Part shown: piece by piece, positions 1 through 64,000 of the stretch
Position numbering within the stretch: position 1 is the first letter of the stretch
Layout: every line of letters starts with the position of its first letter
NCBI GenBank assembly: GCA_039030515.1
Contig: JBCCEA010000020.1
Span: 11,110-75,109, forward strand
Direction of reading: 5' to 3'
Length of the DNA stretch: 64,000 nt
From: Myxococcota bacterium
GTDB lineage: Bacteria; Myxococcota_A; Polyangia; Polyangiales; Houyiibacteriaceae
Notes under the pieces: model-generated
What the model saw: the letters and a program-made list of their open reading frames with translations, nothing else
The model's database searches: none
What the model was told of the DNA's origin: nothing
Position numbers and translations under genes: made by a program

Positions 1-132
1 AAGAGATGCTCGCTCTCTTTCGTTCGAATCAAGGTGGTTCTGCAGATACAAAACTCCGTAGCGGCAGATTTTGTGTAACCAACGGGCCGCACAGCGCGTA
101 GTCCAATGCAGCACCTTCAAAAGGGGAACTAA

Positions 133-1509
133 GTGCGTAGAATAATTTTCTTTTATAGCGTTGTCTTACTGGCCACGGCGTGCGGAGATGACGACAATTC
201 CGTTTCCATGGACGGCGGCGACGGCGCCACCACGTTCACCGTAGAAATTGAAAACCTCAGCCCGGCATTTGAGTATCCCGCAAGCGGCGCTCTATCGATG
301 CCGGCCAATATGCCCAACCCGATCGCAGACGGAGAGTCCTATACCATCGAGTTTAAGGCGGCGCCGCGCTACCCAATGCAGATGGACGGCACCACGCGGT
401 TTTCCTTCGCGACCATGCTTATCTTGTCGAACGACTACTTCTTTGCACCGGCCGGCACCGGCCTGCCGCTGTTTGACGCAAACGACATGCCGATCACAGG
501 CGATCGAACTTCGCTCATCAGCATTTGGGATGCAGGAACCGAGATCGACCAGGAGCTTGGAAACGGCGCCAACCAGCCCGGGCCCGAGGGTACTCCCGGT
601 GGAGATCCCGATCCCGACAACACGGTCCGCCTGGTCGATCCGAGTGCCGACGATGACCTTCCTCCGGTAGATGAACTCATTCAGGTCGTGGTTTCCGCCG
701 AAGAAATCGATCGCGAGTGGAACTTCACCGTAACCATCACCAATATTTCGGGAGGTAGCAGCCTGGAGGGACCCTACTCCAACGGCGTCTGGGTCGTGCA
801 TCACCAGACCGACAGTGATTCCGGTCCGATCTTCACTGCAGGCATGCCAGATCGTGGTGAAGGACTCGAGGTCATCGCCGAAGACGGCGTGCCCGATCCG
901 GACATGGGCGCATCGCTTGCAGACACCCTTGAGGCAGACACGGGCCTAAGCGTGATCTTTTCGCCAGGCGTTTGGGCGGTGCACACCAGCGACAATCCAT
1001 TCTTCACGTCTGGTGAAGAAAACCGCACGGACTCGGTGGGAGACGGCCTGGAGCTCCTCGCTGAAGACGGGGCGAATTCCACGCTCGCGACCGCGATTGC
1101 CGACGAACCAGGCATTCTTAGCTCCAACACGTTTGGCGATGGCCCGACCGGGCCAGGCGGAACGGTTTCCTTTGAAGTCACGGCAGAGCCTGGAGACCGC
1201 TTTTCTCTTGTGACCATGGTGGTTCCGTCCAACGATTTTGTCTTTGCATCTCCAGACGTCATGGGATTCGAGCTTTTTACGGACGAAGCACCCCGCTCGG
1301 GCGTGATAAGTGATCTCATCTACATCTGGGATGTAGGTACGGAGATCAATCAGACGCCAGGAGTTGGCCTCGACGCGATTGTTCTGCAGGACCCGGCAGG
1401 CAACCAAGGTGCAGCAGATCCGGACAACACGGTCCGGATCATCCACGATGAGTCCCAGTTTCCAGCCGCATCGACGGTGTTCCAGGTCACGGTAACACCA
1501 GCTTCCTGA
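133..1509 (+). CDS. Spondin_N domain-containing lipoprotein (two spondin-like domains)
   Basis: GTG start after AGGGGA RBS; lipobox LATAC; two copies of the spondin-like pattern (FSFATM..SNDYF...WDAGTE and FSLVTM..SNDFV...WDVGTE) plus SPGVWAVH / GLE..AEDG motifs; very acidic. Confidence 0.85.
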   Translation: MRRIIFFYSVVLLATACGDDDNSVSMDGGDGATTFTVEIENLSPAFEYPASGALSMPANMPNPIADGESYTIEFKAAPRYPMQMDGTTRFSFATMLILSNDYFFAPAGTGLPLFDANDMPITGDRTSLISIWDAGTEIDQELGNGANQPGPEGTPGGDPDPDNTVRLVDPSADDDLPPVDELIQVVVSAEEIDREWNFTVTITNISGGSSLEGPYSNGVWVVHHQTDSDSGPIFTAGMPDRGEGLEVIAEDGVPDPDMGASLADTLEADTGLSVIFSPGVWAVHTSDNPFFTSGEENRTDSVGDGLELLAEDGANSTLATAIADEPGILSSNTFGDGPTGPGGTVSFEVTAEPGDRFSLVTMVVPSNDFVFASPDVMGFELFTDEAPRSGVISDLIYIWDVGTEINQTPGVGLDAIVLQDPAGNQGAADPDNTVRIIHDESQFPAASTVFQVTVTPAS

Positions 1510-1927
1510 TACGAACGGGCGCTAAACACAGAGAGAGCCAAGGGACGTGAACGCCAGCTTTGGAAGAGGGCGTTCACGTCATACCGATGAAGGCAAACCC
1601 AGCACCGAGGGGATGCCAGGGTACGCGGAGGGAGCTTGCGTGAGGACCGTACAAAGCTCTAGCAGACCACGCATGCCACGATTCGTGCAGAAGAGTCCAA
1701 AGCGCTTGCGAGCAGGAGGCGAGGGTCACACCGAGTGCACCTGACGCAACAATTCTGGCGAGCAGAGCCCGGAGAGATAGATCGGATCCTTCGCCAAGGT
1801 ATGTCTTAGTAGAGCCAATTCTTCCGCAATGCCATGCAAGCAACGACATCGCGCTTGCAAGCTGGGACTTCAGTTCCGTGAGTACATCAGATGGGGAACT
1901 CGGCTCTCGCTCTGGACAGCACGGAAC

Positions 1928-1959
1928 TTAGATATCTAAATCTATGATATCTAAATCTA
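1928..1959. repeat. 15-bp-period duplication of GATATCTAAATCTA overlapping the 12-bp palindrome TTAGATATCTAA
   Basis: Seen directly: units at 1931-1944 and 1946-1959, palindrome at 1928-1939, in an intergenic region. Confidence 0.7.
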
Positions 1960-2208
1960 CGCGCCCACTGTCATGTTCTTTTGGAGAGTTAATGAGTCGT
2001 ACTCCGTGAACAGATGCACACCTTTAGCAATTAGCCCCAGGCGACTGACAAGTGTGCAGCTGACCAACCATCGGACGAATAGAGAGAGTAATCGACGTTA
2101 TGGGACGCAATAACGGAACTGATGTTTACAGTGATTCAACTCACTTAAGCTGTCAACCCACGTCGCAAGGTGAACTCCGAAGGCACGGGGCGATAAAAGT
2201 ACCGGTAA

Positions 2209-2814
2209 ATGAAAATCGACACAATCGACATCTCAGATCACACGCTATCTGCGCTACGCGTTACGGAGCGGTGGATGCCCTGGGATTTGAACGGCAAACC
2301 ATCGGGAATCGACTCTAAATCGGACTGTGCGTCAGTTTTCGGCACGATGTATGGAGGGCATACGATGGAGCCCGGAGACGCGGGAATTTCGATGGAGTTG
2401 GGCTACTCCCTTCAAGACATTCCCCATCAGGCGGTCCGCGCCGAAATCGACCTCGTGATACTGGACTCCTGGGGCGCGAGCGGCTCAGGCATGTCTGCGG
2501 ACGACAGCGTCACGTTCTTCCTGCTCGGGGGATATCTAGAGGACGGGATAGCTTCTCAGGATTACCTATCAGAGGGGGTTGTCTTGGGCTCCGAATACCC
2601 AACCTTCGTGTTTCAAAAAGACAAAAGCCATGCCCACGTCTGTGGTCATTCACAATATCGAGACATCGGAGAGATAACGATCTCTGCTCGAGCGGCCCGC
2701 ACAAAGACCGCAGTCGTCACCGAAGAGCTGAGTGTTAATTTCCAGTCCGAACTAGACGAATGTGCAGCCAACGAATCCGTTGGTGTTCTTGCAGTCAGAC
2801 TCATGGTTCGCTGA
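2209..2814 (+). pseudogene. N-terminally truncated paralog of the downstream lipoprotein (C-terminal domain only)
   Basis: Aligns along its length with the C-terminal ~200 aa of 2954..3862 (SALR.TE.W, GIS.ELGY.LQ..PHQ, NES.GV.AVRLMVR); no signal peptide; TAA at 2206-2208 lies where the paralog has the Trp of YGGW. Confidence 0.6.
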
Positions 2815-2953
2815 TACGACAAAAACAGTCTGTAACTCGAGCGCCCAACAATAGCGTGTGCTAGCTTAATCGCATTCTCTTCCCCAATTTAGACACGTCT
2901 AGTCGTTAAGAGAGGAATCGGCAGCCAGGAGAACCTATGCCCTGGCAAAGCAG

Positions 2954-3862
2954 ATGGAGTCTATAATGAACATAAATTCTTTGCCCTACGACGCATCAGT
3001 TCGACGGGGAACACTCATCCTTACGCTGATGGCCGCCACGGCTTGCGCTGACGATACCTCCACTACAGTTGACGCCTCCACTACAGTTGACGCCTCCTTC
3101 TCCACAACTCCATCCAGCTGTCAGCAAATTTTCGATGAGAATCCCAATGCGAGCGATGGGTCTTATGTGGTGGATCCAGGCACTGGCGACGAAACTTGGA
3201 ATTGCGTTTTCTTCAGCGATCAGAGCGACCCTGACTACGGTGGGTGGCGGCTGCTCGATGTGCTCGATGTATCGGCGTACGAGACGTCTGCACTGCGCAC
3301 TACGGAGCAATGGGCGCCCCGAGCTTGGGGCAGCACTCCATCGGGAGTTGACGAAGCATCAGACTGTGCGCTCCTTTACGGACCGATGTACGGCGGACCC
3401 ACCTGGGACCCCGGAGCAGATGGAATTTCTGTAGAGCTGGGATACGCCCTCCAAAACACTCCCCATCAAGAAGTTCGCGGCGAAATTGAACTCGCAATAT
3501 TGGATTCCTGGGACAGTCTCAGTGCCCCCGTTCCGGATACCGTAACTTTCTTTGTATTTGGTGGGTATCTCACGGACCCTCCGGTCGCTTCCGTGGACTA
3601 CATATCAGAGGGAGTCATACTGGGCTCCAGCGGGGACACCACCGCATTCCCTGTTTTTTCCTTTCAGCGAACGGACGAGGACGAGAACCTTTGCGGCGGA
3701 GTCTTTCGAGACATCGGTCGTCAAACACTCGTCGCCCGAGCCAACCGGACCGAGACCAAAGTGCTCACCGAAGACCTCACCGTGAACTTCCGCGCCAGTT
3801 TGGATGAACCCTCCGAAAACGAATCCATTGGTGTTGTTGCAGTCAGACTCATGGTTCGCTGA
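2954..3862 (+). CDS. Putative lipoprotein with fibrinogen-like (SC...DG.Y...C...GGW) N-terminal module and uncharacterised C-terminal domain
   Basis: Hydrophobic leader ending ATAC; SCQQIFDENPNASDGSYVVDP...WNC...YGGWRLL resembles the fibrinogen-like YCDxxxxGGGW module. Confidence 0.7.
   Translation: MESIMNINSLPYDASVRRGTLILTLMAATACADDTSTTVDASTTVDASFSTTPSSCQQIFDENPNASDGSYVVDPGTGDETWNCVFFSDQSDPDYGGWRLLDVLDVSAYETSALRTTEQWAPRAWGSTPSGVDEASDCALLYGPMYGGPTWDPGADGISVELGYALQNTPHQEVRGEIELAILDSWDSLSAPVPDTVTFFVFGGYLTDPPVASVDYISEGVILGSSGDTTAFPVFSFQRTDEDENLCGGVFRDIGRQTLVARANRTETKVLTEDLTVNFRASLDEPSENESIGVVAVRLMVR
3057..3097 (+). repeat. 18-bp in-frame tandem duplication (STTVDA x2)
   Basis: CCTCCACTACAGTTGACG occurs twice exactly. 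Confidence 0.9.
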
Positions 3863-4018
3863 TCAGAAGTATGAGTGGATCACTGCACGCCCTGAGTGGA
3901 TCGATCTTGATTGGCAACGGGTCTCCTGAACCCTAATCGCTTGCTCGATTGCTGCTTCGTGAGTAATACCCCGCGCAGTCTTCCGCGGGCACGCGGTAGG
4001 AATGAAAAGGTTTAGGGA

Positions 4019-6106
<2,088 letters not shown>

Positions 6107-6172
6107 GGTTCGTCATGCACGAAGAGATGCTCGACGCCTCGTGGTGAACCGAGACAAGGAGACAAGATTGCG

Positions 6173-6541
6173 ATGAACGCTCTAGAGGTAGGTAAGAAGC
6201 TCATCGAACTATGGAATGCGGGGCGCACTCTTGAAGCGCTCAACACGTTCTATGCTGACGACGTGGAAAGTATCGAAGCTGTGGACCCACCAGAATCAGA
6301 ACGCGTGCAAAAAGGAATCGAGGCCGTGCGCGCAAAGAACATCTGGTGGTACGAGCATCATGAGGTGCATTCATTCAAGGCCGAAGGTCCCTACCCTCAT
6401 GGAGAGGACCGGTTCGCGGTCCGGTTCATCGGAGACGTGACCTACAAGGCGACCCAGCACAGGATGAGCTTTGACGAAATCGGTGTGTACACGCTTTCGT
6501 CCGGCAAGGTAGTTCGGGAAGAGTTTTTCTACCAGATGTAG
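6173..6541 (+). CDS. SnoaL-like / NTF2-family protein
   Basis: 122 aa; YADDVESIEA...G.EAVRAKN.WW...F.GDVT.K...E.GVY....GKVVREEFFY pattern. Confidence 0.85.
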   Translation: MNALEVGKKLIELWNAGRTLEALNTFYADDVESIEAVDPPESERVQKGIEAVRAKNIWWYEHHEVHSFKAEGPYPHGEDRFAVRFIGDVTYKATQHRMSFDEIGVYTLSSGKVVREEFFYQM

Positions 6542-6606
6542 GCGCAACCGCTCGGCTCACGATGCCTAGCCCAGCACCTGAGTTGGAAGCGCCTCGCCTC
6601 TGCTCT

Positions 6607-6674
6607 CTCGCTCAACACACCACCTCGCTCAACACACCACCTCGCTCAGCACACCACCTCGCTCAATACACCAC
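6607..6674. repeat. Intergenic minisatellite, 4 x 17 bp (CTCGCTCAACACACCAC)
   Basis: Units at 6607, 6624, 6641 and 6658 with at most one substitution each; no spacers. Confidence 0.92.
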
Positions 6675-6860
6675 ACTGTGCTTTGAAACGCTCTTGCGAG
6701 AAATCCGCTCCTTCATGACATCCCGCGACCTCATCGAATCAAAATCATTCCGGCCTCTGATGCCGCCTCCGAACGGTGCGCAAATCCGACGTGCACAACG
6801 CGTATGCGTTCAAGGATTCGCGGTTGAGTTTTGCGTTCACGCGCTCGCAGAGCGCACCCG

Positions 6861-7694
6861 ATGATCCGTATCGCCGTCCACGGAGCTTCTGGACGTATGG
6901 GACGGGAGGTGCTTCGCCTCGTGCTTGCAGACCCTATCGTTTCCTTGGTTGCTGCCTTCGATCGCGACGAAAGCGACCAGATAGGAAGCGACGCAGCAGC
7001 GCTGTGCGGCGAGGCCCCTTGCGGCGTCGAAATCCTCAGCTTGAGCGATCGGGAAGCGATCGAGCAGCGGCTTGCAGAAACGGATGTCGTCGTCGATTTC
7101 TCACTGCCCAATGCCCTGATGAAGCTGTGTACCTGGTGCGAAGAGCAGCGCGTGCCGCTCGTGACAGGGACCACCGGCCTGAGCCAAGCGCAGGACGAGC
7201 GGCTCAGTGAATTGGCCCAGGCGGTGCCTTTGGTGCACGCGCCAAACTTCAGCCAGGGTGTGGGCGCACTCCTTGAGCTCGCCAAGCAGGCGATCGGACT
7301 GCTCGATGAGGAGTTCGATCTCGAAATTGTCGAGATGCATCACCGCAAAAAGGTCGACGCTCCGAGTGGAACCGCTAGGAAACTCGCAGAGGTCTCCGCC
7401 GACGCAAAAGGGTGGCCACACACGACCATCCGCGAGACGCGGTCCGGGACGATTGGACCCCGCGAGGATGAAGAGATCGGAGTAATGACCCTTCGGGGAG
7501 GAGACGTTGTCGGCGAGCACACGCTCATTCTCTCAGGCGCAGGAGAGCGGCTCGAGCTCACCCATCGCGCGACCGATCGATCTATTTTTGCGCGCGGAGC
7601 CGTTCGCGCAGCAAAGTGGCTCGTGGGTCGTCCTGCACGGCGATACTCGATGCAGGATGTCATCCGCGCTGCCGGCCAAGAGCAGACGTCCTAA
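6861..7694 (+). CDS. dapB: 4-hydroxy-tetrahydrodipicolinate reductase
   Basis: GASGRMG, VDFS, GTTG, APNFS.G, EMHHRKKVDAPSGTA, RGGDVVGEH motifs; ATG at 6861. Confidence 0.96.
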   Translation: MIRIAVHGASGRMGREVLRLVLADPIVSLVAAFDRDESDQIGSDAAALCGEAPCGVEILSLSDREAIEQRLAETDVVVDFSLPNALMKLCTWCEEQRVPLVTGTTGLSQAQDERLSELAQAVPLVHAPNFSQGVGALLELAKQAIGLLDEEFDLEIVEMHHRKKVDAPSGTARKLAEVSADAKGWPHTTIRETRSGTIGPREDEEIGVMTLRGGDVVGEHTLILSGAGERLELTHRATDRSIFARGAVRAAKWLVGRPARRYSMQDVIRAAGQEQTS

Positions 7695-7850
7695 GGCTCG
7701 CGGCCAGGTTGCCTGACGGTGCATTCAAGCCGTGCGGCCCTACCGAAACCTTCTCATCGATTAAGCATCGCCATGCGCGAAACCCAAATCGCACTCGGCC
7801 CTCCCCTGCTCCTCCGGCAGGCCGTTCGAACTTTGCTATAGCCAGGATTG

Positions 7851-10937
<3,087 letters not shown>

Positions 10938-10966
10938 CGATGCTGGGTCCGCTTCAAGGGTCTGCG

Positions 10967-11926
10967 CTAATAGTGCCAGGGAAACGGTGAGAAGTTCTTG
11001 GGACGCTTTTCCAGAAAAGCATCGCGACCTTCCTGGGCCTCCTCGGTCGCGTAGGCAAGCCGGGTCGCCTCTCCGGCAAAAAGCTGCTGCCCAACAAGCC
11101 CGTCATCGATCATATTGAATGCATATTTCAGCATCCGGATGGCCGTGGGGCTCTTTTCGTTGATCTTGCGTGCCCAGTCCAAGGCGCAACTCTCGAGCAC
11201 CTCGTGATCGACCACCGTGTTGACCATACCCATGGCCGCCGCGTCCTCGGCGCTGTAGTTGTCTCCGATGAAGAAGATCTCTCGAGCTTTCTTTTGGCCC
11301 ACCTGTCGCGCCAGAAGAGCGGAACCGTAGCCACCATCGAAACTGGCCACATCTGGATCGGTTTGCTTGAAGCGAGCATGCTGCCGACTGGCGATGGTCA
11401 AATCGCAGACAACGTGCAAACTGTGCCCACCGCCGACAGCCCAACCGGGAACCACTGCGATCACGACCTTGGGCATAAAGCGAATCTGACGCTGGACTTC
11501 CAAGATGTGCAGGCGACCCAATCGCGCCCGGTCTACCGGGTGTCTCGCGTTCTCTCGGTCGCTCGCGTTCTCTCGATCGCCTGCGCACTCCTGCTGCGCG
11601 TCGTGCTCCTGCTGCGCGTCGTACTTGTAGCCGTCTTTGCCGCGAATCCGTTGATCTCCTCCCGCGCAGAACGCCCAACCCCCGTCTTTCTGCGAGGGAC
11701 CGTTTCCGGTAAGGAGCACACAGCCCACATCGCTGCTGAGGCGCGCGTGCTCGAGTGCCTGCTGGAGTTCATCGACGGTATGGGGTCGAAACGCGTTGCG
11801 CACCTCTGCACGATCGAATGCGATCCGGACGGTGCCGTCGTCTTTCGCTCGATGGTAGGTGATGTCTGTGAACGAGAAACCTTCAACGAGGCGCCATCTC
11901 TGAGAATCGAAAAGTTCGGAAACCAT
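10967..11926 (-). CDS. menB: 1,4-dihydroxy-2-naphthoyl-CoA synthase
   Basis: RNAFRP, AFCAGGDQ, GWAVGGGHSLH, SFDGGYGS, EGRDAFLEKR; ATG at 11926 with GGGGAGG RBS. Confidence 0.95.
   Translation of the reverse strand: MVSELFDSQRWRLVEGFSFTDITYHRAKDDGTVRIAFDRAEVRNAFRPHTVDELQQALEHARLSSDVGCVLLTGNGPSQKDGGWAFCAGGDQRIRGKDGYKYDAQQEHDAQQECAGDRENASDRENARHPVDRARLGRLHILEVQRQIRFMPKVVIAVVPGWAVGGGHSLHVVCDLTIASRQHARFKQTDPDVASFDGGYGSALLARQVGQKKAREIFFIGDNYSAEDAAAMGMVNTVVDHEVLESCALDWARKINEKSPTAIRMLKYAFNMIDDGLVGQQLFAGEATRLAYATEEAQEGRDAFLEKRPKNFSPFPWHY
11544..11623. repeat. Two adjacent 18-bp tandem duplications inside menB (DAQQEH/DAQQEC and DRENAS/DRENAR)
   Basis: CTCGCGTTCTCTCG(G/A)TCG x2 at 11544-11579; CTCCTGCTGCGCGTCGT(G/A) x2 at 11588-11623. 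Confidence 0.9.
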
Positions 11927-12085
11927 AGCCTCCCCTGCGATGAAATTCTTGGTAGCCCAAAACACCACTATCGCAAGCAGGTCTAGGACTCTCGCTGAGC
12001 CAAACGCGCTGTGACGCGACTCCTGCAGCAAGTCCTCCATAAAAGAACCCCAGGGAAGCCAGCACCTCCGTTCCCGCCCAACGAA

Positions 12086-13288
12086 CTACTGATCGGGGAT
12101 GCCGGAAAGCGTGATGGGCAGCGTGACCTTTTCGCCATCGCGCACGACCTGCACCGAAACGGTGTCCCCTGAATGACGGGACTCCAAGATGCGAAACACG
12201 TCGTCAGAGTGTCCGACCGACTCCCCCTCGACCGAAACGATCACGTCGCCAACCACGAGAGAGCCCGACTGCCGATCGATCTTGGCTGCCCGCAGACCCG
12301 CCTGCTCCGCCCCGGAGCCTGGAGTCACCCCTAAGACCATCACCCCCTCCAATCCGATACGCTGCGCAAGCCGACCCTCGTCGACATCGACCCCGAGCAC
12401 CGGTCGGGTGACGCGTCCTTGAGCAACGAGCTGAGGCACGACCCGGCGTACCGCGTCTACCGGCACCGCAAACCCGACTCCTGCGGACGCACCGGAGGGG
12501 CTGTAAATCTGGGTGTTGACGCCGATAAGGCGCCCCGCACTATCGAGCAGTGGACCGCCAGAGTTGCCCGGGTTGATGGCCGCGTCGGTTTGGATCGCGC
12601 CCTGTATCGGTCGGCCTCCAACGGAGGGAATCTCCCGTCCGACCGCACTGACAACGCCGGTGGAAAGGGTGTGATCGAGCCCAAAGGGATTGCCGATCGC
12701 ATAGACCCGCTGCCCGACGACCAAATCTGCAGAGGTCCCGATCGTCAGCGGCACAAGCTGCTCTGCGCGTGCATCGATCTTGAGCACGGCGAGATCCTTA
12801 TCGTCATAGTACCCGACCAGTCGCGCATCCCACACCGTCCCGTCCGCGAGCGCGACCCGAGCGGCATTCCCTCCTCGGACTACATGGTAGTTGGTCACGA
12901 TATGTCCCTTTTCGTCCCAGACGAACCCGGTGCCGGTACCGCGAGGAACCGCGGTGACGTTGCGCCTGAAGAGATCCTGACGCATCGCGAGGGTGGTGAT
13001 GTGAACCACCGAGGGATAGGCCCCACGAAAGACCTCGATCGTATTCTGCTCAAGCTCGGAAAGGTCGCCACGAGGGGCTACCGGACGAGGCGTCGGGCGA
13101 GACGAGGAACGAACTGCACTCCGGTCTCGAGTTGCGCCTCCGGTGAGGAACGAATCGGTGGCGGCTTGATGCTGCAGCGCATAGACGCCGCCCCAAAACC
13201 CGGCCGCCGCGCCGAAGATCGCCGCAAAGACAAGCAGCAAAAACACGGCAAAACCTGAGGAAATCGTGGATGGATTTTGCTTCGACAC
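12086..13288 (-). CDS. HtrA/DegP-family trypsin-like serine protease with one PDZ domain
   Basis: N-terminal TM helix; TNYHV, DLAVLKI, GNPFGL, QTDAAINPGNSGGPL; C-terminal PDZ. Confidence 0.93.
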   Translation of the reverse strand: MSKQNPSTISSGFAVFLLLVFAAIFGAAAGFWGGVYALQHQAATDSFLTGGATRDRSAVRSSSRPTPRPVAPRGDLSELEQNTIEVFRGAYPSVVHITTLAMRQDLFRRNVTAVPRGTGTGFVWDEKGHIVTNYHVVRGGNAARVALADGTVWDARLVGYYDDKDLAVLKIDARAEQLVPLTIGTSADLVVGQRVYAIGNPFGLDHTLSTGVVSAVGREIPSVGGRPIQGAIQTDAAINPGNSGGPLLDSAGRLIGVNTQIYSPSGASAGVGFAVPVDAVRRVVPQLVAQGRVTRPVLGVDVDEGRLAQRIGLEGVMVLGVTPGSGAEQAGLRAAKIDRQSGSLVVGDVIVSVEGESVGHSDDVFRILESRHSGDTVSVQVVRDGEKVTLPITLSGIPDQ

Positions 13289-13413
13289 GATACGTACGGT
13301 AGCAGATTCTTCGGCAGCATTTGGCAGATCAGCTCGATTCTGGACGACCTCGATTCGAGGTGGCCGCGCACGAAACCGGCCATGGGAATAGGGCTCAGTT
13401 GAGGCAGATCCGG

Positions 13414-14379
13414 TCAGGGCGAATAGATGGCAGCGTGGGTGGCCTCCGCAGCTTCCAAAATTCGAAGCCCGGGATCGCTGAGCAGCGCCGCTTCTACTCC
13501 GCGCACCTGGCCCTGCTGGCAGGCCTTCAGTTCAGAAAAGCCGACATGCCGACAAAGCGCCGTCTCACGACCCGTTTGGGTGACGAGCCACGGCGGATCC
13601 AGCACCAGCAGCTGCTCGGCAGTAAACGTCGGCCATCCGGAAAAGCCCGCTTCGGCGGCAACATCCCTCAGCCCGGCAAAACGCAGCACGTCCGCATAGC
13701 TGGTGCCCGCTGTTCCTCCGTAAAGGCGATCTCCGTGGACGCCCACATAGAGTGCCCGTCGACGTTCAGACTCCTCGACATGATCAGCCACTCGGCCGAG
13801 TCGCTCGCGAAACCGGCGGCTTAGTGACTCTGCCCGCGCGGAGACACCGGTCAGTCGACCGATCTGCTCGATGTTTTCGATCAGCGTGCGCACTCCATGC
13901 ATCGGACCGAGATCGAAGACGTTGAGTCCAGCCCCCCTGAGTCGCGCCACCCGTCTCGGGTCGGCAAGGTTGCTCACAAAAACAAGATCGGGCCTAAGCG
14001 CGATGAGCTGTTCCAAGTCTTCCAGACGGGCGATGACTGGATGACCTCGATAGCGGAATGCGTCCGGGGCATCCCGAGCGCTCCGGGCACTGAACGCCAC
14101 AATTCGAGTGGGCTCGACGAGCTCTAAGAGCACCTGGTCGGCGATCGTGGTCGCGCTCGCGATTCGCCGGTAGGTTTTCGGCTGAACCGAGGCGCCTCGA
14201 GCGTCACGAAGGGGTGGCCCGAAGGTGCTGGAGGATGCCGGCTCAGTAGCAGTCGAAGCGGCACTAGAAATCGAACCGTCCAAGCGGATCACCGATGGAC
14301 CGCCGGGCACTGCAAAAGCAAGCCACATGCCTGTGCCAAGCGCGAGCACAACTCCAACCAGATTGAGCGCATGGGTCAT
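13414..14379 (-). CDS. ABC transporter substrate-binding protein, BtuF/Fe-siderophore (helical backbone) type
   Basis: RIAS...DQVLLEL, LEQLIALRPDLV, EQLLVLDP, PGLR..EA motifs; last gene of the permease-ATPase-SBP set. Confidence 0.85.
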   Translation of the reverse strand: MTHALNLVGVVLALGTGMWLAFAVPGGPSVIRLDGSISSAASTATEPASSSTFGPPLRDARGASVQPKTYRRIASATTIADQVLLELVEPTRIVAFSARSARDAPDAFRYRGHPVIARLEDLEQLIALRPDLVFVSNLADPRRVARLRGAGLNVFDLGPMHGVRTLIENIEQIGRLTGVSARAESLSRRFRERLGRVADHVEESERRRALYVGVHGDRLYGGTAGTSYADVLRFAGLRDVAAEAGFSGWPTFTAEQLLVLDPPWLVTQTGRETALCRHVGFSELKACQQGQVRGVEAALLSDPGLRILEAAEATHAAIYSP

Positions 14380-14419
14380 CTTAAATTCGCATTCCTCGTG
14401 TCAAAATCAGCGCGGCATC

Positions 14420-15268
14420 TCAAGGCCCAGATTCGAGCAGCTCGAATCCCGGATGAATCCCTTCCACAAGCCTCACCCCGTACACCTCCTCCATCTGTTT
14501 GGAACCAACTACAGATGAGGGCACCCCAAACTGCACGAGTCTGCCTGCACTGAGGAGCAGTGCTGCGTCTGCATGCCGACGCGCGTCTGCAAGATCGTGC
14601 ATGGCGATAGCGAAGGTATAGCCCTTCTGGCACAACGTCTTGAGGAGCCCGAAGAACGCAAGAGCCTGGCCCACGTCGAGGGCGGCAGTCGGCTCGTCCA
14701 AAAGTAGAATCTGCGCCTCGGTTGCAAGTGAACGGGCCATAAGGACCCGCTGCTGCTCTCCAATCGACAACTTTAGAAAGGAACGTCCTCCAAGATGAGT
14801 CGCACCCGAAAGCTCCATCGCCCGAGCCACCATCGTGCGATCGGCCGCGGGGGAAGACTCTGAATTGCGCGCGTAGCGTCCCTGACCGACAACCTCCTCG
14901 ACCCGAAGCGCTGAGCGGAGGAGCGTTCGCTGAGGCACGTAACCGAGGCAGCGAGCTCGCTGTATACTCTGCAAGTCTCGAACTTCATGGGTGAAGCCCT
15001 CCGTCTTCTGGTCTGGACCGCAGCCAGAAACGTGAACCGAGCCCTCATAGGGCAAAAGGCCCGCCAATGCCTTGAGCAACGTGCTCTTGCCCGCGCCGTT
15101 GGGCCCGAGCACCGCCAGAACGGAACCAGCGGGGACCACAAAGCTGATGTCCTGAAGAATCCGCCTCCGGCCGCGACGCATGGAAAGATGCTGCACGGAA
15201 AGCGCCGCGTTTGCGGACCGATCGCGCAAGGCGTCTGCCCTCACCGAAACGCCTTCTAACTCACTCAA
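14420..15268 (-). CDS. ABC transporter ATP-binding protein (BtuD/FecE-like)
   Basis: GPNGAGKST Walker A, LSIGEQQRV signature, LLLDEPT Walker B, MHDL. Confidence 0.93.
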   Translation of the reverse strand: MSELEGVSVRADALRDRSANAALSVQHLSMRRGRRRILQDISFVVPAGSVLAVLGPNGAGKSTLLKALAGLLPYEGSVHVSGCGPDQKTEGFTHEVRDLQSIQRARCLGYVPQRTLLRSALRVEEVVGQGRYARNSESSPAADRTMVARAMELSGATHLGGRSFLKLSIGEQQRVLMARSLATEAQILLLDEPTAALDVGQALAFFGLLKTLCQKGYTFAIAMHDLADARRHADAALLLSAGRLVQFGVPSSVVGSKQMEEVYGVRLVEGIHPGFELLESGP

Positions 15269-16268
15269 GAGATTCCTCCGAGCGGGTGCGGAGCAACAAA
15301 ACCAAGAACACCGGAGCGCCCACCAGGCCAGTCACCACCCCCAAAGGGACCTCTCCCTGCGTCGGTAGGGCGCGTGTGATCACGTCGCAGACCACGACAA
15401 AAGCTCCTCCGGCGAGCAAACATGCGGGTAAAAGCGCCCGGTGGGACACTCCGACAAAAGGCCGAAGCACATGCGGCACCACGAGACCCACAAAGGAAAG
15501 ACTGCCTCCGAGGGACACCGCAGCGGCAACCAAGACGCTAACCCAAACAGCGATCCAAAGCCTCACCTGACGCACCTCGACACCGAGAGACGCGGCTTCT
15601 TCTTCGCCGCTAAGCAAGAGGTCGAGCGGGCGCGACCAGGAAAACGCGGCGGCCAGGCCAAAACCCAACAGAGGTAGCGCAAACAAGAGCTGGCGGGGAC
15701 CGGCACCGGAGACAGACCCTAGGGCAAACGCAACCACGGCTCGGCCCAGCTCCCAGCTATCCTGGGAAAGCGTCGTCAAAAAACTGCTGAGGCTGAGAAA
15801 TAAAGACGACAAAATGAAACCGACGAGCAGCAGCGCAAGCAGATCCTGAGTGACCCTAAGAAAAGCCAAGAGCACCGAAAGAGCCAACATCGCTCCCAAA
15901 AGACAGCCGAACGGGAGGATCATCTCGGGCAAGAACAGGGCGCGGCTGCCGGGCATCACCGCGTGGCCGAACCAGTCCCAGAACACCAGCGCCAACTGAC
16001 CCCCGAGGTTGGCGCCCGCCGTGGTTCCGAGCACAGAGGGACTGGCGAGCGGGTTTCGGAAGAGCCCCTGAACGAGAACGCCACCCACGGCGAGTGCCGA
16101 GCCCGCGAGAAACGACGCCGCGAGACGATAGCCACGAAGGCTTAAGAAGGTGTCTCGCAGCTCTGGCTCAGAGAGACTGCCGGTACCCACCGCGAGAGAG
16201 GCGGCAGCTGCAATGAGAAGCGCAGCTGAGATCAAGACGTAGCTACGAAGCAGCAATTTTTGTTTCAC
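15261..16268 (-). CDS. FecCD/BtuC-family ABC permease
   Basis: QGLFRNPLASP..LG...GA, A.SLGV, FVGLVVPH..R, GVVTGLVGAPVF; GTG at 16268 chosen so it does not overlap the RND gene. Confidence 0.92.
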   Translation of the reverse strand: MKQKLLLRSYVLISAALLIAAAASLAVGTGSLSEPELRDTFLSLRGYRLAASFLAGSALAVGGVLVQGLFRNPLASPSVLGTTAGANLGGQLALVFWDWFGHAVMPGSRALFLPEMILPFGCLLGAMLALSVLLAFLRVTQDLLALLLVGFILSSLFLSLSSFLTTLSQDSWELGRAVVAFALGSVSGAGPRQLLFALPLLGFGLAAAFSWSRPLDLLLSGEEEAASLGVEVRQVRLWIAVWVSVLVAAAVSLGGSLSFVGLVVPHVLRPFVGVSHRALLPACLLAGGAFVVVCDVITRALPTQGEVPLGVVTGLVGAPVFLVLLLRTRSEESLE

Positions 16269-16282
16269 GACCGACCCATGAC

Positions 16283-19200
16283 TCAGCTCGAAGTACGCGT
16301 CCGCATCACGCGGCTCGCAGAGACACCTAGGCGCTGTCGCAACCGCCATACGATAGAGAATCCAGAGGGGATGACCACCAAAGTGAGCATCGTCGACATC
16401 AGCAACCCTCCGAGGACAACCGCACCGGTCCCGCGGTAGAGCTCCGTTCCGGAACCGGGGATCCAAACCATCGGCAGGAGCCCAGCGAGACTGGTCAGGG
16501 TGGTCATCCACACCGGCCGTGCGCGCGACTCCACCGCGAGACGAAGAGCAGACTCGATCGTCTCTCCTTGGCGCAGTCTCGCGAGCGCCCCATCGACCAC
16601 CAGGATGGCGTTGTTGACAACCACTCCGAGCAAGATGAGGAATCCGAGCGCCGTCACCAGATCGAGCGCCTGAGGCGCGGCAAAGGCGCTCAGCAGGTGC
16701 AGTGCGATGGCGCCGCCCGCACTCGCGAGAGGCACGGTGAGTAAGACCACGAGAGGCGCGAGAAAGTCCTCAAACAGCGCGCTCATCAGCAAATAGGAGA
16801 TCAGCAACGCAAGCCATAGAACAGAGGCAAACTGCTCCTTTGCAATCGCGAGATCTCCAACCGTGCCCGACACGGTGATGCGCGATCGACGGGATAGCTC
16901 AGCGCCTGACCGAATCGGCTCCAGCACGTCACGGTCGATGAGGGCAAGCGCTTCACTGAGCGGCATCGAGGCTTCCGGCGATACCTGAAGCGTGATCGCT
17001 CGGGATCGCTCGATCCTGCGAATGACGGTCGGCCCAAGCTCCTCTGAAAGCTCAGCCAGCACACCAAAAGGAACGACTTGGCCTGAAGCAAGCGACACTG
17101 GGGCACTCTCTAGTTCCGAAGTGGTTTCGATCGGAGCGCCATCACCACGAACCGCCCGCAAAATCACGTCCAGCCTTGGCGCCCCATCATCACCCAGTTC
17201 TCCGATCACCGCTCCATCGACCAGAACGTCCAAGGTCTGACCGATTTCCGAAGTCGACATCCCGAGAGTCGCAGAAGAATCTCGCCGAGGCCTCGCACGC
17301 AACTCGAGAGCCCCCGCGTCGAGCGCCGGTATCGGACGAATCTGAGACGTGGGAAGCACCTCGCGAAGCTTGTCGAAAATAAGGCGCCCCGCCTTGGTCA
17401 GCTCTGCGAGATCGCCTCCTGAAACATTGACTTCGATGGTGCGCCCTCCTCCGCGCCGGCCAAAAAGAGAAGCCTGCGTTGTAAATGAGAAGTACCCGGG
17501 AATCTCGCTTTGAACCCGACGTAGCCATCGCAAGATCCCTCCGATCTGGCTCGGATCTTCCGCCACCGCTCCGCCAAAGAGCCGCGTCGGCGTCCCTACA
17601 AAGAAGCTGCGGCGGATCGCAGGAACCCCGTCCACTACCTTACCCACGTGAGGTGAAAGCTGCTTCTGAACCCCAAGACCAGCCCGCTCCAGCTCCGAAA
17701 CCGAAGTGCCCGCGGGAGGTACGAGCACCCCAAACACTAGATTTCGGTTTCCTCGAGGCAAATACTCGAGCGGAGGCAGCAGCTGGGTCGTCGCCGCAAT
17801 ACAAAGAGTCAAGGCGACGCCCACGATCGCAAGGCTGCGCAGGGTCGACTGAGACACCCAGTAGACCGCCCTGCCGAGCGAGCGCCGTGCAGACGCGCCA
17901 AAACGCTGTAGCGCTCCGGAGGCTCTTTCAGAGTCAGGTTCAGAGGCAGGACGCCTCTTGCGGAGCAAGCGACTCGAAAGACTGGGGATCACCCAGATGC
18001 TCACAAAAAGCGAGGTCAGAACCGCAACGCTGACGGCAACCGAAATATCGCGAAGCAGCTGACCCACTTCACTTTCCCAGGTGATGACCGGCAAGAACAC
18101 CGCTGCGGTGGTCGCGGTCGAGGCGAGCAACGCACCCCAGACTTCAGCAACGCCTCGCACGGACGCCTCGCGCGCGGACCCGACCCGGTGCGACCAGGTA
18201 TCGATCGATTCGAGGGACACGATCGAGTTGTCGAGCACCATACCGATCGCAAACGTGATTCCGGCCAGACTGACCACGTTGAGGGAGCGCCCCATCCACT
18301 GCATTCCGAGCATCGTGCCGAACACGCAAATCGGAATAGCGACAGCCACGATCATGCTCGCGGCAATACTGCGCAAGGCAAGAAACAGCACGAGCACCGC
18401 AAGAACTCCACCGAGCAGTAGATTTTGGCGCACCTGATCGATCGCGCTCTCGATGTAACCCACCTGATCGCTCACGACCTGAAAGCTCAGACCCTCCGGA
18501 GCGAACAGCGCCTCATTCATGCGGGCGACTTCAGCGCGGATCTTACGGGTCACCTCTAGGACGTTGCTGCCCGACTCCCTCCGAACGAGTAGGACCATGG
18601 AGGGAAGATCGTTTTGAAACGCAACCGTCGATGGATCGCGAAGGCCCATCCGAATGTCGGCCACCTGGGAGAGATGGATCGGCGTGCCGTCTTGCCCGAC
18701 CCCGATGCGCAGCTCCCCTAAATCTTCCGGATTCGGAGGAAGTGCCAAGGTGCGCACAGCCAAGCGGCGGCGGCCGTAGTTGACCTCTCCTGCAGAAATA
18801 TCCGCCAGCTCTGCCCGCAAACTTTCCACGAGTGATGACATGGAAATTCCCCGAGCGGCGAGCTTGGTGATGTCGACATCGACGCGATACACGCGATCTC
18901 GCCCCCCGAGGTGGGTGAGTTCTCCAACGCCCTCGATACGCTGCAGCATCGGGACGACCCGTTCCGCAAGCCAGGTTCGGTAGGCGTCGACGGATGCACC
19001 GCGAAGCGAGGTAACGGTGAGGACGGCAAGGGGTGGTCCGGAATCGTTCGCCGTCTCTACGACCGGGTCGTCGGCATTTTCTGGGTAGTCCGAAACCTGG
19101 GCCAAGCGATTCGTGAGCCGAACCAAAGATTCGTCGATATCGGTTCCTGCATCGAACTCGAGGGTGATCGAGCCGGAGTCTGGCGCCGCTTGGCTGGTCA

Positions 19201-19513
19201 TTTCGACCAGGCCCGGGATATCCTTGAGCACGTCCTCTTGCGGTTCGAGGACTTCCGCCTCGACTTCCGTAGGGGCAGCGCCGAGCCAGCGTGTGCGCAC
19301 CGTCAGGCTTGGGCGGGTGATATCGGGCGTCAGCTGGATCGGCAGATCGCGGATCGACAGTGCGCCAAAAAGCAGCACCAAAAGGGCGCCGACTACCACC
19401 GTAACCGGTCGACGCACCGCAAACTCGAGGATCGAAAATGTGGAACGCTCTGAGTGAGCGGACGCCTCGCCTGCGTTTTCTACGTCTTTTTCGGTAGGCG
19501 GGCTTGGACTCAT
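16283..19513 (-). CDS. RND efflux transporter permease (AcrB/AcrD/AcrF family)
   Basis: 1076 aa; FAVRRPV, SLNVVSLAG, GMVLDNSIV..E, GVVVNNAIL, RARPVWMTTLT. Confidence 0.94.
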   Translation of the reverse strand: MSPSPPTEKDVENAGEASAHSERSTFSILEFAVRRPVTVVVGALLVLLFGALSIRDLPIQLTPDITRPSLTVRTRWLGAAPTEVEAEVLEPQEDVLKDIPGLVEMTSQAAPDSGSITLEFDAGTDIDESLVRLTNRLAQVSDYPENADDPVVETANDSGPPLAVLTVTSLRGASVDAYRTWLAERVVPMLQRIEGVGELTHLGGRDRVYRVDVDITKLAARGISMSSLVESLRAELADISAGEVNYGRRRLAVRTLALPPNPEDLGELRIGVGQDGTPIHLSQVADIRMGLRDPSTVAFQNDLPSMVLLVRRESGSNVLEVTRKIRAEVARMNEALFAPEGLSFQVVSDQVGYIESAIDQVRQNLLLGGVLAVLVLFLALRSIAASMIVAVAIPICVFGTMLGMQWMGRSLNVVSLAGITFAIGMVLDNSIVSLESIDTWSHRVGSAREASVRGVAEVWGALLASTATTAAVFLPVITWESEVGQLLRDISVAVSVAVLTSLFVSIWVIPSLSSRLLRKRRPASEPDSERASGALQRFGASARRSLGRAVYWVSQSTLRSLAIVGVALTLCIAATTQLLPPLEYLPRGNRNLVFGVLVPPAGTSVSELERAGLGVQKQLSPHVGKVVDGVPAIRRSFFVGTPTRLFGGAVAEDPSQIGGILRWLRRVQSEIPGYFSFTTQASLFGRRGGGRTIEVNVSGGDLAELTKAGRLIFDKLREVLPTSQIRPIPALDAGALELRARPRRDSSATLGMSTSEIGQTLDVLVDGAVIGELGDDGAPRLDVILRAVRGDGAPIETTSELESAPVSLASGQVVPFGVLAELSEELGPTVIRRIERSRAITLQVSPEASMPLSEALALIDRDVLEPIRSGAELSRRSRITVSGTVGDLAIAKEQFASVLWLALLISYLLMSALFEDFLAPLVVLLTVPLASAGGAIALHLLSAFAAPQALDLVTALGFLILLGVVVNNAILVVDGALARLRQGETIESALRLAVESRARPVWMTTLTSLAGLLPMVWIPGSGTELYRGTGAVVLGGLLMSTMLTLVVIPSGFSIVWRLRQRLGVSASRVMRTRTSS

Positions 19514-20835
19514 CCCTGCCTCGGAACCTGCGCTGAGGCGCCTGTCCGATCGGGCGCGGCGCCTCTTTTTTCACGCGCGTCGCTATCGTCTGGAGCATCG
19601 TCATCGCGTGCCGGGTCGATGTGGACCCGAACGTCATGGCCACTCTTCAGTTCGCGGTCTTTTGATGCATCGACCGAGGATGCGAGGATCACGGGCTGTC
19701 CGGGTCGCAAGCGTTCATTGCCCTTTACCACCACAAGCGCACCCTGAGAGAGGGCCATCGACTGCCCTGCCAACACCTCCACTCGGGCGAACTCATGGTT
19801 CCTTTCGAGGACGCGCACGGAGATCGCTTCCGCCATGTCGTTCACCACGGCGAACACGCGCGTATCCGCGACCCCGACGACCAGGGCATCCCTCGGCACC
19901 AGCGGCTTTGGGGACTCCTTTGCGGTGGCGAAGACCACATCGACGGTGCCGCCAGGTAAAAGCCAATTCGCAGAAGTTGTCGCAAGAAGCCGAAGCTGCG
20001 CGGTGCGGGTAGAAGGCTCGATTGCAGGCACAACGCCGACAACTTGAGCGGGTTGACTTCGGTCGCCAAGGCGAAGTTCTGCCGGCATCCCCACCTGGAT
20101 CTCGGCAAGCATCGCAGGGTCCACGCGCACCAGAACCTCTACCTGAGCGTCCGCTACGAGCTCAAGCACCGGATCGCCGACGCCAACCCAATCGCCCGGA
20201 TCGACCAGCCGAGCCGTGACCACCGCCTGAAAGGGCGCGATGACTCGATGCCTCGAAAGCGTCTCCCGAGCCTGCGTTGTCCTCGCTTCCAAACTGCGAA
20301 GCTCCGCTTCGAGTGCGTCTGCAGTGCTTTGCGCCCGTTCGATCTCGACGTCTGCCACGGAATCCGAACCGACACGTCGGTAGCGTTCAGCGTCTCTTTT
20401 TGCTTGGGCCTGCTCGGTCTCAGTCCGGAGTCGCTCTGCCTGAGACTGCGCGAACTGAGCGGCAGCAAGGTCTGGATCGAGCTGGAGCAAGACGTCACCG
20501 GTCGCCACCCGATCCCCTTCGCGAACCACGACTCGCGTGACTTGTCCCTCGGCGCCGGCAGCGAGCTCGGCGGTCGCCATCGCCCGAACTTGGCCGAGGT
20601 AGCGGTAGGTTCGAGGCAGCGCTCCATAACGCACCTCTGCTACGGCGACGCGAGAAGGCCGAGGAGCGGGACGCGAAACAGAATCCGGAGGACTCGAACA
20701 GCCAAACTGGTGGAGAACCGGAACGATGAGGGCCAAGGCGCGGAACTCAAGCGTTCGAGGGACGCGGCGATGCAGGGAGTGCACGGAGGCGTGCGTAGAG
20801 CTCCCGAGGGAATCCCGCAAGGCTGACCGAAGCAA
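19510..20835 (-). CDS. RND periplasmic adaptor (membrane fusion protein); true start probably downstream
   Basis: Lipoyl motifs G.V..V.V.EGD.V..GD.L and I.APF..VV....V.PGD.V; V.G..RLRPG; possible lipobox QFGC. Confidence 0.88.
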   Translation of the reverse strand: MLRSALRDSLGSSTHASVHSLHRRVPRTLEFRALALIVPVLHQFGCSSPPDSVSRPAPRPSRVAVAEVRYGALPRTYRYLGQVRAMATAELAAGAEGQVTRVVVREGDRVATGDVLLQLDPDLAAAQFAQSQAERLRTETEQAQAKRDAERYRRVGSDSVADVEIERAQSTADALEAELRSLEARTTQARETLSRHRVIAPFQAVVTARLVDPGDWVGVGDPVLELVADAQVEVLVRVDPAMLAEIQVGMPAELRLGDRSQPAQVVGVVPAIEPSTRTAQLRLLATTSANWLLPGGTVDVVFATAKESPKPLVPRDALVVGVADTRVFAVVNDMAEAISVRVLERNHEFARVEVLAGQSMALSQGALVVVKGNERLRPGQPVILASSVDASKDRELKSGHDVRVHIDPARDDDAPDDSDAREKRGAAPDRTGASAQVPRQG

Positions 20836-21031
20836 GCAGACTTCGGTCGTCGAATCAGGGGAGCATTTAAGGTCGCTCTCTTTTACAGCAATAATGTCTT
20901 TATTTGGTAGTGCGGCAAGAAGCTACACTTGCTATTTTGTGGACATGGCGGCCGAACGCGATGCCTTGGACCCCAAAGCCCACTGGGCGCTGAACGCTCA
21001 GCGAGTACGTCAAGTCGCTTCTGCCTTGCGG

Positions 21032-22816
21032 ATGAGCTTCTTTGTGCAGAGTGCGTTGCTGTGGCTCTCCGTCGCTGGTTGCTCAGAGCAGACGCATGAA
21101 ATTGCTCTCGATCTCGTCACCGATATCGCCCCGCAGGTGGATTCCGCAAGCGGCTATCTCCAAGCTCAAGTGGACCACATCACCGGCAATTCAGAGCCCC
21201 AGTTTACCTCGCCACCAGAGAACGCACTGACCTCTCCCTCGGGGAATGAAACCTATTCCTACCGAATTGCCGCGTTTGAGAAGATTCCTCGAGGACGTCA
21301 TCGCTTCGAAGTCGCACTCGTGAACGCGCAAGAAGATCAACTCGTCACGGTCCTGGCGCGACCGGTCCTGGTAGACATCAGACGCAACACCGTGGTGCGT
21401 GTCTTCCTCACCCAGGACTGCGTCGGGGTCGCGTGCGACGACCCTGACAACCAGTTCTGCCGCGCAGGCGAGTGCGTCCCGCTGGAAGTATGCTCGAGCA
21501 ACTCGCGGTCTTGTGAGTCTGCCCCTGAACCCCGACCAGAGCCAGAACCCGAGCCAAAGCCGGAGTGTGTCAGAGACAGCGATTGTCCGGCCGAAGCCTG
21601 CGAGACCTCTGTTTGTGTCTTGGGCACCTGCAATACCGAGAGCATCGAGTCCTGCATTCCTTGTCAAACTCGGTCCGATTGTCCGGTGCCGGAAACGAGC
21701 TGCGCCGAGGCTCTTTGCGAGGCGGGCCGATGCGGATCTCGACTGGTTCAGGAGCTCTGCAGTGCGCCCTTGACCTGCGTTGAAAACGTCGGATGTGCGC
21801 TCGAGTGCAGCGGTGACGCCGACTGCGTCTGTGGCACGTGCAGCGCCGGCCTTTGCGTTCCGCCTACCCCAGACGAGGACTCCTGCGCAAGTCCCGAGAG
21901 CTGCATGCCCGGCTTTGGGTGCCTTCCGCTATTGCCGGCCTTTGACTGCCCCACGAGGCTGTCCATCGCCGACACAGGTGATGACGAGTGGAGCCCTTCT
22001 CTGACGATCCTGCAGGGAACCGACGTCGAGGTGCTCGGTTTTCTGAGCGACGAGGGAGGCGCGCCCGAATATCGATTTATCTACCGCACGTCAGATTCGG
22101 ACTGGATAGGTCCTCGGTCGACCGAGGCTGCGTCACAGGTCACCTCCGGTTCCACACTCCCGATGCCGGTAGTCCTCGACGACATCCACCTCTATTCCAT
22201 CCTCGATCGGGTCGGATTCTCGAACACTTGGAGCGGCCTCGCATACGTCACCCTTCGCAGCGAAAGCTCCGGCGCGACGACGCTCCGTGAATACGTCGTC
22301 GAACTCGATGGGGATGCGATCGAACTCAACTTTGCAGCGACGCAAGAGGCCCCGATCGAAGGTGGCGCCGACGCGGATGTGATCGACGCAAACGACCATT
22401 TCAGCATGACCATCCGCTCGGGTAGCGGAGATCGGGACATCGCCTTTTCCGCTCCAGAGCTCTATCCGAGCCAGGGTATCAATTCCGACTTCGACGAAAT
22501 CTCACCCTCACCCACTCCTTCACTTCAAGCGCTTGTCTTCGCTTCGAATCGGGCGTCCCACGACGTTCAAGAGTTCCGACTCTTCGTCGGCTACCGAGAC
22601 GGAGATCGATTCGACCTGGTGCTGCCCATGAGTTCACTCGACGATCCGCAAGCAAACACGGTCGATGCTTGGCTGAGGTCCGACCTGCAGGGCAGCGATT
22701 TTCCCGACATTTTCTTCGCGTCGAACCGGGGTCCGGATGGCGATCTGGATCTCTATACTGCCGACGCCGATCCGAACGTCGCTCCGGCAACCCTCAGCAA
22801 CCGATGCACGCAGTAG
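21032..22816 (+). CDS. Cys-rich secreted lipoprotein with C-terminal PD40/TolB-like repeats (myxobacterial type)
   Basis: Lipobox VAGC after ATG 21032 (alternative ATG 20945); many C..D.DC......C..G.C modules; PEPEPEP linker; INS..DE.SPS, LVFASNR and IFFASNR...DLDLY repeats. Confidence 0.72.
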   Translation: MSFFVQSALLWLSVAGCSEQTHEIALDLVTDIAPQVDSASGYLQAQVDHITGNSEPQFTSPPENALTSPSGNETYSYRIAAFEKIPRGRHRFEVALVNAQEDQLVTVLARPVLVDIRRNTVVRVFLTQDCVGVACDDPDNQFCRAGECVPLEVCSSNSRSCESAPEPRPEPEPEPKPECVRDSDCPAEACETSVCVLGTCNTESIESCIPCQTRSDCPVPETSCAEALCEAGRCGSRLVQELCSAPLTCVENVGCALECSGDADCVCGTCSAGLCVPPTPDEDSCASPESCMPGFGCLPLLPAFDCPTRLSIADTGDDEWSPSLTILQGTDVEVLGFLSDEGGAPEYRFIYRTSDSDWIGPRSTEAASQVTSGSTLPMPVVLDDIHLYSILDRVGFSNTWSGLAYVTLRSESSGATTLREYVVELDGDAIELNFAATQEAPIEGGADADVIDANDHFSMTIRSGSGDRDIAFSAPELYPSQGINSDFDEISPSPTPSLQALVFASNRASHDVQEFRLFVGYRDGDRFDLVLPMSSLDDPQANTVDAWLRSDLQGSDFPDIFFASNRGPDGDLDLYTADADPNVAPATLSNRCTQ

Positions 22817-23028
22817 CCTCAGCAACCGATGCATGCAGTAGGCAGATCGCCCGCGAGCGGTGCGCGACTCGCCGAACCGTGAACTACATGCTTCAAAACT
22901 GCGCCACTTTGAGCCAGATTCCCTCCCCACGAACTTCGGCGCCTCGTTTTTCTGGGATCACGCACGCATATCTGTTTAGAATCATTGACGTCGTAACCTC
23001 GGCATCTTTAGTGCATAAGCGCTCCCCC

Positions 23029-24720
23029 ATGCTGCGATTTCATTACTCGTTGGCGGCAATGGCCGTCTTATTCATGCTGAAGCCCGTCACAGCCAGCGCC
23101 TGTGGGGGCTTCTTTTGCAACAACTCTGCGCCCGTCAATCAGGCGGCAGAGCGGATCCTGTTTCACGTGGGGGCCGACGGTACGGTCACCGCGGTGATCC
23201 AGATTCAGTACGAGGGACCGTCAGAGAGTTTCGCTTGGGTTCTGCCGGTCTCCGGAACCCCCGAAGTCGCCGTTTCTTCGGATCAGATTTTCACGAGACT
23301 GCAAAATGCCACCAATCCGCAGTACACCGTCGTGAGAACGATCGAAGGCGACTGCGACGACGATGCGCGAACCTTCGCGGGCGGCGCCGATTCCGGCACT
23401 GCTTTTGAAGGCGATGAAAACGGTGCGCCCGGAGTGAACGTCGAAGCGTCCGGCAGCGTCGGCCCCTACGACTTCGCGGTCATTTCGGTGGATCCTGCAC
23501 TTACAAACGCAGCCGATGTCGCTATCGAATGGCTAAGCGACGAGGGCTACGACCTCAGCGCGATCACGGGTGATGTTCTTGGTCCGTATCTCGAAAGCGG
23601 CCTCAATCTCATCGCTTTTCGGCTCACCAAAGGCAGTGAAGCCGACGCAGGTTCGATCAGGCCGATCATGCTCACTTTTGGTCAAGGCCTACCGTCGATT
23701 CCGCTCCGGCCCACGGCAGTCGCTGCAGACCCAAACATGGGCGTGCTCGTGTGGACTTTGGGCCCCGCGCGCGCGATTCCTGTAAATTACCGTTCACTAG
23801 AACTTAATGAAGCACTCATTAACTGGCTCAACCCGGGACCGACCTACAACGCAGTCGTCACCGCAGCCGCTGATGAAGCCGGTGGACAAGGGTTCGTAAC
23901 CGAGATGGCTGGGTCCGTTCGGGACGTGGCTGACGCTGTGTTTCCGGGAATCGAAACCGCAGCACTGGAGCAAGCGCGTGGCCAAGCGGGCAGCGATGCC
24001 GACAACGCGTCCATCGTCTCGGAACTGCTTGCCGCACTTGCGGGTGCGGACGGGCTGCTAGATGCCGTGGAGTCGTCGATTCCTCTCGCTGAAGGCGTAT
24101 CCGCAGGCGATTTGGTGGGGTGCCCTTTTTGCACATCAGACTTCATCGATCAGTCCGCAGATTTTGATCTCGATGCGTTTTTGAACGAGGTGGAAGTGCG
24201 GGTCGTCGCGCCGGTAGAGGACACCGCAACCCTGTTCGAAGAACAGCTCTATCTGACACGACTCTATACGACAATGTCCCCCGCGGACATGACGCTCGAC
24301 CCGAGCTTCGACTTCAACGCAGAGCTGGGCGACTACTCGAACCTCCACACCGCGACACAGTTCATCGAGTGCGGTCCCGGAGTCTCTCAATTTGACGCAA
24401 GCTGGCGCATGGACATCCCTGGAGCGGACACGATCCGCGGAGTGGGGGCCCAGTGGCCTTTCGACATCAGCTCGAGCGACCAACCCGCAAACGCTCGCAT
24501 CCTGCGCGTAGGCACCACCGGAAACGGAGAGGTGATCGAAGACAACACCGCGGTGATTCAGCAGGCGGTATCGGAACACAACCAGGACGTAGGACCGACC
24601 GGGTCACTCTCTGGGGGCGGATGCTCAGTCGTCCATTCAAGCCAGGATGCCACAACGCTTGGAGCCTTGATCGCATTTGCGGTCTGGTTCGCTAGACGTC
24701 GCCGATTCCACAAGGCATGA
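23029..24720 (+). CDS. DUF2330 domain protein with MYXO-CTERM sorting signal
   Basis: Signal ..ASA/CGGFFC, QAAERILF, IQYEG...FAWVLPV, YLTRLYT.MSP..M..DP.F; tail GGGCSV-TM-RRRR. Confidence 0.88.
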   Translation: MLRFHYSLAAMAVLFMLKPVTASACGGFFCNNSAPVNQAAERILFHVGADGTVTAVIQIQYEGPSESFAWVLPVSGTPEVAVSSDQIFTRLQNATNPQYTVVRTIEGDCDDDARTFAGGADSGTAFEGDENGAPGVNVEASGSVGPYDFAVISVDPALTNAADVAIEWLSDEGYDLSAITGDVLGPYLESGLNLIAFRLTKGSEADAGSIRPIMLTFGQGLPSIPLRPTAVAADPNMGVLVWTLGPARAIPVNYRSLELNEALINWLNPGPTYNAVVTAAADEAGGQGFVTEMAGSVRDVADAVFPGIETAALEQARGQAGSDADNASIVSELLAALAGADGLLDAVESSIPLAEGVSAGDLVGCPFCTSDFIDQSADFDLDAFLNEVEVRVVAPVEDTATLFEEQLYLTRLYTTMSPADMTLDPSFDFNAELGDYSNLHTATQFIECGPGVSQFDASWRMDIPGADTIRGVGAQWPFDISSSDQPANARILRVGTTGNGEVIEDNTAVIQQAVSEHNQDVGPTGSLSGGGCSVVHSSQDATTLGALIAFAVWFARRRRFHKA

Positions 24721-25208
24721 ACTTTCGCTGCTCGATATTCGGCGCATCATGGTTCGCATTCACTGCAGTGCTCAGCGCTTGCGGCGAATCCAGCAGCTCG
24801 AACCTGATGCTCGAAGTGGGCACTGGAACCTCAAGATTCGAAACCATTGAAGAGGGTGAGGTCGTCGATCTAACTCGAGGGTCCCAGGGAGGCTGGCATA
24901 TCTGGGTCAGCTTTCGGGTGACCGGCTTGATGGCAGACAACGCCGCCATCACCCTTACCAGGCAACTCGCGTCGGAGGAGGAGCCGGAATCCGTATCCCG
25001 CGTTCCGGCTCGCTTCGACCCGGAAGATTCAGAGGGTAGAAGGGCGGCACTCGGCTGGCCCTCGGTCGTCGTAGCCCCTGAGTGCAAGGTCGGCGAGCTC
25101 ATGCGATTTCACGCGGTCATGGAACTGCAGGGAAGAGAGGTGACGTCAGAGCGCTTCTTCGAACTGGGTCCAGGCAACTTCCCGCCCCCTTCCTGCGAGA
25201 CGCCCTGA
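24717..25208 (+). CDS. Hypothetical lipoprotein
   Basis: Lipobox LSAC; LEVGTG...F...G.QGG.HIW motif; ATGA overlap with the DUF2330 gene. Confidence 0.75.
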   Translation: MNFRCSIFGASWFAFTAVLSACGESSSSNLMLEVGTGTSRFETIEEGEVVDLTRGSQGGWHIWVSFRVTGLMADNAAITLTRQLASEEEPESVSRVPARFDPEDSEGRRAALGWPSVVVAPECKVGELMRFHAVMELQGREVTSERFFELGPGNFPPPSCETP

Positions 25209-25218
25209 ATGCCGATAG

Positions 25219-25632
25219 CTACTTCGTCTCGGACACCGTTCGAACCAGCGCGATTCCCACAGTTCTGAGGCACTCCTGAATCGGCTCCGAATCGATGTTC
25301 GCCTGCAAATACGAAGCGAGTGCCGGCTCGTTCTCGTGAAACCAAAGCAGGGAATCCTCAACGCGGCAGGCCGAATCGAGATCCTCAAAGTCCACAACCC
25401 CCACTTCACGGCCGAAGCCTTCGCGCAAGCACTCGACGATTACCTCAGCATGAAAGACAGCGTGCATCAGCTGTGCGGGCCCTTCTTGCTCGAGCCTGAG
25501 AGACAGGTAGCGACTGGCGTGCGGTTGTGATTCGATGAAGTGGGCGACGGCGAGCTGCGTATAGCTCGGATCGGCCAGACGATTTGAGATTTCGCTTATC
25601 TTAGCCGCCACTCCAGCTTCCGAAATGGGCAT
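25219..25632 (-). CDS. Hypothetical protein
   Basis: 137-aa ORF filling the gap; protein-like composition; no recognisable motif. Confidence 0.65.
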   Translation of the reverse strand: MPISEAGVAAKISEISNRLADPSYTQLAVAHFIESQPHASRYLSLRLEQEGPAQLMHAVFHAEVIVECLREGFGREVGVVDFEDLDSACRVEDSLLWFHENEPALASYLQANIDSEPIQECLRTVGIALVRTVSETK

Positions 25633-25720
25633 GACTCAAACGCTACCCCAGCCATGCACCGGACACCATCCCCCAAAATGCAAGTGTACTTGTGAACCTT
25701 CAAGCTCCTCCTGTGCTTCC

Positions 25721-26047
25721 GGGGCGCTAGCTGTTTCGACCAACCTAAGCCCGCTGGGAGGTGGTGATGGCCGTTCAAACCCATCGAGACGCGCTCCAGC
25801 GGGTCTAGGTTGGTTCAAACAGCCAGCGCCCCCGTGGCGAGGAGGAGGAGGGTACTTAAGGTACCTAACGACGACGAGCGAAGAGGAAAGCAGCTGTTTG
25901 GGCCGTCTCAGCGACCACCCCCCAGGGGGTTTAGGTTGGTTCAAACAGCCAGCGCCCCCGTGGCGAGGAGGAGGAGGGTACTTAAGGTACCTGACGACGA
26001 CGAGCGAGGCGGAAAGCGGCTGTTTGGGCCGACATAGACCCCCTGGG
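25721..26047 (+). repeat. Structured hairpin repeat cluster (one inverted partial copy plus two direct copies)
   Basis: Direct copies 25812-25904 and 25938-26030 (the second extended by the stem 25921/26047); inverted partial copy 25721-25757; core GAGGAGGAGGAGGGTAC-TTAAG-GTACCT(G/A)ACGACGACGAG. Confidence 0.88.
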
Positions 26048-26128
26048 AGTGATTTCAGATGCGCATGGACCAAGCCTCATGCATCTTTCGCCGCTCAGTG
26101 ATCCTGTTGACGCCGAAAGGTCTGCCGT

Positions 26129-27625
26129 ATGAACGGAACTCGGAGCCGAACCCACACCGGCGATAGCACAGACAACCAAACCACGAACAGCGACGCAACC
26201 ATCGGGCAAACTTCCTTGACGCCAGAATGGATCGAGCGCGTTGGGATCATGAACGACTACGTGAGCATTCCCTATGCAAACGGATCTTCATTTGCCTCTC
26301 AGTTTTTGTATCGAGAACTCGAATCGAGAGGACATCAGGTGACCGTGGTGGGTCCCGCAGACCCCGACGCGACCGCAAAGACCCTCCCGCCGCGTCATGT
26401 AAGCCTCGCCTCGCTTCCCCTGCGAAACCATCCTGGCGTACATCTGCCGATGCCGAGTCGCCGAGGGCTCGCCGAACTCGCAAATCAGAAATTCGACCTA
26501 GTACTCGGTCAGACCTGTACCGCGTTGATGGACGTCGGCGTTTGGCTGCGACAAATCCAGAGGATACCGCTCGTGTTGGTCAATACGGTGCACCTACCGA
26601 GTGTGTACAACACGCTACTTCCAGAGGCGCTCAACCGAAGCGAGCAGGTCCACTCACTTTTCCAGAGCAGATTGATACCCTGGGTCGAAGGCCAAACAGT
26701 CGATATCTACAATCGAGGAGACGGTCTGATCGTGCTCTCTCCAGGATTGAAAACCTACTGGAGAGATCGGGGAGTGACCGTTCCCATTCACGTCATCGGA
26801 CGTGCCGTGGAACCCAAGATCTTTGACCGGCCTGCCGGGGCAGATCCCTACCCCTCTGGAGCCCAGAAAGGGGGTCGTCTTTTGGTTGTTTGTCGGCATG
26901 TCCGCGAAAAAAGCGTGAGTCGACTGCTGAAGACGTTCGCTCGGTACGTAAGCCCCCGTCACCCCGAAGCCAGCCTCACTCTAGTCGGCGACGGTCCCGA
27001 CCATGAGCAGTTTATCTCGGAGGCCGCCAAGCTTGGAATCGAGGAGCGCACGTTTTTTGTCGGCGAACAGTCTCAGACCGACATCATGGAGTACTACGCC
27101 CACGGAGACTTATTCGTCTACACCTCCCTTTCGGAAACTTATGGACAAGTGGTCACCGAAGCACTGTGGTGCGGCATGCCGGTAGTCGCTTTTCACGACG
27201 GGATGGGGGTTTCCGGACAGATCGCGTCAGGCGAGGATGGCGAACTGATCGACCCCAGCCGAGGGCAAGATTCAGATGAGGAGTTTGGTTCGAAAGTAGC
27301 TGCGCTCCTGGGCGACGTGGCTCGTCGTCAGTCGTTTGCCGCGGAGGCGAAGAGGCGGGCGCGGCTCAGAGCCAATCCTGAGATGTGCATCCAGCGCTAC
27401 TATGAAGCGTTTGAAGAAGCACGCATGCACCTCGGCCAAGCGGGGCCGAAGGGCTCACAGTCCTCTCGTTCAAAAGAGCCCTCTGCGTCGAAACTGAAGC
27501 CACTCGTTCCCCTCGCACGAATGGCCGGACTGCATTCATTGGTGCTGGCCCTGGGGCTGATTCGTCCACCTGCTCGAGTGAACCGCAACGGCAGCGCAAC
27601 TCCAAGCTGGACGCTTTCGGTCTGA
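26129..27625 (+). CDS. GT4-family glycosyltransferase (diacylglycerol glycosyltransferase-like)
   Basis: DY....NG, REK, LVGDGP, SETYGQVVTEALWCG (Ex7E) motifs. Confidence 0.88.
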   Translation: MNGTRSRTHTGDSTDNQTTNSDATIGQTSLTPEWIERVGIMNDYVSIPYANGSSFASQFLYRELESRGHQVTVVGPADPDATAKTLPPRHVSLASLPLRNHPGVHLPMPSRRGLAELANQKFDLVLGQTCTALMDVGVWLRQIQRIPLVLVNTVHLPSVYNTLLPEALNRSEQVHSLFQSRLIPWVEGQTVDIYNRGDGLIVLSPGLKTYWRDRGVTVPIHVIGRAVEPKIFDRPAGADPYPSGAQKGGRLLVVCRHVREKSVSRLLKTFARYVSPRHPEASLTLVGDGPDHEQFISEAAKLGIEERTFFVGEQSQTDIMEYYAHGDLFVYTSLSETYGQVVTEALWCGMPVVAFHDGMGVSGQIASGEDGELIDPSRGQDSDEEFGSKVAALLGDVARRQSFAAEAKRRARLRANPEMCIQRYYEAFEEARMHLGQAGPKGSQSSRSKEPSASKLKPLVPLARMAGLHSLVLALGLIRPPARVNRNGSATPSWTLSV

Positions 27626-27719
27626 TAAGAGGTCGCGTGGCTCTTGTCGCTGCCGAAACTCGGTGCCGCGGCAAGAGCCACACCGCTCGGACAAAGTCAC
27701 TATCTCAGCAGAAAAGACG

Positions 27720-28730
27720 CTAGCGCGTCTGCAGCATCGACGAGATGACGTACGCAAAAACCAGGGGAGCCACGATTGTGGCGTCTGATTCGATGATGAA
27801 CTTCGGGGTCTCGGTGCCGAGCTTGCCCCAGGTGATCTTCTCATTGGGGACAGCGCCACTGTAGCCACCATAGCTCGTGCTGCTTTCAGAAATCTGGCAG
27901 AAATACGACCATAGGGGCGCGGTTCGTCCGAGATCTTGATGAAGCATCGGCACGACACAGATCGGAAAGTCACCCGCGATACCGCCACCGATCTGGAAAA
28001 AACCGAGCGGAGTCTGCGGCGCGGTGTGCTCGTACCACGAGGCGAGCTCTTTCATGGCGTGCAGCCCGCCCTTGATCACTCGATTGAGGTCTTTCAAGTC
28101 GCCCCGTATGTGCGCCGCAACGCACATATTCCCCAAAGTGGAATCTTCCCAGCCCGGTACATACACGGGCAAATCACGCTCTGCTGCGGCCACGAGCCAA
28201 GAGTCCTGAGGGTCGACCTGATACTCTTTTTGCAGGACGCCAGAGCGGATCAGCTCGTACAGATACTCGTGAGGAAACCGAGGCGCTGCCTCAGCATCGG
28301 CGATCTTCCACAGCTTGATCACCTCATTTTCGACGCGGCGCATCGCTTCGTGTTCTGGAATGCAGGTGTCGGTCACGCGATTGAGACGGCGTTCGAGCAG
28401 TGCCTGCTCGTCTTTCGCACTGAGCGCACGCCACTCGGCGATACGCACATAGTGGTCATGTGCCACTAGATTGAACAGGTCTTCCTCAAGATTGGCGCCA
28501 GTACAGGTGAGCGCGTGAACCGCACCCGCCCGGATCAGCTCAGCGAGAGACAGACCGAGTTCCGCCGTGCTCATCGCTCCGGCCAGGGTCACCATCATCT
28601 GCCCTCCCGACCTTAGGTGTGCCGCCCACGCCCGCGCAGCGTCGACAAGTGCGGCCGCATTGAAGTGGCGGTAGTGACGGTCCAGGAACCTTTGGACCGA
28701 GTGCACATCGTTCGCGTCATGTGAAGTCAT
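27720..28730 (-). CDS. Deoxyhypusine synthase-family protein (likely homospermidine synthase-type in bacteria)
   Basis: LAGAMSTAELG, TGANLEED, PGWEDSTLGN, IGGGIAGDF, GGYSGAVPNEKITWGK, ESDATIV. Confidence 0.92.
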   Translation of the reverse strand: MTSHDANDVHSVQRFLDRHYRHFNAAALVDAARAWAAHLRSGGQMMVTLAGAMSTAELGLSLAELIRAGAVHALTCTGANLEEDLFNLVAHDHYVRIAEWRALSAKDEQALLERRLNRVTDTCIPEHEAMRRVENEVIKLWKIADAEAAPRFPHEYLYELIRSGVLQKEYQVDPQDSWLVAAAERDLPVYVPGWEDSTLGNMCVAAHIRGDLKDLNRVIKGGLHAMKELASWYEHTAPQTPLGFFQIGGGIAGDFPICVVPMLHQDLGRTAPLWSYFCQISESSTSYGGYSGAVPNEKITWGKLGTETPKFIIESDATIVAPLVFAYVISSMLQTR

Positions 28731-28917
28731 GGCGTCCAGTCCTTAGGGGTGAAATTGCTCGTGTCAATCCAAGCTCGGCTGAGCGAGGTCCACTCAAGCG
28801 AAGCATGCATCCCGGCACCTCAGGCCACGCTCCGAGATGCCGAGCCAAAAGCCCAAGCGGATTTAAGCCGCTTTCGAAACGATGGACAGCCGCCTGTGAT
28901 GAGCGCAGAATTGTAAA

Positions 28918-29976
28918 ATGGGAGAGAAATGGACTCCAGTAAACGATCCGTGCTGGCTAGCTTTTAAGGAGAAACACGGTCGAGGTGAGGCCGAACGAAC
29001 ACTCGACAACCCTCCTTCGGAGCTCTCGTTTGACTACGAGCGTCGTGATAAGGGGACCGGTGAATATTTGTTCGATTTCGAAAGGCCAGAGCATACCTAC
29101 ATAGCGACAAATGAGAACTTTATCTCAGAAGCTAGAGCAATCTTACATAATCAACTCCCATCCGGAAACTCTGGACTCTATCTCTCGGTCAGGGCCGAGC
29201 GCGGGTTACAGGGGGCTTATCTGGCAGGAGCAAAGGGTCTATTGCTCATCAACGCAACCCCGGTCGAATACTTATTCAACAAGGTTAATCTGGAACTCTT
29301 TCGCATGGCCCGCAACCTTAAGGACTACAAGGACCTACGAAGGAACCCGGACAACGTGACTGCGCGTTTTTCGCAAGACGCATCAGATTATGTCAAGAGG
29401 CTAATCAAATTCGCGACCGAATCACAACCTATCGCGCGCAAATCGATTAAATTCTGGGATTCCTATGCCAACTCGCCTGAAATGCATCGTTTAGCAGAAG
29501 CTCAAAATGCAGCACAAACAACTGGCTTAGGCACTCACTACCTAAACAACGAACGTGCTTTTAATTACCTGAAACGTCTTGTGAACCGACGGCAAATAGG
29601 AGTGGTTAGCCTGTACCTCGGGCACACCATGTTGGTTCGTGTTCTGGCCAATTGGTTAAGACATTTTCCGGACAAAGTCAGCGTACTCGATATCGAAACC
29701 GCCTGGATGTTTCGGCACACGGGTGTAGAGTTCGCCGCATGTCTCGATGAACTAAAACCCTGTTTCGGACCTCGAACGATAATGCTCGCCGACCACGACC
29801 AAGAGAGGTGCCGTTACGAAGGCTGGAAAAAGGTTTATGAGGACGTCAGACACTGCGTATCATACGCTATAGACCCCCATACACCCGGAGACGAGCTTGT
29901 GCATCGCATGCGGGGACTTCAAACGCGTGGGCCGATCTATTACCCGTTCTTGAACCGAGGACGCCGGAGGAGCTGA
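28918..29976 (+). CDS. Hypothetical protein, lower GC, possible degenerate class I SAM-binding fold
   Basis: 352-aa ORF; YIATNE...GLYLSVRAERG...LLLIN pattern; sampled line 29461-29520 is 27/60 GC. Confidence 0.6.
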   Translation: MGEKWTPVNDPCWLAFKEKHGRGEAERTLDNPPSELSFDYERRDKGTGEYLFDFERPEHTYIATNENFISEARAILHNQLPSGNSGLYLSVRAERGLQGAYLAGAKGLLLINATPVEYLFNKVNLELFRMARNLKDYKDLRRNPDNVTARFSQDASDYVKRLIKFATESQPIARKSIKFWDSYANSPEMHRLAEAQNAAQTTGLGTHYLNNERAFNYLKRLVNRRQIGVVSLYLGHTMLVRVLANWLRHFPDKVSVLDIETAWMFRHTGVEFAACLDELKPCFGPRTIMLADHDQERCRYEGWKKVYEDVRHCVSYAIDPHTPGDELVHRMRGLQTRGPIYYPFLNRGRRRS

Positions 29977-29981
29977 GCTCG

Positions 29982-31418
29982 CTAGACCATACGAGACGGC
30001 GGCACCGATGGGTTGAGGGACTGCTCCGTAGCGGAGGCGAGTCGGAAGCGCACGGTCGTTCCGGCTCCGAGCGCGGACGTGATCTCGAGCGTGCCTCCGT
30101 GCTGCTCGATGATGCGCTTGCAAAGGGGCAATCCCATTCCCAAACCGGGATAGGTTCCCGGTCGATGAAGCTGTTTGAAGAGAGAGAGCGCCCTCGTCGC
30201 CTCAGTTTGAGGAAATCCAATCCCGTTGTCGGCAACGGAGATCTGCCAAAAAGGCCCGTCTTTTTGAGCAGACACGCGTACCTGAAGCAGCAACTCACTC
30301 TGGAACTTGAGTGAATTGCTGATGAGCGTTCGAAAGGCTTCTTTCAATAGACGCCGGTCGCCGCGGACGCAGGGGAGCCTATCAAACTCAATTCGCTGTC
30401 CATCGAGCTCCCCCTGGAACTCGCTCCATACTTCGGTCACGACCCGCTCCAAATCGATCGACTCAGAACGCACCTCTTCGCTCACCGAAGCATAGCGATG
30501 CATCGCCGCGACGAGGTGGTTCATGCGCACGGCGTGAACCGAGAGTCTACCGAGCACGTCTTCGGCCTCGGGACTCCAGTTGGTACCGCCATCCTCCTTG
30601 AGCAGCTGCACCAAACCGAGCGCCGTGCGGAGCGGGGCCTGCAAATCGTGAGCTGCCGCGTATGCGAAACGCTCGAGCTCGCGGTTCCGCTCTCTCAGCC
30701 ATCGATCTCGCTCGGTAACGTCCTGAAACACGCCAAATATGCCGACCACTTCTCCAGAAACCACCTCGGGATAACCGATCGAGTGCACTTGGCGTTCGGC
30801 GCCGTCAGCTCGAATCAGGCGCAGCCGGAAATCAAAAGGCAGCTGATTCTGAACGGCAGCCTCCACGCTATTCGAGACAAACTGACGATCCTCAGGATGG
30901 TAGAATTCGATAGCTGTTTGCACGTCTGGAAAAAAAACTCTGGAATCCGTACCGTGAATGCGGTGCACCTGGCTAGACCAGTGCACCGCATTGCTCACGA
31001 GGTCTACGTGCCAGTGCCCTACTTGTGCCAAGACCTCTGCACTCTCAAGCCACTGATTTTGACGATCTAGAGCTCGCTTGGTCTCGTGCGCCTCGGTCAC
31101 ATCTCGAACACTGCAGTAGAGATACCCGCTACTGAGTCGCATATTCCACTGCAGTCGTCTGTAGGACCGGTCAGCGTGCTCAAAGCGGCTGACGAAACAG
31201 ATGGTCGTATTGTTTGACGAAAGCCGAGAAAGCTCAGCTTGAGTGAAGCCAACATCCTCAGCATGAACGCGATCGAGAAGCGAGAGCGACTCGAGTACTT
31301 CGAGCTCCCAACCGAGTAGCTCGGTCCAGGCCTCGTTCAGCCAACAGAAGTTTCCGTTGGGTAAAGCAATGCACAAAGGCTCACTCGAGAATCGTGCCAA
31401 GAGCTCGAAGTCCATCAC
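29982..31418 (-). CDS. PAS-PAS sensor histidine kinase
   Basis: Two PAS domains (VHAED, YHPEDR); H-box AHDLQAPLR; N-box LISNSLKF; DNGIGF; GMGL.LCKRII..HGG. Confidence 0.93.
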   Translation of the reverse strand: MMDFELLARFSSEPLCIALPNGNFCWLNEAWTELLGWELEVLESLSLLDRVHAEDVGFTQAELSRLSSNNTTICFVSRFEHADRSYRRLQWNMRLSSGYLYCSVRDVTEAHETKRALDRQNQWLESAEVLAQVGHWHVDLVSNAVHWSSQVHRIHGTDSRVFFPDVQTAIEFYHPEDRQFVSNSVEAAVQNQLPFDFRLRLIRADGAERQVHSIGYPEVVSGEVVGIFGVFQDVTERDRWLRERNRELERFAYAAAHDLQAPLRTALGLVQLLKEDGGTNWSPEAEDVLGRLSVHAVRMNHLVAAMHRYASVSEEVRSESIDLERVVTEVWSEFQGELDGQRIEFDRLPCVRGDRRLLKEAFRTLISNSLKFQSELLLQVRVSAQKDGPFWQISVADNGIGFPQTEATRALSLFKQLHRPGTYPGLGMGLPLCKRIIEQHGGTLEITSALGAGTTVRFRLASATEQSLNPSVPPSRMV

Positions 31419-31562
31419 AACCGCCTAAACAAGCTTATGAATCTCGATACTGACAATCGTTTTCAGAACTCCTGGGGTTCATCGTAACTGTTTTCTGCCG
31501 ATCTTTCGAAGAGCGTCGTCACCGAAAAACGATGTTTCTTTTATGAAACCTTATGGTAACCG

Positions 31563-32804
31563 ATGAATCAGCGTACATCTAGCTCGTTGGAGTCAGGCGC
31601 GAGTCGAGTCTCACACTCGAAACTACGCTCTACCGATCGCTCGGAACACTACCTCAAGGTAGAGCTGGACACGCTAGTTCAGCGCGACGCATCGATCTTT
31701 GAGTTCATTCAGGCGGGTTCTCTCGACGGGATTTGGTATTGGGACCTCGAGCATAAAGAGCATGAATGGATGAGTCCTCGGTTCAAAGAGGTCTTTGGCT
31801 TCGAAGATCATGAAATGGCCAATACCCCACAATGGTGGCAGGACAACATCCATCCAGAGGATTTGCAAACAGCGTTAAAGAACTTTGAAGCACACTGCGC
31901 CGATCCGGAATGTCCATACGACCAGGTCGTGCGATACCGCCACAGAGACGGTTCGACCAAGTGGATCCGCTGCAGAGGCATCGTCCTTCGCAGTGCGACA
32001 GGTGTGCCTGTTCGCATGCTGGGAGCCCACACCGACCTCACAGAGCAGAAGCGAGTCGAACAGGAACTACGTAGTGCCAACGAGAAGCTCAAGCGGTCCA
32101 ACGACGACCTACAAGCATTTGCCTATGCGGTGAGCCACGATCTTCTCGGACCCCTCCGAACCATCGTCGGACTGACCTCACTTCTCAGGGAAGACCTCGA
32201 GGGGGAACCAAATCCCGACATCGCTACATACCTTTGTCGAATCGATACCACTTCCGAACGACTTCGAACCTGCAGCCGTGAACTCCTCCGATATGCAAGA
32301 TTGGACGCAGATTCTGAGCCGCTCCTCGTCGTGGATCTCCAGCACTTGGTTGAGGAGGTGCTCGAGTCGCTCGACACCAACATCCAGGAAGCTGAGGCGA
32401 CGATCGAATGCCGTCAGTTGCCGATGGTGATGGGTTATCCAGCACAGCTGGCATCGCTCTTTTCAAATCTAATCGGAAACGCACTCAAATTTCGAGGCGA
32501 TGCTCCTGCCCGAATCCAGATCGGCTCCCGCCACCTTGAAACCGAACCCTCGCAAGTCGAAATTCGAGTCGCTGACGAAGGGATCGGGTTTTCCGGACAA
32601 CACGCGAACCAAATCTTCGAACTCTTTCGCCAGCTAAAACAGGACCTTGAAGGCGGCGTCGGGATGGGTCTTGCACTATGCAAGCGAATTGTATCCCGCC
32701 ACGGCGGTGAGATTCGCGCGGAATCTGAGCTCGGCAAAGGATCCTGCTTTATATTCACGCTTCCTGCAAAAGAACCTCTGAACATGAGCCCGAAGGCACC
32801 GTGA
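31563..32804 (+). CDS. PAS sensor histidine kinase
   Basis: PAS_3 (DGIWYWD...IHPED...RYRHRDG...RMLGAHTD); SHDLLGPLR; NLIGNALKF; DEGIGF; GMGLALCKRI. Confidence 0.93.
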   Translation: MNQRTSSSLESGASRVSHSKLRSTDRSEHYLKVELDTLVQRDASIFEFIQAGSLDGIWYWDLEHKEHEWMSPRFKEVFGFEDHEMANTPQWWQDNIHPEDLQTALKNFEAHCADPECPYDQVVRYRHRDGSTKWIRCRGIVLRSATGVPVRMLGAHTDLTEQKRVEQELRSANEKLKRSNDDLQAFAYAVSHDLLGPLRTIVGLTSLLREDLEGEPNPDIATYLCRIDTTSERLRTCSRELLRYARLDADSEPLLVVDLQHLVEEVLESLDTNIQEAEATIECRQLPMVMGYPAQLASLFSNLIGNALKFRGDAPARIQIGSRHLETEPSQVEIRVADEGIGFSGQHANQIFELFRQLKQDLEGGVGMGLALCKRIVSRHGGEIRAESELGKGSCFIFTLPAKEPLNMSPKAP

Positions 32805-33265
32805 TTCAAAGTCCGATGCCTTCCCAATGCGAATCTGCACCCGCTCTGCACCCGTTGGTCTTGCTGGTCGACGACAACGAGGACGATCGGTGGTTGGCCA
32901 AGCTGTGGCTAGAGAGACACGGTGCCAAGGTAGAAACCGCCAGCGACGGGGAGGAAGCCCTCAACGCGATATGCACACGAGATTACGACTTGGTACTCCT
33001 AGATATCGACATGCCGAAATTGACAGGACTCGATGTGCTCGATCGATTGCGGGCTCAGGCCTGCGGAAAGCGGCAGCAGCCTGCTGTGGTCGTACTTACG
33101 GCGTCAGACGCACCAACAGATCGAAAACGAGCTGCGGTGTATCCAAGGCTTCAGGGCTACCTTGTCAAACCTTTGGATCGAAACTCAGTACGAAACGTGC
33201 TGTCGGCAGTGCGGTGCATCGATGACGACCGTTCAAGCAAACCGGGGTCTTGCGAAGAGGCATAG
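32801..33265 (+). CDS. Single-domain response regulator (CheY/Rcp1-like)
   Basis: LLVDDN, LLDIDMP..TG, LTAS, YLVKP; GTGA overlap with the kinase. Confidence 0.9.
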   Translation: MIQSPMPSQCESAPALHPLVLLVDDNEDDRWLAKLWLERHGAKVETASDGEEALNAICTRDYDLVLLDIDMPKLTGLDVLDRLRAQACGKRQQPAVVVLTASDAPTDRKRAAVYPRLQGYLVKPLDRNSVRNVLSAVRCIDDDRSSKPGSCEEA

Positions 33266-33346
33266 CGTATCACGGCTACCATAGCGCGTGACGCTGGCCA
33301 TCGTGCCCGGTCGGATGTAACGCCGCCATCGGTTGATGCCCGTAGC

Positions 33347-34588
33347 TTACTCTGCGGGACTGGATCGATGATCTGGAATGTCCGGACGAGAAGCCGATGC
33401 GTCGCCTGAGGCCGGCGCGAGCTCCTTGACCTTGAGCAGTTTGGCTGAAATGAGCGCCAGGGGAACCACGGCGACGCTAAACAGTGCTCCCATCTTGGCA
33501 GACCCCTGAAGCACCGCATCGGTGAACGCCACTCCGGCCACAAAAAGAGCTACCGTAAGGCCCAAGCCCGCGATTAGACCGGCAACCGCAAGGCTTTTTC
33601 CGTTCATGCCCTCGGGTAGTTTAAATCCGGCTCGATCTGCCACCATCGAAAACAGGAAGATTCCGACCGACTTCCCAAGGATGAGCCCTGCGAGAACCGC
33701 CCAGGTCGCATGTCCGATCGAGGAGAGCTCGACTCCGGCGTTCGCGAGCCCGAATCCCGCCAAGCCGAAATCTACGAAAACTTTGAAGTCATGCTCGAAG
33801 CGGTTGAGCGTGTCTGAATGAGCATGGTGATCATCCGCTGTCTCCGCGAACAGCCCCTCGTCGTGGGCACTCGCCGGCATGAAGGGCACGACCGCCACGA
33901 GCGCAAGCGAGGGATGCAGGTGCGCGAAAAACAGACCGGCCCAGGAGAGCACACCGGGACCCAGCAAATAGGCCCAGTAGTTTTGGACGTTTTTCTTACG
34001 GAGCGCGTAGGCGAGGAGACACGCGACGACGACCAGTGCAAGCCAAACGGGGGCCACCGGATTGTGAGGATCCGGATAAAAGATAGCGATAATCCCGAGT
34101 CCGATCGCATCGTCCGCTACCGCCAGCAGCAGCAGGAAGCTCACCGCGGGATGGGACGCCCCGAAACACAGACGGGCCACAAGCCAAGCGAGCGCGATAT
34201 CCGTTGCTGTCGGAATACCCCAACCGTTTGCAATATCGCTCTGCCCCGAAATGGCGACATATAGAAGGTACACCGCTACCGGCCCAAAAACCCCACCAAG
34301 CGTTCCCATCAGTGGATTGATCGCTTTTTTAGGTGGGTTGAGTGCTCCCCCCGGCAGCGCCGCCTCCGTGATCTCCTTGGCTGCGATGCCGAAAAACAAA
34401 GCCATGAAGAGATCGTTCATCACAAAATGGAAGTTGAGGTGGCTGTCTTCCCCAAGCGGCGAGAAGTGAATGAAGTGGTGGTAGCCGTGAGGGTCGACGT
34501 TTGCCCAGATCAGTGCTCCGAGCACTCCGCCGATCAGTGGAATGGAAAACTCTTGCAGCAGCTTCAGCGTGTGTTGTGGGCTAGGCAT
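33347..34588 (-). CDS. nhaA: Na+/H+ antiporter NhaA
   Basis: NDLFMALFF, GWGIPTATDIA, LAVADD, F..ANAGV, GL.LGK..GI, G.GLTVALF. Confidence 0.9.
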   Translation of the reverse strand: MPSPQHTLKLLQEFSIPLIGGVLGALIWANVDPHGYHHFIHFSPLGEDSHLNFHFVMNDLFMALFFGIAAKEITEAALPGGALNPPKKAINPLMGTLGGVFGPVAVYLLYVAISGQSDIANGWGIPTATDIALAWLVARLCFGASHPAVSFLLLLAVADDAIGLGIIAIFYPDPHNPVAPVWLALVVVACLLAYALRKKNVQNYWAYLLGPGVLSWAGLFFAHLHPSLALVAVVPFMPASAHDEGLFAETADDHHAHSDTLNRFEHDFKVFVDFGLAGFGLANAGVELSSIGHATWAVLAGLILGKSVGIFLFSMVADRAGFKLPEGMNGKSLAVAGLIAGLGLTVALFVAGVAFTDAVLQGSAKMGALFSVAVVPLALISAKLLKVKELAPASGDASASRPDIPDHRSSPAE

Positions 34589-34741
34589 CTCTTGCTTCCG
34601 ATGTTTGCGCCGATTGAGCGGCAGACGTGAATGAAAAGTCCCGGAAGGCTCGGACGTCCTCCGAGCTCGAGCGAAGGTATCAAAGTTTTGGCAAGTAACG
34701 AAGACTTGGTCTTGACCTCGGTGTCCGCTAACTGTGAAACG

Positions 34742-35647
34742 ATGACAAGCGAGCCACCTATCCTAACCAAAGATCACGGCGCAGTTCGGGAGATTTGCCT
34801 CAACCGGCCGAAAAAAAAGAACGCTTTTTCTCTCGAACTCGCGAACGCGTTTCGTGATGCGTTGATTCAAGCGAGCTCAGACGAAACATGCCGGGTCCTA
34901 TTCGTTCGAGGGTCGGGCGATATGTTCAGCGCCGGAGTGGATCTGAATGTATTCAGCCGTTGGACCGAATCGATCGACGGGTACAACAAACTCCATGCCG
35001 CAGATGAACCCAGTGTCGCCGGCGACCCCAGCGCGGCCGACGACCCCAGCGCAGCCGACGACCCCAGCGCAGCCGACGACCCTTGGACCACGATCTCTCA
35101 GATCGTTGCGGTTCACGAAACGGTGCGCAACTGCCCGAAACCCACCATCGCGTGCGTGCATGGAAAAGCCGTCGGGATGGGAATGACCCTTCTGCCTCAC
35201 TTTGACCTGGTCTACGCCGCAAACGACGCATCGTTCCGAGCGGCCTTTGCCGATCTTGGATTGGTCGTGGAGCTCGGCAGTTCCTTCACCCTGCCCCGAT
35301 ATCTCGGTCCCAGTCGCGCACGTGAACTGGTGTACCGAGGCAGCCTTTTGACAGCGACCGAAGCTGCGCAGTGGGGTCTTGTAACCCGCCTCTTCGATCC
35401 GGAGCAGCTCGTTGCCGAGTCGCTGAGCATCGCCAAGGAGATCGCCCAGAAGCCGGCCAGCGCGTTGAGAGACTCTAAAAAGCTCTTTGCGATGGTGGAT
35501 GAATCGGCAATCCGTGAGGCGGCAAGCGAGGAACATAAGCTCTTGGCAGAGCGATGCCGTAGCGAAGAGACTCGGGACATCATGCGCTCGATTCTGTCAA
35601 AAACCCGGTCAAGCGGACAAAATCAGCAGAGTAAAAAAGGCGTTTAG
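34742..35647 (+). CDS. Enoyl-CoA hydratase/isomerase family protein
   Basis: LNRP.KKNA, FSAGVDL, KP.IA.VHG.AVG.G, F..LGL..E.GSS motifs. Confidence 0.9.
   Translation: MTSEPPILTKDHGAVREICLNRPKKKNAFSLELANAFRDALIQASSDETCRVLFVRGSGDMFSAGVDLNVFSRWTESIDGYNKLHAADEPSVAGDPSAADDPSAADDPSAADDPWTTISQIVAVHETVRNCPKPTIACVHGKAVGMGMTLLPHFDLVYAANDASFRAAFADLGLVVELGSSFTLPRYLGPSRARELVYRGSLLTATEAAQWGLVTRLFDPEQLVAESLSIAKEIAQKPASALRDSKKLFAMVDESAIREAASEEHKLLAERCRSEETRDIMRSILSKTRSSGQNQQSKKGV
34997..35083 (+). repeat. 18-bp in-frame tandem repeat (~5 x AADDPS) inside the enoyl-CoA hydratase
   Basis: GC(A/G)GCCGACGACCCCAGC-like units at 34997, 35015, 35033, 35051 and 35069. Confidence 0.92.
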
Positions 35648-35657
35648 TGCTGGTTTT

Positions 35658-36851
35658 ATGTTCGAACTACAGTCGACTAAGTTTGAGTCCACGCGGTCTT
35701 CGTTTCAGCTGCAGAACTTCTCCGTAGTTCGATACGGTCTCGCCATATTGCTGATGTCGGGTTCCGGGTGCGGGGCCGGCAAACGTTCGCCAAGGCAAAG
35801 CATGGCGGCGTCGGGAGAGGGGACCGTGCTTGAACGGCAGACTTCGGTGTCGGGAGAAACTTCGATGCCGCGAGAGACCTCAAGCTCACAGGAGGTTTTG
35901 AGTGCAAACAGGCCCACTCGCGAAGCCGCTGAGGAGCCGGCGAACGCGCTGACTCCACATCGGCCGGAGGAGGCAGCACAGCCCGTCGTGACCTCGAGCA
36001 CATCCCTCGGCAGTCCAAACGCTGGGAGCCTTGCGGAAGGCGCAGCACTGCCTCTGAAAGGACCTGGCTTCCGGTTTCGCCCAGGCCGAAATCTCGACGC
36101 ACGATTTGGCACCGATGAGCTCGTACGCGCTCTTGTCCGGGCGGCGCTCCGAGTGCACCGTGAGATGCCCGGCGCGGAGCTCTATGTCGGCGACCTGAGC
36201 CATCCACACGGAGGACCGATTCGTGGCCACGGATCCCACCAGAATGGTCGGGATGTCGACCTGCTTTTTTACTACCTCGATGAAGAAGGGGCGCCCTTGC
36301 CCCCCGTCGCCGCTCCGATCGACCCGCGCGGTATTGGAATCGACTTCAGAGATCTCGAAGATCCCGAAGACGACATCGCCATGCACCTCGACGTTCCTCG
36401 CACTTGGCTCCTAATTCAGTCCCTGCTGGAGCAGCCGGCGATCTCGGTGCAGCGCATCTTCATTGTGGAGCACATTCGATCGATGCTGCTCTCCTATGTT
36501 CGTCAAATCAGCGTTCCAGCGGAGACGGTGCTGCTCTTTGAACACGTCACCTGCCAGCCACGCTACCCTCATGACGACCATATTCATCTGCGTATCTATT
36601 GCGCTGCAGAGGACATTTCAGACGGATGTAGAGACACAAGCCCCGTGTATCATTGGCACCGGCAAAGACTGGCGAGCAAGGGAGCGTCGGTCGTGCTGGC
36701 GGATCGAAGACGGCGGACTCGACCGCAGATTACGACCGCAAAGCAGGCGCGGGAGGCGGCTGGGCCGATGCATGCAGACGTGGTGCGCTTTTTGTCCGAA
36801 CGCGAAAGCTGGATGACGGCTCCTCGAACCGGTAGGCCTTATTGTCGCTAG
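35658..36851 (+). CDS. Penicillin-insensitive murein endopeptidase (MepA-like, LAS family), possible lipoprotein
   Basis: VGDLS...GG...GHGSHQNGRDVD and HDDHIH zinc motifs; possible lipobox GSGC; low-complexity N-terminal linker. Confidence 0.82.
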   Translation: MFELQSTKFESTRSSFQLQNFSVVRYGLAILLMSGSGCGAGKRSPRQSMAASGEGTVLERQTSVSGETSMPRETSSSQEVLSANRPTREAAEEPANALTPHRPEEAAQPVVTSSTSLGSPNAGSLAEGAALPLKGPGFRFRPGRNLDARFGTDELVRALVRAALRVHREMPGAELYVGDLSHPHGGPIRGHGSHQNGRDVDLLFYYLDEEGAPLPPVAAPIDPRGIGIDFRDLEDPEDDIAMHLDVPRTWLLIQSLLEQPAISVQRIFIVEHIRSMLLSYVRQISVPAETVLLFEHVTCQPRYPHDDHIHLRIYCAAEDISDGCRDTSPVYHWHRQRLASKGASVVLADRRRRTRPQITTAKQAREAAGPMHADVVRFLSERESWMTAPRTGRPYCR

Positions 36852-36897
36852 CTCGGCAACTATCTACGTCTGCCGACCCTCCACGTCCGCTCGCGCT

Positions 36898-37605
36898 CTA
36901 AGGAAACATCGCCACCCGCATGCCGCAACCGAAGGAGGTCGCGTAGGAAAACAACGCACCTTGATCTTGGATACTCCCCGGTACGGTGGCGGCATCGACG
37001 CGAGCATGCGCAAAGAACGTAAGCTCCTCGATGGGCCTTAGCTGCAGTCCGACACCGAGCGATCCTCCTGAGCCGGTGAGAACCCCAAACCGCTTGAGAT
37101 AAGCGCCTCGGATGTAAAGAGACACCAAGGCGTCGGACGAGGTCTCGATGCGCAACCCGAGCGTCGTTTGTCCGAAATCGAGGCTCGACCTCGGAGCATA
37201 GGCGATGCTGGCTTCCAGACTAAACAGCCCATAGCCGATGCCGCCGACGCCGCGGATCATCGAGGTGGAAAATCCATTCACGGTGCACCCGTCGCTGCTG
37301 CCGTCAGAGCAGACGGGAGAGACATCCGATGTGGATACGAAATCGACGATCACACGATCGTAAGCCAGCTCAAGGCTTAGGTTTATCGGAATCCCGTCAT
37401 CCTTGTCGAATGTCGCCACTTCTTCGTTGGCTTGCGCAACACCAGTGCTTACTGGAAGCGAAAACATACCAAAAAGCAAAACGGACACCGCGAACCAGAA
37501 TCCCACACCACGAAAAACGACAGCACGACCGACTACGTGAAGGGGAGCATCAGACGATCCCTTGGAACTTCCTTTAGCAACCACCAAAGACCTCGAAATC
37601 ACCAA
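36898..37605 (-). CDS. Hypothetical secreted protein, possible outer-membrane beta-barrel
   Basis: Signal peptide ending AQA; alternating hydrophobic/Gly strands (GGSLGVGLQLRP, FGCGMRVAMF). Confidence 0.6.
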   Translation of the reverse strand: MVISRSLVVAKGSSKGSSDAPLHVVGRAVVFRGVGFWFAVSVLLFGMFSLPVSTGVAQANEEVATFDKDDGIPINLSLELAYDRVIVDFVSTSDVSPVCSDGSSDGCTVNGFSTSMIRGVGGIGYGLFSLEASIAYAPRSSLDFGQTTLGLRIETSSDALVSLYIRGAYLKRFGVLTGSGGSLGVGLQLRPIEELTFFAHARVDAATVPGSIQDQGALFSYATSFGCGMRVAMFP

Positions 37606-37909
37606 AGCTTCAACCTCTTGCCGAGAACTCGAACTCTCTCATCCACGAGCCGGACATTCCTACCGCCAAATGCCGCCGAATCTCTCTCGCATCGAGCCTC
37701 GCCGCCTTTTGAGTATCTTCAAACGCGTGATCCATCGAGCGACCATACTCACCAGAGGCACATGGAGGTTTTCGGCCCATCCTTCGCTTAGACGTGCTCT
37801 AGGCGTGGAATCATCGACGTACAAGATGCATCTCGGTCCGAAATATTGGGGCATCTCACTCCCCGCTCGATGCGACTCTCCCTATAACCTATCCTATATT
37901 TCTTCAGCG

Positions 37910-40363
37910 ATGGATTCTATCTTAGGCAGAATTTCCCAATTTGAGAGACCGCGGCCGACCGACACGGGCGGTTGCGAGCGATACTCGGGTCTGAACCTCG
38001 TTCGATCTCAGCGTTCGCTCCGGGCCTTGTTTCTTTTTCTGGCGGGCTACCTTCCCCTCATGTCCGGCTGCGACGAGTCGCCCGGTTCGGGACTGGCGCC
38101 GGACGCGACTGCTCAGCGAGGTGAGCTCTCTGCGACCGTGTCGCCTGCGGCAGGGATGACCAACGTAAACCTCAAAGACCCTATCGTCGTGACCTTTTCA
38201 GAGCCGGTGCTGCCAAGTCAGATCGACGCCACCGTGCGCGTACTGGCAAACGGTCGTGAACTTTCATACGAGACCGAGTATTCCGGTGAAGGCCGGATAT
38301 TTCAGCTACAGATCACGGAGCCTCCGGCGCTGCCTGCAGAAATCCGCATTGAGATCGATGCGGCTGAGCTTGGAAAGACCGGAGCATACTTCGAAGGCCT
38401 GAACTCGTTCTTTCTCGCACCACTTTTTCTACCGCTCGCTTCGCAACCAAACGGGACGCCTGCTGCGGTCGTCGTCGATGCATCAGGCGCCCTTCGGACA
38501 GCCTCGGTCCACAGCGATGGAGTCGTGTTTTATTCACTGGGAGCGAACGGCTGGGAGGAGCTTGCATCTCTAGACCTCGAGATCGGGAGCCCGATCGGCA
38601 CGCCTGAGCTACTCCAAGGTAGCTCGTGGTTCTTGGTTTTCTTGGAGCGCGACAGCGACACCCTTGTCGTCATCGAGCAAACGGACGAGGGCCTAAAACG
38701 CGTTGAACAGACGGTCAACGCCACCGACTTCGCCCATACCCACTCGGATGCGCTTGGAACGGTCTTCGCAGTCTCAGATGGTGCAAGCGTGTCGTTTCTC
38801 GACGAAACCCTATCGCCGCATGAGCAGCTGCCTCCTTCCATAGAGCGGATGCATCGAGCGCTTCACGTCACCGCGGATGAGGACGGGCTCATCTCAGTCC
38901 TGATCGACGATGAGGGTCGTCTACACACCTACCGTTCCAGCGCTTCAGGACACGAAGAACTCGGTGCCGTCGGTTTCGGCGCCGAGGTGGGCGGCGTCGC
39001 CCTCTCAGACGCTCGGAGCGCGAATGTCCTCCTAAGCTGGTCCGAGGGTCCCTATGCCTACGTCGCCGAATTGAACGACAACGTTTGGGTCACCCTGGAC
39101 CAGACGTTGCGCGCACATCAATTTGGGGAAGAGGACGCGTTACCTATCGCGGTCCGGTCCCATTCCGAGACCGTTCGTCATCTGCTGCTCAGACAGGGCA
39201 CTTTCCTTTTCGCAGTCGACCTCAACACCAATCGATTTCTCGGTGCTGCACTGTCGTCAGACGAAGCGACCGGAGGCACGCTGGAATACCTGCCGGACGG
39301 TTCCCTAGTTCTCTCTTTGGACAACAGTTCAAATCCACTGCAACTTAACTTTGCCCAGCCCTCGTACGGTCTCGCACCACTGCCGGAGAAAACCCCTTGC
39401 GCTCTACCAGCTGACACAGACCCAGCGTTTCCGCAGACCCTCGCCATGACCGGATGCTATGCGAGCACCGACACCCAAACCCCAACTGAGGGCGCCCTTT
39501 ACTATGAGATCGCCTCTCCACTATGGTCGGACGGCACCCTCAAACGACGATTTCTTATACTCCCGAGCAACACCTCGATCACGGTACAAGACAACGGAGA
39601 CTGGGACTTTCCGGTAGGAACCGTAATTCTCAAGGAGTTTTGGCTTGAAGGACAGGCAGGTCCGTTTCCCATCGAAACGCGGGTCATGATCCACCGTTGC
39701 AGCCTGGGCAGCTGCATCGATCCATGGCAGGGATATTCCTACATATGGAACGAAGAAAGTACCGACGCTGCACTACTTTCGCTAGTAGATGGAGTGCAGC
39801 CAGTGCTTTGGGAGGTCGACGGGTCGAGCTTTCAGCATGACTACCCAGGTCGGAACACCTGCAACCAGTGTCACAATCCGTCGATGGGTAGCGTTCTGGG
39901 GCTCGAAACGCGTCAGATGAATCTGAACACCAACTACGGGGGGATAGCCGACAACCAACTACGCGCCTTCGCTGCCGCGGGTGCATTCGGTCCGGAGCCT
40001 CCCGACTTTGGTTCAGTACCCGGCTACCCCGACCCAACCGACGGAAGGTCAGGACTCTACGAGCGAGTTCGCAGTTATATGCACACAAACTGCGCCCACT
40101 GTCACAACCCCAACAGCTTCCAGGGCCTTGCTTCGCAGAGCGACTTTCGTTTCGATGCGAGTCTGCCGGAGTCGAGCCTATGCAGCTATGTGGATCCAGG
40201 CAACGTCCTCGCTTCCCAAATCTACGCAAAAGTGAGCGTGCGCGCTCCCGCGCAGCCTGTTGGCGGCGGAAATCCCATGCCTCCAGTCGCAACCCAACTC
40301 GTAGATGCGCAGTGGTTGAATTTGCTGGGGGGTTGGGTAAGCGGCCTCACCGCCTGCCCCTAG
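37910..40363 (+). CDS. Lipoprotein with Ig-like (Big_5) domain and SO2930-family diheme c-type cytochrome domain
   Basis: Lipobox MSGC; VSPA.G..NV....I.VTFSEP; SPLWSDG..KRR, FPVGT...KEF, IETR, CNQCH and NCAHCH, MPP; start uncertain. Confidence 0.8.
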   Translation: MDSILGRISQFERPRPTDTGGCERYSGLNLVRSQRSLRALFLFLAGYLPLMSGCDESPGSGLAPDATAQRGELSATVSPAAGMTNVNLKDPIVVTFSEPVLPSQIDATVRVLANGRELSYETEYSGEGRIFQLQITEPPALPAEIRIEIDAAELGKTGAYFEGLNSFFLAPLFLPLASQPNGTPAAVVVDASGALRTASVHSDGVVFYSLGANGWEELASLDLEIGSPIGTPELLQGSSWFLVFLERDSDTLVVIEQTDEGLKRVEQTVNATDFAHTHSDALGTVFAVSDGASVSFLDETLSPHEQLPPSIERMHRALHVTADEDGLISVLIDDEGRLHTYRSSASGHEELGAVGFGAEVGGVALSDARSANVLLSWSEGPYAYVAELNDNVWVTLDQTLRAHQFGEEDALPIAVRSHSETVRHLLLRQGTFLFAVDLNTNRFLGAALSSDEATGGTLEYLPDGSLVLSLDNSSNPLQLNFAQPSYGLAPLPEKTPCALPADTDPAFPQTLAMTGCYASTDTQTPTEGALYYEIASPLWSDGTLKRRFLILPSNTSITVQDNGDWDFPVGTVILKEFWLEGQAGPFPIETRVMIHRCSLGSCIDPWQGYSYIWNEESTDAALLSLVDGVQPVLWEVDGSSFQHDYPGRNTCNQCHNPSMGSVLGLETRQMNLNTNYGGIADNQLRAFAAAGAFGPEPPDFGSVPGYPDPTDGRSGLYERVRSYMHTNCAHCHNPNSFQGLASQSDFRFDASLPESSLCSYVDPGNVLASQIYAKVSVRAPAQPVGGGNPMPPVATQLVDAQWLNLLGGWVSGLTACP

Positions 40364-40367
40364 CACC

Positions 40368-40563
40368 CGCGGCCGGCAAGAGGCGCCACAAAGCCGCTTA
40401 CCGTCTCGCGCCTCGTCGTCAGGTACCTTAGTACCCTCCTCCTCGTTGCTTCGGGGGCGCTGGCTTTCTGACACCTCTTGCCGGCCGCGTCCGCGGCCGC
40501 CCAGGCACGCCACAGCTCCGCTTACCGTCTCGCGCCTCGTCGTCAGGTACCTTAGTACCCTCC
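40368..40563 (-). repeat. Two further copies of the structured hairpin repeat family
   Basis: Hairpin 40368-40489 closed by the perfect 16-bp IR CGCGGCCGGCAAGAGG/CCTCTTGCCGGCCGCG; 46-bp core identical at 40394-40439 and 40518-40563; reverse complement matches the 25.8-kb copies. Confidence 0.88.
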
Positions 40564-40617
40564 CGCTCGGCCCAGCGGGCCTCGCGGTTTTCGACCACAC
40601 GCGATAGGTCATGAAGG

Positions 40618-41616
40618 TCAGCGTTCACTGTCGAGAAATGCCCGAAACGCACCCAGCAACTCGTTTGCCGCGAGGGTCGGGGGCAGCTCTCCCGATGCGA
40701 CCTTCGCCTCTATGCCCGGCGTCACCTCGCGTACGTTCCATGCGCTCTTGAGCTCGTAACTCAGGGAATCTTCGACCAGTCTCCACATCCAGCGCACAGC
40801 TTGCCGTCCTCGCAGCTGGTTCAACTCGGTTTCGAAACGATTGCGGTGTGTCTGAATCGCCTCCCAGAGCTCTCGAAGCCCTGTACCTGCCCGTGCACTG
40901 CATGTTTGCACCGGCGGCATCCACTTATCTTCACCCGCACGCAACAAACGCAGGGCAAGCTCGTATTCCCTACGTGCACGCTGAGCAGCCAGTACGTTGT
41001 CCCCGTCTGCCTTGTTGACCGCGACCATGTCGACGACTTCCAGAATACCGCGCTTAATTCCCTGAAGTCCGTCACCGGCTCCTGCCAGCATCAGACCCAG
41101 AAGAAAGTCGACCATCTCGGACACCATGATTTCAGACTGCCCTACGCCCACGGTTTCGACGAGGACCACGTCAAAGCCAAAAGCTTCGCAGAGCAACATC
41201 GACTCCTGAGTCTTTCGAGCCACACCGCCGAGGGTGCCGCCCGTGGGCGATGGACGAACAAACGCAGACGGATCACGAGAAAGCCGCGGCATGCGCGTTT
41301 TGTCTCCGAGAATGCTCCCACCGGAGATTGTACTGGAAGGGTCCACGGCAAGAACCGCAACTTTGAAGCCTTCTTCAGTAAGCAGCGTTCCGAACGCATC
41401 GATGAACGTGCTCTTGCCCACCCCGGGCACCCCGGAAACACCCACTCTGTAGGCGCGCCCACCGAGCGGTAGCGTGCGGGTGATAATTCGAGACGCCAGC
41501 GCTGCATCGGAAGCACGTTCACTCTCGACCAGCGTGATCGCTCTCGCCAGCACGGATCGATCGCCCGAAGTGATACCCTCGACATAAGCATCTTCGCTTA
41601 GGACCCGTTTACGCAC
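40618..41616 (-). CDS. meaB: Methylmalonyl-CoA mutase-associated GTPase MeaB
   Basis: LARAITLVES, GVPGVGKST, VDPSS..SGGSILGDKTRM, ETVGVGQSE, NKAD; GTG at 41616. Confidence 0.95.
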   Translation of the reverse strand: MRKRVLSEDAYVEGITSGDRSVLARAITLVESERASDAALASRIITRTLPLGGRAYRVGVSGVPGVGKSTFIDAFGTLLTEEGFKVAVLAVDPSSTISGGSILGDKTRMPRLSRDPSAFVRPSPTGGTLGGVARKTQESMLLCEAFGFDVVLVETVGVGQSEIMVSEMVDFLLGLMLAGAGDGLQGIKRGILEVVDMVAVNKADGDNVLAAQRARREYELALRLLRAGEDKWMPPVQTCSARAGTGLRELWEAIQTHRNRFETELNQLRGRQAVRWMWRLVEDSLSYELKSAWNVREVTPGIEAKVASGELPPTLAANELLGAFRAFLDSER

Positions 41617-41629
41617 GCTCCGGCACCGT

Positions 41630-43798
41630 CTAGCCCTGGCTGTCTGAAGGGGTGATGGCGTCAAGCAAGGTGAGCGCCGCCGACGCAATGACGGTACCGG
41701 GACCAAATATCGCGGCTGCGCCTGCGTCCCGAAGCGCATCGTAATCGCTCGGCGGAACCACCCCTCCAACCACCACGACGATATCCCCCCGTCCAAGCGC
41801 ATCTAACGCGGAGCGGAGAGCGGGAACCAACGTAAGGTGCCCCGCTGCAAGAGAGCTCATGCCTACTACGTGCACATCATTTTCAACCGCTTGTTTTGCG
41901 GTTTCCTCAGGGGTCTGAAATAGCGGACCGATATCCACATCGAATCCCATATCGGCAAAGGCGGTGGCGATCACTTTTTGCCCTCGATCGTGACCATCCT
42001 GCCCTACCTTGGCGACGAGGATTCGCGGCTGCCGACCTTCTCGCTCGGCGAACTCCCTGACCTTCGCTCGCACTTCCGAAAGGTCTTCGCCGCCCTTTTC
42101 TGCTTCACTCGAGTAGACACCAGAAATCGACTGGATCGACGCCTCAAAGCGCCCCCAGACGCTCTCTAGCGCCTCACTCATCTCGCCGACAGTCGCTCTT
42201 GCGCGCGCAGCTTCTATAGACAGCTCCAGCAGGTTCCCCTCTCCGGACTCCGCACACCGCATGAGGGCATCGAGAGCACGACGTGTGCAGGTTTCATCCC
42301 TTGACGCTCGCAATTCCGAAAGGCGCTGTTTCTGAGTCCTCAGCACAGAAGAGTTGTCGACTTTTAGAATCGGTATCTCGGCATCTTTTTCCACTCGAAA
42401 GCGGTTCACTCCGACGATCACCTGCTTACCGGAATCGATGCGGGCCTGAGTTCGGGCAGCCGCTTCCTCGATGCGTAGCTTCGGCAAGCCCTGCTCGATC
42501 GCCTTCGTCATCCCGCCAAGGGCCTCTACCTCGTCTAGATGGGTTCGAGCGCGATCTGCGAGTGCCTTCGTGAGATGCTCCACGAAATAGCTGCCTCCCC
42601 AAGGGTCGATCACCCGGCAGGTACCCGTTTCATGTTGCAGGTACAGCTGGGTATTGCGAGCAATGCGAGCCGAGAAGTCTGTCGGGAGTGCCAACGCCTC
42701 ATCTAGGGAGTTGGTGTGGAGACTTTGGGTATGACCCTGGGTGGCCGCCATGGCCTCAATGCAGGTGCGAACTGCGTTGTTGAATACATCCTGTGCCGCA
42801 AGGCTCCACCCCGACGTCTGACAGTGTGTGCGCAGGGCCATGGATTTTGATTTCTTCGCGCCAAAGTCGGCAACGATCTCAGACCAGAGCAGACGGGCAG
42901 CCCGAAGTTTTGCAACCTCCATGAAAAAATTCATGCCGATAGCAAAGAAAAACGACATTCGCGGGGCAAATTCATCTACCGATAGCCCTGCATCAACGCC
43001 AGTTCTGAGATATTGAAGGCCGTCAGCAAGCGTATAGGCGAGCTCTAGATCCTGAGTGGCGCCAGCTTCCTGCATGTGGTAGCCGCTGATTGAAATGCTG
43101 TTGAAGCGAGGCATTTTTGCTGCGGTGTAGCGAAAGATGTCGCCCACGATACGCATCGACGCTTCTGGCGGGTAGATGTACGTGTTGCGAACCATGAACT
43201 CTTTGAGAATGTCATTTTGAATGGTGCCGGAGAGCTGATCCTGAGTCACCCCTTGCTCTTCTGCAGCAACGACATACAGAGCCAGAATAGGCAGGACTGC
43301 TCCATTCATCGTCATCGATACGCTCATCTGGTCGAGCGGGATGCCGTCAAAGAGCACATGCATATCGAGAATGGAGTCGATGGCCACTCCAGCCATACCC
43401 ACGTCCCCCATCACCCTTGGATGGTCTGAGTCGTATCCTCGATGAGTTGCGAGATCGAAGGCGACCGACAGACCTTTTTGACCGGAAGCGAGATTACGAC
43501 GGTAGAACGCGTTGCTCTCCTCCGCGGTGGAAAATCCCGCGTACTGCCTCACGGTCCACGGTCGATTGAGATACATCGACGCGTACGGACCTCGTACAAA
43601 GGGAGCCTACCCGGGCAGGGAGTCTAAGTGGGTAAGCGCTTCGATATCCTCGGAAGAAAAGCGGCGCGCCAGATCGATGCCTTCTGCGGTCTTAAACGCA
43701 TCGGATTTCGAAAAACCAGAGGCATTTGAGTTCACGGGCGGCGGACTCACCTGAGACGCATCAAAATCGAGCGTCGTAAAATCAGGAAAAGCTTGCAT
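41630..43798 (-). CDS. scpA: Methylmalonyl-CoA mutase large subunit, interrupted by one in-frame TAG at 43607-43609 (nonsense allele, read-through or sequencing error)
   Basis: ...[33 protein letters not shown]..., [23 protein letters not shown]12 motif; ATG overlaps the upstream stop (TGATG). Confidence 0.9.
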
Positions 43799-45885
43799 CA
43801 GTGCCCTCCAATCTCTCGAAAGAGCATGGAAAAGAGACCGAGTAAATTCATCGAATCATGCAAAAACACGTGCACCCCCGACCCGTCCCAAGAGTTGGGA
43901 TGCCGTCCTGCGCAAAGCACCCTTGCGGCTCCCTCAGTTCGAAGTGCTTTGGCAAACACACTTCCGATTTCAGCAAGCCATTCCTCGGAGGCGGAGAGCA
44001 CTGCGATATCTGCTTCACTGCCCCTGAACGCGTCGATCATCAAACCACATTCAGCCTGCAGTTCACCGTCTGAGGGCACCTGAAATGGAGTTCCGTGAGC
44101 TTCATGAAGTGCAAACTCGAATCCGGCGGCCTGCAAGAGATTCTGCACCCACATCGTCAATTTCTGATGCTCAAGCGGAACCCCGAGCGTTACAAGAAAT
44201 GCCTTGGGACGTCTTCCATGGGTGACGAGCCTACGATTGCTTAGGTTCCTCAGCCGCTCCCAGGGCTGTGCAAGTCGAAGCGGAGGAATCGGTTCAATGT
44301 GCAGCGAGGGTTGTCCATCTCGCATCAGATTCAGCAACGCCAGTAGATCAACCCCTTCATGGGTGGCCAACGCGGCGGTGCGCATCGGCAACGCGGGGTC
44401 CGTTTCGGATTCAGGAACGCCCAGGTCAGAAGCGAGGCTTGAGGCAAAGGACCGAAGTGAATCAAAGCGGCGCTGAGCATCCACGTCAGCCGATTCCCGT
44501 CCGAGCTGACCTTCCACGTCACGCAACTTGGGTTCCGGACGGATTAATTTTTTCTCCGTTAGATTCGGAAAATCCGTAACTCCGATGAGCGCACGGGCAC
44601 GCCTTGCAACCAGAGTGCGGAGCTTGAGTGCGGAAGCCCGAACGGAGGCCTGGGGAATTCCCTTACGCAAGGCAGACTCCATGCCGCCGACACGTTCGAT
44701 CTGCTGCATTTCTTCCCAGGCCCGCCTCGCGAGTGCGTCGGTCAGGTGCTCCACGTACCAGCTCCCTCCGGCGGGATCCAAGACCTCGTGTAGATGGCTC
44801 TCTTCTCGCAGCACCAGCTGTGTGTTTCGAGCGATTCTTCTTCCCATCGAGTCACTCGGCCCGACCGAGGCATCGAATCCATCGACTCCAATGCTGTTGG
44901 CCCCGCCGATGACGGCTGCAAAGGTCTGTGTCGTAGCCCGAAGGATATTGACCCAAGGATCGATTTGCGTATTCGATCGACCGGACGTGCGGGCGTGGAT
45001 GCGCATAGGGCGATCATGCACTCCGAAGGCATGAAGCAACTTGGCCCAGAGCAAACGCGCCGCCCTCAACTTGGCAACCTCTTCAAAAATATCGTCTTCA
45101 ACCGCAAAGACAAAGAGAATCTGCTCAGAAGCCGAGCTGGGGTCGAAACCTGCTTCGATCAGCTCTCGAAGATACGCAAGCCCTGTGGCCAGCGCCCATC
45201 CGAGTTCGTGAACCGACGACGCTCCTCCTTCGTGATAGGGCACGGTGGACACGTGAAGCGCGCGCATCGCTGGTGTTTCCTGAGCGGACCAGGCAGCGAT
45301 CCTGCGCAGCGAGGCCCAAGCTCCCGTCGCCCCGCTCGGAAAGGTACCCGTTCGCGCCCAAGCTCCGAGCGGATCGCATCCCCAAGAACCTGTGAGCGAA
45401 GCAAGTGCGACGCCGCGATCCTGAACGACGGAAGCGACCGCAGCGGCAACCACGAAGTCGTCCATTTCAGCTTCAAAGGCGACAGGCGTCTTATCTAAAT
45501 CGACCTCGAGGAGGAGGCGATCCAAATCCCCTCTGGAGAGCACTCGAACGCCGTGATCGATTCCCAGCTCCAACCAAATCGCATCAACGCCAGCGGCTAA
45601 GTCTTCTTTGAGCTCGCCAGCAACCACCTCAAGATCTGGATGCCGGTAGTGTTGATGCACTCGCCAACCTTGACGCGACGAACGATCCGAGTCGCCGACC
45701 AGGGGAGCACACGTCAGATGCCCCAGGGAGGCCTCAACCGGGTGTGTGCTTTGAGTGTAGATCGAATCCGTGGCGACTCCCGACGGGGTCTCGCCTGGCA
45801 ACCGCCCCCTGAGCTCTTTTTCGAGCCGCGCCCGAAAGGCCTGCAGCGCTTGCTCCAACTCAGGTGCTGCTTCCTTCGTATCCAA
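43798..45885 (-). CDS. mutA: Methylmalonyl-CoA mutase small (non-catalytic) subunit
   Basis: [47 protein letters not shown]; lacks DxHxxG. Confidence 0.88.
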   Translation of the reverse strand: MDTKEAAPELEQALQAFRARLEKELRGRLPGETPSGVATDSIYTQSTHPVEASLGHLTCAPLVGDSDRSSRQGWRVHQHYRHPDLEVVAGELKEDLAAGVDAIWLELGIDHGVRVLSRGDLDRLLLEVDLDKTPVAFEAEMDDFVVAAAVASVVQDRGVALASLTGSWGCDPLGAWARTGTFPSGATGAWASLRRIAAWSAQETPAMRALHVSTVPYHEGGASSVHELGWALATGLAYLRELIEAGFDPSSASEQILFVFAVEDDIFEEVAKLRAARLLWAKLLHAFGVHDRPMRIHARTSGRSNTQIDPWVNILRATTQTFAAVIGGANSIGVDGFDASVGPSDSMGRRIARNTQLVLREESHLHEVLDPAGGSWYVEHLTDALARRAWEEMQQIERVGGMESALRKGIPQASVRASALKLRTLVARRARALIGVTDFPNLTEKKLIRPEPKLRDVEGQLGRESADVDAQRRFDSLRSFASSLASDLGVPESETDPALPMRTAALATHEGVDLLALLNLMRDGQPSLHIEPIPPLRLAQPWERLRNLSNRRLVTHGRRPKAFLVTLGVPLEHQKLTMWVQNLLQAAGFEFALHEAHGTPFQVPSDGELQAECGLMIDAFRGSEADIAVLSASEEWLAEIGSVFAKALRTEGAARVLCAGRHPNSWDGSGVHVFLHDSMNLLGLFSMLFREIGGH

Positions 45886-46073
45886 TAGAACTCCCCCGTC
45901 GCTTACGAAACGTCTCGCCCGACGCTAGCCGCGGATAAGGTGATAAACCAGGCCTCTGAGGACCGCAACGCGTGAATCCGCTCCGTTGGATCAAACCAGC
46001 ATTGCTGCCTCAGTGACGGGGATCTCTGTACCGTTGTCGCTGCCGGCCTTTTTGGCTTACGTACCGACAGCTC

Positions 46074-47447
46074 CTAGGGAACATTGGGCGAAAAGACGGC
46101 GGCGCTGCTTCGACCTTCGTTGAGTTGGCGGAGCTCGGTTTCGGAAAACGCATCGGGAGTCGAAGGGGGCAGCACCCGACGAATGAATCGGATGACGATC
46201 TCACGGGCTCGGTTTCCGTGGTCATCTTCCGCGCAACCATCCCAAATCTCGAAAAGACGGCGGCGACGGCGCGACGCATCCTCATCACCCCTCCAGATCT
46301 CGCGCAAACGTGCTCTGAGTCGTTCGAGACCTCGCTCTTGCTCCCGTGCCCGATAAGCTTCAGCCAAGCGATCCCGTACGGATTCGGTTTCACGCATGAA
46401 CCATCCGCGCTCCGCTTGATGTGGATCCATTCCAGCGGCCCGCATCACCGCACTATTCAAGTCGAACCGAAACCCAGTGCCCGCCGGCGCATCTTCTTGC
46501 GGTGCTTGGTACGACTCGGCGTGGAGGGCATCCGAAGCAAGCGCTTCTCGCTCGTCCTGCGACCAGGAGAAATCCGCGCGGCGATCGCTAAACACGACGC
46601 GACCATCCGGCAAAATACGTGCCGAAAATACCGAGCCATCAAAGCGGTACCCTCCATCACGAGTGCGTCGTAACCTCGGCGGAGGGCGCTTTGAAAGATG
46701 TCGCGGCGCGGTCGTACTGAGCTCTGCGTTGAGGCGGGCCGCCATCGCTGCCTCTCGTTCCTCGTCAGTCTCCGGTCCATCGACCGCACCGAGTGCTCCA
46801 CTTTGGAGTGCCAGTTTCGCCACGCTTCGCGGATCAAATGAGATTGGACCACTGCCGTTAGCGGAGCGCGTCGGCGACGTGCCTGCTTGTGTAGCCTCTC
46901 TGGTCTGATGTTCGCTCTGCCGTACTCCAGCGGGGTCAAGAGGCTCTTTCGAGGGCAGTCGAGAGCGATCCTGCAGCGCTGACTCTTGCAGCGCTGACTC
47001 TTGCAGACCGGACGGTGCAGTATCGACTGCGAGAGACTGCTCCAGACTCCCAGGGACCAAAGGAGCAACGCCTCTATCACGAGCCAACCGAACTTCGCGG
47101 GAGGACCTGCTGCCTCTAGCGGACGCGATCGGGGCAGGTGCAGACGGGCTGACGGTTGAGGGCTCCGTGTTCTCCGTGCGCGGCTCAGGCGCCGCGGTTT
47201 CCTCGGCAAGCGCAACGGTGGAGGGGCGCTGCGGCGAGGAAACGACGACGAATTCGACCTGAACCGAGTCCTGCAATGGGGTCTGAGACGTCCGATGAAC
47301 CCCAAAGGAGCCTGCTGTAAGCACCAGTCCTCCATGCGCCACCAGCGATGCCAATAACGCCCAGGTCAAAGGCCACCGATGCAACCTGTTCCTCCGTGCC
47401 CGAAGCGAGGCTGGCTCGTTTTTCTTTTGAGTGGATCTCAGGCGCAT
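46074..47447 (-). CDS. Hypothetical membrane-anchored protein (TonB-like N-terminal anchor, myxobacterial C-terminal domain)
   Basis: TM with S..AH; low-complexity linker; C-terminal RRRRLFEIWD.CAE...FIRR.LP...AFS..EL..LN. Confidence 0.65.
   Translation of the reverse strand: MRLRSTQKKNEPASLRARRNRLHRWPLTWALLASLVAHGGLVLTAGSFGVHRTSQTPLQDSVQVEFVVVSSPQRPSTVALAEETAAPEPRTENTEPSTVSPSAPAPIASARGSRSSREVRLARDRGVAPLVPGSLEQSLAVDTAPSGLQESALQESALQDRSRLPSKEPLDPAGVRQSEHQTREATQAGTSPTRSANGSGPISFDPRSVAKLALQSGALGAVDGPETDEEREAAMAARLNAELSTTAPRHLSKRPPPRLRRTRDGGYRFDGSVFSARILPDGRVVFSDRRADFSWSQDEREALASDALHAESYQAPQEDAPAGTGFRFDLNSAVMRAAGMDPHQAERGWFMRETESVRDRLAEAYRAREQERGLERLRARLREIWRGDEDASRRRRRLFEIWDGCAEDDHGNRAREIVIRFIRRVLPPSTPDAFSETELRQLNEGRSSAAVFSPNVP
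46972..47006. repeat. 15-bp in-frame tandem duplication (LQESA x2)
   Basis: TGCAGCGCTGACTCT twice plus a partial third unit. Confidence 0.85.
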
Positions 47448-47741
47448 CGAGAGAAGAAACTCCTTAACACCGATCGGCTAGGTCGACGCGACTATTCACT
47501 CCCGCCTGGAAAGTCGGCTGCAAAGAAGCGTCAGAGAGCCAGAGAGACCACCGCAACTCGAGAGCAGGCATCTGTCATGCACCTAACGACCAGGTCCTCG
47601 GTAACGACCGCTTTCACGAAGGCGGTTTTCGTGGCATGAACTGTAATGTCGTCTCCGTTGGTTCGTCCGGCCGGCATCGGCTCCAGAGCGCCAAAACATC
47701 GCCTGAGCGAAAGGGCCCTGAGTGTACGAGAGCGGGGGGTG

Positions 47742-48242
47742 ATGCTCTACGCTGCTGTGGGTGTGAGCGCAATCTTGATTCAGGCGATCGCTCGGCTCGC
47801 TCCCCTAGCCTTGGAACCTTGGGTGAGCGGATCGATGGATTCTGTTCAAATCGCGATCTATCTCGGATGGGTGGGACTGAATGCCTACGCGGAGGGGTAT
47901 CGAGCCTTTCAGCTCCGATGGGCACCTCGAGTCGTCCAGCGCGCTTATTACGTTGGACGCCATGGATCCACTCTGGAAGCCGTTCTTGCTCCGATATACA
48001 GCATGGGTCTATTCGGGGGTTCTCGTCGATCCATGCTCGTGTCCTGGACGTTGCTTTTGTGCGTCGCACTCGCGGTTCTGGTGGTGCGCCAATTTCCACA
48101 ACCTTGGCGCGGCATTGTTGATGGAGGCGTCGTGGTGGCGCTTTGCTGGGGTCTTATTGCACTCTGGAGGAATGTCGCCCGTTGGTGGAATGGATACGCC
48201 CCGATACCAGCCGATTTGAGCTCGCAGGCTCACGGAATTTGA
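47742..48242 (+). CDS. Hypothetical integral membrane protein
   Basis: About four TM segments; AYAEGYRAFQ..W.PRVV.RA, LAP.YSMGLF, QPWRGIVD.GVV.AL.WG. Confidence 0.75.
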   Translation: MLYAAVGVSAILIQAIARLAPLALEPWVSGSMDSVQIAIYLGWVGLNAYAEGYRAFQLRWAPRVVQRAYYVGRHGSTLEAVLAPIYSMGLFGGSRRSMLVSWTLLLCVALAVLVVRQFPQPWRGIVDGGVVVALCWGLIALWRNVARWWNGYAPIPADLSSQAHGI

Positions 48243-51200
48243 GCGAGATTTCCCTCAAATTGCAGCGCGCGCCAACCCATCGGCGCAGCCTGTTCCGCAA
48301 AGGGCCCTGCAGGAATGCTCGGAACCTGGTCGGAGCCACCATACTGCTGCCGGCACTCTTATTTTTTTCAGCATGTGGGGCCGCTGGTTCTTTGGAAACG
48401 ATCGCGGCCGTAGAGCCACGCGAATCTGGCGAAGACAGGCGGATCGAACCCAGACCATCCACCTGTCCGGAAACCGCTCAGGCCAGGGATCCCTTGCCTG
48501 GGGTTACCGCAGAGCAAACCACGCTTGCCTATTGGCTTGCGAGGTCACGCACGTATGGATCCATTGATCGACCACTGCTCTCCGTTTCAGAAATTCACGA
48601 TCACCAGCAAGCGATCGGCTTAGATCATCCAAACAATCCAAGTGGAGAAGCGAAACTCCTCGAGCCTTTGGACCGAAGGACCTTGGCATTGCAGATCCGA
48701 GGTCGCATCGATCACGTGCTCGCACGTTTCGAGGAGGGAGCGTACCAAACGCGAGGAAACGGCCCGCTTTCTGAGCAGGAGAGAACCATCCTTGACCGAG
48801 CGCGAGAAATAGGTGACGAGGCGTCTTCATTTCACGTGGCGCTCGATGACGTGCAAATCCGATGCACGCCACTTGTCGGCACCTACGTACGGGCCACCGG
48901 CAAAGATCCCCGCCACAACCGAAACAACTGCAGCCGAGTAAGTAGCCAAGAGGTGCTCCAGGTGCTCTCTGCAGCCGCGCCTGGTGCTCTTCTCGTCCGC
49001 ACTCGTTATTCGCTGGGATGGATTGATGCAAGCGCCCGTCTTTCAGCGGCACTAAGCGAGGCCCAAGCGACCGCGTGGGTCCGAGGACCTAAGGCGACTG
49101 CGCACACCGCTCAGACGATTGAAGGTCAGTTCATTCCACAAAACACCCGGTTGCCCTACGTGCTCGACACCTCGGGCGATTCCACGCCCTCAGCTTCGGA
49201 GCGCGAGGCGCCCACATCGGTGTATGTAGGCACGGAACACGACATCCGCGTAGCACAAGCCGACAACTTCTCGCCGACCGACCGACCTCTGACACGTCGC
49301 GCCGTCCTCACAGAGGCATTTTCCATGCTCGGCAGGCCGTATGGTTGGGGAGGACAGGACGGAGGCGTCGACTGCTCTCGTTTTGTACTCGAGATATTCG
49401 AACGCTTCGGACTGGAGCTGCCTCGAGTCAGCGCAATGCAGGCACGGGCCGGTTCCTATTCGATCGATGTGAGCGCGATCGATAGCGATCGGGAAAAGAT
49501 GGTGTTCCTCGATGCAGCGGCCCGCAGAGGGATCGTGCTCTTGCATCTTCCAGGACATATCATGCTCTATCTGGGGCGTACCGAGGAAGGAACGCCTATG
49601 GTTCTTCATTCCTTCGCGGACTTTCAAACGGATTGCCCGGTTTCGGAGACCGGAGGAGCGCGAAGAGATTCGCCTTTGGAAACCGTCCAGCGCGTCGATC
49701 GCGTGGCGGTAAGCACGCTCGATCTCGGCAGAGGGACCAGCAAGAGTTCGCTGCTGGAGCGCGTGCGACGGATCGTGGTACTCGGAGGGCGTCCGGGCAT
49801 TGAACTAAGGGGAGTGACCGAGCTACGTCCTGCCGCCCCGGTTCGGCACCCTTCCCCCGATGCGTGCCATGACTCCCTGCACGCATCGATGTTTCGAAGC
49901 CCCAATCGTCCACATCGCCATAGTCCACTGCGGGTCATCGCGACGATGAGCGAAGATCCTGGCCCCGTCGATCTGGTCCTCTTCGATCCAGACGGGTTAC
50001 AGAGCTCCACCGAAGTGCACTCCTTGGGTGCTCCGCCCTACAGCTACTGGACCGCGGTCGACCGCCCGAAACCTGGGATTTGGACGGCTGTACTTGGAGA
50101 CGGTGAACGGATCGAAGCCTGCGAACGCATTCCGGTATACGCCGCGGCTCCTCCGACCACCGCAGCGCGTGAAGTGCCGTGGACGCCTAGATGGCGATGG
50201 GAGGCAGACACCGAAAACTTCTACGCCGCATTCGTGGAACAGCTGTTTCGCGAACCGGAACAGGGAGAGGTGACCTGGCCCGAACTACAGGTTCTCATCG
50301 ATGATCCAGCACGTAATCTGCTGCATGGACATCTTGGACAAAGCGAAGACGCAGCGCTCCGACTCAGGCCGGACTGCGCAGATTTACCCTACACCTTGCG
50401 GGCCTACTTCGCGTGGAAGACCAGGCTCCCGATGGCGTTCCGCCGATGCAGTCGAGGTCGCGCCGGACGTGCTCCAAGATGCGGTGAACTGGAACACAAC
50501 CTTGCAGATGTGGAACCCGTCCGCGAAGCAGATGCTGGCCGCAATTTCTTTCTCCGAGTTCGCGGTGGCGTTCATTCCGGTACGGCGCGGACCCTCCCAG
50601 ATGACGACGAAACCGACCTCTACCCGGTTGCGCTCGATCGGGAGTCACTCAAACCCGGAACCGTCTTTGCGGATCCTTACGGACATCTGCTGGTCATCGC
50701 TCGATGGATTCCTCAGACGCTCGATCGGTATGGGGTGCTGGTTGCAGCTGATGCTCAGCCGGACGGTACCGTCGGTCGACGCCGATTTTGGCGAGGCTCT
50801 TTTCTCTTCACCCCGTCCACCGAGCATGTCGGCGCGGGATTCAAGGCGTTTCGACCCGTCGTTGTCGACGCATCGACCGAAGTTCGGACTGTCGAAAACA
50901 AAAGGCTCAACGAGCGCTCGGGCTACGTGCCCTTCTCACAAGAACAGTACCGGGGCAGCCGGGATGAGTTCTATCAGCGTATGGAATCGCTCATCAATCC
51001 GCGCCCGCTCGACCCCTACACCGTTCAGCTCGCTCGGCTGGATGCGTTAGAGGAGGCAGTGGCACGGCGTATCCAATCGGTCGAAAATGGCGAGCGATTT
51101 ATGGCCGACCGAAGCTTCAAGCCGATCGAAATGCCCGAAGGCTATGCGCTCTTTGAAACCGATGGCGCATGGGAGGAGTTCTCGACCCCGTCACGAGATA

Positions 51201-51586
51201 TGCGGCTCCTTACCAGTATCGACGCCGTGCAGGGCGTCGCCGAGTGGGTCCGCAATTCGAGAGCGCGATTCGGAGTGCGCCAAGACGAAGTGGAAGAGAC
51301 GATCCGATTCCTGAAGCAGCGTCTAAAGGAACAGCTAGAGCGGCGGTTCTTTGAATATGCGCGGTCCGATGGAAGTCGAAAGCGGCTCACGCTGAGCGAA
51401 CTGGTTCAGCGAGTGAGAGGTTTTGAGGTCGCATACAATCCCAACGACTGCGTCGAGCTCCGATGGGCTGCCTCAATTGATTCGGAGGAGGGCTCCACCT
51501 GCCTTCGTCATGCTCCCGAAGAGCAGAGGGCACGCATGGAGTCCTATCGGTCTTGGTTCGAAGCGCGTCAGAGACCGCCACGTTAG
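48239..51586 (+). CDS. Large NlpC/P60 (SH3-associated) cell-wall peptidase fused to a second uncharacterised domain; lipoprotein
   Basis: Lipobox FSAC; PYGWGG....DCSRF, LPR.S..Q, PGHIMLYLG, VLHS; C-terminal DCADLPY.LRAYFAWK...GH; TTG overlapping the upstream TGA chosen as start. Confidence 0.8.
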   Translation: MSEISLKLQRAPTHRRSLFRKGPCRNARNLVGATILLPALLFFSACGAAGSLETIAAVEPRESGEDRRIEPRPSTCPETAQARDPLPGVTAEQTTLAYWLARSRTYGSIDRPLLSVSEIHDHQQAIGLDHPNNPSGEAKLLEPLDRRTLALQIRGRIDHVLARFEEGAYQTRGNGPLSEQERTILDRAREIGDEASSFHVALDDVQIRCTPLVGTYVRATGKDPRHNRNNCSRVSSQEVLQVLSAAAPGALLVRTRYSLGWIDASARLSAALSEAQATAWVRGPKATAHTAQTIEGQFIPQNTRLPYVLDTSGDSTPSASEREAPTSVYVGTEHDIRVAQADNFSPTDRPLTRRAVLTEAFSMLGRPYGWGGQDGGVDCSRFVLEIFERFGLELPRVSAMQARAGSYSIDVSAIDSDREKMVFLDAAARRGIVLLHLPGHIMLYLGRTEEGTPMVLHSFADFQTDCPVSETGGARRDSPLETVQRVDRVAVSTLDLGRGTSKSSLLERVRRIVVLGGRPGIELRGVTELRPAAPVRHPSPDACHDSLHASMFRSPNRPHRHSPLRVIATMSEDPGPVDLVLFDPDGLQSSTEVHSLGAPPYSYWTAVDRPKPGIWTAVLGDGERIEACERIPVYAAAPPTTAAREVPWTPRWRWEADTENFYAAFVEQLFREPEQGEVTWPELQVLIDDPARNLLHGHLGQSEDAALRLRPDCADLPYTLRAYFAWKTRLPMAFRRCSRGRAGRAPRCGELEHNLADVEPVREADAGRNFFLRVRGGVHSGTARTLPDDDETDLYPVALDRESLKPGTVFADPYGHLLVIARWIPQTLDRYGVLVAADAQPDGTVGRRRFWRGSFLFTPSTEHVGAGFKAFRPVVVDASTEVRTVENKRLNERSGYVPFSQEQYRGSRDEFYQRMESLINPRPLDPYTVQLARLDALEEAVARRIQSVENGERFMADRSFKPIEMPEGYALFETDGAWEEFSTPSRDMRLLTSIDAVQGVAEWVRNSRARFGVRQDEVEETIRFLKQRLKEQLERRFFEYARSDGSRKRLTLSELVQRVRGFEVAYNPNDCVELRWAASIDSEEGSTCLRHAPEEQRARMESYRSWFEARQRPPR

Positions 51587-51606
51587 ATACGCACCTCGAA
51601 CTTCCG

Positions 51607-52932
51607 TTAACCCGCTTTTTTTCGCGCTTCTTGGCTTGCGCTGGAGACGATTTCCGCTGCTACCTTCAGCGATGCCTTGCCCACAAACTCGATGCCGACC
51701 CGCCGACGCGACGGATCGACGTTACGCACTACCCCTCGAAGCTCAGGCGTCCCCTCGAATAAATCGAACCTCAACTTGACGGCTTCATCGAGCTCCAACT
51801 CGATATCGCCAACCTGCAAACCTATCCCTCCTCCGCTGATATCCTCCGCGAGAACGGGGGTATCGCCTGACTCACGTCGAAGCGTCACCTTCCAGTCGAC
51901 ACTCAGTCGGTCGTGTCTGCGAAGGTAGTGAGTCAGCTCTGCCGGCAACTGTGGAGACGAAGAACGCCGTTTCCGGCGAACCTGATCGTTGCTCGCGGGA
52001 GGAATCGTGCGTCGCCTCGCAGAGCGCAACTCGTCGACGTCCAGTTCGAAAACCTTTTCGACCAAACTATGAAAGAGCTCGGCGTCGGGATCCTGCAGGC
52101 TGGCATCGAGGAGAAATGGCCTTCTACGGGTGACCGAACGGTGCACCTTAGGATTGGTGGTCATCGCCCCCCAAACGCTGAGTTCGCCCCAAAGAAAATC
52201 ACTTACCATTCGTGACAGGGCGTGCAGGACGTTGATCTGCCCCTGGTGTTCAAGCTGATTGCCTACAACGCTCGCGCTGAAACCCTTGACCACCCGGGTT
52301 AGCGCCGCAGAAAAATCAGGGTCTTCCCTGGCAACTCCGGCAACCAGTTCCGCCACCCTTTCCGTCTCTCGTCCGGTCGACGCTCCCTTAAGGATGTCCA
52401 CCTCCTCGGAGTTGAGTGCGGTTTGACGCAGTGCCCGATACACCGCGCTTTTTTGAAACGCATAGGCGTTTTGCAGTGAGGTCAGCTGGGGTGTCACGAC
52501 CAGCACCCGATGATCCGCAGCAACGAAGAAGTCCACGGTATTGAACGCCACGCCCGCACCGCAGTCGAGGATGATCAGATCCGCATCGAGATTCTTAAAG
52601 TGTCGGATCAGCTTCTGCTTCTGCGCGTGAGGAAGGTTGGCCGCTCCGGGAACAGCACCCGCACCGGGGACGAGAAAGAGTCGAGGGACTCCGGTAGGGA
52701 TCACCGCTTCCTCGAGACTCTTGATCTGCTTTTCAAGCAGTGCCTGCAAGGTGATGCCTGGACGATCGATCCCGAAAAGCGTGTGCTGGTTGGCTGCTCC
52801 CAAATCTACGTCAACGAGTACCGTGCGAAAGCCAGACTTCGCTGCGGCGATGGCCATGTTCGAAGCCACGACACTCTTTCCGACTCCGCCCTTACCTCCG
52901 CCAACGGCAACGATCGCTTTCGAGTTTGCCAA
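51607..52932 (-). CDS. MinD/FlhG-family ATPase with C-terminal PilZ domain
   Basis: Deviant Walker A GKGGVGKS, D.DLG.AN, DCGAG; PilZ RRHDR and DISGGG, GIEF. Confidence 0.87.
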   Translation of the reverse strand: MANSKAIVAVGGGKGGVGKSVVASNMAIAAAKSGFRTVLVDVDLGAANQHTLFGIDRPGITLQALLEKQIKSLEEAVIPTGVPRLFLVPGAGAVPGAANLPHAQKQKLIRHFKNLDADLIILDCGAGVAFNTVDFFVAADHRVLVVTPQLTSLQNAYAFQKSAVYRALRQTALNSEEVDILKGASTGRETERVAELVAGVAREDPDFSAALTRVVKGFSASVVGNQLEHQGQINVLHALSRMVSDFLWGELSVWGAMTTNPKVHRSVTRRRPFLLDASLQDPDAELFHSLVEKVFELDVDELRSARRRTIPPASNDQVRRKRRSSSPQLPAELTHYLRRHDRLSVDWKVTLRRESGDTPVLAEDISGGGIGLQVGDIELELDEAVKLRFDLFEGTPELRGVVRNVDPSRRRVGIEFVGKASLKVAAEIVSSASQEARKKAG

Positions 52933-53209
52933 TCTCAGTTCCTCGCATACCGTTACTTTACAGACCCCCCTTGTTCAGAGCGGCCATGAGCCCCGAGACG
53001 CAGGCGCCAGCGTGCATGAGGTACGCTAAAGCAACAGGCGTCTGAGGCGCGCGGGCGATCTGGGGCAAGAAAGGTGTATTGATGGGAACGGCGGCTCGGC
53101 TGGATTCTTTACGTCGATCTTGACGCGCAGTGGCGTAACTTATCTATTGGCAAGTGCAGCTACCCTACGGTCCGACCCGATTTAGTTCGGTTTTGAGAAA
53201 TTCGTTTCT

Positions 53210-54133
53210 ATGCTGATACCCAAATTTTGCCCAAAACCAGAACATCGACCGCTGCTCAGTGGAGGTGTCCTGCACGACGCAGATCAACTCACTATCCGCT
53301 GGCTCGGCACAGCGGGCCATATCGTCTCCAGCTCGTCGACGACGGTGCTCATCGACCCGTTCTTGAGTCGACCAGGACTGCTTCGAACAGCCTTTAGCAA
53401 ACTCATTCCACAGACAGAGCTGTACGAAGGCTGGCTTCCAGACCGAGTCGACGCAGTGCTGGTTGGACACTCTCATTACGATCACCTGATGGACGCCCCA
53501 TCGATCGCCTACCAAAAGCAGTGTCCGATCATGGGAAGCGCGACATCGATGTGTTTCGCACAAAGCGCTGGAGTTCCTCCCGAGCACCAGATTGAGGTTC
53601 CTGCTTCAGGCTTAACGCGTCGGATCGGGGACATTGAGGTGCGTTTCGTCCCCAGTCTCCATGCCAAGTTGCTCGCTGGGACGGTTCCGTTTGACGGGGA
53701 ACGCTCCACTCCAGCGCCCGCTCGCCCTCGCATCTATCACTACCGCATGGGGGGCGCCTTCGGCATTCATCTCAAGGTGGGAGGCCGAAGCGTGTATCAC
53801 AACGGAAGCGCTGATCTGGTCGACGCAGAACTTGAGGGAGTTCAGGCGGATATCGCGCTCATCGGTATTGCTGGTAGGTATGCGACCCGAGATTACATCG
53901 AGAGGCTAACGAGTCTACTCGAACCCAAAGTCGTGATCCCCTCTCACTATGATTACTTCTTCGCTCCTTTAGAAGCGGGCATTCGTTTGTTGCCCAGCAT
54001 CGACCTCCCAGGATTTGTTCGGGAGGTGTCTCATCTCAGCCCGGAAGCGGTGATTCGGACTCCGCTATTCGAAGAAGAGCTTGTCGTTCCGCTCGAGGGA
54101 GATCCTCGAGATTCTGGCGTGGTTCCGCTCTAG
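53210..54133 (+). CDS. MBL-fold metallo-hydrolase
   Basis: WLGTAG, IDPF.SR, HSHYDH..D, SLH, IPSHYD. Confidence 0.9.
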   Translation: MLIPKFCPKPEHRPLLSGGVLHDADQLTIRWLGTAGHIVSSSSTTVLIDPFLSRPGLLRTAFSKLIPQTELYEGWLPDRVDAVLVGHSHYDHLMDAPSIAYQKQCPIMGSATSMCFAQSAGVPPEHQIEVPASGLTRRIGDIEVRFVPSLHAKLLAGTVPFDGERSTPAPARPRIYHYRMGGAFGIHLKVGGRSVYHNGSADLVDAELEGVQADIALIGIAGRYATRDYIERLTSLLEPKVVIPSHYDYFFAPLEAGIRLLPSIDLPGFVREVSHLSPEAVIRTPLFEEELVVPLEGDPRDSGVVPL

Positions 54134-54141
54134 ACTCCATC

Positions 54142-54840
54142 TCAATTCGGGCTGTGAGCCGCGTCGACCCACAGCCGAGATGCACGCAGCGCTTCTTGCA
54201 GAGTTCCAAATACGTAAGACGCAGAGGCCAATGCGTCCTTCGAGTACGAACCGGTAGCGACCGCGACACACTCTGCACCGATCGCTTCCGCCGCTGCGAT
54301 ATCCAAGGGGGTGTCGCCGATCACAACCACTCGACAAGACGGGAGCGGGATGTTGAGTTTGCGGGCACCCCTCTCTGCGCCCGCGTGAAGTAGCGCAGCC
54401 CGGTCCTCGGCATCGCTGCCAAACCCGCCGAATTCGAAACGCCGGTCGAGGTCGCCGCGGCGTAGCTTGATACGCGCTCCAGCCTCGATATTGCCGGTGC
54501 CCAGACCTAACGCCGCATCGACCTGAGATTCCAGATACTCGAGCAGTTGAAACACACCCGGTAGGACCTGGTAGCCAGACGATGCGCCAATCTCCTGATC
54601 GAGCGCCTGGAGATACACGTCGAGAACACGCTCCACCTGCAACGCCTCGTATCGATGACGAAAACGCTGCAGCACCTGCCGGCAGATCTTCCAATCGGTC
54701 ATCCCACCGAGATTCATCCCAGCGAGAGCGTCTTCAAAACCCATCACCCGTTCGAAGGCCTGGTTCATGGAGCGCCTTCCTGCGCCTCCGGTGTCGACTA
54801 ATGTTCCGTCAACGTCGAATAAATAAACTGTTGGGGCCAC
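54142..54840 (-). CDS. HAD-family hydrolase
   Basis: FDVDGTL, TGN, GGFGSD, IGDTPLD motifs. Confidence 0.9.
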   Translation of the reverse strand: MAPTVYLFDVDGTLVDTGGAGRRSMNQAFERVMGFEDALAGMNLGGMTDWKICRQVLQRFRHRYEALQVERVLDVYLQALDQEIGASSGYQVLPGVFQLLEYLESQVDAALGLGTGNIEAGARIKLRRGDLDRRFEFGGFGSDAEDRAALLHAGAERGARKLNIPLPSCRVVVIGDTPLDIAAAEAIGAECVAVATGSYSKDALASASYVFGTLQEALRASRLWVDAAHSPN

Positions 54841-55075
54841 GTGGCGGACCGTAGCAGGTCTGAGGTTCGAAGGCTCTTCGTCTTGTTACACGCCACTCCT
54901 CCGGTAATCTCAAACTTTGGGAATCATACCGGAGCTGTCGATATCTACCCGATGAGGATCAGCAACTTGAAACCGACTGCAATCAGTTTGGGGCCTAAAA
55001 CCCACGATTCGCATCGACGCCCTAACCTTGGCGGCGCAATTTGGGTGTATATCTTGTGCTCTCAGGAACATCCGT

Positions 55076-55933
55076 ATGAACAGAAGTAGATTAAGCGCCC
55101 TAGTTTGGATTGGCTCTGCCGTGCTTTTCTCGATCACGACCGCTCCTGTGCACGCAGACGACGCCAATGCGCACTATCGGTTGGCACTATCGCACAAGCG
55201 GGAAGGCCGAGTCGATCAAGCACTCGACGAGGCGAGAATCGCAATTCGCCTGCGGCCCGACTACGTTGCAGCACACCTTACCGTCGGGACGCTACTGCGT
55301 GATCAGGGAAAGCTGGGGCCCGCCTTAGAGGCCTATAGCGCCGCGCGCGAACTCGACCCTGACAACCAGCGAGCCCTTGCTCTGGAGGGCGTCACCCTGA
55401 TGAGACTCGGTCGCTTTGAGGAAGCCATCATTCCGCTAAGTAGGGCGGTCGACCTGGACCGGAGCGACACGACCTCCGCCGCGAATCTGGGATCTGCACT
55501 GCGACAAACCGACCGAGTCAACGAGGCGATCACGGTCATGAGCGCGGGGCTCCACGCAAACCCGACCGATCTAGGGCTCCTCAACAACCTCGCAGTAGCG
55601 CTGCGGGCAGAGCGTCGATATGACGAGGCGGTACTCATGCTACTGGAGGCGATCAACAACCATCCGAGCGAACATCGAGTGCACCTCAACCTTGCGATCA
55701 GTCTTCGGAGTTTGCATCGCTACCGGGAGGCGGTCCCGTACTACAGGCGCGCCATAGAGCTGGGTTCGGATGAGCCGGGGGCCCTCTTCGACCTCGGGGT
55801 GTGCCATGAGCAATTAGGTCAAACCGAGCAGGCTATTGAAACCTACGAGCGCTACGTGACACTCATCGCTGGGCAAGATTCCGCAGCAGCTGAGCGAGGG
55901 CGAAAGTTGATCGAGCAACTTCGGGGAACCTAA
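55076..55933 (+). CDS. Secreted tetratricopeptide repeat protein
   Basis: Signal peptide ending VHA; about seven TPR units (A...LG......G...EA...Y..A....P). Confidence 0.88.
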   Translation: MNRSRLSALVWIGSAVLFSITTAPVHADDANAHYRLALSHKREGRVDQALDEARIAIRLRPDYVAAHLTVGTLLRDQGKLGPALEAYSAARELDPDNQRALALEGVTLMRLGRFEEAIIPLSRAVDLDRSDTTSAANLGSALRQTDRVNEAITVMSAGLHANPTDLGLLNNLAVALRAERRYDEAVLMLLEAINNHPSEHRVHLNLAISLRSLHRYREAVPYYRRAIELGSDEPGALFDLGVCHEQLGQTEQAIETYERYVTLIAGQDSAAAERGRKLIEQLRGT

Positions 55934-56039
55934 GACTCAAAGTGTTTTGGAGACCATCTTCCGCAGAAAGGATCATCGACCTCCTGCACACCTCATATCG
56001 CGTTTGCGCTACCCAGGTACTCGGCTAGGTTCGCGAGTG

Positions 56040-57161
56040 ATGGGTGCAGCTGTTGAACCGAAAGTCCCGAGGGTGCTGCCCGTCGTGTCAAACAACGATG
56101 ACTGGCGATGGCAGGCACAGAACACGATCACCACCTTGGAAGAACTGTCCAAGCACCTGGATCTCACAGAAGCGGAAATCGAGGGCATCGAACGTACCAA
56201 GCACGAAGGACTTCCCTTCTCGGTAACCCCCTACTACCTCTCCCTATGCGACCCAGTCGATCCGAACTGCCCCATTCGTCTTCAGTGCATCCCTCGTTCA
56301 GAGGAGCGCTGCAGCGTCCCCGGAGACCTTCGCGATCCACTTGGCGAGGAAACCAATGAGGTGGCCCCGAATCTAATATGCCGTTACCCCGATCGCGCTT
56401 TGCTGATCGTCACAGATCGCTGCGCAGTGTATTGCCGGTTTTGTACTCGATCACGAATGGTGGGCAACGGAGGCGGTATGAGGTCTCTGCGATCGCTCGA
56501 GCCCGCGTTCGAGTGGCTGCGCAGCAACCCTCAGATTCGCGATGTGATCGTCTCCGGCGGAGATCCGCTGGTGGCACGCACAGAGCGCGTTACGCAGGTA
56601 GTCCGGGAGCTAAACAGGCTAGGGTTGGACACCGTTCGGATCGCGACTCGAACTCCGGTAACCCTTCCTCAGAGGATAGAGCCAGCGCTTGCTAAGTCCC
56701 TGCGCGCCTCTCATCCAAGCGTTTGGATCATGACCCACTTCAATCATCCAAAGGAGCTCACAACTGAATCTACGCAGGCGCTCGACACTTTGATAGACGC
56801 TGGCCTACCGGTGATGAACCAGAGCGTGCTCCTGAAAGGAGTCAATGACCGCGCCGATACTCTAGAAAAGCTTTTTCGCGGACTCGTCAGCCGCCGGGTT
56901 CGACCCTACTATCTGCTCCAGGCAGACCTTGTGCGCGGAACTTCCCATCTACGAACCCCGCTCTCGCAAGGAAGAGGCTTGATGAGCGCACTGGAGGGAC
57001 GGGTGAGCGGCATTGCGCTTCCGAAGTTCATCGTGGACACCCCGAACGGCCGGGGAAAGGTACATGTAGGGCCAAGCAACATTGTGAACGCGCATGACGG
57101 ATGCACCAGCTTACGTACGTTTCGAGGTGAGAACGTAGACTATATGGATCCTCCAGCATAG
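56040..57161 (+). CDS. kamA: KamA-family radical SAM protein (lysine 2,3-aminomutase-like)
   Basis: TPYY, DPLGE, RYPDR, CAVYCRFCTR, SGGDPL, HFNHP.E, NQSVLL.GVND, PYYL, G.GK PLP lysine. Confidence 0.9.
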   Translation: MGAAVEPKVPRVLPVVSNNDDWRWQAQNTITTLEELSKHLDLTEAEIEGIERTKHEGLPFSVTPYYLSLCDPVDPNCPIRLQCIPRSEERCSVPGDLRDPLGEETNEVAPNLICRYPDRALLIVTDRCAVYCRFCTRSRMVGNGGGMRSLRSLEPAFEWLRSNPQIRDVIVSGGDPLVARTERVTQVVRELNRLGLDTVRIATRTPVTLPQRIEPALAKSLRASHPSVWIMTHFNHPKELTTESTQALDTLIDAGLPVMNQSVLLKGVNDRADTLEKLFRGLVSRRVRPYYLLQADLVRGTSHLRTPLSQGRGLMSALEGRVSGIALPKFIVDTPNGRGKVHVGPSNIVNAHDGCTSLRTFRGENVDYMDPPA

Positions 57162-57463
57162 TCATTCCGCGCTCGTGAAGACAAATCCGAATGTTAAAAC
57201 CAACAATCACGTCCCTTGAGAGGCGTTTATCTGAGAACTCTCGCGGTAAGAAAACACGGACAAGAACTTGAACCTCTGCGTACGCAAACAAGCGTCGCGA
57301 TAAAACAAATGCTGCCTGAAAGAATGCCTCGATGGGGGTCAAAGAGAAGAGAAACGACGACGTTTGAATACACTTCTCGGCTTAGTGGCAACCAGAACCG
57401 AAAGAGCAGCACGCAGAATTTTAGCAGTGGATGTGTGTGGGATATAACCACACAGAGGTTGGA

Positions 57464-58195
57464 ATGCAGAACGCGCTTACACTCTATCAAACCACGATAG
57501 GCAAAAAGGTAGTCATGGCCGTTAGCGGCCTCGTCGTATTTGGTTTCGTTATCGGCCACCTGGCTGGCAACCTGAATCTTTACGCAGGACCAACCGCTAT
57601 CAACGATTATGCGGCCTGGCTCAGATCTATGCCAAAGTTGCTTTGGGGAGCCCGGATCGGTTTAATTGTAGCGATTGTGGCCCATATCGTAAGCAGCGTG
57701 CAGCTTGCCAATCGCAATGCAGCGGCACGCAGCGCGCGCTACATGAAAAAGGTTCATAAGAAAGCAAACTACGCATCCAAAACGATGTATTTCAGCGGTC
57801 CAATCTTGCTGCTGTTTGTTCTATATCACTTGGCGCACCTGACGCTTGGTCGCACTCCGGGGTACGAGTTTGACCCTCACAACGTGTACAATAACGTGGT
57901 ACTCGGATTCCAAAACCCATTGATCGCCGCGATATACATCACGGCAAACCTTGCGCTCGGACTTCATCTCTTTCACGGGGCGTGGAGTATGCTTCAGACG
58001 CTGGGCCTTAGTCATCCAAGGTACGACGTCTATCGCCGCCAGTTCGCTTCCGTCATCGCGGCACTGATCACGCTAGGAAACGTTTCGTTTCCCGTCACCG
58101 TGATGGCCGGGCTTGTGCAGCCTACAGATCAATCCTTTTGTTATGAGCATCTTGCCAGGCAACCTGGCGAATGTGGCCCACGGGAGACCCAGTAA
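57464..58195 (+). CDS. sdhC: Succinate dehydrogenase cytochrome b subunit (5-TM type)
   Basis: TIGKK.VMA.SG, HLAGNL, heme-ligand His residues, HLFHG.WS..QTLG. Confidence 0.92.
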
Positions 58196-60171
58196 TGTCC
58201 TTATCGCACGAGAGTACGGAGTTGAATTCCGGGGAGCCTACAGGTCCTATTGAGGGCCTTTGGGATAAGTTTCAGGAAGAGATGCTGTTGGTAAGCCCGG
58301 CCAACAAAAGACAATATAGCGTCATCATGGTCGGCACTGGACTCGCAGGAGCAGCGGGAGCGGCAACGCTGGGGGAGCTTGGGTATCAGGTAAAGGCCTT
58401 TTGCTATCAGGACAGCCCCAGAAGAGCACACAGCATCGCGGCTCAAGGTGGAATCAACGGAGCGAAGAACTACCAAAACGACGGTGACAGCATCTATCGT
58501 TTGTTTTACGACACCGTCAAAGGTGGTGATTTTCGCAGCCGAGAGTCCAACGTATATCGCCTAGCGGAGTTGAGCGTAGAGATCATCGACCAAGCCGTAG
58601 CTCAGGGTGTACCGTTTGCCCGCGAGTACGGAGGATTGCTGGACAACCGGAGTTTCGGAGGAGCGCAAGTATCGAGAACCTTTTACGCGCGAGGACAAAC
58701 AGGACAGCAACTTTTGCTCGGTGCTTATCAAGCACTAGCAAGGCAAATAGACGCCGGAACAGTTGAGATGCATTCGCGCACTGAGATGCTCGATCTGATC
58801 GTAGTAAACGACCGAGCCCGAGGAATCGTCACCCGCAACCTAGTGGACGGAACCGTAGAGGCGCACCTAGCCGATTGCGTAGTACTCGCGACGGGCGGAT
58901 ACGGAAACGCATTTTACTTATCGACGAACGCGAAAGGCTGCAACGCGACTGCAACGTGGCGCTCTCATCGACGCGGCGCACTGTTCGCCAATCCATGTTT
59001 TACGCAAATCCATCCTACATGCATTCCGCAAGCTGGGGCCTTTCAAAGCAAACTCACACTCATGAGCGAATCGTTGCGGAACGACGGGCGAGTTTGGGTG
59101 CCCAAGAATCGAGACGATATTTCGAAAGACCCAGTCTCAATTCCGGACGCAGAACGCTACTATTATCTAGAGGAACGCTATCCGAGCTTCGGCAATCTCG
59201 TCCCCAGAGACGTTGCAAGCCGCGCGGCAAAAACCGTTTGCGACGATGGGTTTGGAGTTGGACCGGATGTCGAAGGGTCTAGGCGAGCTGTCTATTTGGA
59301 TTTCTCCGACGCTATCGGCAGACTTGGCGAAGAAAAAATCTCTGAGCGCTACGGAAATCTCTTCGATATGTACCAAAGGATTACCGGAGATAACCCGTAC
59401 AAGACACCGATGCGCATCTATCCGGCCAGTCATTACACGATGGGCGGTCTTTGGGTCGACTACAGTCTGATGACGACCGTTGATGGCCTCTTTGCCACCG
59501 GCGAAGCCAACTTCAGCGATCACGGTGCCAATCGACTCGGAGCCAGCGCATTGATGCAGGGGCTCGCCGACGGCTATTTCGTCACTGCCTATGCCGTGGG
59601 CAACTATTTGGCACGCAAAGGACCTTCAAAGTTGAGCATGTCGAATCCGGAGGTAAAACACACTCTGGATGTCGTCAACTCTCGGATAAAGCGCCTTCTC
59701 TCAGCGCCCGATCCAAAACACACTCCGGATTACTTTCACCGTAAGATAGGCGCTATCATCTGGGAGCAGTGTGGCATGAGCCGGAGTGGTGCAGGCCTAA
59801 AGCAAGCGCTCGAGGAGATTCCTAAACTTCGAGAGCAGTTCTGGCGTGAAGTAAGCGTCCCCGGCTCAGGTAGTGCCTTTAACCAAACGCTGGAAAAGGC
59901 AGGGCGGGTCAGTGACTTTATGGAGCTAGGCGAGCTGATGTGCCTGGATGCACTCGACCGAGATGAATCCTGTGGAGCACATTTTCGGGAAGAACATCAA
60001 ACCGAAGACGGAGAAGCTAAGCGCAACGACGAAGAGTTCAGCTACGCCGCTGCCTGGGGTTTTAAAGGTAGTCCAGATGATCCCTGTACGTCAGATATGC
60101 CAACTCACGAACTATTCAAAGAACATCTTGAATTCGACTACGTCAAACCCTCGATGCGTAGTTACAAATAG
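58195..60171 (+). CDS. sdhA: Succinate dehydrogenase/fumarate reductase flavoprotein subunit
   Basis: [57 protein letters not shown] overlap with sdhC. Confidence 0.95.
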
Positions 60172-60214
60172 ATCGATGACCAAGTAGATCGATGACAATG
60201 CGCGGAGCAAATCA

Positions 60215-61009
60215 ATGCGGAAATTGAATCTTAAACTTCACGTTTGGAGGCAAAACGGCCCAGATGACGGTGGCTCGTTTCAGACACTTGACGCCGAAAA
60301 CATCAGTGACCACGCCTCGTTTCTTGAGATGCTGGATGTCGTCAACGAGAAGCTCGTCGAAGAGGGGAAGGACCCTATCGCATTCGATCACGATTGCCGA
60401 GAAGGCATCTGCGGCTCCTGTGGCATGGTGATCAATGGACAAGCACATGGTCCCCAGAAGGCTACAACCGCTTGCCAACTTCATATGCGTCAGTTCGAAA
60501 GCGGTGATGAACTGTGGATTGAACCCTGGCGTGCGAACGCCTTTCCGATCGTGAAGGACCTGGTCGTAGACCGTTCTGCGTTTGACCGAATCGTGCAGGC
60601 TGGAGGGTACATCTCAATTCGTACCGGCAGTGCGCCAGATGCAAATGAGATACCGGTCGGAAAGACTCATGCAGACGCCGCCTTCGACGCGGCCGCCTGT
60701 ATCGGTTGTGGCGCATGTGTTGCTGCCTGTCCCAATGCTTCCTCTAGTCTTTTTGTGTCGGCGAAAGTCGCCCATCTTGGTGTTCTACCCCAAGGCCAGC
60801 CGGAACGTTTTGATCGTGTCCGAAAGATGGTGTCACAGATGGACGCTGAGGGATTCGGTAGCTGCACGAATCATCGCGAGTGTGAGGCAGCCTGCCCAAA
60901 GGAGATCCGGGTAGATTACATCGCGCGTATGAACCGAGACTTCGTCTCGGCAACACTCAGGGCACCGAACGAAGTGGCGCAACGAAAAGCACCTTCAACT
61001 CAAAGATAA
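60215..61009 (+). CDS. sdhB: Succinate dehydrogenase iron-sulfur subunit
   Basis: [23 protein letters not shown].....C...CP clusters. Confidence 0.95.
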
Positions 61010-61132
61010 CGTAAAGTTACGAGCAAAAGAGAATAGTCCGATCCGAAAAGACCTAGGTTTGGTTGGACTGCACGGCCGATTCAGTTCAAGAATCGCATGA
61101 GTCTTCGTCGTGAACTTCGGAGTGGCTGACTC

Positions 61133-61927
61133 ATGAGCTCTAACGACATATTCGAGACAGAGTCGATTGCCCTTTGTATTTCTAGGCAACTACGCCCTGA
61201 AGTGAATCTTTCCGAGTGTGTGGCGGCTCTAGATTCTCTAAGTGCTCCGTTGGTAGGCTTCGTCAATAAAGAACAGACTCCAAAATACCAGGCTGAGTTA
61301 ATAAGAGACCTTCTGTATCGAGAAAACGGATACTCGGGCAACGAATCCGATTACTACGATCCTATGAATAGTTTTCTGGATGTTGTGGTTGAGCGCAAAC
61401 GCGGAATTCCCATCACCCTGTGCCTCATTTACATGTCGGTCGGGGCTCGTTTGGGCATGAATGTAGCCGGAATTGGCTTTCCCGGTCATTTTCTAGCTCA
61501 GGTCGGAGGTCCGGACGGTGTGTTCATCGACCCTTTCAACCAGGGTAAAGTGCTGACGTCTCAGGACGTTACCGAACTCTTTCGTGACGTTATGGGTTTT
61601 ACGGGACGCGTACCCTCAACGTTCTTGAAACCGGTGGGAGCGCAAGCGGTAGCGGTAAGAATCTTAGCAAACCTCAAAAACGCATACAGCCGACGTGGCG
61701 ACCAAGCCCGAGCTATGGTGGCCTGCGATAAACTCGTTGAGTTGACGGGCATGCCTGAACATCGACGAGACCGCGGCCTCTTGGCTCTGACACTAGGCTC
61801 TTATCACAGTGCGAGAGAAGATCTTCAAGCATATTTGCAGGCAAAACCCGACGCGAAAGATCTAGAAAAGATACGTAAGGCCGTCCAACGAGCGCACAAC
61901 CTCTCTTCATCGGCAATACTAAACTAA
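61133..61927 (+). CDS. SirB1-family protein (transglutaminase-like core + TPR)
   Basis: GN..DYYDP.NS.L..V..RKRGIPITL, FPGHFL, IDPF..G, RDRGL. Confidence 0.9.
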   Translation: MSSNDIFETESIALCISRQLRPEVNLSECVAALDSLSAPLVGFVNKEQTPKYQAELIRDLLYRENGYSGNESDYYDPMNSFLDVVVERKRGIPITLCLIYMSVGARLGMNVAGIGFPGHFLAQVGGPDGVFIDPFNQGKVLTSQDVTELFRDVMGFTGRVPSTFLKPVGAQAVAVRILANLKNAYSRRGDQARAMVACDKLVELTGMPEHRRDRGLLALTLGSYHSAREDLQAYLQAKPDAKDLEKIRKAVQRAHNLSSSAILN

Positions 61928-62017
61928 ACAGTAGGCACGCTGTCTCAGTACGCACCACGATTCCTATCAGTTGATCACGTTGCTGCGGAAGCTCCGTTCC
62001 TCTACGCTGCTCAAACC

Positions 62018-62587
62018 ATGAAGCTTATTGCCGCGCTCGCATGTTTTTTATGCATCGGCTGCGCTCCAAATCTTCCAACCCGATACGTTTTCGAACACGA
62101 TATCGGTGACTTCACGTATCGGAGGTATCAGCGTGTAACAGACGTCGAGTTTGAGATCTCTGATAACAATTCAGTAAGGCATGTAGCCTCCTATACAAAG
62201 TATGACAACGGGCAACTCAAAGCGATCACGGCTCTCGTAACCGTCTATCAAAAATCTGACTCTCTTGCTGCAGATATTTATGATCAAATACAAACTCTTG
62301 CGGGCTATGAAGTCCACAGTAGGAGAATCTTCCGAAACTGGGTTTGGTACTTGAACTCACCGGACGACCATTGGATCCTTTGGATCAATGAGAACCATGT
62401 GGTGAGAGTTGGGTCTCGCGAGCAAATTTCAGATAGTGTTCTACGTCGTTACCTGAGAACCTATCCTAGCGATCTCACGAAGCCAAATACTGACAACGCG
62501 GAGACATGGATCTTAGACTACAATCATTTAGGTTCTACTCCTATCGAAAGAGTGAATCCCGATAACGCTCAAGAGAAAAAACGATGA
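62018..62587 (+). CDS. Hypothetical lipoprotein
   Basis: Lipobox CIGC; ATGA overlap with hisC. Confidence 0.7.
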   Translation: MKLIAALACFLCIGCAPNLPTRYVFEHDIGDFTYRRYQRVTDVEFEISDNNSVRHVASYTKYDNGQLKAITALVTVYQKSDSLAADIYDQIQTLAGYEVHSRRIFRNWVWYLNSPDDHWILWINENHVVRVGSREQISDSVLRRYLRTYPSDLTKPNTDNAETWILDYNHLGSTPIERVNPDNAQEKKR

Positions 62588-63678
62588 GCAAGCCACCTTT
62601 AGGTCTTTGCCACGAAACGTTACTCGAATTAAAATCTTACCGTCCGAAACAAACCACGAAAATAAAACTGGATGCTAACGAGAGTCCTTTCGACTTGGGT
62701 GCGGGTATTAAGTCTCAGATACTAGGCAGCTTGAGTAATGTCGACTTCCATCGTTACCCTGATCCACAAGCTCTGGAACTTCGAGAGCGACTGGCGGACA
62801 CCTTTGGTGGTTCCTTCGAGGAATACGTTGTCGGCTGCGGCTCCGACGAAATCATTGCACTACTGATGCTCACGCTGGGACGCACTCGATCCGGCCTGAG
62901 CCAAGCCGCAGTGATGTATCCAACGCCAACATTCGTCATGTACCGACATAGCGCTCAAGCACACGGACTTCTACCAATAGAAGTGCCTCTGCTCGACGAT
63001 TGGTCAGTCGAACCAGATGGATTCGTATCTGCAATACGCAGGCACCGCCCTAATCTTATCTTCCTGGCGTCGCCCAACAACCCAACAGGAAGAAAGTTCA
63101 GTGAAGCTGAGTTAGACGCCATACTTTCCGCAACCGACGAAGATATGCTCGTAGTGATCGACGAGGCCTATGGCGCTTTTGCTGAGAGAAAGCATATTTA
63201 CAGAGAAAGCGCACGCATCGGCTGGATGGGAACGCTATCTAAGGTTGGACTTGCGGCCATACGTGTCGGCTGGATCCGACTGAACCGCAATCTTGCAAAC
63301 GAAGTCGACAAAGCCCGACAGCCTTTCAACTTAAACTCACTTTCACAAAAAGTTGCATCTCTTGCTCTCGGAATATGCCGTGATGAACTGATGTCACAGA
63401 TCACGTCAGTTGTTGAAGAACGGGGAAGAATGACCCATGAGCTCAGTAGTCTTGGATTTTCAGTATTTCCTTCGGAAGCAAACTTTCTACTCGTTCGATG
63501 CGGGATCGGAACTGGAGTTGATCTTGACGCAAGAACCATAGAGGCATCGCTCCGAAAAGAATTTGGTATCGGAGTGCGTGTATTTAATGAATCTAGACTA
63601 CAGAAAGATCTACGCATTACGGTCGGTACGTCTACGGAAAACGATCAACTCCTCTCAGCACTGCAGTCGATTCTATAG
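62584..63678 (+). CDS. hisC: Histidinol-phosphate aminotransferase
   Basis: KLDANE.P, RYPD, GSDEII, SPNNPTG, DEAY, TLSK.GLA..RVG, ANF, RITVG. Confidence 0.92.
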   Translation: MSKPPLGLCHETLLELKSYRPKQTTKIKLDANESPFDLGAGIKSQILGSLSNVDFHRYPDPQALELRERLADTFGGSFEEYVVGCGSDEIIALLMLTLGRTRSGLSQAAVMYPTPTFVMYRHSAQAHGLLPIEVPLLDDWSVEPDGFVSAIRRHRPNLIFLASPNNPTGRKFSEAELDAILSATDEDMLVVIDEAYGAFAERKHIYRESARIGWMGTLSKVGLAAIRVGWIRLNRNLANEVDKARQPFNLNSLSQKVASLALGICRDELMSQITSVVEERGRMTHELSSLGFSVFPSEANFLLVRCGIGTGVDLDARTIEASLRKEFGIGVRVFNESRLQKDLRITVGTSTENDQLLSALQSIL

Positions 63679-63841
63679 ACAACGTGTAGCTTCCCGAACA
63701 ATGCTATAAGCAACGCATAGCTTGCCGGATCATTATTTCTATCGCTCGAAATAGTGTCGATTTCGAGACACAATCCTCGCCTCGACTTTATAAGTCCCCG
63801 TCTATCGGCCCCTCCCCATAGCTAACCGGATACTCCCAACA

Positions 63842-64000
63842 CCGGACCAGGTACGGTGCTGCAGCCACATCGCTGTATACGTCCAGCTGCACTGCAGCCT
63901 CAAACCGGACCAGGTACGGCGCTGCAGCTTCTTCCCGCGCCTGACCAGGTACGATGCTGCAGCCTGCTCACGCCTCTCCCCACGCCTGACCAGGCACGGC
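63842..64000. repeat. Irregular repeat array, consensus GACCAGGTACGGTGCTGCAGCC, truncated by the window end
   Basis: GACCAGG starts at 63845, 63908, 63943 and 63988, with a degenerate unit near 63881. Confidence 0.8.

Follow-up and report, generated by a model that had tools for sequence, protein, structure and literature searches.

The hairpins that lie between two divergent genes at positions 25721-26047 of a window of myxobacterial DNA belong to a dispersed repeat family with a unit of 126 nt, and this unit shares its architecture with the ERIC repeats of Escherichia coli. We read the repeat as a gene-less, ERIC-like, structure-defined and non-autonomous mobile element that would be handled as folded single-stranded DNA by an enzyme acting in trans, a reading that we rate as evenly balanced between right and wrong. 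It draws on the fixed length, free arms, variable ends and conserved centre of the unit, on wobble pairs that favor one strand, and on the duplication-free nesting of one unit in another. The window is the whole 64,000-nt stretch of DNA that was analyzed, a part of contig C20 in a 4.08-Mb assembly (G000) that is 85% complete; the sequencing runs in which it occurs come from marine metagenomes.

Locus 1 (25721-26047) is a mosaic that combines half a unit in inverted orientation with an arm fragment and with two tandem units of a subtype that carries a ladder of GA/GA tandems. The two ladder copies are direct, at 25796-25905 and 25922-26031, and over these 110 nt they are 95% identical with a period of 126. 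Copy 2 is complete at 25922-26046 on the plus strand (125 nt, CCAG...CTGG, 95.7 bits with model R2). Copy 1 (25796-25905, plus strand) has its 3' arm cut short, with the last 13 paired bases missing and one GA replaced by AA, and its fold reaches a z of only -2.15. A C/A-rich linker of a type that precedes units in tandem arrays at other loci occupies 25906-25921 (plus strand). Inverted arms are found at 25721-25765: the 5' half of a standard, non-ladder unit lies on the minus strand at 25708-25757, and a minus-strand piece of a 5' arm, of a second type (B) and beginning at unit position 3, lies at 25769-25795, where copy 1 abuts it in inverted orientation. The preliminary description was thus right about two direct copies between divergent genes and about the presence of inverted sequence, but what it took for a single inverted partial copy consists of two fragments that belong to other subtypes, and its copy length of ~93 nt must give way to a unit of 125-126 nt.

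The left neighbor of locus 1 (25219-25632, minus strand) encodes a 137-aa protein without a Pfam family that is present in 23 of 70 family genomes, and the right neighbor (26129-27625, plus strand) is a GT4 glycosyltransferase. This divergent setting is atypical, being shared by only 2 of the 37 internal loci, locus 1 included. At the 13 loci of the left-neighbor gene in relatives there is neither a GT4 gene beside it nor an element, and so they offer no orthologous empty site for locus 1. No transposase family was found among the 46 window proteins scanned, as had been stated at the outset.

The plus strand of copy 2 has a predicted fold of -80.5 kcal/mol (z -9.1, with 0 of 200 shuffles as good), compared to a far poorer -55.3 kcal/mol for the opposite strand; with DNA parameters the values are -30.4 and -23.4. 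This predicted fold contains the outer stem GGTTCAAACAGCC/GGCTGTTTGGGCC and its extension CCCAGGGGG/CCCCCTGGG, both as first described, and an inner hairpin (25964-26004, plus strand) in which all four GA/GA 2x2 loops are seen, each set off from the next by a single pair, below an apical GGTAC/GTACC stem with the TA step found throughout the family. The conserved core loop lies between the outer and inner parts, with its 5' strand (AGCGCCCCCG) at 25951-25960 and its 3' strand (GAGGCGGAAAGC), which contains the IS110 target site at other loci, at 26006-26017, both on the plus strand.

A second locus in the window, at 40367-40490 on the minus strand, holds a complete unit with a third arm type, whose end is 3 nt away from the stop codon of a gene on the plus strand, in keeping with the antisense rule described below; further fragments extend up to ~40610. 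The window also contains tandem or dispersed repeats of 18, 17, 25 and ~34 nt (34997-35086, 6607-6674, 22792-22841 and 63829-63998, respectively) that are unrelated to the family, and a 158-nt direct repeat (2658-2815 and 3706-3863, 71%) shared by the 3' regions of two adjacent genes, neither with a Pfam family, which probably represents paralogous C-termini.

The dispersed nature of the family, first surmised from the window, holds for the genome as a whole, where an iterated nhmmer search gave 230 matches in 87 loci, 112 of them near full length. Fifty of the 87 loci lie <400 nt from a contig end, and the repeat accounts for many of the assembly breaks. Ninety of 109 parsed units share one length. 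From the outside inward, the unit consists of a 29-bp stem, a bulged A with two pairs, a large asymmetric purine-rich loop, two pairs, a GCA/GA loop, a 5-bp stem, a GAA/GA or GCA/AA loop, and a 7-bp stem that ends in TA plus one pair and is closed by a 5-nt loop. A GA/GA tandem is present in the 5-bp stem of 19 of 56 distinct standard units, and most of the others have Watson-Crick pairs there. The four-step ladder, with an unchanged total base count and a shifted register, occurs in 9 of 74 well-paired units, or at 44 apices once fragments are counted as well; it is a feature of a subtype and not the defining motif of the family. Units are mosaics of exchangeable arm and inner segments. One unit (G000:C2:148729-148778) holds ~60 nt of foreign sequence between two copies of GAAGGCGG, possibly the remnant of another insertion.

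The covariation on which the preliminary description had made its proposal depend is extensive. Among 20 diverse copies from this genome, 23 of 45 pairs are altered on both sides, a count reached by 0 of 500 shuffles, which is not a probability because the copies are related. In a model-fitted alignment of 67 rows, one of which is on the wrong strand, 41 of 45 pairs are altered on both sides, with the apical T-A and A-T invariant. Pairing drops to 31-42% in controls with a slid register. The claim that wobbles pair on one strand only is borne out by the outer stems of this genome's units, with 270 G·T against 25 A·C. The purine strand is the better folder in 74 of 74 of these units with RNA and with DNA parameters alike. 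The energies cannot separate DNA from RNA. Comparison with Rfam 15, also part of that proposal, matched no family model.

Homologues of the unit are found in related genomes throughout Myxococcota. The covariance model built from the 20 copies matches in 26 of 70 family genomes, and a broader one in 27 of 148 genomes of the phylum. A core pattern finds 121 loci in 8 of the 64 parts of the GTDB collection (~1,100 estimated overall), and these matches bear paired arms; of 80 named records, 74 are titled myxobacteria or Deltaproteobacteria and 6 other groups. BLASTN, which had been suggested as the means of finding homologues, returned nothing beyond G000 in 40 relatives, and an exact pattern found nothing outside G000 in 250 genomes of the order; homologues surface only with covariance models or the looser core pattern. 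Viral contigs gave no matches to two patterns, and metagenome contigs gave none to the pattern of this genome's type and two to the terminal repeat of a longer form discussed below, neither with a core.

The 175 distinct copies from relatives that we compared were chosen by the core pattern and include close kin. All are 124-127 nt long, within the range to which the pattern restricts length. The purine strand folds better in 157 (RNA) or 165 (DNA) of them, and at least one GA/GA loop is present in 62. Their apical loops vary, with no preference for UUCG or GNRA. The termini are genome-specific (CCAG, CTGA, TAGA or GTAG), and the copy number across related genomes ranges from a few to ~230. 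What is kept across the family is the length, the purine-rich core and the apical TA, while the arms vary freely with compensation.

The position of the repeat relative to genes is strongly biased. At gene 3' ends in this genome the folding strand is antisense in 52 cases and sense in 13 (p 1e-6). Among 90 short-form copies with full flanks in relatives, it is antisense to an abutting stop in 44, sense in 1, both in 9 and neither in 36, with ~13 of the 44 antisense copies representing one orthologous nrdJ site. The stop codon is often contained in the end of the element in these relatives. Since the folding strand mostly runs antisense to the gene beside it, it would be largely absent from mRNA, and a role as an mRNA element is accordingly disfavored. 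The functions of 134 neighboring ORFs scanned around copies in relatives are unrelated, and none of these neighbors is a transposase. Judged by eye, the copies at G000:C23:36559, L082, L295, L300 and L309 lie directly next to the 3' ends of apparent tRNA genes that are encoded on the opposite strand.

Several features suggest that the units move. Clean insertion of one unit into another is seen at position 40|41, with 5 junctions compared to 17 intact sites and no duplication, and a further junction occurs at position 2|3 in 14 matches. An inverted composite recurs in 30 matches and has probably spread as a block. In the contigs of 4 DNA runs from one study, which covered three loci, no joint skipping the element and hence no empty-site allele was seen; the case for movement rests on nesting and on patchy distribution. 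HUH-type transposition of single-stranded DNA is coupled to replication; the replication-strand bias of the repeat, at 26:16, is not significant.

The nrdJ site of a sister genus shows how long a copy can persist. Among the 29 species with parsed loci, the element is present at the nrdJ stop in 22 and absent in 7. In 17 nrdJ copies of one type the arms are ~69% identical and four-fold sites roughly 62%, and 15 of 28 arm columns have changed on both sides with pairing kept on the antisense strand, where wobbles number 54 G·T against 3 A·C; transcription-linked C-to-T change on the coding strand would yield the opposite wobble bias. The last Ser codon of nrdJ pairs with the far flank, TCC with GG in 15 cases and AGC with GC in 6, with 3 discordant, and on a partly resolved tree (L087-L116) the codon has switched between TCC and AGC several times. 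This covariation is possibly due to template-switch correction that reaches into the coding sequence. Such persistence suggests that the nrdJ copies are under selection or are corrected at their site, neither of which a pure parasite would require, and a host role may have been added to mobility.

The search for enzymes in the 85%-complete G000, in which multi-copy genes may be unassembled, returned no Y1 transposase (PF01797), no reverse transcriptase (PF00078), no PF07592, PF13359 or PF13358, and no integron integrase above the cut-off (best 81 bits, cut-off 265). The preliminary description had pictured a REP/MITE-like element mobilized in trans and had brought in HUH transposases of the RAYT type. 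The dispersed copies, covariation, self-nesting and lack of an Rfam match all fit the former; the HUH/RAYT association is not supported, as no Y1 gene was found in G000 and the element is carried by 0 of the 50 Y1/RAYT-like loci that were taken from relatives. In the sister genus, 31 of 38 genomes have Y1/RAYT-like genes (L238-L267), with the element near none of them.

Two kinds of transposon do make contact with the repeat. An IS110 element (PF01548 plus PF02371) at G000:C3:161434-162720 (L012) sits inside the core segment of a repeat, and further IS110 ends are found on C4, C58 and C21. The junctions fall at one repeat position for 3 of 3 full right ends, two of which share a flank and may be one insertion, and for 2 of 3 left ends; on C13 there is a diverged left end that is not within a repeat. 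A 9-mer at the IS110 left end equals the left target flank and an 8-mer equals the donor flank, and we predict from sequence that these are bridge-RNA guides. Target- and donor-matching guides have been described for the bridge RNAs of IS621-type IS110 elements (excerpts of PMC11208160); the likeness extends to the entry at one position, and the difference is that the repeat here serves as a target, with nothing to show IS110 moving it. Small contigs of G000 (C71, C73 and C74) carry two more IS110 transposases and an ORF that by eye resembles an IS1380-type transposase, none of them linked to the repeat.

The second contact is with ISAzo13. In four more distant genomes the core is wrapped in ~27 extra bp, the boundary of the 126-nt core being an internal loop of this long form. 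One of these genomes (G366) has ~180-nt elements with ~27-bp terminal repeats and TTA/TAA duplications; ends of this kind and 3-bp duplications are also seen in the phylum's ISAzo13 elements, two of which lie immediately next to such a MITE. No transposase could be reached from lone terminal repeats in G366. A 6-kb segment (L365, G366:C18:10150-16149) is bounded by MITE terminal repeats and hairpin parts and contains two histidine kinases and a DHDPS-family gene; it is possibly a cargo transposon built from MITEs, or else two broken MITEs.

These observations bear on three other readings. The purine-rich strand might be made as RNA, whether an antisense or small RNA or possibly a mobile intermediate, with its GA/GA and GNA/GA loops acting as protein-bound RNA motifs. 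G·U wobbles account for ~14% of the predicted pairs in this genome's units, GA/GA is the commonest 2x2 loop in the 175 relatives (85, the next at 17), 85% of their unpaired interior bases are purines, and the fold is kept at the orthologous nrdJ site. The GAA/GA loop also covaries with GCA/AA (41 against 13), as expected if sheared pairs, which are interchangeable in RNA, form there. We nevertheless consider an RNA unlikely, given that no reverse transcriptase was found in the 85%-complete G000, that the apices lack stable RNA tetraloops, that a weak test found no sigma-70-like promoter at locus 1, and that copies in relatives lie on the non-coding strand inside operons, e.g., at pheS-pheT and between nuo genes. 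It is quite improbable, in our estimation, that the repeat is the inner part of an ISAzo13-family MITE whose terminal repeats have been lost, or that a DDE transposase moves it as an ERIC/RUP-type MITE, with the fold a by-product. The long form, its duplications and the abutting ISAzo13 elements recommend that explanation, and several short-form relatives start and finish with TA. However, the 126-nt form has no such ends and its nested insertions no duplication, and a DDE transposase that reads sequence would not be expected to tolerate termini that differ between genomes. Of the genomes searched for PF07592, 0 of 18 in the family and 22 of 301 in the phylum ring had it, and none was found in the incomplete G000; the orientation bias of the long form is slight (5:2 of 14, against 44:1 in the short form); and a similar terminal-repeat pair without a core exists at L366.

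A host cis-acting structure selected at gene ends, namely, a template-strand hairpin or cruciform to which a host protein binds where transcription ends, and spread mainly by gene conversion and recombination, would account for the long compensated persistence at nrdJ, for pairing that reaches its last Ser codon, and for units that are mosaics of interchangeable segments. It sits poorly with copy numbers that differ so widely across related genomes, with absence at nrdJ in 7 of 29 species and with neighbors of unrelated function, and self-nesting, like capture by transposon ends, is characteristic of mobile DNA; we hold it to be a weak contender. Against the preferred reading, folded single-stranded DNA acted on in trans, we count that no mobilizing enzyme was found in G000 and no empty-site allele was seen, the persistence at nrdJ, and the lack of a significant replication-strand bias. 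Its mobilizing enzyme, its intermediate and the cause of the stop-codon bias are what we infer. In this proposal, GA/GA tandems would form sheared pairs that replace regular pairs in the inner stem, with four such tandems in the ladder subtype. The core would be the binding site of the enzyme, and cutting and joining would take place at a set distance from it (~29 bp), making arm sequence irrelevant. In arrays such as locus 1, units would first have inserted into one another and then recombined, and ISAzo13-type ends and IS110 would use the core secondarily, as cargo and as a landing site, respectively.

By the features that define them, the repeat is not a REPIN, an attC site or, in its 126-nt form, an ISAzo13 MITE, and in behavior it appears analogous to repeats of the ERIC and REPIN type. 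REPINs and BIMEs are likewise intergenic hairpins in tandem, inverted or mosaic clusters near stop codons, with ends able to supply a stop codon, and both they and the present repeat are targeted by IS110 elements (excerpts of PMC3116915 and PMC3733652). They differ in that no RAYT occurs in G000 or beside the myxobacterial element, that the constant GTAG/CGTC tag is missing (CCAG here, GTAG in a few relatives only), and that the conserved part is the centre and not the ends. An attC site is an imperfect hairpin behind genes in which structure outweighs sequence, and its bottom strand is favored by G·T pairs and purine skew, according to excerpts of PMC5027507; we count this precedent for a skewed single-stranded substrate in favor of the single-stranded DNA reading. 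Unlike attC sites, the myxobacterial units have no RYYYAAC/GTTRRRY boxes at the ends inspected and no cassette arrays, have housekeeping neighbors and are of fixed length with a conserved centre, in a genome with no integron integrase over the cut-off. The 126-nt form is set apart from ISAzo13 MITEs by its ends, its lack of a duplication and a transposase not found in the family; the likeness lies in the ~180-nt relatives built around the same core. We found no description of the family in the literature. The main text of bioRxiv 10.64898/2026.10.21.760802 does not contain "Myxococc", "palindrom" or "MITE"; the family may appear as a cluster in its supplements.

ERIC repeats have been known since 1990-91. 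Our reference was a 15-copy E. coli K-12 repeat, identified by its containing the published ERIC-PCR primers (excerpts of PMC3696847). ERIC is likewise an imperfect palindrome of ~127 bp and rod shape, intergenic, multicopy and near gene ends (excerpts of PMC2229807, PMC3184786, PMC10969869 and PMC3696847), and in all 15 E. coli K-12 copies the purine-rich strand folds better. The two families also have a common apex, GA-GCNTAS-loop-STANGT-GA with TA at position 59; in 6 non-independent ERIC copies this motif has p values of 4e-5 to 0.035 compared to a structure-preserving null. Run unfiltered on 46 kb of ERIC loci, the myxobacterial model found 15 of 15 copies on the purine strand at 10.8-23.6 bits, with ERIC copies as its top 13 matches. 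The ERIC model in 84 kb placed myxobacterial units first (34.5, 29.9 and 25.0 bits), with copy 2 of locus 1 at 22.6 bits, and it scored up to 17.7 bits on the reverse strands of near-perfect hairpins, so part of its score reflects shape alone. The reciprocal matches are weak, in register and on the same strand. A sequence-only profile (HMM) detected nothing between the two families, and neither did a filtered whole-genome search of E. coli. The myxobacterial unit is GC-rich, its arms cannot be aligned with those of ERIC, and the units of this genome (CCAG...CTGG) lack the 5'-TA-3' at both termini that marks ERIC and show no target duplication at nested sites, with TA ends in some relatives. 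A shared architecture is shown by these data; common descent is about an even prospect, or a little short of one. We regard it as doubtful, although possible, that both rods belong to a cross-phylum superfamily in which a one-strand GA-rich core and apical TA are read by an enzyme that measures ~29 bp.

For bacterial MITEs including ERIC, transposase-driven movement had been hypothesized without experimental support as of 2007 (excerpts of PMC2229807). For a mobility assay, the myxobacterial family offers defined ends as well as a specific target site, position 40|41 of the unit itself. At one helix position the units alternate naturally between Watson-Crick pairs and GA/GA tandems, which provides a ready test of sheared-pair geometry in DNA versus RNA. 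A distant ERIC-like family with free arms reveals which features are truly conserved, namely, the length, the core loop, the apical TA and the strand. If the superfamily reading were true, the arms would be free to take any sequence, even the stop codon of the host, and the core would be one that several transposon families have captured or targeted.
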